In this document: positions 1 to 64,000 of the stretch, piece after piece
Layout: each line of letters opens with the position of its first letter
Position numbering within the stretch: the first letter of the stretch is position 1
Assembly: GCA_907165135.1 (NCBI GenBank)
Contig: OU015568.1
Span: 14,891,208 to 14,955,207, forward strand
Length of the DNA: 64,000 nucleotides
Direction of reading: 5' to 3'
From: Oikopleura dioica
Taxonomy: Eukaryota > Animalia > Chordata
The notes under the pieces: generated by a model
The model's input: the letters and a program-made list of their open reading frames with translations, nothing else
Database searches by the model: none
Told to the model about the DNA's origin: nothing
Program-made: the position numbers and the translations under genes

Positions 1-170
1 CGTCGAGTTGAGCTCGCTCCTCATCAGTGAGTTTTTCGAGGAAGTCCTTCTCGTCCTTGATCTGGTGATAGTCTCGGTAACGCCAATAATCGCTCTGGTC
101 CCTGAGGCTTCTCATATGATATGAGTCATATCCAGTCCACAGATTGATTTTGCCAGTTGACGACCTTCTG
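1..170 (-). CDS. Partial coding exon of an unidentified gene running off the window start
   Basis: Open minus-strand frame ...STGKINLWTGYDSYHMRSLRDQSDYWRYRDYHQIKDEKDFLEKLTDEERAQLD; family not recognised, upstream exons unresolved. Confidence 0.4.
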
Positions 171-441
171 GCTCAAGCCTTCTCTTTCACTCGAAATCAT
201 TTTTGACAAAAATGTACTCCTTCAATTATCCTAATGTGATGCTCATAAAAAGTATTTTCTTACGAATCGCAACAAAAGAGGCTATTTACGAAGTCATTGT
301 TGACTTTGACGACGTCAACTCATTGGATCTCGCTTTTATGGGTCAGAGTCATTAATGCCGACCGTCGTGACGAAATATCCTTATGCCAAGATATGGATAA
401 ACAACCATGAGAAATCAGTTTAAAATATTTTGTATCATCGG

Positions 442-777
442 TAGGAGTACCAGAGAATAATTCGGCATTTTACTGGGCTAAGATAGGAGAGAGTTTAGGG
501 AGGTTTGGTTCTTGCTGCATGGTTATCAGTCGTTTTCGTTCCTTGACCCGGCGGCCAGTCATTCAATTTCATGGATTTCCGAAATAACTGTGGTTTCTGA
601 CTTCGAGGGGGCCAAATGCCCCCAGGATACCAAATAGCTCCACAATATCAACATTGAAAATGATCCCCACGACCAAAACTTTCCAAGACTTTACTATTTA
701 TTAACTAGTAATAGTCTTACCCTAACCCTAACCAACTTTAGCCCAGTAAAATGTCGAACTATTCTCCGGTTCTCCTA
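442..777. repeat. 40-bp inverted repeat pair (442-481 / 738-777)
   Basis: Reverse complement of 442-481 (ttagcccagtaaaatgccgaattattctctggtactccta) matches 738-777 (ttagcccagtaaaatgtcgaactattctccggttctccta) with 4 mismatches. Confidence 0.85.
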
Positions 778-1091
778 ATCATAGTCTTTCCACTTACATT
801 TTTGCTCTACTACGGAAGTTTTAAATATTTGAGAGAAAATCAAGCAAATCAAGTTAGAGATGATCATTACAGAAGAAATATCGCCGATCAGAATAAAATA
901 TCAGGAAGGTTTTAAAAAACAGGAACATTTTGCCAATTTAATTGAAAGAAATCTGTTTGAAACCATACTAAGACGATTTATCATTTATTAAAAACGAGCT
1001 GATCAAAATAAAAGAAGCACAAAACATCCACCCGAAGCAAAAAGCAAAAGAAAATCAACTAAACCCGGTCGAGGACGAACAAACAGGCATG
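751..1091 (+). CDS. Possible truncated or alternative 5' end of a type II membrane protein (TM anchor plus stem)
   Basis: MSNYSPVLLIIVFPLTFLLYYGSFKYL... followed by an open stretch DDLSFIKNELIKIKEAQ..., resembling the anchor/stem of the downstream sulfotransferase; splice path not resolved. Confidence 0.3.
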
Positions 1092-1223
1092 TTTTCAGCC
1101 TCTTTATAAAAAAATGTCACGCATCGACAGCCAATATATTTTCATATTTACATTGCGGGGACTCACTCAACAACGCGATTGAGCCAGGCCTGCGAGATTA
1201 GTGAAAGAAAAAAGAAAGAGTTA

Positions 1224-3275
1224 ATGAAATTTAACAAGGGATTTTGTCTTGCTTTTTGCCTTGTTATCGTTGTGTTGTTTTTATGGTTTTCTAGCTATAA
1301 GAATTTCAAAAGCGATTTACAAGTAGCATCTTACAGAAAACTTCAAATTTCTGATGATCTTCTTAAACTTCTCGATTTCCAAGAAGAGCTCAGTAAAATT
1401 AGAGAGATTGTTGAGGATATCACAATTGAAAAGAAACAAAATTCTTTGAACCATAATTACGAGAAAAGTAATGAAAACATCAAAGTTGTCGAGAAAATTG
1501 TCGAGAAAAAAATTTTCATTTACGATGAACACCCTCATAAACCATGGAAGAATCAACAGCTCAACGAATATATTGGCGAATTTGGAAGGACGGATTCAAA
1601 TTTCTGCCAGAAAAAGGAGCACATCTACTTTTTGAAAACGTCCAAAACTGGAGGAACCACCTTTGCAAATATCTTGCAACGATTTGGGTAAGTCAAATAT
1701 ACTTAATGATAAGAGTCCAATGACAAGACTCTTATCAATTAACAGAAGGCCCTTATGATAGGGTTCCCATTTTAATGAACAAATACTGTATTAGGGTTAG
1801 GGTTAGAGTTAGGGATATTAAATTCGCTAAAATAGCATTTGCATCTTTTAATAATACCCTTCTATTTTATTAACAACAAAAATAGATACAGAAGGCCCGG
1901 AACAAATTTTCTCATGGGTGAATGTGGCAATGGAGCGATGTTCTTCGCGAACGGCGAGTTACCATTTAACCTCGATGTATGCTTTGTCGGTCGAGATTTC
2001 AAGCAAAGACCAAAGTTCGATCTCAGTTTTGTGCACATGAAGTACAATCGCACCGCTGTGGATGAATTAATGCAGCCAGATACGTTCAAAGTGTCGATTT
2101 TGCGCGACCCGGTTGAAAATTTTATCTCTTCTTGGAGATATTACAATGGGCTTATTAAAGACTTGAGAGGCAAAGTTATGAATGATGTTCCAGGTGAGAA
2201 CGGGAGAATAAAAACGGAAAATAAAGGAAATTAAAGTTGACAAAAGACCAGCGGAAGGGGAAGATCCTGACTATTTTCTTGAAATCGAACAGTTCTTGAC
2301 GAAGCCCGCTGACTACCTCGAAGACTACGCGTACTCTCATGCTGGTCATCTGATGGTGATGAATCCGCAGCTGATATTCTTCGGTGTTCCTTCTTATCTA
2401 TTAAAAATGAACTATCAATTTGGCCATCAACTTGTCGACACTTGGCTGCATAACATTGCCGATGATTTCGACCATATTCTGATCTTGGAAGACATTGACC
2501 GGTCGTTGGCGATTTTGATGCTCAAACTTTGCTGGTCCATTGAAGATGTCGCTCATCTCAAGGTTTTTAGGCAGAAGGAGGTGATACTAATCTATTTCAG
2601 TTAAATTCAATGAAGAAAAACGACCAAAAACTAAGTGCTGGAAGCAACAAACGACTTCGCGACTTCAACTGGGGCGATGTCCGATTATACAATTATTTCA
2701 AATCGATTCATGATCGACAGAGTAAGAAGTGCTCCTCATTGATCAATAAAGTAAACAAATTTCTAGTAAAAGAAATCGGGGAAGACCGAATCAACGAAAT
2801 CGCAAAGCGTATCGAAGCAAGAGCAAATCAAATTTCTGATGAATGCCTCGAAACGGTCAAATCTGGAGACACGTGGATTCAAACGCTGAAATTGAAAGAA
2901 GAAAAGAGGAAAAATCAAACTTGTTTTATGATGACGAAAGACATGGGGCCGTATATTCACGAAGACCAGGTGACGAGATGGAAGCAGGAATATCCGACCT
3001 GGAGAATGCCGGAAAAGGACCTCGAAAAAATGCAGTTCAAAGGAAGTCAGACGCCGGATTTCTGCTCGAAAGACAGTAAGTTAATTTGAAATCGAACAAT
3101 CAAATAATTTTCTTTTTCAGAATTCGCCGAATTTCTAACAAAGCGAGAGAAAAACTACAGGGCATTTCTCAACTGGGAAACGAACGAGTACGACTTTTTG
3201 CCAACGCCGCCTAAATACCTAGACGAGTTTCGCAAACCAACAGGAAAAGAAGAGTTTTTCCGAATTTTAAATTGA
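1224..3275 (+). CDS. Galactose-3-O-sulfotransferase (GAL3ST) family Golgi sulfotransferase, multi-exon
   Basis: N-terminal TM, 5'-PSB motif FLKTSKTGGTT, 3'-PB-like SILRDPVENFISSW, ILILEDIDRSL...WSIEDV..LKLN; GT-AG introns 1688-1885 and 2194-2236 among others; stop at 3273-3275. Confidence 0.87.
1791..1814 (+). repeat. Interstitial telomere-like tract TTAGGG TTAGGG TTAGAG TTAGGG in GAL3ST intron 1
   Basis: Read directly; a shorter CCCTAA tract lies at 720-733. Confidence 0.7.
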
Positions 3276-3562
3276 GCTGGTAAATATTTGGATCTGTACA
3301 AACATTGTTCTTCTGTATTTTCTGTTGCGATTTATCTTCAATATACCTAACTACTACAAAAAAATAGAGTTTTCGACATTTTTTTCTCGGTAATAAAAAG
3401 AAAGCTGTTTTATGCTTGCTCATCAAATAAATCGAATTTATTTGTATTCCAATATTTGCATTTACGTTTTATCCCGGAAAATTTAAAGAAATAAAGCTGT
3501 TGAACGGATCTAAGGTTACTTCTGAGAGAAAAGCAACTGGCCCTGCTGGGTAACAAATTAGA

Positions 3563-3976
3563 ATGAATTCTTTCAAGGTCGATTCTGAGAATGAGCTTTG
3601 GCCGACTGATAATGAGGGGTGGTTCATGTTCACTTGGATTATAATTTCTGGGTTGATTGGCTGCATTGGTTTTCCGCTTGTGATTTGCATTCTTGGATTT
3701 ACCGTGCAAGGAGTAAGGAGAAAGTCTTGCGCGTCTGGAGTACAGAGCACCTATTATCGTGGCGAAACAGGTAACAACGACCAACAAAAAAAATATTTGA
3801 AAAATATTGAAGGCGGATGCTTTAGCTGCTGCCAGTCGTTAGGGACAAGCATTTTTGTCATGGTTATAATCGGATTCGTTATTGGCGCTGTTTCTGGAGG
3901 ATTTATTGCACATGGAGTTTACGAAAACCACCATCCATCGAATGAAACTCTCACATTTGAAAAATTTTCAACTTGA
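3563..3976 (+). CDS. Small membrane protein with IFI6/IFI27 (ISG12)-like motif
   Basis: LGFTVQGVRRKSCASGVQS...GGCFSCCQSLG between hydrophobic segments resembles the GFT.xG...S.A..xQS...G.F..xQS.G pattern; in-frame 42-nt GT-AG intron 3771-3812. Confidence 0.55.
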   Translation: MNSFKVDSENELWPTDNEGWFMFTWIIISGLIGCIGFPLVICILGFTVQGVRRKSCASGVQSTYYRGETGNNDQQKKYLKNIEGGCFSCCQSLGTSIFVMVIIGFVIGAVSGGFIAHGVYENHHPSNETLTFEKFST

Positions 3977-4153
3977 CGAAAAAAGCTATCTGAATAAACT
4001 TGATCGAAACCGTCATTTTCCGCGTAAATTCGTAGCTTGTTATTGAGATCATCTTTTGAGCATGGTCCATGCTGCATGGACCAAGTTCTAGATCACAAGT
4101 GTTGTTGAGTAGGGAGTAAGTTGGGCTTATCAAAAAGTCAAATTACTTTCAAA

Positions 4154-4848
4154 ATGGATCCTGCCGAGAACATAATCTTAAAAGACCTTGCACAGAATGT
4201 TGGAGAACATGCAAGGGCATGCATTGAAGGAAAACCCGTCAAGGCAAACAACCCACCGGTAAATTTATTAAAAACGGTTTTTAAAACCTTTAACTTGAGA
4301 ATTCATGTCTTTTAGGCATCTGCAACATTGGCTGGAAAAGAGAACCTCCCCGAGGATAAAATAACAGAGGATTGCCAAGCTATTCCTCCTCTTGAAATTG
4401 TCCCTGTTGACAGCAACCCTACCATTAAAAGCGAGCCAGCAGAAGACTCGACAACGGGAGTCAAACAAGAGGAAACTACAGAAAAGAAAACGGCTAAAAG
4501 AACTGCAAGAACTTCCACCAATGCTCCCCCGAGAAAGAAGAGGGCATCAAGCAAGAAAAATGAAATCAATGACGAAAACCTCGATAAGAAAATCAAAGAG
4601 TTGCAGATAAAGGAAACGGTGTAATTTCTAAAACTTCTCGAAATTGTTACACCGAGGTAAACTATTTTAAAACCGACAGAAAGGTAGACAAGCAAAAGAA
4701 AGTCTTTGATGCTGCCTTGCTAGAACTGGATTCTGCAATCAAGTTAAAACAAATGAAAAAGGAAGAAGAACTCAAGATTGTCGAGAAAAGCATTCGAGAG
4801 CTTCAAAACCGACGAAAAGAACTCCAAGAAACACTTGATAAAAACTAA
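4154..4848 (+). CDS. Uncharacterised basic protein with C-terminal coiled coil (paralogous C-terminus to 4967-5949)
   Basis: ORFs 4121-4315, 4328-4624 and 4680-4848 are joinable by short introns; C-terminus KVDKQKKVFDAALLELDSAIK...RELQNRRKEL. Confidence 0.6.
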
Positions 4849-4966
4849 TGATTATTTTAATACTTCCTATAAATATAATTTTGATAATAAACGACCTTTC
4901 TAGATCTCACGTGTTGTTCATCATTTCGTAAAAAATATTGCAGTTATTATTATTTTCTTAATAAAA

Positions 4967-5949
4967 ATGGCATTTGGAGTTTACCTACGACTACTTGGCG
5001 AAGCGAAAAGTATTGAAGAATACAACAAATCAGCTCCCGTGCCGCAGTTTCATTTGCGCGAAATGAACAGTGAAGGTTGGATCGTGGAAATTCAGGGCCC
5101 TATGGATAGTGCATTCGAGGGAAGAACGGTCCAATTCGAGTTGACGTTCACGGAAGAGTATCCGTTTGTGCCACCGATGATTCGATGCCTCGACGAGATG
5201 GAGGGCACTTCTTTCCAAAAAAATGAACTGTTGCCTTTTGAAGGATTCAGGTGAAAAATATTCAAATTTCTATAAAAAAATAAAGTCTTAAGTCACGACG
5301 AGTGGTCGCACACAATAAAAGTAGTTCAAATTCTTCTGACGATTCAAGGCATAATGGGAACTACGAAAAAGAAACCGACAAAGGACGCAGAGAATCATCG
5401 AGCCGCCAGTCCCCAGCATGAGGAATCTCTTCGACCGATGCCCATTTACCAAGAAAGTACACAGTCGGAAAATGAAAATCAGGAAGTTGATGATTATCAA
5501 AACCTGGAAATTGTGGATATAAAAAGCGAACAAGAGCGAAGTCCAGAGAAAACCAAAGAAGAGCCCACGAAGCGCAGAGTCCGGAAAAGATCAGCGAAAA
5601 ATGCCCTGCTTCCAGTCAAGGTCCCCGATCAAAGAAAACTGCTCCGGGCTGGAATCTCATAAAAGTCGCAGATACCGAATCTTGGGTAAAAATGGCACAA
5701 GAAAAGGAAACGGTTGAAATAAATTCTTGCTACATACATGTATTGCTAGAATATGTTAAAAACTATACCGGTATTTTAACCAACACTAAGGTAGATTTGG
5801 CGAAAATAGAATACGATCGTGCCGTCAAAGAGCTTAACGATGCTCTAGCATCGAAAAAGAAACATGATGAGCTGACAGAAATCGAAGAAAATCTTCGAGA
5901 GCTGGAAAAAAGACGAAATGAGCTGAAGAAGTCGCTTCGAAAATTGTAA
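4967..5949 (+). CDS. E2 (UBC-fold) variant lacking HPN motif and catalytic Cys, fused to basic linker and coiled coil
   Basis: W.VEIQGPMDSAFEG...F...YPFVPP core; intron 5251-5292 joins to SHDEWSHTIKVVQILLTIQGIM (E2 C-terminal helix), in frame with ORF 5354. Confidence 0.7.
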
Positions 5950-6250
5950 GCATCTAACTTTCTATCTTTTCATCTCTGATAAAATTCTTCAATTCTTTCC
6001 TCCTTTCATGGCAAATAATCAACTGAAATTTCAAACTCTTGTTCTGAGAAAAATATATTCTCTAAATCACAAGATATATTTTTCACGGGTTTCTTTTATT
6101 TGTAGCTTTGATTCGTCAAGGAAGTAAAACATCAAGCATGTTTAGTCAGTAAAGAAAAATGGCGTAAAAGATTTAGCCAAAACATAAATGAATTGAAATG
6201 AGGGCAGTCTAAGAATTCTCATCTTGGAGATATTTTTTTCGTAAATTCTT

Positions 6251-6803
6251 CTAATAGTAGCCACCGCGGCCTCGACCCCGGCCGCGTCCTCGTCCGCGAG
6301 TTCCTCCTCGTTGATTTTGGTTGCCGCCGTTGTTGTAAAACTAGAAGGATAATTTGAATGATAGATGATTTATAAGGAGCTCTAACGGATGTTCCGTTTG
6401 TTTCTTCAAGTCTGTCGAGGTAGTTGTTCGCGTTACGTCTGTTTCCTTGCATTCCTTGTCTTCCAGTGCGCGAAGGCATCATCGAAGCCCCCGAATTTCC
6501 AACAAGATTGGCGTACTTGGCAGCTTCCCTGAAAGATACAAATGTAATTACCCTATCTTTCTTACAAGGATCCTACTTGATCGCAGCTTGAAGCGTTCTC
6601 TTCGCTTGTAAAAGTTTTTGGCGGGCGGCAGCTTCAGACATTCCAGCGTTGCCTCCACGCCCGCCTCCTCGGAAGGCCTTGGTAGGGCTTCCTCGCCCGT
6701 TGCTCTGACGTTTTTGAACGGCCCCTCCGCGAGATCTGGCACCGCCTCGACCTCGTCCGCCACCACGTCTGTTCTGTGGTGTGGGGTTCTTTCTTGAGGG
6801 CAT
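6251..6803 (-). CDS. Small RGG/RG-rich putative RNA-binding protein, 3 exons
   Basis: MPSRKNPTPQNRRGGGRGRGG...; two GT-AG introns keep frame to ...RGRGRGRGRGGYY stop. Confidence 0.7.
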
Positions 6804-8359
6804 GGTCTTGTTACCAGCATTGCCTGAAAAAACCGTTAGCGGAAGAAAGCTAGGGGAAGCTCGGTACCTTTGTTGAAAGGAGCTCCGCCTCTCCTTCCTC
6901 GAGAAGAGATCTGATTCTTCTTTGCGTAGTCGTCTAGGGAAGGGAGCAAAAAGCATGTTAAAAGTAGCTAAAACAGGGAAGTTTTCTTACCAAGAGACAA
7001 ATCCATTCTAAATTAGACAGGGAACTTATTACTCCGAAATTTTGCGATTTGAAAAGAATTGCGCAGAACAGAAGAAACACGAATAAAATCGCAATATCCT
7101 ACGCCTTTATTTATTTATTTTGTATGTTTTATACAGGGCCTTTGTTTTCTGCCAAGTGACATTTTTTGTACAAAATTCAACCACACTTCGGTCCAGAGAA
7201 AAATTTACTGCTGGACCGAATCTACATATCAAGCTCAGAGATAGATGTTTTCAGCTTCTTGTACAAAACTCTACTACTGTACTTGCAACGAGCAATACTC
7301 AGAGAGAAGGATCACGTGGAGGAAGAAGTAACTCCCTGATCTAGAAATTCAGAAGCAAAGAAAGAATCTATGAATTGTCTGTTACATGTGTTTCTGTCCG
7401 TGTGTTTGTGTTCGTTCCCGACACTCCTTTTAAGAATTAGGTAAAAGCAATTATTTCAACACGAGAGTACTTAGAATGTCATTTGGAGCGGGGGTTGATC
7501 TTTCTTAGTTATCTGGGCTATTTGACGAAAAATAGATAGATAATTAATCGAGATTGAAGCGGGAGTGTGGCGGAATCGAAGTTCCAAAATCTCTCTTCTG
7601 AAAAAAGTGATAGGAATCAACATTAGCAGTCGTAAAGTAATGATGAGCTTCCTTGGAAACAACAAGGTAAACTGACTTGTCTAGAGAATAGTCTCGGATT
7701 TTTTACAGTCTGTAAGACAGATAAAATGCCGATTACTAATCGGCGATTAGAGACCTCTCAAACTTATCAATGAACTATCCTTATTTTAGATTTTTTACCA
7801 AATAAAATTAATATTACGACTGCCTTCCGAGTATCCAGAGGGCTCGTATTGTATGAGAACATAAAGGGCCTTCAGAAAAGCCACACAGTCCTGCTTCAAT
7901 CCAACTTTACTGTACTGTTTTTAAAAAATGTAGTTTGTGAGTCACAGAAATAGAAATTTGTTTGATTCACGAAAATGCACTTGAACGGGCGATATTGCAG
8001 AAATGAATGAAGCCCACCTCGTCTCAACCTTTCCTCTCTCTCTCTTTTTCTGTTTCTTGTAGGCGCGACTGTAAGAAGAGTTCAGAGCACAGGCACAAAA
8101 TTCAGAAGGAATAATAACAACAAAGAATACTACAACAGAGCAAACGAATTCTTCGTTTCTTTGAGAATTTAACTTACATAAACACAAATAGAATGAATTA
8201 GAAAATAACTATAAGATCTAACGATCAGAATTTCTTTAAATTTAGTGATTGGAAAGAGAAAAAGTTGAGACTGAAAGTGAGATCGTTTGTTTAGTGAACT
8301 TTGTTTTGGCAGTGATCATTTCATTTTTCTTCTTAGGCAGTGTTCACAGCTAAACATTT

Positions 8360-10190
8360 TTAATAGAACAAGCTGACCGAGCTTTTGCTGACCTTGGTTA
8401 TCTTTCTCTTGGATCGGCGGAGCCACTGACTGGTGGTGCGATTGATACATGTTGTAGCCCATTTGACTGAATGGATTTTAATGAAGGAGATTGCGACTGA
8501 AGCTTACCCAGGATGTTGTTGAGGGTGTTGCTGATAGTGATTGTGAGCTTGCTGCATAACCATAGGCTATAATAACGAAGGAATCATGAATAGTTAGCCC
8601 AAGAACAAATTACCGGCTGCTGCATCATCTGCTGTGGCATAATAATCGGCTGGTTAACCACCATGTTCTGGTCGACATTGTTTCCTTGTATGTAAGGCTG
8701 GTAAACCGGTCCATGGTGGTATAAATACTACAGAAAGAATAATGATAAGGTACCTACTAGCGCCTTACTTGTGGATAGACGTGCTGGTTCTGATAGTGCG
8801 GAAAGTACTGTTGGATATGATTCGTAATAGGTATCTGAAAGTATTTTTGCAGTTAGGCTTTTGAGAGAATTTAGTACCGATTGCCCATAATGACTTTTCA
8901 TTATTTCTGGCGAGACGGGAGCAGTAGTGGAGCGGGCCGAGTCCGTTGCGTGTTTGATCCTTCCTGGTCCACCAGGGTGGTGTCTATCACGCGTCTTGTT
9001 CGAGATTCTCTTCTTCTCCACTCTCAATATTCTGTTGTTCACTGAATGCTGCTCCCTTGATTCCAAGCACTTATTTCTATCCTTCAAGAATACTGTTAAT
9101 CGCACATGGAAAGACCGAAAAAAAGCAAACCTCCTTTGACTGAAAAGTAACGAATGCGAACCCTCTTGGCTCCTGGTTATCCTTGTTCTTGGCGACAGAG
9201 ACGGCTTCGACAATTCCAAAGCGCGAAAAGTGCGAGGTAAGGTCTTGCTCAGAAGCCATGTGTGGAACTCCACCGACGTAGACGCTCAATTCGTCGTCGA
9301 ATCTTGAAATGAGATATTGAATGATTAGATTAGATTTTTGTTACTTGTTAGGCGTGTTGGTTCTGGGCGTCGCGTTGTTGCGGTGGCTGTTGTTACTTTT
9401 TGTGCTCATCGAGTCTGCTTGGTGGTGGAGGTGCTCTGGGGAGTGGTGAGAATTCATATATGGCCGGCCATTATGTCCACCCCAGTGCATGTGCTGCATC
9501 GGGCCTCCTCTACCGTAATATCCACCCTGAACGTAGGAATAAATAAACATGATCTCGATCAGAGATTATCACGTGATTCTGATACTGATGATGTCCAGGG
9601 CTTCGTTGATAGTGATTCTGATAATTTGGGCTGCTGCTGTAAGAGCTGTTCTGGTAGGGTCGCCCGCCATGTCGCTCTTTTTCTTTACAATTCTGAACGG
9701 AAGGGCATGAAAGATTGTATGTTCGTCATTTCTTACCTTGACAGAGATGCTTCTTCCTTCAATAAAGTGTTGCGTTTGGTTGAGACAGGCAGAAGCGCTG
9801 TCTACTTGTTCGAATGTTACGAAGCCGTATCCCTTTGACCGCTGTGTCGCGTCCTGAAAGACAACTAGAAAAAGGGTAGTTTGAGGTTTCTACCTTGATG
9901 AGCGCAAATGAGAGCACCTTGCCCCATTTGGAGAAATACTCTTCGAGCATTTCATTCGTATGATTGAGATTCGCCAGGCCGCCGACAAAGAGCTTGTTCG
10001 AGGAGGCAACGTAATTTGAATTTGTTGTTTCCGCTTTGGTGCTATTCACAGTTGTATTTGCTTCGGGAGTTTTAGCAACTTTTGGCGGCTGAGCTGGGGC
10101 TGCCTCTTGCTCCACCGACGATGGTGGCATTGGATTAGTGCTTGCTTGAGGAGTTTTCACCTCATTGTTCGTCTGGGCGCTCTCTGTCAT
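8360..10190 (-). CDS. Two-RRM RNA-binding protein of hnRNP A/B-DAZAP1-Musashi type with Q/P/H/Y-rich tail
   Basis: RRM1 KLFVGGL...KGYGFVTF; RRM2 VYVGGV...PRGFAFVTF...HSVNNRILRVEK; multiple short introns. Confidence 0.85.
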
Positions 10191-10796
10191 GTCCGATGAT
10201 GGACCGACGATACGCCTTCCAGTCTACAAGACCAACGATTGACTGAGTGCCTACTGATGCCTTGCTTTGCTTTTCGAATGAAAACAATGTGTTTTGCTGT
10301 GGCAAAAATGAATTGATATATTTCATTATGAATATAAAATAATATAAAGTAAGAAGAAACAGTTTTGAAGAATAATCGAGGGAAACGATATCTATGTGGA
10401 GATGAATCTCCCATTATAACATCACCCATTTTCAACATGAGAAATTTTCAAAAATTGTGACAGACAGCCATTACCAGTTATTACAGGTTTTAATGAACTT
10501 CTTAAAGCAGTTGGGAAAAATAAAAAAAGAAACAGAACGCATGGATGAAAAAGATGAAAAAGAAAGATTCTAAGACTACTCTTTTTTATTGTTATCAATC
10601 GAAAGGGATATCATCAGCTGCTCATACAGTAGCTTCAGTCGTCGCTACAGACTGTAGCCTACAGTTATAAGAATCAGCCTCATAAGTATAAATATATAAA
10701 GAACAAGCAATAGCAGAGGAAAAATTTTATAAATACGCAATACTGTGTCAGAATCAGATAGGTTCGTTGATGATGAACTTCACAAAAATAAACTAC

Positions 10797-13700
10797 CTAA
10801 TCATCATTTGGAAGAGAGTCGATCAATTTATTCAGATCAAGGCTCGTGGAAGAGCTGGTCGTTGAGGGAGGTGCCCAAATGTCTCTGGAGCCGTAGCCAG
10901 TACCAAGAGCGGGATCCCAAAACGGACTAAAGGAATGGATTTATTAGGCATTTTCAGTCGGGCTTACCTGAGCTTTCGATCATATGAGTCAGGGTCTAAA
11001 ACCGGTTTACTGGTTGAGTAACCAGAAGTTGTGGGAAAGTACAAATTAGAGCTAGCTCCAGACGGAGTCGGCGCCTTCAAGTTCACAGGGCGATTCGATC
11101 CGATCGGCTGTGTAGTACTGACTGGCTGTTCCGGGAAGGAGAATGGGCTCTCTCCTGGTGGGAAGAAATCTGTTCCCCCAGGACTTGATGGTCCTCTTCG
11201 ATGAGTTTGCCAAGGCTCGCGTTGTCTGGGCTTACTCATCTCTGGTGGAGTTATGTCGCTTGTAGAGGAACTTGTTGTATGAAAGGCCGGTCGAAGCGGT
11301 TGAGAAGACGATGATGATGAAGCAGGTTGGAAAATAGTTGACGAGAATGACGGATTAAATGGATCTGACGAAGAATTGAAGGACGGGGAAATTTTTGAAT
11401 ATTGGCTTGAACTTGTGTGTGGGATGTTGCCTGTGTGGAAGTTGTGGCTTGGCGGAGGAGCCATTGGCGCCTTTGGTGTTTGGCCAAATGGACCGGCTAA
11501 TGGTGGCTCGTGCGCTGGAGGAGCGCTCGATGCTGGTGTGCTTCCTGGTGGCGTCGGAGGAAACGATGGAGGTGGTATGTGTCTGAGGAAATCCATGATG
11601 TTGGCGGGGATATTCATGTCGCCACTTGGACTCATGTTGGACTGCATTGGCAATCGTTGCGGTGGGAGATGTGGTGGTGGCATACTCATCCGTGGCGGCG
11701 GAATCGACGGTGGTGGTCCCTTGTAAGAGCGCAGGTGAGGCGCCATTTCGGGACCGGTAGCTTGAAGCAAAGGGGTCTTGTATTCTTGGACAAGGTTTGG
11801 CGGTGGGCCAGGCGGGTAAAAAGGTGGAGGAGGCCGCGTGTCGATTGACAGATCTTGTAAACGAAAATTTCTGACTAGATTTAATGAGATTTTTACCTTT
11901 CGGACGAACAGGAGCGGGCGGCTGCCCCTGCATAAAATGCTGAGGTGGCGGCGGAGGCATCGACGGTGCAATCGGGGGAGGATTCGGAACCGTCTGCAAT
12001 GTTGGTGGAGGAGGGACGGTTGGATACACTGCGACTGGAGGTGGTGGTTGAATCGGAATAGGACCGTGTTCTTGAATTCCAGGGCTCAACGGCTTGATTG
12101 GACTGACAAAAATGCAGTTTTCAAGCTTGAGAACTTGTTGATCTTTCGTGTGAGCGATTTGCCACGAAATGTAGAGAATTCTCTCAGCGCGCGCATCAGC
12201 TTGATCACTTTTAAAATAACGATAACACAGCCGATAAGCTAAACCTTACCTCTCAGAAGAAACCTGGCCGACGATCGACTCCTTTGGGGGCATGTTCCAC
12301 AACGTCCAGCCCTTGAAATCAAGGTCTAAAATGTTTCTTAGCTTGAGTTCTAGAAGTTTCTTAGCTAACCTTCAGGAAGAAGTGAAATTTTCGGCTCCCA
12401 AGAAGGACCCCATTTCGGCGGCAAGGTGTTATTCAGCCGACTTGCAAGGTTAATCCATGTTCTCGACTTGAATAATTGATTGATTTCCAGGTCAAAACGC
12501 ATGTTTATTACCTTGTTGTTTTCAAGAAATTGCAAGTTCTGCTGTAAAAACTGAAGAATCGCCAATACCGAGGGAAGATGACGCTGGGGATCGACGGGGA
12601 GTTGAATAAGAATGTCCAGGTATTCCAAAAGAAAATCAAGCATTTCTTCGTGAAGCTCAAAGTTGGTCGTAACCGCACGGTGATAGTTAGCGATCGTTAT
12701 GAAGCTCATTTGCAAAAGTTGCCGTTTGGAGAGCGAGGAGCCCAACGACCGGTGAAATTCCAATGCTTGGACTAACCGCCTATTTTTTAAAAAATGAAAT
12801 GATGAAAAATGCTTAAACAATATGCATACGTTTTGGTTTCTGAGAAATTTTCTTTTCGCTTCAAGAAGCAGAGAGCTTGGAATTTCAGGAATAGTCGCAT
12901 AAGCTCAAGAATCGATATTTGCGAAGGTTTTTTGCTGACTTTTGACTTTGCCGACTTGAGAACTTTCTCCAGTTGACGGGAGAGGTTATCTTTCGAGACA
13001 GGAAAAGGGCATTTGACATACATAGCGCGGAAATAATAATAAACTAAAACAATAGTGAACAATCGAAGTTTAAACAAGTTTAAATCTTACCAGTTTGAAG
13101 ATTATCAGGCGAAGTAGCGGCGAGAATAGCGAGTTGATTATACGGGTGGCCGCTGGAAGGCACAAGTTGTGAAGCTTTTCGATAGAATGAGTCGGCGATT
13201 TTTTGCTTGTGTCTGTATCGAGCGATGTCGCCGAGATGGATCAGACAATGTTGAGCGATGTACAAACTAGAGGTTGCGCGCGGAGGAGGCTGGTCCCCAG
13301 CTGGAGCAGTTTCTGAAAGAAATGAAAGGGGTTTTAATGGCTGAAAAGAACCTTGGACGCAAGGCATGAGCTTGAGCTGACGATCCGTCGCACGATTTGG
13401 CAATTGAAGAGAATACGCTTCGCAAATGTCATCGAGAAGTTGAAGATAGAAGGCATATGCAGATTCGAGCAGTTCCGTGTAGTTGAAAGCCGATTCTTGC
13501 TTGAATTCAGCTTTGGACGCGGAGGACTAAAATGAGTATGATTGTTTTGATTCAATAGGAGATTGATAGAATTACCCGCTGAGCTTCGAGAAGTTCATTG
13601 ATCGGATTTTTAAAGCAATTGTTCCAAAGATCTTGTTCAATCTTTTGATCTAACGCCAGTTCCAAGTCAGCGACGAGCAATGATCGGTAGATGTCCCGCA

Positions 13701-13883
13701 GACGGGTTCTAGAGCCGACGATTTCGCAGTAAGGTAAGTCATTATCGATTTTTGCCTAATTTTCAATATAACATAACAGAGAAGCGGGAAAAGTACCTCT
13801 TTGATGGACAATTGTAAGTCCCTTGCTTCTTCAATAAGTTTTCTAGGACTGTCTGTTAGCCGCCACGGCTGTACCTCAACCAT
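10797..13883 (-). CDS. SMG7: Nonsense-mediated decay factor SMG7
   Basis: EQDLWNNCFKN, QHCLIHLGDIARYR, PSSGHPYNQLAILA (EST1/14-3-3-like domain), Pro-rich C-terminus, no PIN domain. Confidence 0.9.
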
Positions 13884-14189
13884 TCTTCATTCCTTTTCTA
13901 AAAGATAACTGATCAATAAATGTAACCATCACAATCGAAACAGGCCACAATAATTGGTCCTATTCTAGAGAGGCAAAGACTCATCAAAACTGTCACAGGT
14001 AACTAGCTAGAATTGGCCAGAATTAGCGATACAGCGTTCTTTATTGTCTATAAATTATATGCTATAAAAGAATGTTGTATCATTTTATATAAGAAGAAAT
14101 ATACTGTTTTTTATCTGTATTATGCAGTCTTTGAAGTTGGTATTTGATTTTAACGGGGCTCAATAAAGGTAAATCTGATTGTCTTTCTT

Positions 14190-17100
14190 TCAGTTCTTTC
14201 GCTTTCTCCTTCCTCTAGTACGCTTCGTGCTCGGCTCTGACGAGGAGCTTGTAGATCCCACTGTAGAAGTCGTAGCGCGCTCAAGTCGCTCATCCAGCTC
14301 AGCCAGACTTAACTCTTCAGTAGACCCAGTTTTCGCCGCGTCAGACTCTTCTTGCAAGCGAATGTTTAGCTTCGGGAATTGTCTCTTTGTTCCTGTGGTG
14401 GCAAAGTTTCTGTGGCGCAGGGACAAAGAGGACGAGGAGCTTGGAAGCTTTGTCAGCCCAGAACTTTGACCTTCTTCTCCTGAGCTGTCATAGTCTTCTT
14501 TCAGCTGAAGTTGGAGGGACGTAGCGATCAGATTTAGGTCGTTTCCTCTGATCTCTCGAATGATATCTAGTATCTTCTGATTCGCGTGTTGGAAAACACT
14601 CTTTGTCTCCGAGCAAATCTACAAAAATATAATAAAAAAGTTGATTTACCACCACGAGACAAACCTCACGCATGCGTTTGTCCGCTTCTTTTGCTATTTG
14701 CGTCATTTTGCGCAAAAGTCTGAGGGAAAAAGCAGGAGATCTTCGACCAAGGAGGACTTCGATTTCGAGCTTGGTCGTTCCGCTACTGAGCAATTGATCC
14801 ATGGAAAGGAATAATCGACGGCCAAAGCCACGCAAGTCGTTGAATTTGTCGAACAAAACGAGTTCTATTCGTTGGGTTTCGAAAATTGAAATGAAAATGA
14901 AAGTAAATACCGCGGAAGTCAACGATAATCATATTACTTGTTTATATGAAAGCATAAACCCTTCCTAATAAGTCATTTGAAGCATCTTTCGCAACGATTA
15001 AAGCCGACATTGGCGGGGACATCGTTCCCCTCGTGCTCTCCTCTTGCCAAATAATCACCGACAAGTGTTCAACATCGTCCCCTTCCCAACCGCCGACGCG
15101 GTGCTGATTCAACAGTCCAACATCGACATACCAGTCTCTGTCGCCAACTCGCATCGTCTACAAGTATAATTACACTAATCCTGATCTCGTAATTATAATT
15201 ACTCACTTTTGAATGCCTGGGAGACGTCTCCAGCTCGAGTTGTCTTATGTCATCAATTTTCAACACAAAGGTCGCATCATTGTCCGTCGTTTCAGACGAG
15301 TCAGCCCACTCGCCCGTCAGAAATTCGAACACTTTGTTCTTTGATGCGTCGGTCACTTCTGATGCCAGTTTCTTAGGAATCAGGACTTTGATCTCATTGA
15401 GCGCATTGGCGGTTGCGCTCATATGCTGCTGGAGGATTTTTATTTGATCGTCCAGGTTCCGCCGCAGCTTTTCAAAAGGTTCGAGGGTGACGAAATCTAT
15501 TCCCGGTAGGTCATTCGAGTATTCGGGTTACCTACTTTAGGTCGATAAAAACACGGTCATCTGGGTGTGGATTTCCTGCGCGTCACATGGGACGTGCAAG
15601 CTGATTCGTTTGCATAACCTCTAGCGCTAGAATGAAGACATATATAAGGAAACTACGAATACCTCGACCATAAAATTAAAAGGCTTCTAATATGACATTC
15701 GAAAACGCATCACTGCGCATTTACAAGCTCGAGCAGACAATTTCAACAAGCGGAGATGACTGTAGCTCATGGAGCCATGAAGTACAGTCATATGAGACGA
15801 ATACATAGCAGTTTTCCGACTTGGATAAAATGTTTTATGAACTGGATAAATTGAACAAGCCAATGTTTAAACAAATGAAGAAAATCAAAAAAATTGCAGC
15901 CGTAATTGACAAGAATGAGAAAAAACTCATTTTGGAGCCTGGCGAAATAATGGGCAAGAAAAGAAAGAGGAAAATATCTCGAATGATTCAAAACCGGAAA
16001 AAGAAAATGAAAAATGAGGAGGAAGAGTTATCAATACTGGTGGATATGAAAACGACACTAGAAAGCAAGCTCTACTGTATTCTAAATGGCAAAAGCCATT
16101 ATGACAGAGCACAGTTCTTTCAATTTATTGAAACGATGGCAGAACATCTAAGTGAAGAAGAGAGTAGTCCCGCGAAAAAGAGAAGATATAACTAGCGAGC
16201 CTGGGAAAACAACGAAGCGTATCAAGACTTGATATGAATCGACCCAGGATTTAATTTTAATGCTCTCACAATATTTACTGCGGCCTCAAATTCCAATTTC
16301 GCCAATAACAAAATAAAAACTGTGTCATATGAGCACGAAATCAAGCCAATTTGAACAGCTGTGTGGAGGCAAGATGACTGTGATTGCCAATTGAGATAGC
16401 CCCCAGCTGTTTTGGCATTCGCTATCTTTTAAAAAGGCAGCGCTAAAGAGGGCCCAATAAATACGAAGATACGGGGCACCCTACTCGCAAAAATCAGAAA
16501 AAAATGAATTCCTTCTTTGAAATTTTTGAACTACGAAAAGTGCCGAAAAATGGCGACAGAGTTGAATGGCAAAGAACGAAAAAATTCAGCGAATTATGGA
16601 CAGAAGAAGATTTCCGAAAATTTCAACAAATGATGAAATGCAAAGAAACGTCGGAAAAATACATCAAGAGTCGAGAACGCAAAATGAAAGAGCACGAAGA
16701 AAACGTCAAAAAGCTCGAGGAAGAAATCTTCGAACTCGATGAAGAATCGCGAAGTCCTGGCTCACTGGGGGAGGCCGTTTATTTCCGCAAAAAGGACGCA
16801 AAAGAGGAAATAATTTTGGCCGAAAGTACGAAAATGATCTCTTGCGAGAACCAAGTGGAAGAGAATCAAAAGAAAATTAGAACCCAGGAAAGTCGGATGT
16901 ACTGTTTGCTGACGAATACGGAATGGATCGATGTAGCTGACCGATTGAAGATGATCAGGAAAAAATCAAGTAAACGAAGAAGATCATCCATAGCGCGAAA
17001 TTCTATGCCTGTTGGAAGTGAATCGCCAGAACTGTACACTCGAACTGTAAAATATGTCCCAAAGCAATAAAAATGAGCTGAAAAATCCAAACTGAACAAT

Positions 17101-18040
17101 TTTTAGGAGAATATAAGTTTGATTTTCTACGATTGAATCAACAGTCACTCAGCTTAAAAACAACTGTAATTCAGGAAATTACAGGACTCTTTTTAATTGA
17201 GTAATTTTTGAACCTTTCCTCGAGGCAAATATCCTTTTGATTTTGCGTAAAGTCGGATATTCTTCGCTTCATCTTGAGTTGATTGTTCCAGTAGTTTTGC
17301 GTCTCTTTTTCGATGTTCTTGATTTCATCGTGGATGTTTTTCTCTTTCTCCTGGGCTGCTTCGTCCAACGATCGAATCGTGTGTTTGTTGAGGTTAGATT
17401 TTGGAATTTCTGACACGCACAGCTCGCAAGCTGGCTTTTTGTTTATTGTATCAAAGTGCGTCATATACTGAACAAAAGATGAAGGAAATGATCAGGAAAG
17501 AAGGTCTTTAGTCAGGCTTCGACAACCTGTGCAGAAACCTGAGTCAGGGTCTTGTTAGGACGTGTAGCTTCGCGACCCTGAGTCAGGGCCTGGATCAAGT
17601 TTTCGCACAGTCTCCCGAACCGAAGTTTTAAATTTTCTTACTTTGTCATGATGAACTGCGCATTTTCGTAAAGATTCGCCAGCTTTTGCCGCCATTTGAC
17701 AAACATCATTCAGCCACGGGCACCGGACGAGATTTTCAGTCTCTGTTCTTCACAAATTTTAGGTTCTTTTTCGGGTTTTCAAAGTGACACTTACGGGCTT
17801 CTACAATAGGGACATTTGCCGTTGTGGCTCAGGGAGACTTTGATACAGCCGTAGCAGAAGGCTTTTGAGCATTTTGGGCATTGGTGCGCGTCCCGGGGAC
17901 TCTGAATTAGGACGATAAGGAGGGTTGAAAGGAGGTGGATTTAGAAATTCATAATATAAGACTGTATAAATGAGCATTACCACCCAACAAACAGGACATT
18001 TGACCAGCTCCAGCATCTCTTCTAGCGCCTTTTCAGCCAT
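14190..18040 (-). CDS. TRIM37: TRIM37-like E3 ligase (RING - B-box - coiled coil - MATH)
   Basis: Spliced RING CPVCWESPRDAHQCPKCSKAFCYGC...CPYCR...LVRCPW; B-box CAVHHDK...ACELC...KH; MATH ATFVLKID...VGDRDW...HLSV...RGFGRRLF...LEIEV, in TRIM37 order. Junctions around 15420-15640 could not be fully resolved. Confidence 0.8.
15821..16195 (+). CDS. Intronless Lys-rich orphan ORF (124 aa) nested antisense in a TRIM37 intron
   Basis: Uninterrupted ATG-stop ORF, C-terminal NLS-like PAKKRRY, shares ES[KR][LM]YC[IL]L with 16504-17070. Confidence 0.6.
   Translation: MDKMFYELDKLNKPMFKQMKKIKKIAAVIDKNEKKLILEPGEIMGKKRKRKISRMIQNRKKKMKNEEEELSILVDMKTTLESKLYCILNGKSHYDRAQFFQFIETMAEHLSEEESSPAKKRRYN
16504..17070 (+). 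CDS. Intronless coiled-coil orphan ORF (188 aa) nested antisense in a TRIM37 intron
   Basis: Long uninterrupted ORF, E/K heptads, motif QESRMYCLL, basic KKSSKRRRS. Confidence 0.65.
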   Translation: MNSFFEIFELRKVPKNGDRVEWQRTKKFSELWTEEDFRKFQQMMKCKETSEKYIKSRERKMKEHEENVKKLEEEIFELDEESRSPGSLGEAVYFRKKDAKEEIILAESTKMISCENQVEENQKKIRTQESRMYCLLTNTEWIDVADRLKMIRKKSSKRRRSSIARNSMPVGSESPELYTRTVKYVPKQ

Positions 18041-18510
18041 TTCAAGATGTTAAGTTGATCAAGCAGTGAGTCAATTCGATGAGGAAAGGGTGAAGCGTGT
18101 TATTACAGTAAATACACTGTATTTCAGTTTAATAAAACAGCATTTTTTGAACAGAAAATCAAAATAATTGAAAGTTTTGAAATCTTCTTTTATGGTTTTT
18201 CGAAATATTTTTTTCTCGCTTCGAAAACTTTTCTTTTCGAAGAAGGGATCAAGTATGGAAAAGGGTTTATGTTTGAAACTAGGGAGGATCGCTCGCGGCG
18301 ACGTTTTTTCAATTTTAGGGAAGCGCGCGTGGTTGGTCGCGTTGAGCGCGCGACGCGGACTGGCGCGCCTACGAAACCAGCTCCGAATTGACGCTAGAGT
18401 CGATTCCAATGAACAGACTCCTTCAGGACACAGGTCATTTCCGCCAATATCTCCCATGATACCCGCTTTATGTGATAGAGAAGACTTCCACGCTGGCGCT
18501 AAGAGTCTGA

Positions 18511-19401
18511 ATGACTGCGTTTCTCGTGTTTTACAGCTCTAGAATCGATAAAATCGCTCCATTTCTCAAAAATTATGGTTTTCTCTCTCAGTTATCTATT
18601 CACCAAGTCTTGATTTTTAAACGTAAATACGCTTTTACGTCGTTTTCCCATGAAATTTAGCGATAAATTATAGAAAAATAATAGTCAATTATTGAAAAAA
18701 AGCTGTTTTTATACCGAAATTCTCATTAATGTATTCGCACTGTAATTCGTTATAACCTGTTCCCAGAGCTCGGCAACATCCGGCTTCCTGTACTTTTGCG
18801 GCGACGTTTCAGCCAACAAAATGTCCGAAATGCATCTGGCCCGAGCACCGACGAACGGAAAGTAAAGTGCTCTAATCAGCGCAAAAACTCATCGAAAAGA
18901 GAGAGAAATGGGATCCGTGGAGAAGTTTACGTTTTTCGACAATTGGCATTTTCTGGGTTGGGCCCTACGTCAGATTTGCGCTCAATAGGATCAATTCTCT
19001 CACTAAACTTTGGCCAGTAAAGGATGGGATTCTTTTTCGATTTTTACGATTTCTCCATCGGACCATACTTCGATCGGGCCATATTTTCTGACTCATAACT
19101 TTCAATACAGTACATCCCATTGAAGATCCTCCTGGACCAGACGTTTTTGATGCCCGTAAACATGCTTGTCGTCAACACAGTTTACCCCCTCCTGTCAGGC
19201 TTCAATTTCGATGAAGCACGGGCGATTTGCTCCGAGAAAGTCTTCGGAATCATCCAGTACGGTTGGTGCTACTGGACGCCTGTTTCATTTGTCCTGTTCG
19301 TGTTGATCAAAAATGAAGTTAAACGTTTCTACCTCTTCAATTGTTTCGCCTATTTCTGGCAAATTTTTCTAGCCTTTGCTGTTAACAACCAATTTACCTA
19401 G
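18511..19401 (+). CDS. Mpv17/PMP22 family membrane protein
   Basis: ATSGFLYFCGDVS / AQKLIEKREKWDPWRSLRF...GP; KILLDQTFLMP; W.YWTPV...KR...N.F..FW. 5' exon structure uncertain. Confidence 0.8.
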
Positions 19402-19470
19402 TTCCTACATTTCCAACTATACTATCTACTATTTATGTTTTCACATTTATCCGGAACTTGAAATGTTCAG

Positions 19471-22400
19471 ATGAATGGCTTGGACGACGAAATGGACCCA
19501 CTCGTCAAACTAAAATTCACGAGCTCCAAGCGGAAGATACGCGAAAAGTCACCCGCGGACAGTGAGAAGCCAGTTTCTAAGAAGCCCGTGATTTCGTCCT
19601 CAAACCTATCTGCCGAGCAGAAGTTTGATGCCCTCTTCGGCAGTACTGGTAGCTTCAATTCTGCTCCTTCAAAAGTAGAACCGACTCCAAGAACAAGCCC
19701 ACAGGACAAGAGATTTAGCCCAAAGAAAGAGACAGTAAAGCCGTTAAGTCAGAGGCCGAAACAAAGTGCTCCAGTGATAAAAGCAACGAAAAAACGCTCG
19801 AAGTTGGATAAAAATAGCCCATTTGCCCTTGCCTTCGGCTGCGTCGACTCTGATGATGATGATAATGACGACAGTACCTTCGTCGCAGACGAGAAAGAGG
19901 ACGAAATGAGCGCGCAGGATCAGTGGGATACGATCATGAACGAGACGGTGAAAAATGCTTCTGATCCACCAACTCCAAAAATCAGCAGTTTACGATCTTT
20001 GGCGAGAAATTCCAAATCTCCCGAAAAGAAAGAGTCAACAGAAAAATCAAACGGACACAAAACTGAAGAGAAAAGCCTTCGTGTCTTCTCTTCAGCGACA
20101 ATAGATCTTCCCGTGAAGCCAAAAGTGATGAACAAAAATACTGAATCAACAAAAGTCAAGAAAGAGAAGCTCCAAACAAAGGCGGAATTCGAAATGGGTA
20201 AAACACTGTTTTTTTTAGGTTGACCCTCGGGTTTTCCGACCCCCTTAATTTGGCTCAGGGTATGAGCTACCCCCTTATAATCAATAGTCGAAATGATCCC
20301 CGTGATCTGGCGGTTCTAAAAATGCATTATGTCAGTGTCTGCCAACACTAGAATCCAAGCAATTTTATGCTAGTTTTCCTTTAAAAATCACTATTTTCCG
20401 CTTCGCCTCTCTTCAAAGGGGTCATTTGAGGTCATATGACCTCGCCAAGGTCACAAGACCCCGTCGAGGCAACGCAGTAGAGTCTGGGCTTTCAGAAAAT
20501 GTATAGAAGTATGGGGCTACCACATAAGGATTTTGAATACGGTTGGGACAAAGTCAGGGTCAACCTAAAAAAACAGTGTTTAAGGCGTAGTTAGCAAATC
20601 ATTTGTTAAATTTTATTTAGAAATCTCACCTATCAAGCCTGATTCAAACGCTCCCGCTTCTGAAGCCTCCAAGCCATCTCCCTTTCCTCCGCCGTCTTTG
20701 AAAGCTCCTACTGCCAGTAAAACTAACAGTAAGGAAGATGCAGCAAAGCCAGAAGCGCCGGGAAGACCCTTCCGCGAAAAGCGATTTTTCAAGAGCAAAA
20801 CGAAGATCGACTACCAAGAAGATGCGAATGACCCGTACAGTATGGATCAGAATCAATTCGACGATTTTAAGAAACCAACACTTCCGAAAGCAGGAAGGGC
20901 GAAAAAGTACAAGGCCCGGCGGAAATACGAGTTCCGATTGCAGACAAAATGAGCGACGAGCAAATTTCCAACGAGGGACTCCAAGACGATGCGAAATTCT
21001 ACCTCGACGGGGTCAAACCTGGAACAAATGATATCAGTTCCCGAGCGCTCACGGCTATTAGCTTTGCGAAAAGATTGAATGATGAAGAGTTTCGCGTCTT
21101 TCTCGCGAAGAATAAGCTGCCAGCTCCGAGCAAGGCGCATAATCTTGGCCAATTGATTGTTTTGTATCTTGGGGATGCAACTGATCCTGAAAAAACTACT
21201 GGTAAAAACATCGAAACCGCTACTCATCAATTTTAATGCTTTTCAGCCTCTTATGCGCTAGCTGCTGCGATTGCTCTTCATAAAGTGTGTCTGTACAAAA
21301 ATATTGGCTGTTCAAAAATCATTCTTGGTAAGTTCAAACGAAAAAGAGCTACTGAAGCATCTTATTTTAAGGACTTTCCCATCCAGCTTTATCTAGCAGT
21401 AGCAGTTGAAGTTGAGCTTCTTGAATTTAAAAGTAACTAACTTGACATTTAGCACTTATCGTAAAACTGCTCAAACTCAAGCTGCCAAGTTCCAAAGCAC
21501 AAGACAAAGATTTGCCAAGAATCCAGCGCGATGCCGATTCCATCATCAAGGATTCCGCTTCTGTTAACCCCGATATTCCCTGGTAATCAGATAGCCCGAT
21601 ATTTTTAAATAGACTCATTTTACGCTTGGCCAGCCCAGCCGGCCTATATCATAAACTGAAGAAACTCGACTGAAATTCAATTAATCCGTCTTTGTTTAGT
21701 ATCAAACCTATCTCGAGCGGGTGGACCCACAATACAGTAGCTGCCGAAACCGTCTATCTCCTTTGTATAAATACGAAAAAGCCTGTGTTCAATACAATCT
21801 GTATTATCTCAAAAATGCTCAACTTCCTTGTCGAGAAAGTGGTCGAAATCATTTCCGTCAAAAGCACAAGTGAAATTAATCGAACCGAGTTCAACAAAAT
21901 CTTTGACGCGTTTGAAGCGCAAACGAAGCCTTATAAGAAAGCTCTTGGTAATTTTAAAAAAGCGAAAATGTATGGTATTAATATTGAACTAGAAGTGGTG
22001 GTGAATGAAACGGAGTACTTGGAAGCTGTGGGGAAATTTTTGAAGATCACCGGTCCAGAAAATATGAAAACGAATGGATACGCCAACAGGATAACGAGGC
22101 ATCTTATCAACTTGTGCTGCGAGTCTGATCATGCTTGCTTCAAAATGGCACAGCTGGAATTTCTGCCTTATATTCTTGATATGATCGTCAAATTTCCAAA
22201 GAGCTCATTGTTGACAAGCCAAGATGAAAAGAAACATTCCTTGAAGGTACTCAATCATAAATCCTGCCCATGATTTTCGACTAAATATTCACATTTTCGC
22301 CCCTCGATTATCAATAGAACTTCGGAAATCCGGCAAAAGATCTTTCATTTTTGGGAGTGCATATTGACTCTTATCCCAACTTCTGAAGTTTTATCGACAA

Positions 22401-23099
22401 TTCTTTAGAATTGCTTAAGCATAGTTTCTGTGGTTAAACTTCTGGTATCTATTCTCATTTTCTATAATTCAAGATCGGAGTTGCTATTCTACTGAATTTA
22501 ACAATGAGATCCCCCGCTTGCCGAATGAAAATGCAAAAGGAAGAAAACTTCCGAATTATTTTGGACGTTTTGAACGACGAAATGACAGAGCTCAAGCGAA
22601 TTCACGACGGCGATGTGAGCATGGCAATGTCCAAGACGACGTAATTCGATCGAGCTGTTTTTATTTTGATTATTTTTTCTGTAGGCTGGACGCGGAATTC
22701 GGTGAGGACATCAAGGGAATGTCGGAAGAGGAGCAGCAGCAACTGGGAAAGATGGTGAACAAGGCTGATGCGCATGTCAAGGGTTGTATGACCGTGGCCT
22801 ACTGTGCTATTATGGTAGCCAAGCTTATTCAAGGTAAGAGTGGGCGGATGAAAACAAGGGGGAAACAGTCCATTATTCGAAAATAAATGATCGACATGGG
22901 CTCATTTGAATTTTTAGCGAATCAGTTTATTCTCGACGATGTGCGAGGCTATCTGTCAGACGGCGCAATCAAATACTCCCTCCAGTGCTTCGACGAAGTC
23001 GACAATATACTCAAGCTATCTGGAAAAGAAGACGACGTCTCAGCAGAATACATGAAGGAAGCACGAGAAATCTTCGCCGCCAACAATTTAACAAACTAA
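19471..23099 (+). CDS. WAPL: Cohesin release factor WAPL
   Basis: Disordered N-terminus then DDAKFYLDGVKP...RALTAISFA...FRVFL and C-terminal HVKGCMTVAYCAIMVAKL...VRGYLSDG matching WAPL HEAT-domain motifs; ttcag immediately before ATG. Confidence 0.9.
20202..20580. mobile_element. 379-bp MITE with ~26-bp TIRs and 3-bp TAA TSD inside a WAPL intron
   Basis: TIRs aacactgttttttttaggttgaccct (20202-20227) and agggtcaacctaaaaaaacagtgtt (20556-20580); TAA at 20199-20201 and 20581-20583. Confidence 0.85.
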
Positions 23100-23953
23100 T
23101 CACAAAATCGAAAAATTTTCTATCGAATTCAAGAGTCAATTGCATTTGTTCCTCTCATTTTTTTAAGTTCACTACATTTTTCATCATTCCACTGCCCATT
23201 TTATAGCTCTTACATCTCTTTTTCTAAGGTGATTCTATGATGCGTCAATTTTATTAATTCAGAATGGCTGTGAGAAAGATTGAAATTGCCGTAGAAATTC
23301 CAGAGGAAACGGAAACAGTGTTCTGTTCCATGATCAGACTTGGCCGGGCGGTGATGATTTGGGCTGGATTGAATCAGAATTTGGGGAGCATGGCAATGGC
23401 AGTTCCGGCTAGAGATGGGAAGACTGCGCTTTGGTGAGTCCTTGTTGATTTTTAGCGGAAGTCTGGTGATCTTGAGGGATCTTTTCGGACGATTTTGTAT
23501 TGTGGAAACACTTTTCAATTGAAAAACTTTGCCGAAAAGATCAATTTTAGCTGATAATAAGACTTATTCTCATTTTATAAGTAATCATCCACGAATATAG
23601 TCAGTCTATTCAATATCGATTGATTATTTATAAAAATTTTTGCTATATCTAATTTTAAAATAAGCACCGCGCTGAAAGACCCTTCTGCACGTGGCTGTCA
23701 GCTGGCTACCCGGCTATCCTCTCGCGTCAAACTGCAAGTTCTCTTCTGTGGCAATCTAGACGAAGGGCAGGATATTATGTGGAAATGTCTTGAAGCGAGA
23801 CTGAGCGAAGAAATCGCATGCAATCCCGATTTCTTCGCCATTTGACCATGATCATTTGATTTTTGTAACTAAATAAACATTTTCTTTCTCATTGCCCAGT
23901 TACTTCCTGTTTTGTTCTTTATTTTGTTGTTCAGACACTCAATATTCGGTTAT

Positions 23954-26075
23954 ATGACTAAAAAAGAACTCTTCATAGGCAGAATAAATGCGGCGGTGAC
24001 CAACGAGCAACTGGATCACTACTTCAACAGTTTTGGCCGAGTGAACTCATTCAAGCGACCGGTCGATCGCCGTACCGGCCGCAACAGAGACTTTGCCTTT
24101 GTCAGCTTTGTTGAAAATAACGTTTTTGAAAGTAAATATATCGCATGCTCGAAATTCAATTCCTACTTATTTTTACGTTGATTGATCAATAATCAAAATT
24201 AATAATTGCATGAAAAAAACTAACAAAGAAAGAAAGTTTGACAAACGGTTAAAATCCTCGTTGATTTTTGCTGATTCTGAATGATGTTTACTCAATTTTT
24301 TTTCTTGTCTATTTCGCAACATCTGTAATTGATTTTTAAGGGGTTCGCAATTTCCAGAAACATAGCATCAACGGCTTCCCCATTGACGTGCGCGTTTCCA
24401 TTCCAAAGGAAGACTTCCGAGCGAAGCGCAAAGAGGAATCTCTCGGTGTTGTCGAGCTCGATCAATCCGAAATCGGAAAAAAGTTCTACAAGAATTCTAT
24501 GCTAGAGGATCCTTGGCGGAACTGCAATCCTCAACAAGTAAAAACATTTCCCTCTTTTTCTTATCCTAACCCACTTTAGTCAGATCCGTCGCGAGCAAGG
24601 CTCGATCAGAAGGTTAAACATCGCAACCGGCTCTTCCACCGAGTCGGCCAACAAGAGCACCAACAACAACTGCAACAGCAACACCAGCCAAACCACCACC
24701 ATCAACAGCACCCGCATCATCAGCAGCACCACTTCCCTCCCAACCAACGACCGCCGCATCCGAAAACTTTAAGCAACCAAATTCATCATCAAAACAGTCC
24801 AAAGCAAAGCAAAACGCAATCGCCGCAAAAAGTTCCCCCCGTCGCCGTCTTCTTCCTTCTCAAGCAACTCTCAACTTCCAGTACAAAGTCCAAAAGACAG
24901 CCCTACTTCTCGCCCGGCTGTAATTCCCGCCACGCAGCCTCAAAAAGCGGTGCCGACAAGTCCCGCCAGCGAAGCCGCACGGTCCCAATCCGCCCCACAA
25001 GAGGTCTCATCTCCGCCCCAGCTCCAACGCTCCGCCATATCAGCCAGCAGTAGTCAGAATATATCGCCGGCTCCTGTTTCCGCTCCGCCCCAAGAAGAAC
25101 CGAAAATCGAGAAGGCAGAGGAAGAAAGCGTGCAGAAATCTATGCCAAACATTCAATCACAAAAGCAGGCTTCTCCGGCTACAGGCCCCAAGTCGCCTCT
25201 AAGTCATGCTAAATCTGGGACAAGGCAGCAGCCTGTCTCTCCTTTCCGCCCACAAAATCCTAATTTCCACTCGAGCACGCCTCCGTCACTCAGGCCTCCG
25301 ATACTAAGGTAAACCAAACACGAACATTAATTTTAAAAGCGAAAGTAAAAAGCAACTTCATTTTTTTCAAACTGTTCTTAATCAGAGCTCCTCCCGGCCA
25401 ACAAGCGCAGGCATCGCCTTTGAGCAAGCAAAATCCACCGCCACCACCGCCGCTGAAAAGAGCCCCGCAACTGGCCCCGAATCGCTCGGAGCCGCCTGCA
25501 CAAATGCCAAAAATCACGAGCTTCACGAGTACCACTGGTAACCCACTACAACAGCAACAACAACAGACAAACACACAACAAAAACAACCACAAACAATTC
25601 CTGCCAGCAATTCTGAAAATCACCAATCGCCCAGAATCCCGAAGAACGGGGAGCAATTTAATCTTTATTTAAACAACAAACTGCCAACGTCAAAGGTTTT
25701 TGAAGATCCCCCTTCATCCCCATTTCTATCAAACTTATTTCTAGGACGATTTCACCGTCGATAAACATCAAGGAATCAATCTCGCCTCCAACGTGGATAA
25801 AAGATTACTGGAATATTTTATTCGCATCTTTTTAAATAACACGAACAGGGATGTCATCAAGTTCAGCAAATTGACCCCCCAGCAACAGGATATTCTTGAG
25901 GCAATTGCTGATAAACACGATTTGGGCACGCGGGCTTGAAAAAAACTACATATTTTTGAAGGACTCAATAAGGGATCGTAAGATAGGGAAACAACCCCTA
26001 TTATCATTTTTTGGAAAGACCTATTTCAAGCCCCGAAAACAGAAAATAGCCAAGAGAAAACTGGTTTTGTCATAA
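23954..26075 (+). CDS. RRM protein carrying an MPLKIP/TTDN1-type motif and a long Q/H/P/S-rich region
   Basis: RRM ELFIGRI...RDFAFVSF...HSINGFPIDVRVS; FYKNSMLEDPW at 24484-24516; 42-nt intron 24538-24579 with cctaac branch point; one frame change near 24835 unexplained; 3' end approximate. Confidence 0.7.
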
Positions 26076-26224
26076 GAAAAAATTCTTAATCTTCTATTGC
26101 CTTTACAAAAAGTGTGCCAAATTCATTTTCGCTGCTTTGATACAATCTTCGTTACAACAAAAAGTGCATATCTATATCGAACGCGCCTATCCTTTTCTGA
26201 AATGAATAAACCTTCTTTTAGAAA

Positions 26225-27206
26225 ATGGAACAAAATGAGCAGCAATTCGGCCATTCAAGAGGCCGTATGAGGCCATACCGTGGAAGGCCGCGCGGAAATC
26301 GAGGATTTCACAGAGGCGGGCCAAGAGCACCCAAACATTTTCAAAATAATGATCGCGTACAAGTTTGGGGTGATAACACCCACTTGGAGCCCGATTACAA
26401 TTACATGGTAAGTCGTGGGTTCGTGGAAGTTAAAAGTTCGTTAAGCCCGAATACCGTAGATTGTTCAATAGCCAAAATCCTGGACTAAGGAAGCATCAGC
26501 CCTTATCGCCCCTCCGTTATCTAATTATTATGTTCAGAGCCAAGGACGGGGACGTGGCCGCGGTTCCGGGAATAATCGAGCTCGCTACGGCACTTATCAG
26601 CAATTCCATTATCGCCAGTCGAAGCCAAGGCTCCAGGCGCCCGTGGAGTCCTATTTTAAACCTGACATGCTTGAAGACCCCTGGAAGGACTGTACGCCCA
26701 TTCAAGTGTCCGAAGTGACGAAAATACAAGCAGCAAGCTCGTTTCACAAGAATAGGCTTTATCTAAAGCTTAATCAGTTCGAGGGTGGCGAGCGCGACGG
26801 GCTAGGTACTTAATCTACTTCCGTATTAGTTGAATTTTGTCGATAGTGAAAACAAGCTCGAGTTCATACAGAAATAACCGTATTTTAAGACGATTTGGAC
26901 GAAAATTCTGAGCAAAGCGCCGCGCCCGATGGTAAAAAGATTAAAGTAGAAGGGACAACTCCAAGTTGGATGAACCCACAAGAAGAGAATCCCGACGAAA
27001 TCAACCTCGATTCTAGCGATGACGATGAAGAGGACGTTGAGCCAAAAGTCAAAAAGGCGAAAAAAGAGGAAACGCCCAAGGAAGAAGATCCAGAAGAAGA
27101 GGAGCTCAACGACTGGAAAGACGCAACTCTGGACCCGCAACTTATCGACCTCGATCCTTATGAAGTTCAAGAAGCAAGAGCAGCGAATGATATGGGATCT
27201 TACTAG
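26225..27206 (+). CDS. MPLKIP: MPLKIP/TTDN1 homolog with probable acidic C-terminal exon
   Basis: R/G/P-rich N-terminus; exon 2 (from 26490) encodes VESYFKPDMLEDPW; GT-AG intron 26806-26889 joins in frame to the acidic ORF ending at 27206. Confidence 0.75.
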
Positions 27207-27340
27207 CCATTCATCATCTTGTATTACAATAAAATCACCATCATCAACAACCAAAAAAATGAAATAAAGGATAAACTGTCAATGTATTTTACTATTATCT
27301 TTTTGATAAATAAATGAAAAAAAATTTTCTTACATTGAGA

Positions 27341-28567
27341 ATGGTTTTGCCCAACATCCTGATTTGTGGCACCCCTGGCGTAGGAAAAAGCACAGTTGTT
27401 GAGCAATTAGTCGAGGCGACAGGCTGGAAGAGCATCAATGTAGGCCAGTTTGCGAAAGATCACGGGCACATTTGCGAGCAAGACGAGGAGCGAAATTGCG
27501 GCGTGTTAGATGAAGATCCGTTGCTTGATGATCTCGAGGAGATTCAAAAGAATGGAGGGAACATTTTTGAGTTTCACGGATCGGAAATGTTCCCAGAGCG
27601 GTGGTTCAAATTGGTGGTTGTTTTGAAGACAGGTATGTGCGATCTTTGAACTGCTGGAAGCAATCAAGGGCCTGATGCATATCAGAGCTTTCTTACCATC
27701 TGCGACACATAGTTATTCTGTAACAGCTGCGCGGCGGCGCTAGAATTTCATATAAAAGAGGCCATGAATCAGAAAGAATCACCAAATAACAAAAATGTCT
27801 AATTCAACAAATTATTTTGCCAGCGATGTACCAGCTCTTTCTCCGACCAAAAAGCGAAAATCTTCCGGTGACACTTATCAGCCCAAGAAAATGATCATGC
27901 TGGAAGATCGAAGCAGTCCACTTGATGACCGTCTCAGCGAAATCTTCAACTGCATCGCCCAACCCGCAAAAGAAGAAGAGTCTTCCGAAAACACGTCTCC
28001 AGCCACGTATAAGGAACGAATGCTTTACCGCGCGCTGTTTCAGCTTCATACTATTTTGGCACAGCATGATGATAATGGACGGCCGAACCTTGTTGTACGA
28101 AATGCGGAGGATAAAGACTGGAAGACTGATAAAAAGTTGAAGAAGTATTCCCGACAGGTCAAGGAATCGAAGAAGTTGCATCCGTTCATCAAAGCGTCGT
28201 TGAAGAGGATTGAAAAGAAACAGTCTCCAAAATGAGTCTTTATCTGTTGTGATAATTACAAAATCATCCATGTAAACACAAAATGAATAAAATATACTGA
28301 ATCATGAAATATGTAATCTTTTTAAAATCTTATTCAAACGCTCACATTTACTGTCAAGATAACAAGATCCTGTACGAGCGTCTTGAAAAACGAGGCTACT
28401 CCGAGGCCAAAATCCAAGAAAACGTAACGTGCGAGATCATGGAAGTCCTTGTTGCGGAGGCGCGGCAAAGTTACAAGCCGGAGGTTGTTGAAGTGGTTGA
28501 AAGTAACACTCCGGAAGATATCGACAATATTGTCTCTGTAATTACCAACTGGATCAATCAGCAATGA
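27341..28567 (+). CDS. AK6: Adenylate kinase 6 (hCINAP/Fap7), 2 exons
   Basis: PNILICGTPGVGKST...FHGSEMFPERWF..VVLKT|DNKILYERLEKRGY; intron 27633-28358. Confidence 0.95.
27724..27758 (+). promoter_or_regulatory. Candidate internal promoter (CAGCTG E-box and TATAAAAG) for the nested ORF
   Basis: CAGCTG 27724-27729 and TATAAAAG 27751-27758, 37 nt before the ATG at 27795. Confidence 0.35.
27795..28235 (+). CDS. Intronless orphan ORF (146 aa) nested on the same strand in the AK6 intron
   Basis: Complete ATG-stop ORF fully inside intron 27633-28358; NLS-like PTKKRK; TATA upstream. Confidence 0.55.
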   Translation: MSNSTNYFASDVPALSPTKKRKSSGDTYQPKKMIMLEDRSSPLDDRLSEIFNCIAQPAKEEESSENTSPATYKERMLYRALFQLHTILAQHDDNGRPNLVVRNAEDKDWKTDKKLKKYSRQVKESKKLHPFIKASLKRIEKKQSPK

Positions 28568-28603
28568 AAACCTATAGAAGCTCGTCAAACTGTCGTGTTT
28601 AGA

Positions 28604-29502
28604 ATGTGCCAGGTAGATAGATCGAAATCGTTTGAAGAAGCGCTTTCGAAATATCGAAAACTCGATGGATTGAAGAAAGACATTCTGAGAAATCGGAAGC
28701 GCTCCGCCTTGTCAAAAACGCTTCATGAAGTTACGAAGCAGCTAAATATTCTCAAACGAAAGTCGAGGAAGTGTTCTTCCGAAGATGAAGAATTTCTTGA
28801 AGAAGTTAACTGGGTTTCGCAAGAACTACTGGCGCTGAAGGCTGCTGAAGTGTCGGGAAGTCTCGCAAATGACCATCGCAATATTGCAGTGTCTACGTTG
28901 GAGGCAGCCCTAAAGGATATAGTTTCCACTTATCAGAAAAATATCACAAAGGCTAGAAGAAGGATGAAATTGTCAACAAAGCCGGCTCATCAGCATGTCA
29001 AAGTCCAGCCTGTTGTTCAAGGTAGGAGAAGAAATGATCGTACGTGAATTACTTGAAAATATAGAGTTTGACCAAAAAGATATTTCAAACGAGGAGGAAG
29101 AAAGATATCTGGCAGAAGCTCTTGCTCTCAAAGAAGGTCTGTTCTCTTTTGTAAAATGTGAATTTTACTTTGATTCTTCAGACTTTGATGAAGTGGCTTT
29201 GATCGAATCGAAGGTTACGGATATTGCTCAATTGCAACATAAAATCGCTGAGAATATTAATCTCCAAGCCGAAGTTGCCGACAATATTCAAAGCAATGTA
29301 AGTCTTTCCCAATCCGCTAATCCGCCGCATCCTCTTGCTCAATAACTTATTTTTTTAGGTTCAACAATCCAACGAAAACGTGCGGGACGGGAACGAGCAA
29401 ATTCTAGAGGCAACTCGTCGCCAATCCGATTGGCGCGTGTTTTCGATGATCTTTCTTTTGGGCTGTTCTCTTACCTTACTCCTTCTGGACTCTTACAAAT
29501 AA
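28604..29502 (+). CDS. STX18: Syntaxin-18
   Basis: SNARE helix DEVALIESKVTDIAQLQ...ENVRDGNEQILEA and TM WRVFSMIFLLGCSLTLLLLDSY match the STX18 C-terminus. Confidence 0.9.
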
Positions 29503-29594
29503 TTCTATGTGCAATAAAGTGTACAATAAAGTTAAATACATTTAAACAGAGCTAAAAGTAAGCAGGTTTTATGCGGGTTTTATTCAGAGTAAAT

Positions 29595-30254
29595 ATGGCG
29601 GAAGAAAGCGGCGAGACAAAGCCATTTGAAAACAACTTCGAATTCTGGGCAGACAAGGCCAATTACGAGAAAGACACATGTTTGAAGCTCAAGAAAATCA
29701 GGAGAAAAGTGTCGATCCCACCTTCGTACATGGGAAATTTGAAATCTGCTTGCACCACGATCCTCAACAAAAGCCTAACAAAGTATATAAAATTTTACTC
29801 TATCCATTTCATCGAGATCGGTTAGATACGATGCTGATATAAGCGGAACTTTGGTTGCCTACAACGACAAGTCCTTCAAGTCTGTTGAACAAACGGTCTC
29901 CTTGAAAAATCGTCCGGGAGAGGCGTATTTGAATTTCACCTTGGAAGTTGACGTCGTTATTTTCAGCCCCGAACCTGGGTCTTTTCTCAGAGCTGTCTGT
30001 AAAGAGGTAGCTTTACCTTGTATTGAATCAAATCATATTCTTTCTCTAAGAATCGGGAGACAAACAAAAGCCACACGGCTCTCTTGGCGATGGATACATT
30101 CAACTGCGTCCTCTCGCACTTGAATGAAGAAGGAATAAAGAGCGAAGAAATAAGCGTCGATCAATGTGTACGATTTGAAGTGGAAAGCATCGAAATTGAT
30201 TGGAACGGATTGCTGATGGTCAAAGGAAACTCGCAGTCGTTTATTATTTGCTGA
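29595..30254 (+). CDS. POLR1F: RNA polymerase I subunit RPA43
   Basis: VSIPPSYMG...YDADISGTLVAY...LNFTLEVDVVIFSPEPG...FNCVL pattern of RPA43. Confidence 0.85.
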
Positions 30255-30303
30255 AAACAAAAATTTGAAAGCTGACGATAATAACGTCTACTTTCTGTTA
30301 AGA

Positions 30304-31051
30304 ATGTCGGGCGAAGATAAAGAGTATGATATTTATCGAGACTCGCTGCTTAGATACGCGGGATATGCAAATGAAGTCGGCGAGGCATTTCGAGCACAGA
30401 CCGCCAAGTACACCGTAGGCGGTTTCAACGGGCCAGTTTCACTGACTTATGCAATTTCTGTTGGGTACTGCGCTGCTGATGCTTACGATAAATGTAAGTG
30501 TGATGCAAATAAAAGTATTCTTAAATTGACAAGTAAATTCATTTTTATTTCATAAAAAATAAGAAACGCAGATATTGATGTCATACATACGAGAACTTAG
30601 CTTCAATGGTATAGAATCTCATTTTATGATTTTGGTAATAATTCTAATCGAGACCTTATATTGAGCTGCTCTCTTGAAAGAGGGCGCCAAGCGTCATAGC
30701 TTCTCAGCTGGATATGCGAATGCTATTCGTAAATGATAGCAATCTTAAATAAAATCGAACCAAACTTTATTTTCAGACAAGAAAACCGGTAAGTTTACCG
30801 GTTTCGTAGACGCTCTCGGATGGCAATTAGCCGCTTCGGTCATCATTCCCGGCTTCACAATTCACCAAGTTTGCCATTACTCCGGCCTTGGTCTGGCAAA
30901 GACCCTACCCAAAGTGCCTCTTCCACGCCGTCAACTGATGGTCTCTGCCATCGGCCTCGCAACAATACCCTTCATCATTCACCCAATTGATCACGCAGTC
31001 GACTGGGCCTTCGACAAGTTTCCAAGAAAATATCTCTACACTCTTGACTAG
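30304..31051 (+). CDS. MTFP1: Mitochondrial fission process protein 1 (MTP18)
   Basis: DIYRDSLLRYAGYANEVGEAFR...WQLAASVIIPGFTI...IPFIIHPIDHAVD; intron ~30494-30777. Confidence 0.95.
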
Positions 31052-31374
31052 CTTTTCTTCGCTGTTCCACCTTTTTATTTATTTTTCCTTCTGAACCTAC
31101 TGAGCTTCAACTGACACATGAACAGAAAAGACCATTACTCAGAAATTCAATCCTTCCAATTTTGATTAAAAGCGTGCCATAAGCTAATAAACCATTGACC
31201 ATTGTCAATATTAATTTGAAAGAACAATTTTCGCTTGTCAGGGCTTGATCGATAAATTCGCGCTATACAATATGTAAGGCAGGCCTTTTATTATTTGCAT
31301 ACAAAAAGAAAAAAAGAGTCATTTCTTATTATATAGATTGGAAAAGAAAAATCAAGGAATCTTTTCATTCAAAA

Positions 31375-31765
31375 ATGTCGGATAAGAGCATTGAAGAAAT
31401 GGAGCACGAGTTGTTTCTAGCACGGCAGAGAATCGTGGCAGGAAAGGAAAATGCTATCTTTGACGAGATAAATGTCCGACAAAAAGTCATGTCAAGAGCA
31501 GTTGCTGATATTCAAGCCATTGACGAGGACATTGGTGAGTCACCTAACCTTTTCTTTTTTGGCTGACAGATGCAGAATAGAGCAATAATTAAATACTGAT
31601 GCAACTGTACCTGATTCTAATTGCTTTAACTCAGAGCACGCAAAAACCGACGTCAAGCAAGAATACGAAAAAAGCGTTGCAGAGCTCAAAGAAATCTCCG
31701 AGAAGGTCAAGGAACAATTGAACCGATTCAAGACCACGCAGAAAGATGCTCCCAAAGAAGAGTAA
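31375..31765 (+). CDS. Small (~96 aa) coiled-coil protein, unidentified
   Basis: Two exons joined by a GT-AG intron: MSDKSIEEMEHEL...DEDI|EHAKTDVKQEYEKSVAELKE... Confidence 0.6.
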
Positions 31766-31886
31766 AAACAATCAACAAGGAATTTTCTTTATAGACATAT
31801 CTTTTTCTACCTGCCACTTATCTCAATATATTTTTCTAAATCCTTCAAATAACCATGAAATTATTCAGAAGTGAATTAAACGCACG

Positions 31887-33179
31887 ATGGATTTTTTCGG
31901 TGACGAAAGTGCGGCCGCCCAGCCAGCAGTCCAGGCGACTTCGGACCCAGCAGCTGATTTTCTTTCTGGTGAACAAAGTGAAATCGCAAATATTGAAGGA
32001 GCTGTTTATGACGAGCCACCAGCCCAAGCAGAAGCTTCAAATGGTACTTTCGTTTACCAATCTTTTATTTCATTGGGCAAGCTAATAAAACTTATGTTGG
32101 CTTTTATGGGGTCCAAATTTATGGAATAAAGACCCGTTTTTGATGGAAAGTACGCTTTAGAGGATATTTGGTCTCGTTTACTCCTGAAATTATCGGTTGA
32201 TATTTGCAGTTATGCAGCTTTTTCCAGCTTTTATCCTCATTTTAACCTGATATAGCCCTGAATTACTCCCGGAGAAATGCTGCAGCTAGTACTCCCAAGT
32301 CGGGGTTAAATTAACCTGCTCAAGTATGCGGAGGGCATTATAAGCTCTCCGGCGTTGTGCAGAGGAGGTAAAACAATCCGCACTTTCTTATCCTTTGTTC
32401 TAGACTTTGATCCCTTTGGCGCTGGGGAAGCTCCCGCGGGGGAAGGGGCTGAAACTGAACCTGTCACCGCCGCTGCCGAAACCGCCGACGAGGAGTTTCT
32501 CTTCGAACAAGCAACTGTCCAAGCGCCCGTTGAGGAAATGTCAAATCTTGAAGTAGCCGCCGAGCCCGAGCCGAGTACGTCTCTCTGTGATTTTTAATGA
32601 TTCTCTTTACACGCGCTGTTTAGTCGCGCTGAGCCAGCCAGAACCAGTTTACACAATGCCAGTCATGGAGCCAGAAAGCATCAAATTATGGAGAGAACAG
32701 TTCAAAACGAGAATCGAGGACATTGAAACAGATGCATCTGCACAGGTAATTCGCGCATTAGCACCTTTTTTGCTTGTTTAAAAATTTGAAAAATCTTGAC
32801 CTAATTATGCAGGAACAAATTTGGAAGGACGAGGCCAAGGAGCAGATTAAAAAGTTCTACAAAGAAAGAGAGCAAAAACTCGCAGCAAACAAGGTAATTC
32901 GATCAGTTAGAAGTGAACCCTTTTGAACTTTATTTGATAGGCGAGAAATCGAGAAGATCCAAATGCGTTGAAGTTGGAACAGGAGAACTTTGACCCGACA
33001 GAAGGCATGACTGACCAGGAGAAGTGGGAAAAGGTCACTGCTAGAATAGATTTCAATGCCAAAGGTACAGTTCCCCGTCCTCTCCGCCTCTTATCATCGA
33101 TTCAGGATCCTGTACTAAGGATACAAGCCGAATGCGCCAAGTCCTGCTCCACTGCAAATCCGGCGCTGCCGAGAATTGA
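31887..33179 (+). CDS. CLTA/CLTB: Clathrin light chain
   Basis: DPAADFLSGEQSEIANIE, EPESIKLWREQ, WEKVTARIDFN, KDTSRMRQVL. Confidence 0.95.
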
Positions 33180-34296
33180 ATTCAATCCCTCGCTTCAAGA
33201 CAATCCAGTTCCGTAATCCTGTATTTAGACAAAAATTAAACAAAAAACATCAAATTTTAAGTACTCCTTTCTAAATCTGCAATTAACTGAAACTTTCCTG
33301 AAATTTTTATTTTTATCGATAAATATTATGCTTATATTTTACCTTGCCAAGTCTTATTATTATTTTAACTTTGTAACAACTCAGTTGTCCTCGGAATTCC
33401 GAATAAATTATTCAAAACAATAATCCCGAATATGTCTTATAAGCCGAGTCATACTGTATCTACTTTAGTACGAGTATAAAACGTCTAATGTCTATAACAA
33501 TAAACAGGAAAATATATATCAAATATGAACCTGTTGGCCTTTGTGTCGCAGCATCCCACGAAATATATCAAGCACTCAAATAGCTCTCATTTTCTTTTTT
33601 CGCCAGGGCAGGAAATACAAAAAAAACCTACAGTAAGCTCTTCCAATCGCGACTTTTACCATCAACCCATCAACCAATAAGAAATATTGATGGGAAAATT
33701 CGCTATCGTAAGAACTGATTGTAAGCTTATTTTCTCCCTGAATATCCCTACTAGGGATTCCCTAGCATATTTATTGTCCAATTTTTATTTTATTCAATGT
33801 TTTCAGTTTTCAGCTTTTCTTTATCTATTTTTAAGTTCTTATTTTTCAAAATATGGCCTTACCACCTAATGACATCTTGTTCCAACTTTAATCTCCCTGT
33901 ATGAGATCTCTCAGTGTAAGAGATAAATACCTGGCTCTCTTAAACTCAACTCGGGCATCCTACTTGGGATTATGTGCAAATATTCTTCTTTATTTTCTTA
34001 TTTATGGTGAATTTTTCGTATTTACCACAATTCAATCTCTGATGATCAAAAACTCTAATCAAACCTTATGTCTTGTCTTTTCTGGTAGTACATTTTTCTC
34101 CTCTTTCAGTCTATACTTTGCCTTCTGTAATGGCAGCTTGTTCTTACTACTATCACAGAGCAAAATCCTCTTTTAATATTATTTTTAGACTAATGACTGC
34201 TTAGTATTATGTTTACAATCTGTAATGATCCCTTCTTTCAATAATATTTCATAAAAAATGCGAGCACTTCTTTCTTATTTCTCATTTTCAGACAAA

Positions 34297-35259
34297 ATGA
34301 AAGAGGCTAAAGAAAGTGAAGAAATACGCTTCCTGAAAAGGTACCTAGCAAAGCATGGGCGGCTCCGAACGCTCAAGGCACTGAACAAAGATCTTGAAAG
34401 AAAGAAAAAGAAAGGTAAGAAAGCAAAATGCGTTCTTGTCATATTCATAAATATTTTAGACGAAAGAAAGCCTATAGCGCTGAGTTTCACGATACTGAAA
34501 GCTCCTAAACGAAAGATAGAAGAATTAGCACCGGTCAAGCCGAAGAAGAAAGCCAAAGACGGCGAAGAAGAGAAAACTGTCACCATTCCGAAAGAATTCA
34601 AGAAGCTCGCAAAGAACTTCGGACTCCCAGAAAAACAACTTGAATTTTTCTACGAAAACAGATCGTCCTTCAACTGGGAATGTAAAGATAAAACGAAAAT
34701 TTACTGTGCCGAACAAAACTGTAAATTTAAAATTAAAAACTCAAAAAGGTGCCTTGTTGATCATGTTGTTACTGAGCACAATTATGAAGACATTCCTTGT
34801 GATCACGTCGATTGTTCTTTCGTCGCTCATTCTCGGACAAATTTACTCCGTCACAAGCAACGATTCCATGGTCACGGAAAGAAAATAGCCAAGAATAACA
34901 ACTTCAACTGCCCATACGAATCCTGTAAAAATTCATTTTCCACGGCTATTGCTTTGCGCAGACATCTTTGCGTCCACGAGAACAAGTTCTTTTTCTGCCA
35001 ATACTGCCCGTTCAAAGTCGCAACTAAGTATAATTTCTTTGCTCATATGAGTGTTCATTTTAATATCAAAAACTTTTCGTGCGAAATTTGTTCAAAGACA
35101 TTTTACTTGCGAGATACGATGGAAACCCACATCCGCGATGTCCATAGTAATGATGATTATGTTTGCGAGGACTGTGGTTTTGTAGCACAGAAACGTAATC
35201 AGTACCGCAAGCACAGAGAAACATGTGCCAAACGACTCGAATACTCAAGGATTCTTTGA
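34297..35259 (+). CDS. C2H2 zinc-finger protein with LisH-like N-terminus (tandem copy 1)
   Basis: EIRFLKRYLAKHGRLRTLKAL; repeated CxxC...HxxxH fingers; in-frame 45-nt intron; ttttcag before ATG. Confidence 0.9.
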   Translation: MKEAKESEEIRFLKRYLAKHGRLRTLKALNKDLERKKKKGKKAKCVLVIFINILDERKPIALSFTILKAPKRKIEELAPVKPKKKAKDGEEEKTVTIPKEFKKLAKNFGLPEKQLEFFYENRSSFNWECKDKTKIYCAEQNCKFKIKNSKRCLVDHVVTEHNYEDIPCDHVDCSFVAHSRTNLLRHKQRFHGHGKKIAKNNNFNCPYESCKNSFSTAIALRRHLCVHENKFFFCQYCPFKVATKYNFFAHMSVHFNIKNFSCEICSKTFYLRDTMETHIRDVHSNDDYVCEDCGFVAQKRNQYRKHRETCAKRLEYSRIL

Positions 35260-35341
35260 ATTGTGATCTTGTGCTCTACTTCTTGAATAATATTTCATAA
35301 AAATATATCCGACTTTTTCTCATTTGTCATTTTAAGACAAA

Positions 35342-36536
35342 ATGGAAGAGGCTGAAGAAAGTGAAGAAATACGCTTCGTGAAAAAGTACCTAGCAAAGAA
35401 TGGTCGATTACGAGCGCTGAAAGCACTGAACAAAGATCTTGAAAGAAAGAAAAAGAATGGTAAGAAAACGGTCAATTCTTGATGAAGAACTCCTTAGACG
35501 AACGTAAACCTGTTACGCTGAGTTTTGCGATACAGAAAGCTTCTGATGGAAAGAGAGAAAATGCGGAAGGGCGTGAAGCAAAGAAGGGAAGTACGGAAGC
35601 CAAAAAAGTCGAAGAGAAAGAAAATGCCAGCATTTCAAAAGACGCAGATCAAAATTCAAATAAGAAGAACGCAGACAATGGTATTGAGTTATTCTGCTCT
35701 TACTAATTCTCAACTTGATTGTAGTCGGCCGAAAGCCTGTATCTCTGAGTTTTACGATACTGAAGGCTCCTAAAAGAAAGATAGAAGAATTAGCGCCAGT
35801 CAAGCCAAAGAAGAGCATGGTCAAGAAAGCCAAAGATGTGGATGAAGAGAAACGTGTAACCATTCCAAAAGAATTCAAGATACTCGCCAAGAACTTTGGA
35901 CTGCCGGAAGAACATCTTGAATTTTTCTATGAAAATAGATCATCGTTCAACTGGGAGTGTAAAGATACAACTGAAATTCACTGTGCTGAAAAAAACTGTA
36001 ACTTTAAAATGAAAGCGTCAAAAGGTTGTTTGGTAGAGCACACTATATCTGCGCATAATTATGAAGATATTCCTTGTGATCATGTTGATTGTAAATTTGT
36101 CACATACTCACGGAAAAATTTTAATCTTCATAAAAGCCGTTTCCATAGCCATGGGAAAAAACCAACTTTATACGGCGATCACAAGTGTCCTTATCCATCA
36201 TGTAAAAACTCTTTTCTGACTCCGCATATATTGCGGCTGCATCTTGATGTCCATGAAAATAACGTTTTTTCCTGCAAATATTGCCCTTACAGAGTCGTGT
36301 ACAAGGACTACATATTTACTCATTTAAAGGTTCACTTCAATATAAAAAATTTCGAGTGCGATATTTGTTGTAAGAAATTTCACAGGCGTCAGCACTTGGC
36401 AGATCATATGACTATTGTTCATAGCAATGACGATTTTGAATGTATTCACTGTGGATTTAAGACTCCAAAGCGAAATAAATTGATAACCCATAGAAAAACA
36501 TGCGCAAAGCGCCTTGAAAACTCTAGGATTCTTTGA
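35342..36536 (+). CDS. C2H2 zinc-finger protein with LisH-like N-terminus (tandem copy 2, extra exon)
   Basis: Colinear with copy 1 including upstream DNA and the C-terminal CAKRLE.SRIL; additional exon ~35498-35680. Confidence 0.9.
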
Positions 36537-36622
36537 GCTACTTCCTTACTGCACTTTTTCCCACAAACAAGCATTTTCGAGAGGATCTATCGTTATTTTT
36601 TATAAGCAAATTATTATTTTAG

Positions 36623-37093
36623 ATGAGATGGGTCTTTTTATTCCTATCTCTGTCGGCTAGCTCGGAATCGGAAGATAACACCGATCCCGCCACTGATGCG
36701 AGTCCACTTCCAACATCTTCGCCGTCTAATCTGACATCAACGACCTACGGCTTCGGTGATGTTTTGGGGTAACTCAATCCAGTTAACGACGTTCGAAAGA
36801 TACCCAGGAATAAAAGAACTTGTTCAGGAAAGAAAATGGAATTCTTATTCGCGGTGCTGTTACGGTCGTTGTTGTAGGGTTGATTATTCTTGCTTCAATT
36901 TTAGTCAAAAGGTGTTCTTGTAAAAAACCTACTCGAAAGTAAGCTGCTTTCATTTTAATCTATTCTAACGTTATTCGGATTCAGATACGAAATTATCGAA
37001 GCTAACCAGCTCATTGGTGACGATTCAGATAGTGATTCTGAAGTAGACATCTTTCAAAAACGTATGCCTGAAAATATATTCATTTCTTGCTAA
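36623..37093 (+). CDS. Type I membrane protein, FAM174-like
   Basis: Signal peptide MRWVFLFLSLS, S/T-rich ectodomain, TM RGAVTVVVVGLIILASIL, tail TRKYEII...DDSDSDSEVDIF as in FAM174; two GT-AG introns. Confidence 0.6.
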
Positions 37094-37194
37094 AAATACT
37101 ACGCGCATCACTGATTATTCATTAATTCAAAAGTACCACTATCGCTTTGCACGACCGATATGCTCTAGTTCTCTCAGTTTTCATCAATTTTCTT

Positions 37195-37723
37195 GTGTGC
37201 GCGTCTTTTCTGGCATTTTTGAGAAATGCGTCTTTTCTGGCATCGTGTTCTTTCTGGCAGTCGCGTCTTTTCTGGCACTGGAGTCTGATTCATTTTACTC
37301 TGATATTGAGTAGGGTCTACCAAATCTAATAAGCTGATATGAATAGCATAAAACCTTTACCTTCAATAGCAACTTGCCACAGGCAAAACTTTTTATTTGA
37401 TTTATAAGTTTTTATCATCAAAGAAAATAGTGCTGATCATTTACATAATTTAAAAGATTTTCAGCATTTATTATGATGATCTAATAATTCTTTATTCGAT
37501 TCTAGTGCCAAGAAATTGGTCCCCTCAATCATATTCAAAACTACGGGTTCTTCTTCTTGAAGATAATTTAAGAAGGAAATAACAGTTGATTAGATTTGGT
37601 AGACCCTACTTGATATTAGAATTCAATGAATCAGACTTCAATGCCAGAAAAGACGCGACTGCCAGAAAGAACGCGATGCCTGAAAAGACGCATTTCCCAA
37701 AAATGCCAGAAAAACGCGCACCC
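37195..37723. mobile_element. Mutator/Foldback-like non-autonomous element, ~135-bp TIRs, 9-bp TSD
   Basis: TSD aattttctt at 37186-37194 and 37724-37732; arms ~37195-37330 and ~37589-37723 built from gcgtcttttctggca subrepeats; AT-rich spacer. Confidence 0.85.
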
Positions 37724-37918
37724 AATTTTCTTCTGTACGAATACTCCTGTATGAATACTTTGTGCTTTGTATGTTAATTAAACCTTCTTCCTTTCTGCAG
37801 AATCTTAATTATCGAGCAGTTCTGGTTCTCTTGGATTCGAACAACAGTTTCAACTTTTCACTTCTTCGCTAAAATATAATTTATAAATAACAAAAATTTC
37901 TCCCTCTTCTTTCCCAGA

Positions 37919-40900
37919 ATGGCCAAGGGTAAGAAAGGAAAGAAGAACCAACAAGACGAAGATGCCGAGTGGGATCGTCTTGAAAAAGAAGCCGCGGCGA
38001 AAAAAGCCGCTGCGGCTAGTTCCACTGGTGGTGGCGACGCTGAGCCGCAAATGAGCAAATCACAGATGAAGAAACTAAAACGAGAGGCGAAGAAAGGCAA
38101 CAAACAGCAAGGTTTTGCCCAGCTTGAAGTCGAAGACGAAGAGCCAGAAATCGAGGAAAGCGAGGAAGATATTCCAGCGCCCCTTCCAGCCAAAGGAAAG
38201 AAAAACAAGAAGAACAAGAAAAAGGGCGGCTTCGCTGCTTTGGACCTTTCAGATGAAGAAGAGGAGGAAGAAGAAGAAGAGATCGTCTCGCCTCCTCCAC
38301 AAAAGAAAGGCGGAAAGAAAAATAAAGGAAAGGGGGCTAAAGGAGGTTTCGCTGCTCTGGAAATGTCAGAGGAATCAGAGGAGGAAGTCTCCGAGGCTGA
38401 ATCAGAGGAAGAAGTTAAGCCGCAAAAGGACAAAAAAGGTAAAAAGGGCAAAAATCGCGAGCCCTCGCCTGAACCCGAATTGAAATCGAAAAAGAAGGGT
38501 AAAAAGGGAAAACGATCGCCGACACCTGAACCGGAACCTGAACCGGAGCCAGTTGTGGAAAGCAAATCCTCAAAGAAAAAGGATAAGAAATCGAAGAAAA
38601 AGTCAAAGTGGGAGGAACTCGCCGAGCCCGAACCGGAACCAGAGGCTGAGCCGGAACCTGAGCCAGAGCCCGAAAAGAAATCTTCGAAAAAAGACAAAAA
38701 GAAAGACAAGAAATCGAAAAAATCAGCTTTTGAACAGTTGGCGGATGAAATGGACGAGGAAGAAGTTGAAGATGTTGTTGAGGAAATGGAGGATTTGAGC
38801 ATTTCAAAGAAAAAGAAGCGTGGAGGTAAGAAAAATGCAGATAACGATTCCCGGGACATTGCCGGGGACGCCGAAGATCACGATGGTCTTATCTATTTTG
38901 ATGCCGAGGAGGAGAAACTGCGCAAAAAGGAAGCTGAGGCCGAAAAACGTCGAGCCGAGGCGGAGGTTATTACTGCTCTTGCTTGACTGTAATGATGCTG
39001 TTTTTAGGAAGCGATGAAAACGATGACCAGGAAGGAAAAGAAAAAATTCTTGGCTAAAATGGCATTGGAAGATGAGCTGCGGAAAATCGAGGAGAATACG
39101 GCTAACATGGGATCTTTTGCGGTCTCGCAGCAAGAATCTGCCGGAAAAGAAGTTGAGGGAGATGATATCAAGATTGATAATTTCTCTATTTCCGGTAATA
39201 AGCTTGACAGGGAATATTATTTGATAATTTGAATGGACAATTTTTACCACGAATAGGGAAAAAGATATTTCTGTTGCGTTTTCTTCTGATTCATTTTGAG
39301 TTTTTCTTTTTTCGGCGTTAGAATGTAACAAGTCATACATTTTGTATCATTTTGAAAATGGTCAAAAGCGGGTTTATGATTTTAAAGATTTTTACGCGTG
39401 AACCTTTCCCTAAATACCTCGAAATCGAACCAAGATAAGACGGTAAACCGCAGAGCGCACAGTAGGGGACCAATATTCTCGCCATGAAGTTCGATCCTTT
39501 TATCGAACCCAAAGCATAAAATTTCATCTGGATTCCATATTTGCTTGGTTGCGGTGTTGTAAAGTTAAATTTTAGCTGGTGGCCGAGAACTGTTCAAAGA
39601 CGCAAAGTTGAAAATTACGGCCGGACGGCGATACGGTCTCGTTGGCCCCAACGGCCGCGGTAAGACCACCCTTCTTCGGCACATTGGCAACCGAGCTCTC
39701 AGGATCCCAAAGCATATTGACACACTCTATTGCGAACAAGAGGTCAAGGCTGATGAGACGCCAGCCATTGAAGCGGTCCTCTCTTCTGATGTCAAAAGGT
39801 AAGACTCACTACTCGACAAATAAACCAACAAAAAACAACACTAGAACGGAACTGATCGCCGAGCAAAAGCGAATTCAAGCCCGATTGGAACGAGGCGACA
39901 CATCCGTTTTGGAAAGATTGCAAGAAATCGATGAGGAACTTATCGCCATTGGAGCAGAGTCGGCTGAAGGTCGCGCCAGGCGAATCTTATCCGGTCTTGG
40001 TTTTACTAAGAAAATGCAGGTAACTTTCTTTGCCTTCTTTTATCCAGGCATAAAGGTCAAAGAGTCCCAGTAAACCTTGTTTGACCCCTCTTTTGAAAGC
40101 CTGCTTATGAGAATAATATCAAAAGACACATTGTATGACGTTCAATTTATCAATCTTTTTGTAAATATTTAATACAGGTTGCGAGGGTCAAACTCTTTTT
40201 CCTAGCCAAAGGAAAGATCAACTGTATCTCTTATAAACTGGTCAGCTAAACGAACTCATGCAAATTAAACAAGCTAAGGTGGGTTTTGAATTTAATCGGG
40301 CAATCTTGGTCCTGCTCTCTCCCTGATATTGAAAACATAAACCAAACATATCATACATGTATGGATAGAGCCTTTAAAGATCTAGCAACTCTGCATTGGA
40401 ATTCCAAAAATATCAAATATAATCAGTTTTATCGGAGTTTTTCCTTCAAAACTGGGTTGCATTTTTTGAAAATTGAACAGTGCGAGACATGAATTCAGAT
40501 TAGATTTCAACATTTTAAACGCCTGAAAACCGGTAATTTTTGGCTGATTTGTTATTCAAATGCAGAGTTTATCAACCTGTAGGAGATCGAAAAGGATCTG
40601 ATTGTCAATTTTGGTGAAAACCGGCAATTCAGATAAAAATCCGGGAGTAAAAACCGGGAATTTCTATAGATTTCGGAAATTCCAATGCAGAGTTTGTAGA
40701 GCTCAAAAAGCTCTTTCCAACCATGTGTCATATGGTTTATTAGAAATTTCGGAGCTACAGCCAAAGAAAGATTGCCCGATTAAATTCAAAACCCACCTAA
40801 GAGAAAATCATTTTGATCGTACATAAAACAACCAGACTTTGACTTTTCAAACACAAGAAAAGAGCCATTGACGACAATTTGAATTTAACAAGACTAAAGT

Positions 40901-43900
40901 ACAATTGTAGCCACTAGACATGAACTTTGAATTATTTGCTGAACACTAGACATTTGTGAGACGCAACCAATTTACATTTCTTACAGGCCCGGGCGACCAA
41001 AGATTTCTCTGGCGGTTGGCGAATGCGAGTTTCCCTCGCACGTGCTCTTTTCATCGAGCCAACGTTGTTGCTGCTCGATGAACCTACAAACCATCTCGAT
41101 TTGAACGCCGTCATTTGGCTGGACAACTATCTTTGTGGATGGAAAAAGACGCTGTTGGTCGTTTCTCACGACGCCGGCTTTTTGGACAATATCTGTACCG
41201 ATATCATGCACCTGGAGAACAAGAAGCTCGTCTATTACAAGGGCAACTACAGTCAGTTCCAGTGTATGCACGAGCAGCATATGAAGGAAATGCAGAAAGC
41301 ATATGAAAAGCAGCAGAAGAATATTAAAGCTAGCAAGGTTAGTTTCTCATGAAAAAAAGCACTCATGTGACCCGGGAACAATAAGATGTCAATTTTTAAT
41401 GTTGAAATTGTGAAGGTGCTTAAATCGACATTAATAATTCAAAAACAATAAAATGAGGGGTATTTTTTAAGTTAAAATTCACTTTCAAAATTCTCCTTTA
41501 CGATTTTTATCCTATTTGCCTCCAATGCCAAAAAGATTGCTTGAAAGCGGGCGACTGGGGCACGTGAAGGCACGTTGAAGGACACTGACCTTAAGAATGT
41601 TACTTAGGCAAAAGGCCAAAGCAAAGCCAAAGCTGAGACGAAGGCCCGCGAAGCTCTTACGAAAAAGCAAGCAAAGAATCGGGCAAAGCTCGCTGGTAAT
41701 ATGGAATCGTCTCAAGGACAGGGCAAGCTAAATTTTTTTCATTAAAAAAATCCTCTATTTGAAAATTTCTAATCAATAAAATTGAATTTTCTCAGTGATC
41801 GAAAAAAGTTCAAGGTCTGACCTTTGCCTTCATCCGTACTCGTCTAAAAAGCTAGCCCACGGTCAGACACACAGACAGAACTCATCGAAAGACCGAAAGA
41901 ATACTCCGTCAAGTTCCGCTTTCCAGAAGTTCAAAATCTCAATCCGCCGATTCTTGGTCTCTACGACGCGTATTTTGGGTATCCAGGGCAGAAACCACTT
42001 TTCAAAAATGTCAACTTTGGTATCGACATGGGATCAAGGATATCAATCGTGGGTCCAAATGGTGTTGGCAAGTCTACATTCCTCAAACTGCTCATAGGAG
42101 AGGAGCAACCGACGGATGGTGAGTTACGATTGTTTTTATGTTTTTGTATGGTTGGAGAATCTTTTAATCTTGACAAAAAGTCAACCAGTATTTGAAATGG
42201 CGGGAAGTTAGGCTACTGTTCTAAATGCTAGAATCAAGGAAAAAAGGTTAAAAAGATATGTTGACCGATAAAAGGAGTTAGCGGAATAATATTTGAAATT
42301 TACGTTTGTCATTACGAATAAGTTTCAACTAGCAGTAAAATGGACGGTATTTTGTTTGACTAGACAGTGGCCGTCGTTCAGACCAATTTAAGTTTTTAAG
42401 CCATACCTTGAATTCATTTCTTCCCCGAAAAATTTGATCGCATTTCAAGGTGGTTTTTCACTAAACCACAAACCACCAAAGTTCTACGAATCCCAAGTAC
42501 TGCCTGTTTAAATATTTTTTACTGTTTGTAAAAGAAAAACTATCTTATTTTCAATAGAAAATTGCCGCGTGTTTTTCTAATTCCAAAAGCGGGCATTTAA
42601 TGCTTGCTTCTTTTCTAAGCTTATTTCGGACTGAAATTGAATTTTTATGACCCTTAACAATTTTGGATTTCACGGTAGATTTCACGATCATTGAGTTTAT
42701 TTTTAGGCGAAATGAAGAAATCACATCGTGTTCGAATCGGGTACTACTCGCAGCACTCGGCGGAACAGCTCGATCTTAATAAATCGCCCGCCGAGTATCT
42801 GGTCTCAAAGGTAAGCTAATCAGAAAGTAGAGGACCTGGAGAGTACAAGAGCTGATGTTTAAATTGTTAAAATATAAGTTAAAAGCTTTGTTTATAATTT
42901 AAATGAATGCATGAATACGCCGTTGTATTCTAACGTCAAACCACTCACGTAATGCCTAAAGAATGAGTAGCAGGGTAATTGAGAATTTCAATTATAAATT
43001 GACTTCGCGGAGAAACAAAAGCTTCTTACTTGACTTTTACGCGAAGTGAATCAATATCCTAAAAGGATCGAGAAAAGATGAAGGGCTATCTACTCGCTCA
43101 TCTTTCAACGATCACTTTAATGAAAGAAATAGCATGCCTAGGGGAAATCACTAATAATTGAGCTTTTTTTTAGGCTTAGTAGGGTAGGCATATAATACAG
43201 TTTTAGAAAGCCCAGAAGCTGGGGATCATTTTGACTATTGATACTGGGGGGTGATCTCGTACCCTGAGGGCATTTAGCTACCTCCAAAGTCCCAAAATCT
43301 GGCCAACTTCGGAAATTTGAATTTTTGAGTGCCTGGAGTGGCCTTTCAGAGCCAGCGCTTATGCTAGAATTGTAGCCCAGGCTCTGACGGTCATTTTGAG
43401 ATATAGAAAAGTACTGAGACCCCGGGGTTCCTGAGGAGCTAGAGGCCCTTGAAGTTGGGGAACTCGACAAAAAATTAGTACTTTTTCACAAAAAGTACAC
43501 CATTTGTGTCAAAAATGCCTCCCAAAGACTTTTTATAGATGTTTCTTCATGAAAAAATGTTCAAGAAATCATTTGGGGTCATCTGAGGTCACTCTAGGTC
43601 AGAAATTATCAAAAATTTAGAAAACTGTCATGAGTGACCCGATCTGACCTCAGATGACCCCAAATGATTTCTTGAACATTTTTTCATGAAGAAACATATA
43701 TATAAAGTCTTTGGGAGGCATTTTTGACACAAATGGTGTACTTTTTGTGAAAAAGTACTAATTTTTTGTCGAGTTCCCCAACTTCAAGGGCCTCTAGCTC
43801 CTCAGGAACCCCGGGGTCTCAGTACTTTTCTATATCTCAAAATGACCGTCAGAGCCTGGGCTACAATTCTAGCATAAGCGCTGGCTCTGAAAGGCCACTC

Positions 43901-46900
43901 CAGGCACTCAAAAATTCAAATTTCCGAAGTTGGCCAGATTTTGGGACTTTGGAGGTAGCTAAATGCCCTCAGGGTACAAGATAACCCCCTGGTATCAATA
44001 GTCAAAATGATCCCCAGCTTCTGGGCTTTCTAAAAGTGTATCATATGCCTACCCTACTAAGCCCAAAAAAAAGCTCAATTATTAGTGATTTCCCCTAAGC
44101 ATGCCGCGCTTCCGACAGGCTGTAAGGCTATGGTATTCTGCATATCTTGGTCAAGTCGGTCGTGCCAAGTCGTTAGTCTATCATTTTCCTTTCAGACATG
44201 TCATACGAAAGGACTGAATTGAAAAGAATGGGGTTGCATTTTTTCACAATTTCTGGATTTAATTGGTAAATTGTTTTCTAACCAATTTACGTTCTTTGAA
44301 ACATTCTTTCTTTAAATTCTTCGGTCGAAGATTTTAAATAGCACTTTCCTAAAGTTCATATACGAGCCGACTAACCCCGTCCATGATCGACCATGATGAT
44401 CGATCAACACTTGACGTTCGTGAAGAACTTTTCAAGTTTGTTGGCTTCGCTAGAATATGTGCGTCGTCATCTGCTCAAGTGAGGGTCACTTAGTGACTTG
44501 TACGATTTTAAACAAAGATTGATGAAGCAGTGCCTAATCTGAATTTGTTCTTTTGATCGGGGGTCGCAATTCTAACCGGAGCAATTTCAATCGAGTCATG
44601 TAGGCAAGGGTAGAAATGTTCTTAAAATTGAATTAATGAAAGCGCTGAAGTTAAAATTGTAGAAAAATTCCGCAAAGCTGTTTTGGCCAAAAACATATTT
44701 ATGAGTCTAACTCTGAATCAGAAAATCCCTGATCATGAAAATGAAGCGAAAAGAAGCCCCGGACTTTTTATCATTATTTTCTTTTTTCTTAGACTCCTGA
44801 AAAGTCTTAAAGAGAAACAAATGAAGTGTTTAATTTTTATGTCAAGGATAAAAAATCCGCTCTTGTTTATGGATTTGGCGAGCACTGGTATTTTAACAAC
44901 CCGATTTTGACCGACTTGTCTGACATTCTCAGAAGGTCTGTTTTCGACGTTAAAAACATGGTTCAGCTGAATTGCTTGCATAAGTGTTTTCTTGTCGCGG
45001 GCTCGTCCAGTATTGCACGTGGCGTTGCTTTGAGCTGAGGTCGATCAATATTGGTTTTATATATTCTGAACATGATCCGCTTTTGGCTTTGCGCCGAGGG
45101 CGCCTTGAAAGCCAGCCTCAGCGCCCGCGCACACAAAGAGAACTCCGCCGAGAACTCAGTCGCCAAACCAGACTGTACGTGAGCAACTACGGCACCACGG
45201 CCATTATTATAGAATTTCTGCTAGCAGCTACAGTATCTATTCGCTGTCATTGCCACTGTATAAACATTAGATCAGACGCGTCTTTTTGCTTCCATAAAAA
45301 CAGCTCAAAACTAGGATTTTACCGTATATTCTATTTTAAAAATTAAAATCTTTTGATCAACAATTATTTTCAGTTTTCCGCTGATGACGATCTCAAAATT
45401 ACAACTCAACAAGCTCGAAAACACCTCGGATCCGTGGGATTAGAAAGTCATGCGCATACTATTCCAAACAGAGATTTATCAGGTAATTATGTGTTACGAA
45501 AGACTACTTTACTCTTGTTTAAATCTTTATAAGATTTAAAAGGTAAAATAAGATATAGATTCTTCTAAAACTCATACATAAAAGATAATAAAAAACTTGA
45601 GTCTGAAGACTTGGCGCTTTTCCAAAATCGAACTAATTGGAATTGACGATGGAGTTTAAAAAAGCTTAAAAGATGAGATGCGGCTTAATTCTGAGAATGA
45701 TAATTTAGGTGGCCAGAAATCACGAGTTGCGCTCGCTGAGCTCATTATCATGGCGCCGGACATCATTATCCTCGACGAACCGACTAACAACTTGGACTTG
45801 GAGTCGATCGACGCGCTCGGAGAAGCTATTAACGAATATGAGGTAACTTAAATTAGACACGAGTCACGGGAAGAGCTAATTACGGGGTAAACCTTACTCT
45901 GAATGACAGCTCGTTCAGAAAATAGCTCTCTCAGAGGGCTAAAGGTCAGCCAAGGTAGATATTTCGATTGGAGTTAATGGGAGACAAGATGTTCAAATTA
46001 TCCCTGGGTGAAACCGGCCCACATTCATTCTCATTCGAATTTTACCGGATTATGGAAGTAGTAATATCTACCCTACCCAGCCAAAATCTACACATTTGGG
46101 TAGGGTAGATCCCGACCCCAGATGTAGGAAGCAGGTTTATACAGTATTGACCGACTTTTCGGGAAGTGCTTCAACTACTAGGATTACTAGCTAGGTATCT
46201 GTTCTTGCACCACAAATAATTCAACATGTCGCTGTGAGAGTTTTTTTGGCCCCGATCTTTTTAGTCCCATCAAATGAGTGCCAAGTTATCTGATGAATTT
46301 TTAACGCTTCGCAATAAAATATGCAGCTCGCTTTCTTTCTGATACAGTATCCTTGAACTGGGTTCTACGTAGAAATTAATAATTTATCGGATAAGAGCAA
46401 GACTTGCTTTCAACCCTGATAACAACACTTGACCCGCTCTGACTCCCGATGCTGCTGAATAATGCAGCCTTGTTTCCATCATTGATCCCTTTTCTTTCCA
46501 ATATTATATTTTGATACTCACAATAATCCACGTATCTGGGCCAGCTTTCTGAAGATTTAGACAGTGGACAGATTCAAGAGGAAGACACAATAATGAGCCT
46601 ATTTCGCAAAAAAACCAAATGGGCTTGCCCAAGGGCGGGCTTAATCTTGAGTCTGCTTTTGTTTTTGAAGCATCGAGCCAACACCACCAAAAATGCTCCA
46701 CACCAGACTGCGAATGCTGGTACTACACCGGACCTATGAATGATGGGCACTTGTTTCTCTTGATGTAGTCTTATGATTCGATCAATCATTTTCGTGACTA
46801 AAGCATGACGTTGACAGAACTTGGACACTTTTTATAATTTCAATCCTTGGCATTTTCTACAGATGTGCTCTTAATCGCCCTTCATAGATCATGTTTTTAC

Positions 46901-49701
46901 ATATGTAAAGCATCTTTTCCGTGATGAAAGAATATAAAGTCTTTTATTCTGCTGTAAAGAATGATATAAACAAAGGCTTTCGAGTTTGGGTAGTCTATAT
47001 TTTAGTAAATGAATGTTTGATTTAAAAATTGTTTATAAGAATAATGTTTTTGCTTAAAACTTGTCCTTCTTTCCCTCGCATCGTGCCTTCGTTATTTTCT
47101 GCAATAACATTTTCGTAATAATTCTTCAAAAATGCCATGTAATTTCGAAAAAGCAAGACGCTCAAAAGCAAAATGAAAAGTTGACTCAAGTTTAGTGATC
47201 ACGAGGTGCCACTCCTTGGACATAAGCGTCCAGGTTTACCGACGGATTCGGTTCCCCTAGCCCGTTGCCAATATGTTCAGTAAATTTGAGGGTTAAGGTT
47301 TTGTTAATACCCGTGGTTTTGAATTTACAGAATAGAAGGTGTCGTACTCGAAGTTGGCCCCATTGTTGTTACAGACTGTAACTTACAGTACCGATGATCG
47401 TTTGGGCAAATGCCATTGTATTTTTACTGGAGTCTTAGTCAATGACCGACGATTAAAACGATGAGGTCGATGTTTATTTATTTAAGCATGGTCATCAAAA
47501 CGAGGGACACTGACTCTGTTTGTGACCGCAAAATGATTTAAAAACATCCAAAATAAAGGTCTCTCTTTTTCCTTCAATGTTTGATTAATCGAACTTCGCT
47601 TTCCTTGTAGCAAACTCGCCTAACATGCAGATAGCAAGCGATAGGCAGTAAATTTGCCGACGTTAGCTGAAAGTTATTGTCCCTCTATTTACCCGTAAGC
47701 TGACCTCTTACTACGAAGTGCATGTGGACGTTCTTACTTTAGTTGAATCGTGCATCCTTCTAACGTCAGCGGATGACTTTGAAAGCACGTGATCAATAAA
47801 CCCAAGAGGCGACACCGGTTGGGTACGATCGAATGTGCAACCTTTCTGTTTCGACGCATATTTTCATAATTCGAAAATTATCATTCTTCTTCCTCTCCTC
47901 CGACATACCGTACGTTCTTTCCATTACGATACGTTCAGCAGAACTAATTCGAATACTGGAAATCCAAAGAGTCAGAATTCTGCTGATAATTCAATTAATT
48001 TTAAGTTATCTTTTCAAACAAAGTTTGAAATTATTCAATTTCACGTAGTCCTTCGAAACTTTACATGGTTAATCCAATTGGTTTCAATGATGAACTTTTA
48101 TGTTCAATCGAGCTTGTTTTGACTGGCTTGGAATGAAGTCTCGATGAATTTGAAACTGTCTCCAATCTGCGTCCATCGACTAGGAGCCAGGAACGCTGGC
48201 GTCACTGCCATTTGTATTGGTGAATCGACAGAGAATCTTTCTACAGTTTTTGTCGGAGAAAGACTGACATTTTGATCACTGAAAAGCCGTCCCATGCCCC
48301 TTTCGATGTAAATTGCGCTTGACTCTGCTCATTGCGCGTTTTTCTCAAGGGTAACTACTGAACCCGAGGTCGGTGAGGTAGCTGGGTAGTGTGTGGTGGC
48401 TTCACTGCACTTCAATTCTCTGAGCGGAGTCATAGGCCGTCGCGGTGGCGCTCAGCGCGATGCCGCAGCGCCACCTCCGCGCTTGAACTTGGCGATGTCT
48501 TTTATGGCGCAGGGATGTTATGATCTTGCCTCGCCAATCGGGTTCTAATTTTCTTGGCACTGCCACAACGCACTCGCCACGCGCCCAGAGAGGACCAGAA
48601 GAGCCCCACAAAAATGAGGAAAAGGACCTATATTTTTAAGCCTTGTCTGCGAACCTCACCAAGAGCGGTGAGGTAGAGAGCTGTTAACCCCACATGGCCT
48701 CATGCAGCGGGCAAGTTCCATGAGGCCCATGTGCTCCTGAACCAGCACCGCAGGGAAAGAAGCTTCTCGAGCCTGCTGAGGCCGATGACGAGAGCTTACA
48801 ATTGAGTTTTTGAGAGAAGAACGCTGAAAACACTGGGGTCACCTGTCAGAGATGCTCGCTCTATTTGAACGTGGCCGGGCAGCGTGCCAGATGAGGGCGT
48901 TGGCGAGTAGCCAGCAGAGGACCGCGCACAAGTAGAACAGTAAAGAGATAAAAGCCGGGGAATAGCCGTGATATTCAATGTTCTACCAGATTTACTGTAA
49001 GTTTTGCATTTTCCTCAAGAGATTTTTTTCTTCATTGAGCTTAATACGGCCGGAAACGATTTCCTTACGTTATTTTATGAAACGGAAATGGTCCGTTGTC
49101 GATTTTTAAATTTGCTTTGAATACCTTATTCCAACGGGACGGGTACAGCCGTTGTCAGGAGGCCAGGAATTAGTCAAGTCAGAACTAGTGCAGGCCAGCA
49201 TCGTAATCCCTTGTTTTGTTTGGTTTGCGCAAATGCTTACGTTCCTAGTTAAGATCTTGTTTATCAAGGACTTAAATTTCTACACTTTGTTGTTGATAAG
49301 CACAATGGATTAGATGACTATCCTCGAACCTTTTATCCACATCATGTGGATGATGTTTTTATGAAAAATATCCTTATAACGAGGCTTAAAATGTAGCTGG
49401 AAAGGGAGCTTTGTTTATTTTGGGGAAACCCTTTCTGGATCCACCGTAGAGAATAGATGTTTATGATCATTTCTGTACTAATCGTTCTTTTTAGGGAGGT
49501 GTAGTGATTGTTTCTCACGACTCCAGACTCATCTGCGAAACGGAATGCCAACTTTGGGTTGTTGAAGAACAAACCATCAACGAAATCGACGGCGACTTCG
49601 ACGACTACAGAGAAGAGATCCTCAAGGAACTTGGTGAAGAGATCAACGCCCTTGGTGCTACAGGAGATAACCGAGATGATTCCGATTCCTATTCAGACTG
49701 A
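37919..49701 (+). CDS. ABCF1: ABC-F family translation factor ABCF1 (ABC50), about 11 exons
   Basis: K/E-rich N-terminus; [39 protein letters not shown]; second ABC domain [36 protein letters not shown]. Large introns 40020-40986, 42119-42706, 42811-45373, 45843-49494. Confidence 0.97.
40385..40696. mobile_element. Candidate MITE with ~20-bp TIRs and TA TSD in an ABCF1 intron
   Basis: aactctgcattggaatt (40387-40403) versus aattccaatgcagagtt (40678-40694); TA at 40383-84 and 40697-98; internal aaaaccgg repeats. Confidence 0.5.
43139..44097. mobile_element. 959-bp palindromic hAT-like non-autonomous element (453-bp arms, 53-bp spacer, 8-bp TSD)
   Basis: Ends TAGGGG...CCCCTA; TSD agcatgcc at 43131-43138 and 44098-44105; arms 43139-43591 and 43645-44097 differ only by scattered substitutions. 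Confidence 0.92.
46066..46110. repeat. Perfect 14-bp hairpin in the last ABCF1 intron
   Basis: atctaccctaccca / tgggtagggtagat with 17-nt loop. Confidence 0.7.
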
Positions 49702-50066
49702 GCCTTCATGCTGTCAAGCGCCGGTCATTTCAGGAGCTACCAAAGTTAAACTCTGTACAAATCGATAACCAGAGCAAAAGCTCCTACCTAGGCTAATTCT
49801 AATTAAACCTATTTATTCGTAAATATATACGTTTACGCCTCGAGATCCATCTGGTGATGGGTCTATTTTTTATTTATGAAAAAGTTCAGTTTCCCAATCT
49901 TTAAAAAGAGAATCTTCTTCATAACTTCTTTCTGTTGCTCAATCCCCCTAATATAGGTTATTTTTCTTTCTATGCCATGAATCAGCCACTCAACCATGAA
50001 ATATTTATTACATAAAAATCATGCTAAGTATCCAAAATTAATCCTCGTTGATTTCAGATCGTTCTC

Positions 50067-51764
50067 ATGAACTCAAATGGAGTTATAATGGAACCAGGCG
50101 TAATCGTTCTCGGTGTCACCTCACTAGATGGGAGTAAAAAGCACAGATTCAGAATTCGAGATGTAAGTCGCCCAGGTCACATGACCCCAAAGTAAATAAT
50201 GTATGTCTAACTCTCTCTTTTCAGACGGATACTATGCGAAAACTGATCGAAACATATGCTAAAATGGAAAACGTCTCTCCCGATTCAATCCAACTAATCC
50301 ACAAGGGCCAGCCTGTGAACGGCTCTGATGTGCCCAAAATGCTCGACCTGCAGTCGATGGAGATACTCGAAGTCTGTCGAGTTCCCGGAGTCGACACAAC
50401 CCCACCGCCGCCACCAAAGTCAGCGAGCCCCGCGGCCAATCACATGAGTGTGGAAGAAAAGTCAGGTACTACTACAACTACTACCGTCGCGCATTGGTAC
50501 GATGCCAGCGCCCTTGTATGTGGTCAAAACAATGCAGGCTTGTTCGACATGTTCGATTAGCCTGCCTTGGGTTGAAATTGTCACTAGCGAGAAAAACATA
50601 GAACGAGAAAAGCGAGAGCGCGAAATAAATTGATAAATAGATTTTTAAAAAGATGTCTTCAGGAAGCAGCGCCTCGCCAGAAGAAATCAACAAGCCAATT
50701 TTAAACGGGCTCCAGGACATTGAGTCGAAGCCGCTCCTTCAGAACCTCCAGTCAGAGTACATCAACCGAATCCTGTCAAACACGCTGGCGGCGAACCAGA
50801 ACGGGGTTCAACCACCCGCCCGTGCATCCCCTAAACGGCCCGCTCCGCCACCAGATCCCCCAATGAAGAACTCTCATCTCAACCTCGAGATGTTCAACTA
50901 TCCCTTCCCAGCCAACGTGTCTCCAAATCAAGTAAACCCACTCCTAACCTCAAACAACAACAACAGCCGGAAGATAAACGAACTCGAGCTCGAACTCACC
51001 CAGGCCAAAGTAAAACTTATCGAAATGATGCGCCATATGCAATTTCTCCAAGCTAAGCTAATTCTCACCGAAAATGAAAACAAAGAAAAGGAGCGCCTTC
51101 TCAAGCAAAAAGACAAGACAATGGACAACTTGCGGATGGAGCTGCAGCGGAGAGAGCAGATCTTCCGCGCATATGGCCTCGCCAGCGATTCCCACCGCTC
51201 CAAAGCTAATCACAACCCAAATACTAGCTCCGCCCTGGCCTCGGTCAATCCAAAGCCGATCGCCAACGCCAGAACAAGAACTTCCAGTACAAGCCAGCCG
51301 ACGCCGAATTACATGTCTGTAATTCAAACGCTCGACAGCGCAGCCCGAAACTCACCCAAAAGCGCAGGCAGCGCGGGCAGCAATGTCTCCAGGTAATAAT
51401 AATGACAGTTTAACGATGACATAGCTACAGTAGAAATGACCTTGGCGAAGGCGTCCTCCGCGGAGAGCCAGAACTAATGAATTATCGCAAAAGGACCGAA
51501 ATTAGCCTAGTAAAACCAATAGCCGCAGACTCGAGATAATATGCATAAAGGCCAACTCCGCAATCCCTTTCCACTTGATACGGATTTACGTTTTCGCTAA
51601 TCTCACTCGTGCTCAAAAATCAGGTAGTACTTGTACTGAAACAAGTTCACCCACGCGGCCGTAGTTGGAATCACAGTCTAGTTTATTTCTCATGCTGACA
51701 TTTTCGTTTTAGGCAAAGCGACATCGTGCTGAATCGCACCGCCCCGGGTCCAAGTTGGAAATGA
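50067..51764 (+). CDS. Protein with N-terminal SUMO-like domain, Pro-rich linker and coiled coil
   Basis: IVLGVTSLDGSKKHRFRIRD|TDTMRKLIETY...LIHKGQPV...VPKMLDLQSMEILEV; probable intron 50465-50660 joins to ORF 50653; last exon ends at 51764. Confidence 0.65.
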
Positions 51765-53391
51765 GCCTCACCGTCAAAAATGTCTTCTCATCCGCTCCTT
51801 ATTTATTTCTTCAATATCGCTTGAACGCTTTCGCTTCACTCAAGTTGTGGATGAAAAACAAGGTGACTTACAAAACAGCTAGAATGATGACCCAGGATCA
51901 GCAAGCTCTCACATCACTTCTTGTGCTACCGTATTTATTAATTTTATCATCAACAAAAACAAAACAAAAGGGAAAACACTTGTGCTTCTTAAAAAATTCT
52001 TGACTTCTACAAAAACAAAAACAACTTTCAACTTCTATTCTATATCTACTGTTCTTTCGCGGCCTAAATTATTCTTCTTTTATATATTTTTCTTTCCACC
52101 GATACACCTCGTTTTTGAAGTTATCAAATGTATTGAATTGGGAAAAGTAAAGTTACTTCCTGAAACAGATAAATTGGTGAGGCATGCTTTCACTCATCTT
52201 GTACCCAAACATAATGACAATTTTACTACTGGTGACTACTGTATTTTCTAACTGCCTCGCGCTTGGATTTCAACCACCCTATTTTTCTGAAAATGGCCAT
52301 TTAATTACAATTTTGTTCTCCTATAAATATTTTTTCCTCCTCTTCTTGGCTCCAATGCGTGGCGCACAATAAATCTTCTACCGTTTGGCTCCCTTTTTTG
52401 GCAGCCGGAAAAACTTTGAAACTGCTTGAAATTTTTCATTTTCTGGACCCCTCTTTTTGAATCTGAACTGCACTCTTCTCTGTTCCATAAATGAAGTTTC
52501 AATATATTTACAATACTTCTTTTTGTTCAAAAAATATTATTCAAAAACCTTGTTTGACTTCTTTCTTTTTGAAAATGGCAAATGCAAGCAATTGAAATCA
52601 AGGAAGAGTACCTCATTATAGCTCATCAGGCTCTATTTTCTCGCTCATATTTGACAGTAGTCATTCCAATAAAATTCAACCTCAATCAGCAGATATCATT
52701 TTGCAAGCTTTTCGCTCTAAGTATCCCTGGTGCCAAAAATGATCTTTCATAGCTCCTCAAAAAGACCTGAAATATTGAACCTCAGCTCCGAAAAAGTTTC
52801 CAACACAAAATCAATTTTATGATCTCAAAGTAAATTTTTCGTTCTCGCTCTCTTTTCGTACAGTTTTTTTTCTTCCTGCACTAAATACTCCTTGTTTTCA
52901 AAAAGATAAGACTGCCCTATTATTAGCAAAGTGCTATCAGGTACTCAGTACTGTATTTTTCTTAATCATTCTTACTATTTAATTGTGACCGCAGATTCTG
53001 AATTCATCCTTTGTCGATTGTTCAATTTTATGTAATAAAAGTATATATTTATGCAAAATCAGTCGGTTTTCTAGGCCAATTTCATACCTCATCATCATGA
53101 TTAGGTATTATGATAAACTCTTGGGAAAGAGACATTACTGTCAAACGGAGGACAAGTCATTATTATGATTAAAAATAGCCTAAAAAAGACTATCATAATT
53201 ATAGACGATAATTAGTCTCAAAACAAAGTCCACGTTTTCATATCAAAGTTATCTCCGGAGAAAAACCTGATTTAATGATCATTAGCATAAACTGACTTAG
53301 TGACAAAGTGTCTATCATTTCTCTTTCTGTTTTCAGGCTCAACAGGAGCTCACACTATTGCGAAATCAGCCTGTTCTTTTTCAGAATTAAC

Positions 53392-55566
<2,175 letters not shown>

Positions 55567-56069
55567 TCACCATCAACAGTATTTCACTACAGTTCACAAT
55601 TCTAGTACGAAAATCACCTTCATCTGCAATCGCGTGTTCACATAGTTGCCTTTTAACTATCTTCATTCCGTTTTTATACTGCATAAAATTATACTTCACT
55701 ATTTTCATACATCACAGAGAATTAAATAATAAAATTGATTTTTTTACTGGTTTTGTTTTAATCGTGCCTGTTTATGATGCGGTGGTCTTCTTGAGCAGCG
55801 AGTTGTGAAGGCTTTTTTTTATATTGTGGGAAGCTGATTGAGTTGAAAATACCATGTGAATCGATCAATTAATTGTGAATCACCGTCAAAATGAACTTTT
55901 GGTTGCAAAATCTACTGATGTCAGCGTTCCCATTGCAGGTGATAATCCATGTCCCGGATTCTAACCCTAGCAAGAGCGCCAAAACTTGCGCCGTCCGCAA
56001 GTTGAACTCGTAGACTCTGCTTTTCCTCATCACTTCTCTTTTCGAAAAAGTTGAAAAAAGTCGAGAGAA

Positions 56070-56816
56070 ATGCCACTGGCGCAGTTTGTTGCTTTGAAGC
56101 TCGAAAGTCCCGAAGATTCTGCTTGCGAATTTCAAACAAAGATTCTTCACTACGATTCCGAGCGCACAGTGTATTTTGAGTTCAGTTGTGGCTGCGTTTT
56201 CAAAGTAGATAGAACGACTTCTATTTCTCTAAGATACTATACCTTCTATGGTGAATGCCCGGTGCCTTGCGAAATTTTCCTGGAGACGTACAATGCTGCA
56301 TTGGAAAAATTCTTCAAGACGACGATTATACGAAAAGAAAAATCGCTTTGGAAAAGACAAGATTTCAAAAAGACAACCCACCGATTCTGTCCTGCTGATC
56401 CGGATTTTTATGTGAAAATGCACTCTATGATGACAAACTCCGAACAAGACATCATTAAAGCATTTCCTGTGCTTCCACTTTACTGGAATGAATTGACAGT
56501 TTTCTGGAGGAGCTTATGCCATCAAAAGAAGCTTGACTTTATCTGGACCGTCTGGTGCACGATTTTTCTTAATACTTCTACGATGCCGGTAGAAATGGCT
56601 ACCATTCGAAAAAGTCGACGGCTCCCGAAAAAGGCAAAGGAAGCTCTCCAAATCGTCGAAAGCCTAGATGAGAACCCAACGCAGACTGATGAACTTGTGC
56701 CCCTCTTTGCGGATGTATCTGTCAATGAGAAGAAGAAGAAGCAAAAGAAGAAGAACCCAAACAAGGGCAAGGCTCCGAATGCCATCCGGAAGTCTCAGAA
56801 GCCAGCGCGGCTCTAA
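56070..56816 (+). CDS. Intronless orphan ORF (248 aa) with basic C-terminal tail
   Basis: Long uninterrupted ORF between KATNA1 and ELAC1; no recognised domain. Confidence 0.65.
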   Translation: MPLAQFVALKLESPEDSACEFQTKILHYDSERTVYFEFSCGCVFKVDRTTSISLRYYTFYGECPVPCEIFLETYNAALEKFFKTTIIRKEKSLWKRQDFKKTTHRFCPADPDFYVKMHSMMTNSEQDIIKAFPVLPLYWNELTVFWRSLCHQKKLDFIWTVWCTIFLNTSTMPVEMATIRKSRRLPKKAKEALQIVESLDENPTQTDELVPLFADVSVNEKKKKQKKKNPNKGKAPNAIRKSQKPARL

Positions 56817-57238
56817 CTTTACAAAAGTAAGCAAAGATTTCCAAATTATCATTAAAATGCTTTCAGGGTCTAAATCGCTGTAAATACTACCAGAATATCC
56901 AGTAACCTGCCTCTCCTTTCCTTGTTAATAAGAAAACATCTTTCACTCCTATCGACGCAAGAAGAAGGTCAAAAAGTCTTTTACCAACAGCTCTCTGCTA
57001 AGGCATCATTTTCCCGCCAAAAATCTCCGTTCTTCATATATTGAAACCTCTCTCTTTCAAACTTCATATTGATCCTCTTCATTCCATTTGTTATTCATCG
57101 CGAAGCATAAAACAATAAACTTGATCTTTCAATTTTCTTTGTTTCACAAGTAGCTGACATTTATGATTATGGTTTTTATGAGTTTTGGTATTGTTTTGTT
57201 GTCAATCAGAAATTATCAAGTTTAGACGGGAGCTTGAG

Positions 57239-58807
57239 ATGTCAGATTTGCAGGTCACTTGTTTGGGAACCGCTTCCCAGCAACCAAGGTAGATCTTAGG
57301 GATTATATCCGTCGTTGAAGCAATATTCTAGCGTAAAGAGAGCGTTGAACAGCTGCGTTTACAGAAATAAAGGAATCTCCTATCTTGTCGATTGTGGTGA
57401 AGGTACTCAGTCTCAATTAACCGCGTCAGGGGTTCGTCCGAGTTCGATTAAAACAGTCCTGATCACGCACTTACACGGGGACCATTGTTTTGGCTTACCA
57501 GGCAGCGAAGAAAAAAACATTTGAAACTTTCAAATTCAAAGGTTAAATTCAATCCTGCCCTTTTCGGGCTACGCCCTTAATTTATGACTTTTTCTCAATC
57601 GAAAAGAGGGATGATGTGTCTGCTAGACGGCTCGCATCAACCAGACACAAAGCTTGTTTCCGAAGCTAGAGATACGAATTCGTTGATGGAAGCGGTAAAG
57701 AAAGTGAAATACGAATACCCAACGATAGAAGTTTACGGCCCAGTCGGTCTTCGGAGATATCTAAGAGTAGCTCTGCAGCTTTCCCGCTCTCGTCTCGCCT
57801 GTAAATATGTCGTGCATGAACTTGTTCCAACAAAAGCTCAAGTCGAGGGATCTCATCCTTCCTTTGAATCCTGGAATCCTCCAGCAAACGACGATTTCGA
57901 ACGGTATTACAACGAGCTTCCTGGTAAGTAGTCAATAAATACTGGAAAGTAACTGCTCCTTGCCAGGGCGGCAAATCTACCCAGAAAACTTCCACGGGCA
58001 AAATATCTGGAAACTGTGCAAAGATGGAAATAACGTGACAGTCACGGCAGTTGAGCTTCTCCATCACGCGCCTTCCTTCGGATTTGTCTTCGAAGAATCA
58101 TCGGTGAAAGGTCTTTTAGATAAAGACAGATTAGCTGAATTTGGACTGAGAAATTCTCCGCTTTGCGGAAAACTTGCGCGAGGAATGGAGGTCGAACATG
58201 ATGGGAGGATTATTAAACCATGTGATGTGCAGCGGCCGGAAGTGAAAGGAAGAAAAGTAGCAATTTTGGGCGATTCTCGTGATAGGTAAAGAGAAGATCC
58301 TCTTTCTTGGAAGATTAAGTCTTCAGTAATTTAGCGAGTAACTACTGTCATGAAGCAGATTTGATCATGCACGAGGCGACGCTAGAAAATGACCTGGAAA
58401 GTACGGCTATTGAGCATGGTCATTCAACACCAAGGTATGAATTATTGTTCCCAGTCTACCAGTTCCGCCGTTTGCTAGTATAAGCACTTATAAAAGAAAT
58501 CGTAACAAAAGGCCGCAAAATAAGATTTTCTTAGATTGGCTGTAGAATTTGCTAGAAAGTGCGGCGCGAGAAAGCTCGTTTTGAACCACTTTTCACAGCG
58601 CTACAGATCGGAGAAAGATGAAAAATACGATTTAGAGGAGAGCATTACTGACCGAATTTTATTGACACAAGGTGACTTTTCAATTTGTCGAATATCAGCT
58701 TATGAATTTTTATAGCGAAACAAAGCGCGCTGGAACTTGGCGAGAGTGAAGACTTTGTTGACATTGCGAGAGACTTGAAAGTGATTGACGTGCTACGCGC
58801 AAAGTAG
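57239..58807 (+). CDS. ELAC1: RNase Z short form (ELAC1-type)
   Basis: [41 protein letters not shown]...[35 protein letters not shown]. Confidence 0.9.
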
Positions 58808-58881
58808 CTTTTGACATTTTTAGTGACGATTTTTTTCTTTTAGAATTTGATCTGTGGAAGTTGAATTTTCGGAGCTCAAAA

Positions 58882-60396
58882 ATGATCGGTGTCAGTTTTT
58901 CGTTTTTGACCTTGTTGGCGGTGTCAAAGGCGCAGGAAGAGATCACGAGCGCGACGATAGAAGCAAAGCCGATTGAGAAGTCGAGATGTGGAAGAGAGTA
59001 CTTTTGCTTCAGGTTTGTTTTACGTTGAAAATGACAATTCTATCCCTTTTAGTTTTGATTGCGAGTTTGGCGAAGAAAATTGCCCTTATGTAGCTTGGAA
59101 AGAAACAGAAGAAAATGAAGACTTCGTGACAGTCAAGCTGTTCTACAACTCTCCAAGCCCCGCCTATGTTGCTATTGGATTCAGTAGAGATAAATCAATG
59201 GGCCAAGATGATATCTTTTTCTGTCAAAGAAATGAGCAGAATCAAGTTGCCATTGTTTCGTCGTTCTCGAGAGGAATGTCGAAACCGACGAATCTGGGAA
59301 GTACAAATGTTGAACCAGAAACAAGTAAGTATTCAGTCCTTTTTTGTGTTTTTTATCTCTTTCTATTAAGGGTTGACGAATATCGGACTTGGAAGTGATG
59401 GAAATACATTTTTCTGCGAATTTGATCGACCGAAGAGCCTCGTCAAGGACAATATTGTTTACGATCTTGCTGACGGGGACTGGTTCGTTCTTCTTGCCAC
59501 TGGTGCTGTTGGTGGCAGTCAAGCATACCACGGTGGAGTAAACAGAGCAGCGTCTTCAATTTCATGGAAACTTTCGGATCCTCCACTGGATTTCTTCGGC
59601 GACGCGCTTGATATTTCTGCGATGAAGATTCATGCGATTTTGATGTTCGTCGCTTGGGGCATTCTAGTCCCGTCCGGGTATGAAAAAACAAGTTTGAGGA
59701 ACTTCAGTTTTGAAATTTTAGCTTGTTTATCGGTCGTTTTTTCAAACGCGGTTATCCAAAGAAAATGGTAAAATCGAAGCCAATCTGGTTTCAATTTCAT
59801 CGATTATTGATGGTCCTCTCTGGTGAGAAAAAAACAGCCGCGAGCTACAAGCACTAACTTTTTGATTCTAGTGATTTTGACGATCGTGGGAATCATCCTC
59901 ATTTTTGTGAATCGACAGGGTTGGTCTGAAAGCGCCGCTGAAAATGGACATGCTTTTGCTGGAATCATCGTTTTTGCTTTTGGATTGATGAATCCGATTA
60001 TTGCCATGTTCCGTCCTGATCCTGACTCAGGCAAGAAACGATAATCATTTTCAAGAGAAATACTGTTTCTTAGAAAACCGAAAGTACTTCAACGTCTGCC
60101 ACCATTCCATCGGCTACCTCGCTCAAGTAGGCGCCGTTGTAGCAATTTTCCTCGGATTCGATCTAGCCGTCTACGACTTGGAATTCGTCTCCACTCAAAT
60201 CTACGCAGCTTTCATCGTCATTTCTGCGATCATTTCAATCTTACTCGAGCTCTTCAAGGGAAGAGTGGAAAAGGCTTCCTTCGCTGGAATCAATGTGTAT
60301 TCCATTTGTTCTGCTGTTTATTTTATGATTCTTTTGCCGTTTACTATCACTCTTCTTGTTCATATCGGAAGATTTGACGGATCTACTGATGAATAA
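58882..60396 (+). CDS. FRRS1: DOMON plus cytochrome b561 ferric-chelate reductase (FRRS1-like, no reeler domain)
   Basis: Signal peptide; YVAIGFSRDKSMGQDD; KIHAILMFVAW, WFQFHRLLM, GHAFAG, MFRPDP..RKYFN..HHSIG. Confidence 0.82.
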
Positions 60397-60838
60397 AAAA
60401 TACCTATCGCTTTAATTTATTTCCCATTCCAATTACCGAAGAAATCTTCTTTCTGGAAAGATTTTTTCTCTGCGAAAGACTATTTTCACAAAGATAGAGT
60501 GCATCAAGATCGTTGATTTCCGCGGTAATCATTTTTTCTAGTAAACTAATCCTAAATCAATACTTATCCCAGCCAATACTTCATTACGAGCTTGAATCCG
60601 ACCATTTTTTCCGATAACAATCACTTCTATCTTCATCTTTAATGCATGAAACATCGGGTGCTTCTTTTGCATGCATTCTATCCTTTCTTTGCGAAACTGT
60701 ACATAATTTCTTTTTACTGATCTTATCCTTCAACAATCTGATGCAATAAAAATATTTCTTATTTATCTTAAAAACAAAAATCTAAAGACTTATTAAGTCT
60801 TCAAGAAAGCCGGACTCGAATATTGTAAATTATAATGA

Positions 60839-62530
60839 ATGGCGAGGCACACAGTCTTCAAAACTAATCCCTGTGAGGCGTTGGGTCAAATTTTCAGCGC
60901 GTTATCCTACATTGGTGATATAAGGTGAGAAAATTTTCAAACTGGGGCAGCTTTTGACATATTTTAGTACGGACATAGTCGTCGCGTACTTTTACTTTAC
61001 AAATGACCACTTTTACTGGGGAATTATCACTCTGCTCCTCGTCTTGGTGCCTGGATGGATCGTAGCCTTCTTCTCGCTTTACTGGCTTGTAGAAGACCAG
61101 AGAAAACCCTCCCCAATGGTTATTTTTCTCCACATCATCTGCTGCGGTCCCCTGTGGCGCTACTGGCAAGCTTTCAATGCGCTTCGTTATCAAAGACCTA
61201 CCTTTACGGGGACATTCTCTGAAGCACTTTCGGATGTTTCTATGTTGAGATTGATCGAGGGAATCTTAGAGTCTGCTCCTCAGGTATTTCTCTCTTCTTG
61301 CCGTTGACTTTAGCAATTATTTAGCTGATGCTTCAAATGTATATTATTATTTCGAAAACAGGTGATGATGAAGACAAGACCTTGGTGGCGGCTCTTGTCT
61401 CCGCAACATTTTCCATGGTCTCAATTTCCTGGGGAATGGCTTCTTACGCTCGTGCTCTCCGAAAAGCAGCTCCAGAAACAACCGGGCAAATGACCAAGAA
61501 GGGCGTTTTCTTCTATTTTCTTTGGGTAAGAAAAATGTCATCTACAACTTATAAAGAAAAATTTTCAGCGTTTCTTCGAATTTACCTCTCGAATTTTGAC
61601 TCTTGTGCTCTTCGCTTACGCTTATAAGCTCTTCGTCTTGGTGCCGATTTTCACCCATTGGCTCTTTATGATCATTTGGCAAATTTATCTTGGTGCGAAC
61701 TTTCATGACACTCAGAATTCCTGCGTTGAAGGTAACTCAAGAAATATTCCGCTTTCCTTATCATTTTTAGGCTTTTTTCAAATGGTGATGGCGTTTCTTC
61801 AAGTATTTCTTTTCTTCCATCTTTGCGAAGGCCCCAGTCGCGAAAATATGTGCAAGGTAAGACTAGAAGGGTTCTTAGAACGGAAGGCGTAATCGATTTC
61901 TAGTATTACATTCTCGTTTTACTCGAGAATGCAGTAATGCTATGTCTGTGGTATCCGAAAGCAGGCCAACTCAGCCAAACGCATGGCAAGAATTTCAACG
62001 AACTTCTGATCACGATAATCGTGGCTTCCTTCATTCTAGCGCTGCTATTTTGCGTCTTCTACTATGTCGTTTGGCATCCAAAGGCGAAGATCAAAAAGAT
62101 GGCTTCAAAATCGAAGCTGAAAGAAAAGGGAAAACGGAGGAAAGAGGAGAGTGTTTCAATGATCGAAATAGGTAAAAACTGTCGACTTTAAATTCTTCCT
62201 AGAATCTTATTTTTAGATGGACGCAGTCGACAACTAACAAGTGAGACAGAATACCCGACTCTTCGTCGCAAGATGCAGACTAAATTCGGTCTCCAAACGC
62301 TCGAAAGAAATCCTCATTTACAAAACCCAATGAATCCTGTTCCACTAAAGAAGAGCAAGAAAACTGTGCCTAACCTATCCATCGTCCGTGAATCAGAGAA
62401 TCGTTCTTCAATCGTCAGCAGCGCCGCTTCATCAAAATCGTCAACGAATTGGAATCGGCCGTCTAAACAATCGCTCAAATCGTACAACAGCAAATCGAAA
62501 ACGAAATACAACACAATGACGCGTGATTAA
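60839..62530 (+). CDS. XK-related (Xkr) membrane protein
   Basis: D..TDIVVA..Y....YWG..TL..VP; MLRLIEGILESAPQ..LQ.YI; WRFFEFTSR..LVLFA; YY.L..LEN..ML.LW; FYYVVWHP. Confidence 0.85.
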
Positions 62531-62744
62531 AACACTTACAACATTCAAATTGAAATTTTTATATTCTTGCCAGCTTTTACCTGCACTTGTCTCATTACCT
62601 GCATTCATTCCTACACCTCTCTGCATTCTTTCTAGATCCATTGTGACTATTTCAACGCCTTTTTGACAAACAATGCCTTCCTCAGTTCCAAAAATACAAA
62701 CACCTGTTACATAACGCATTTACACCGTTCATTTACCAACTAAC

Positions 62745-64000
62745 ATGGAGGCTAACTCAGATTTGGCCCCTGACTCTTCTGAGCCAGAGGAAAACGCCCA
62801 AATGACGGAGGACAATCATGAAGTCGAAGTCACGCCAGAGCAGACAGAGCAAATCGTGACGTTTTCTATGTCGACTGGAAATGAGGATTTAGACGAGTGT
62901 GCTAGGGTTCTAAGGGTACGAAGCTTTTCACAATGACGATCTTTTCATTTAATTTTAGGAAAATAACTGGGATTTGGACAGAGCCGTTAATTCTTCATTA
63001 GCAGGGACATCTAGCCCTTCTCAAACGAATAATCCACCTCAAAATGTTGCTAGAACGAGGTAAAATTTTCTTTGTTGATTTTCGAGTAACTTTGAAATTA
63101 GCTCCAATGATAGCAATATTCTCAACCTATCCGACGATGAGGAGTACCCCGAAATCAGAAGGCGGAGACCTCCGATGGCGGTGGCTGATGATGACAGTAA
63201 TATTCCACCTCCACCTCCAATCGGTCCAGAACTTGAGCCGACCGTCACATCGATGGTAATCAACTAAAAGCCATTTCTTCCTTTAATATTTATCAGAGCT
63301 CGCAAACTGTCGCAAGAAGACCCTCTGGAACTGTTGTTTCCATGATCTTCTCTTTTATGAGCCTCGCAGTGAAATCGCCTTGGACCATCGTCAAAAATAC
63401 ATTCTCGTTAGTTACTTCTTGGTGGCGAAATCTTGGCCCGGAGTTGACACCTGCCCAGCAAGTGGACGATTTCGCTGTTAAATTTAACAAGAAATATGAT
63501 GAAGTAATTACTTTCTTTGATTTCTTTATTTACTAGTTGCTTTAAAGATAACTTGGATGAAATGTCCATACAACGCCGCTGTTAACGCTGTGAGATCAAA
63601 TCTGAGACCCGTTATCGTCTATCTCGCCAATGAATTAAAAACTGAAAAGAGTACGCAAATCATTTTTTGAAAAGATGTTTGATGAGTTTAGGTGATAATT
63701 TCGCGCAACTTCTGGTGACGTTGAATACCGAATTATCTGGTAGAATCGACTTCTGGGGCTGCGATATCATGAGTCCAGAAGCGGTCAGAACAGCTGACCA
63801 AGTTCGCGCGACAATTTTTCCATGCGTTCTGATTCTCGGGCTTCACAAGGATCAGCAGTCAATTATCTGGAGAACAGCTCTTGACAATATCGATGTCGAG
63901 GACTTGAAACTTCAAGTTGAAAGAGGTAAGGCGTAATCAACGAAATATCGTCTATCATTTCCTTCAGCCGAAGCCGAACTGGTAACCGCCAGGCATGAGG
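62745..64000 (+). CDS. FAF2: FAS-associated factor 2 (UBXD8), 5' part; continues beyond the window
   Basis: UBA-like EQTEQIVTF..TG.EDLDEC..VL.ENNWDLDRAV; UAS region Y.AAV.A.R...RPVIVYL...FWGC....PEA. Confidence 0.8.

Follow-up and report, generated by a model that had tools for sequence, protein, structure and literature searches.

Two adjacent genes in the window, the 64,000-nucleotide stretch of DNA analysed here, each encode a peptide resembling the motif of MPLKIP/TTDN1 and plant SICKLE, proteins that associate with the lariat debranching enzyme DBR1, and in one of them the motif lies next to an RNA recognition motif (RRM). This raises the question of whether the RRM and the motif belong to a single protein, how the two genes are related, and what a motif of this kind may be doing beside an RRM. 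The first-pass annotation had suggested that a local duplication created a second, RNA-binding adaptor for DBR1.

Two adjacent genes with the MPLKIP motif

Gene 1 (23954–25939, + strand, with its ATG at 23954) encodes an RRM, the MPLKIP motif, a disordered region, and an R3H-like C-terminal domain. Gene 2 (26225–27206, + strand, with its stop codon at 27204–27206) lies downstream of it on the same strand after a spacing of 285 bp and encodes an RG-rich N-terminus, the MPLKIP motif, and an acidic tail. The motif peptides are where they had previously been placed, FYKNSMLEDPWRNCNPQQ beginning with its F codon at 24484 and SYFKPDMLEDPWKDCTPIQV with its S codon at 26649, and the reported presence of two neighbouring same-strand genes with the MPLKIP/TTDN1 motif is borne out. 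Both peptides match Pfam family PF15502 (MPLKIP; InterPro IPR028265), for which the gathering cut-off is 28.9 bits, gene 2 scoring above it (exon 2, 32.7 bits) and gene 1 below it (exon 2, 24.6 bits, E 2.8e-5). The orthologues of gene 1 fall on either side of the cut-off, P0005 (32.6 bits) and P0042 (29.7 bits) above and P0023 (23.2 bits) and P0003 (14.4 bits) below. Against the core motif S-M-[L/A]-E-D-P-W, as defined in bioRxiv 10.1101/2023.07.25.550414, gene 1 is a complete match, S-M-L-E-D-P-W (24496–24516, within the motif FYKNSMLEDPWRNCNPQQ at 24484–24537), and gene 2, with D-M-L-E-D-P-W, agrees at 6 of the 7 positions.

A six-frame scan of the whole 64 Mb genome with PF15502 returned two matches only, these being gene 1 and gene 2. 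The back-translated MLEDPW pattern is present at 6 sites in the whole genome, where about 0.24 would be expected; the other four were rejected as genes, since they are in open frames of 18–23 codons within a repeat family on C2 and C5. A sequence search of the PDB with the motif exon as query found no relative.

In the case of gene 2, exon 1 (26225..26407), identified as an open reading frame with a GT donor, encodes the disordered RG-rich N-terminus with aromatics and has orthologous RG-rich exons in L021 and L012. Exon 2 (26538..26805) carries a RGRGRG stretch, the motif SYFKPDMLEDPWKDCTPIQV (26649–26708, + strand), and HKNRLY (26745–26762, + strand), and exon 3 (26890..27206), an open frame in phase with exon 2, encodes the acidic tail with NPDEINLD and DPQLIDLDPYEVQE, which is kept in L021 and species B. 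The G/P/R/aromatic-rich disordered stretch before the motif is of the MPLKIP type, with RG repeats and spaced aromatics seen on inspection and in the orthologues, while in gene 1 it is a folded RRM rather than a disordered region that precedes the motif. On its sequence, gene 2 is the canonical TTDN1/MPLKIP (SICKLE) homologue of this Oikopleura-like tunicate. Almost no RNA reads were mapped to gene 2, whose exons are predicted here from open reading frames and orthologues.

Gene 1 joins an RRM and the motif in one frame

The start codon and the first half of the RRM are in exon 1 (23954..24131), which is followed by a phase 1 GT..AG intron (24132..24340). Exon 2 (24341..24537) supplies the remaining half of the RRM and continues through a basic/acidic linker of 25 residues into the MPLKIP motif, so that RRM and motif are in the same exon and the same frame, the point on which the first-pass annotation had made its reading depend. 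The joint between exons 1 and 2 is crossed by 35 RNA reads from three runs, which continue from 24131/24132 into exon 2 of the sister lineage and translate as E-R-V-R-N-F-Q-K-H-S-I-N; loose ends of 7+14+14 reads at 24132 run on into this sister-lineage sequence. Exon 1 is covered by RNA reads, with all 6 differences to the sister lineage at third codon positions, as are all 5 read differences in exon 2. The positions of introns 1 and 2 are both common to species B, C, and D. Intron 2 (24538..24579, GT..AG, 42 nt, phase 0) is predicted from the frame, and its removal can be seen in the mRNA-derived protein P0023, which has ...NCNPQQ joined directly to SDPTRARF, the sequence encoded from 24580 onward.

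Exon 3 (24580..25308) encodes a KHRNRLF element (24616–24636) and then a long Q/H/P/S-rich disordered region; an RNA-library contig over 24709–24839 differs by indels of 3 and 6 nt only. After intron 3 (25309–25385), which is predicted only, exon 4 (25386..25695) encodes a proline-rich region, PPPPPPLKRAPQ ... EPPAQMPKITSFTS, with 57% identity to residues 198–273 of P0023 (tblastn). The 3' end of exon 4 is fixed by an RNA-confirmed joint, since intron 4 (25696..25744, GT..AG) is seen as a 49-nt skip in two X9 reads and in an X1 contig of 293 nt. Exon 5 (25745..25939) encodes the C-terminal domain (LLEYFIRIFL...).

The RRM is recognizable by sequence and by predicted fold. Exon 1 matches RRM_1 (PF00076) with 43.1 bits (E 3.9e-11), and P0023 matches it with 41.7 bits over profile positions 1–66 of 70. 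As read from the sequence, RNP2 is LFIGRI and RNP1 is RDFAFVSF, with the aromatic RNP residues present, and the predicted fold matches those of hnRNP A1, RBM38, and AUF1 (Foldseek E ~2e-7, TM up to 0.87 on the target). The genes in the window were searched exon by exon, and the full-length evidence comes solely from natural mRNA-derived proteins; the orthologues P0023 (345 aa) and P0003 (367 aa) have the RRM, the motif, the disordered region, and the C-terminal domain in a single ORF. It is confirmed that gene 1 carries the MPLKIP/TTDN1 motif in the same reading frame as an RRM. A feature search of the ESM Atlas returned generic RRM clusters only, all at or below 0.82. No description of the combination was found in the papers searched: the single one that mentions both MPLKIP and the RNA recognition motif is on an unrelated subject, and those on Oikopleura and lariats yielded nothing on gene 1.

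The C-terminal domain and the integrity of the reading frame

Gene 1 has a third module that is missing from the first-pass annotation. Its exon 5 aligns with the C-termini of P0003 and P0023, and a model of this domain from species B (pLDDT 88.9) has R3H domains as its best fold matches (Z 8.0, 7.3, and 7.2), among them Fap1 (Z 8.0, rmsd 1.8 over 60 residues) and Smubp-2 (Z 7.3). The Pfam R3H family (PF01424) gives no match at E <= 1 for P0003, P0007, or the window exon, and the R-x3-H signature residues are absent. The resemblance being one of fold, with middling Z scores (<= 8), the modelled domain is called R3H-like here and is not filed as a member of R3H.

In the assembly, the reading frame of exon 3 appears to shift by one base near the C6 run (24835–24840); a genuine shift would cost the protein its C-terminal third and spare the RRM and the motif. 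A small intron was considered as the cause, and the 163 candidates enumerated led to no decision. In L021, exon 3 is one uninterrupted open frame, and on this sequence comparison the continuity of the exon is settled. Exon 5 also ends early, at ...KHDLGTRA-stop, with the last hairpin of the C-terminal domain lost and a remnant of it, GLEKNYIFLKDS, readable in the +1 frame past the stop. Frame change and early stop might together suggest that gene 1 is a decaying pseudogene here, its resemblance to functional proteins being without present function. This is improbable, given that transcripts are present in the sister lineage, that exons 1, 2, and 5 have pN/pS of ~0.05 to 0.1 or lower, and that the frame change, absent from L021, lies within a C6 homopolymer in what is presumably a long-read assembly. 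The same early stop is present in the independent L021 contig, and is thus an old, tolerated state.

Origin and age of the gene pair

The motif regions of gene 1 and gene 2 are alike over 18 residues (E 1e-7), and the natural orthologue P0023 aligns with gene 2 over 40 ungapped residues (E 2e-10) that include both the motif and, at equal spacing, a second element H-[RK]-N-R-L-[FY]. This element is HRNRLF in gene 1, P0003, P0023, L016, and L017, and HKNRLY in gene 2. The core motif is short, and likeness by chance or convergence, without duplication, might be considered on that account; it is hardly credible when a second element is included at equal spacing in a gapless alignment of this length, when the two genes are neighbours and the family has no other match in 64 Mb, and when the tandem arrangement is kept in other species. 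The extent of the alignment indicates that gene 1 and gene 2 are paralogues that arose by duplication rather than by convergence, as the first-pass annotation had proposed. What does not stand is any recent date for this event. The tandem pair is also found in the sister lineage L021 and in L012, a species with 43% identity in the motif exon, and on these comparisons the duplication is old. Exons combining RRM and motif are present in at least four further lineages (species C, species D, P0042, and P0024), and none was found outside the oikopleurid-like group. Word-index searches gave no match for exon 2 of gene 2 and, for residues 1–150 of P0003, its own cluster only.

Against L021, all 59 amino acids of gene 1 exon 1 are identical, with 6 synonymous changes, and exon 2 has pN 0.03 and pS 0.72. 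In gene 2 exon 2, 86 of 89 amino acids are identical, with pN 0.03 and pS 0.58. Judged by these substitutions, purifying selection on both motif exons is strong. The second element, 20 residues past the motif, extends the conserved module of the MPLKIP family. The motif family itself is known; what appears to be new, going by the papers searched, is its fusion to an RRM in an old, conserved paralogue.

A possible role in directing DBR1

The CR1-2 region of human TTDN1 is necessary and sufficient for DBR1 binding, E146 and D147 being important, and a DBR1-IDR fusion bypasses TTDN1 (bioRxiv 10.1101/2022.11.03.515106). TTDN1 raises the catalytic efficiency of DBR1 19-fold (PMC10470207). A lowered Km has also been reported for TTDN1. 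In SICKLE, replacing SMAEDPW with alanines abolished the yeast two-hybrid interaction with DBR1 and weakened recovery by co-IP (bioRxiv 10.1101/2023.07.25.550414). DBR1 (G000:C5:6929176-6929612), Aquarius, and a CwfJ/Drn1-type gene are present in this genome, DBR1 being split over at least 6 exons. When a full-length DBR1 ORF was sought in JGI metagenome contigs, all matches were genomic and intron-interrupted.

The best explanation, to which we give a probability of roughly 0.55, is that gene 1 is an old TTDN1 paralogue in which the motif serves for DBR1 and the RRM tethers DBR1 to RNA. Gene 1 keeps the 40-residue module, [FY]-[FY]-K-x-S-M-L-E-D-P-W ... H-R-N-R-L-F, with an hnRNP-type RRM 25 residues before the motif in place of the disordered N-terminus. 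By analogy with TTDN1 and SICKLE, we infer that the protein binds both DBR1 and RNA: the motif would bind, and perhaps activate, DBR1, and the RRM, together with the R3H-like domain, would keep the enzyme in direct contact with single-stranded RNA, candidates for which are excised introns and trans-splicing by-products. Such a tether may replace or supplement the intron-binding-complex route that the TTDN1 N-terminus gives in human cells.

The same architecture could also mean that gene 1 is a competitor or regulator, occupying the same DBR1 site as gene 2 and diverting the enzyme from debranching coupled to the spliceosome. Both genes have the same 40-residue module, and they are likely to be co-expressed, since they are neighbours and apparently share one operon. 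We think this quite unlikely, as an intact RRM with aromatic RNP residues and strong purifying selection are more in keeping with targeting than with a passive decoy. An alternative that bears on the motif itself is that it has been re-used for another partner, or for a structural role beside the RRM, and has lost DBR1 binding, in which case gene 1 would be an ordinary RNA-binding protein descended from a TTDN1 duplicate. The core in the RRM paralogue is MMTDPW in species B and MIQDPW in species D, so that the Glu equivalent to human E146 is changed to Thr or Gln, and the PF15502 scores of the window gene 1 and of P0003 are below the cut-off. The Glu change weakens a simple reading as a second DBR1 adaptor, at least as far as the sequences of species B and D are concerned. 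However, the Oikopleura dioica-like lineages and species C have a perfect SMLEDPW, and the RRM paralogue of every lineage, including those with the Glu change, retains D-P-W, the [FY]-[FY]-K flank, C-x-P-x-Q, and HRNRLF. Such retention within a disordered linker implies that a partner is conserved too, and no partner other than DBR1 is documented for the motif, so that re-use with loss of DBR1 binding seems unlikely.

Taking the tether as the preferred reading, human TTDN1 offers a modular precedent, in which a short motif holds DBR1, a separate region sets the destination of the enzyme, and an artificial DBR1-tether fusion can substitute for the whole. Gene 1 appears to be a natural swap of the targeting module for an RNA-binding domain, under selection beside the canonical gene. 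If its protein binds DBR1, it would offer a natural test of what guides debranching to its substrates, and would represent a second, spliceosome-independent way of directing it. Spliced-leader trans-splicing is very frequent in appendicularians, and their genes are extremely compact with tiny introns. It is conceivable, if doubtful, that the appendicularians evolved a dedicated RNA-bound DBR1 tether independent of the Aquarius intron-binding complex, perhaps as an adaptation to introns so short that they leave no room for this complex ahead of the branch point or, alternatively, to Y-branched by-products of spliced-leader trans-splicing. A link between gene 1 and tiny introns is speculation.

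Comparison with known systems

Gene 2 has the same layout as human TTDN1/MPLKIP, a disordered G/R/aromatic-rich N-terminus followed by Y-F-K-P-x-M-L-E-D-P-W, to which it adds an acidic tail of ~100 residues with the NPDEINLD element. Gene 1 has the motif module in common with the human protein; however, it has an RRM in place of the disordered N-terminus, which is the human intron-binding-complex tether, and adds a long disordered region and the R3H-like domain. Arabidopsis SICKLE (SIC) is proline-rich and mostly disordered, its sole conserved element being the DBR1-binding S-M-[L/A]-E-D-P-W. Gene 1 is likewise proline-rich over a long region past the motif, whereas SICKLE has neither an RRM nor an R3H-like domain. 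The single RRMs of the hnRNP A/B, AUF1, and RBM38 types are like that of gene 1 in sequence and predicted fold, but neither an MPLKIP motif nor an R3H-like domain is known in any of these proteins. In structure, the C-terminal domain matches best the R3H domains of Smubp-2, yeast Fap1, SPAG7, and PARN, from which the gene 1-type domain differs by an extra N-terminal beta hairpin and, in this lineage, by the absence of the last two strands.

Gene structure and motif content

In the source assembly (eukaryotic, 64.3 Mb in 19 contigs) introns are tiny and of the GT..AG type, and transcripts undergo spliced-leader trans-splicing; the piece of leader present in the RNA reads matches the spliced leader of Oikopleura dioica. 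The genes of the window were searched exon by exon, without joining exons. Gene 1 has exons at 23954-24131 (first half of the RRM), 24341-24537, 24580-25308, 25386-25695, and 25745-25939, separated by introns at 24132-24340, 24538-24579, 25309-25385, and 25696-25744, the last of these, at 49 nt, being seen in RNA reads of a sister lineage that is 90-97% identical to the window. For gene 2, on which very few RNA reads map, exons are predicted at 26225-26407, 26538-26805, and 26890-27206.

Both motif peptides quoted in the first-pass annotation are encoded where it placed them, and its proposal that one motif is fused to an RRM is borne out by gene 1 exon 2, which carries the second half of the RRM, a 25-residue linker, and the motif. 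The joint between exons 1 and 2 is crossed by 35 reads of the same sister lineage, with loose ends at 24132 that continue into exon 2, and all 11 read differences in these exons are at third codon positions. In three reads of run X9 the spliced leader is joined at an AG that falls within codon 8-9 (23977-23979) of gene 1, which would remove the start codon and RRM strand beta-1; this is probably a minor cryptic acceptor.

The Pfam RRM_1 model matches 23954-24130 with 43.1 bits. The Pfam MPLKIP model (cut-off 28.9 bits) matches both genes, gene 2 above the cut-off (26538-26804, 32.7 bits) and gene 1 below it (24343-24537, 24.6 bits, E 2.8e-5). Scanning the complete genome in all six frames gives no MPLKIP match besides these two places. 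The back-translated MLEDPW pattern has four further exact genomic sites, which were rejected as noise, lying in open frames of 18-23 codons that belong to a repeat family found on two further contigs (G000:C2:2284766 and 2288128; G000:C5:14790565 and 14793195; records L007-L010). The family is arranged as inverted pairs and, in self-alignments, has internal tandem repeats about 57 bp apart; it has no long open frame.

Gene 1 as a single gene

An exhaustive HMMER search, using the 65 residues of gene 1 exon 2 as query, returned three real clusters, and a profile word search found further relatives. Orthologues P0023 (345 aa) and P0003 (367 aa, from a cluster of 34) are encoded by contigs of spliced RNA, since their reading frames are uninterrupted across all of the intron positions. 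Each combines in a single protein an RRM, a copy of the motif (FYKNSMLEDPW for P0023, YFKPNMMTDPW for P0003), the H-R-N-R-L-F element, a disordered region rich in P/Q/S, and a conserved C-terminal domain that aligns with exon 5 of gene 1. This layout proves that gene 1 is one gene that includes both the RRM and the C-terminal domain. The mRNA contig of P0003 opens with the 3' portion of the spliced leader also present in the window's RNA reads, which makes the source of P0003 an oikopleurid-like animal. In four lineages (L012, L016, L017, L021) the genomic contigs have introns at common positions, after '...VFE' and after 'C-x-P-x-Q'. HMMER, word, and feature searches found nothing outside the oikopleurid-like group, the query being short enough for distant cases to escape.

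Within exon 3, gene 1 shifts frame by one base near the C6 run at 24835-24840, part of an A5/C6 stretch (24827-24841). In L021, a sister-lineage contig, exon 3 stays open in one frame throughout, so the window carries one base too many at this run, either through an error in the homopolymer, the assembly being presumably long-read, or as a private frame shift. An assembly indel is likely, and other genes of the assembly may suffer the same problem.

In the species B model the RRM folds confidently, matching hnRNP A1, RBM38, Hrp48, and AUF1. The C-terminal domain of species B, modelled alone, has a pLDDT of 88.9, and the structures that match it best are those of R3H domains, namely Fap1 (Z 8.0, rmsd 1.8 over 60 residues), Smubp-2 (Z 7.3), and SPAG7 (Z 7.2), with lower scores for 1whr and PARN. 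Given these middling fold scores, the absence of a Pfam R3H match to the domain, and the absence of the R-x3-H signature, it is labelled only as R3H-like. In the window and L021 the domain ends early (..KHDLGTRA-stop, window region 25925-25975), and the lost hairpin can be read in the +1 frame past the stop as G-L-E-K-N-Y-I-F-L-K-D-S, matching the last domain strands of P0023. The truncation is old and tolerated.

Origin and conservation of the gene pair

Residues 95-155 of P0023 align with gene 2 exon 2 over 40 ungapped residues (35% identity, E 2e-10), spanning the motif and, equally spaced in both, a second element, H-[RK]-N-R-L-[FY]; this supports the first-pass suggestion that the pair arose by duplication. 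The RRM gene is likewise followed by an MPLKIP gene on the same strand in L021 (about 72-86% DNA identity), where the same AK6-like gene comes next, and in L012 of species B (motif exon 43% identical). The duplication and fusion are therefore older than the split of these species. Between the window and L021, pS and pN are 0.72 and 0.03 for gene 1 exon 2, 0.58 and 0.03 for gene 2 exon 2, and 0.45 and 0.04 for gene 1 exon 5; exon 1 has six synonymous changes and no non-synonymous changes.

On one strand, 23264-27700 contains a PAC4-like gene (stop at 23843-23845), genes 1 and 2, and an AK6-like P-loop kinase gene from about 27314, separated by 108, 285, and about 110 nt. RNA contig L020 (1-1517) contains a complete spliced gene 1 and, also spliced, the 3' end of the PAC4-like gene, which suggests polycistronic transcription from an operon. 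Species C (L016) also has the PAC4-like gene upstream. The stretch 23675-24141, which runs from the last part of the PAC4-like gene through the intergenic spacer and exon 1 of gene 1, is 86% identical to L021 5909-6361, against about 72% for the remaining locus, and pS in exon 1 is only 0.16, against 0.6-0.7 elsewhere. This suggests a nucleotide-level constraint, perhaps for trans-splicing or operon processing.

Relationship to DBR1 adaptors

The genome also encodes DBR1, Aquarius, and a CwfJ-type gene. The Aquarius homologue (L034, G000:C5:14783220-14784410) has its N-terminal Pfam match within a single 976-codon open frame, and is therefore nearly intron-free here; the MLEDPW repeat pair on C5 lies a few kb downstream, probably by coincidence. 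The acidic tail of gene 2 (26950-27010) reads N-P-D-E-I-N-L-D before an acidic run, its species B counterpart has N-P-D-E-I-E-I-E, and the DBR1 gene in this genome (L003, 1797-2334) has D-P-D-E-I-D-L-D with an acidic run and also D-P-S-E-I-Q-L-D.

The motif Glu is replaced in the RRM paralogue of species B and D (MMTDPW, MIQDPW), the canonical copy there retaining MLEDPW, which counts against a uniform function. The MPLKIP family and motif are already known; literature searches gave no description of the RRM fusion, of its partner, the R3H-like domain, of the conserved gene pair in tandem, or of the second conserved element, while public domain databases may already include this architecture for Oikopleura protein predictions.

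In TTDN1 the CR1-2 region is necessary and sufficient for DBR1 binding, with E146 and D147 important, the disordered N-terminal part binds the intron-binding complex of Aquarius, and a DBR1-IDR fusion bypasses TTDN1 (bioRxiv 10.1101/2022.11.03.515106). TTDN1 raises DBR1 efficiency 19-fold (PMC10470207), and SICKLE binds DBR1 through S-M-A-E-D-P-W (bioRxiv 10.1101/2023.07.25.550414). On the best-supported reading, gene 2 is the canonical tether and gene 1 its paralogue, which we infer to bind both DBR1 and RNA, with an RNA-binding domain in place of the targeting module.
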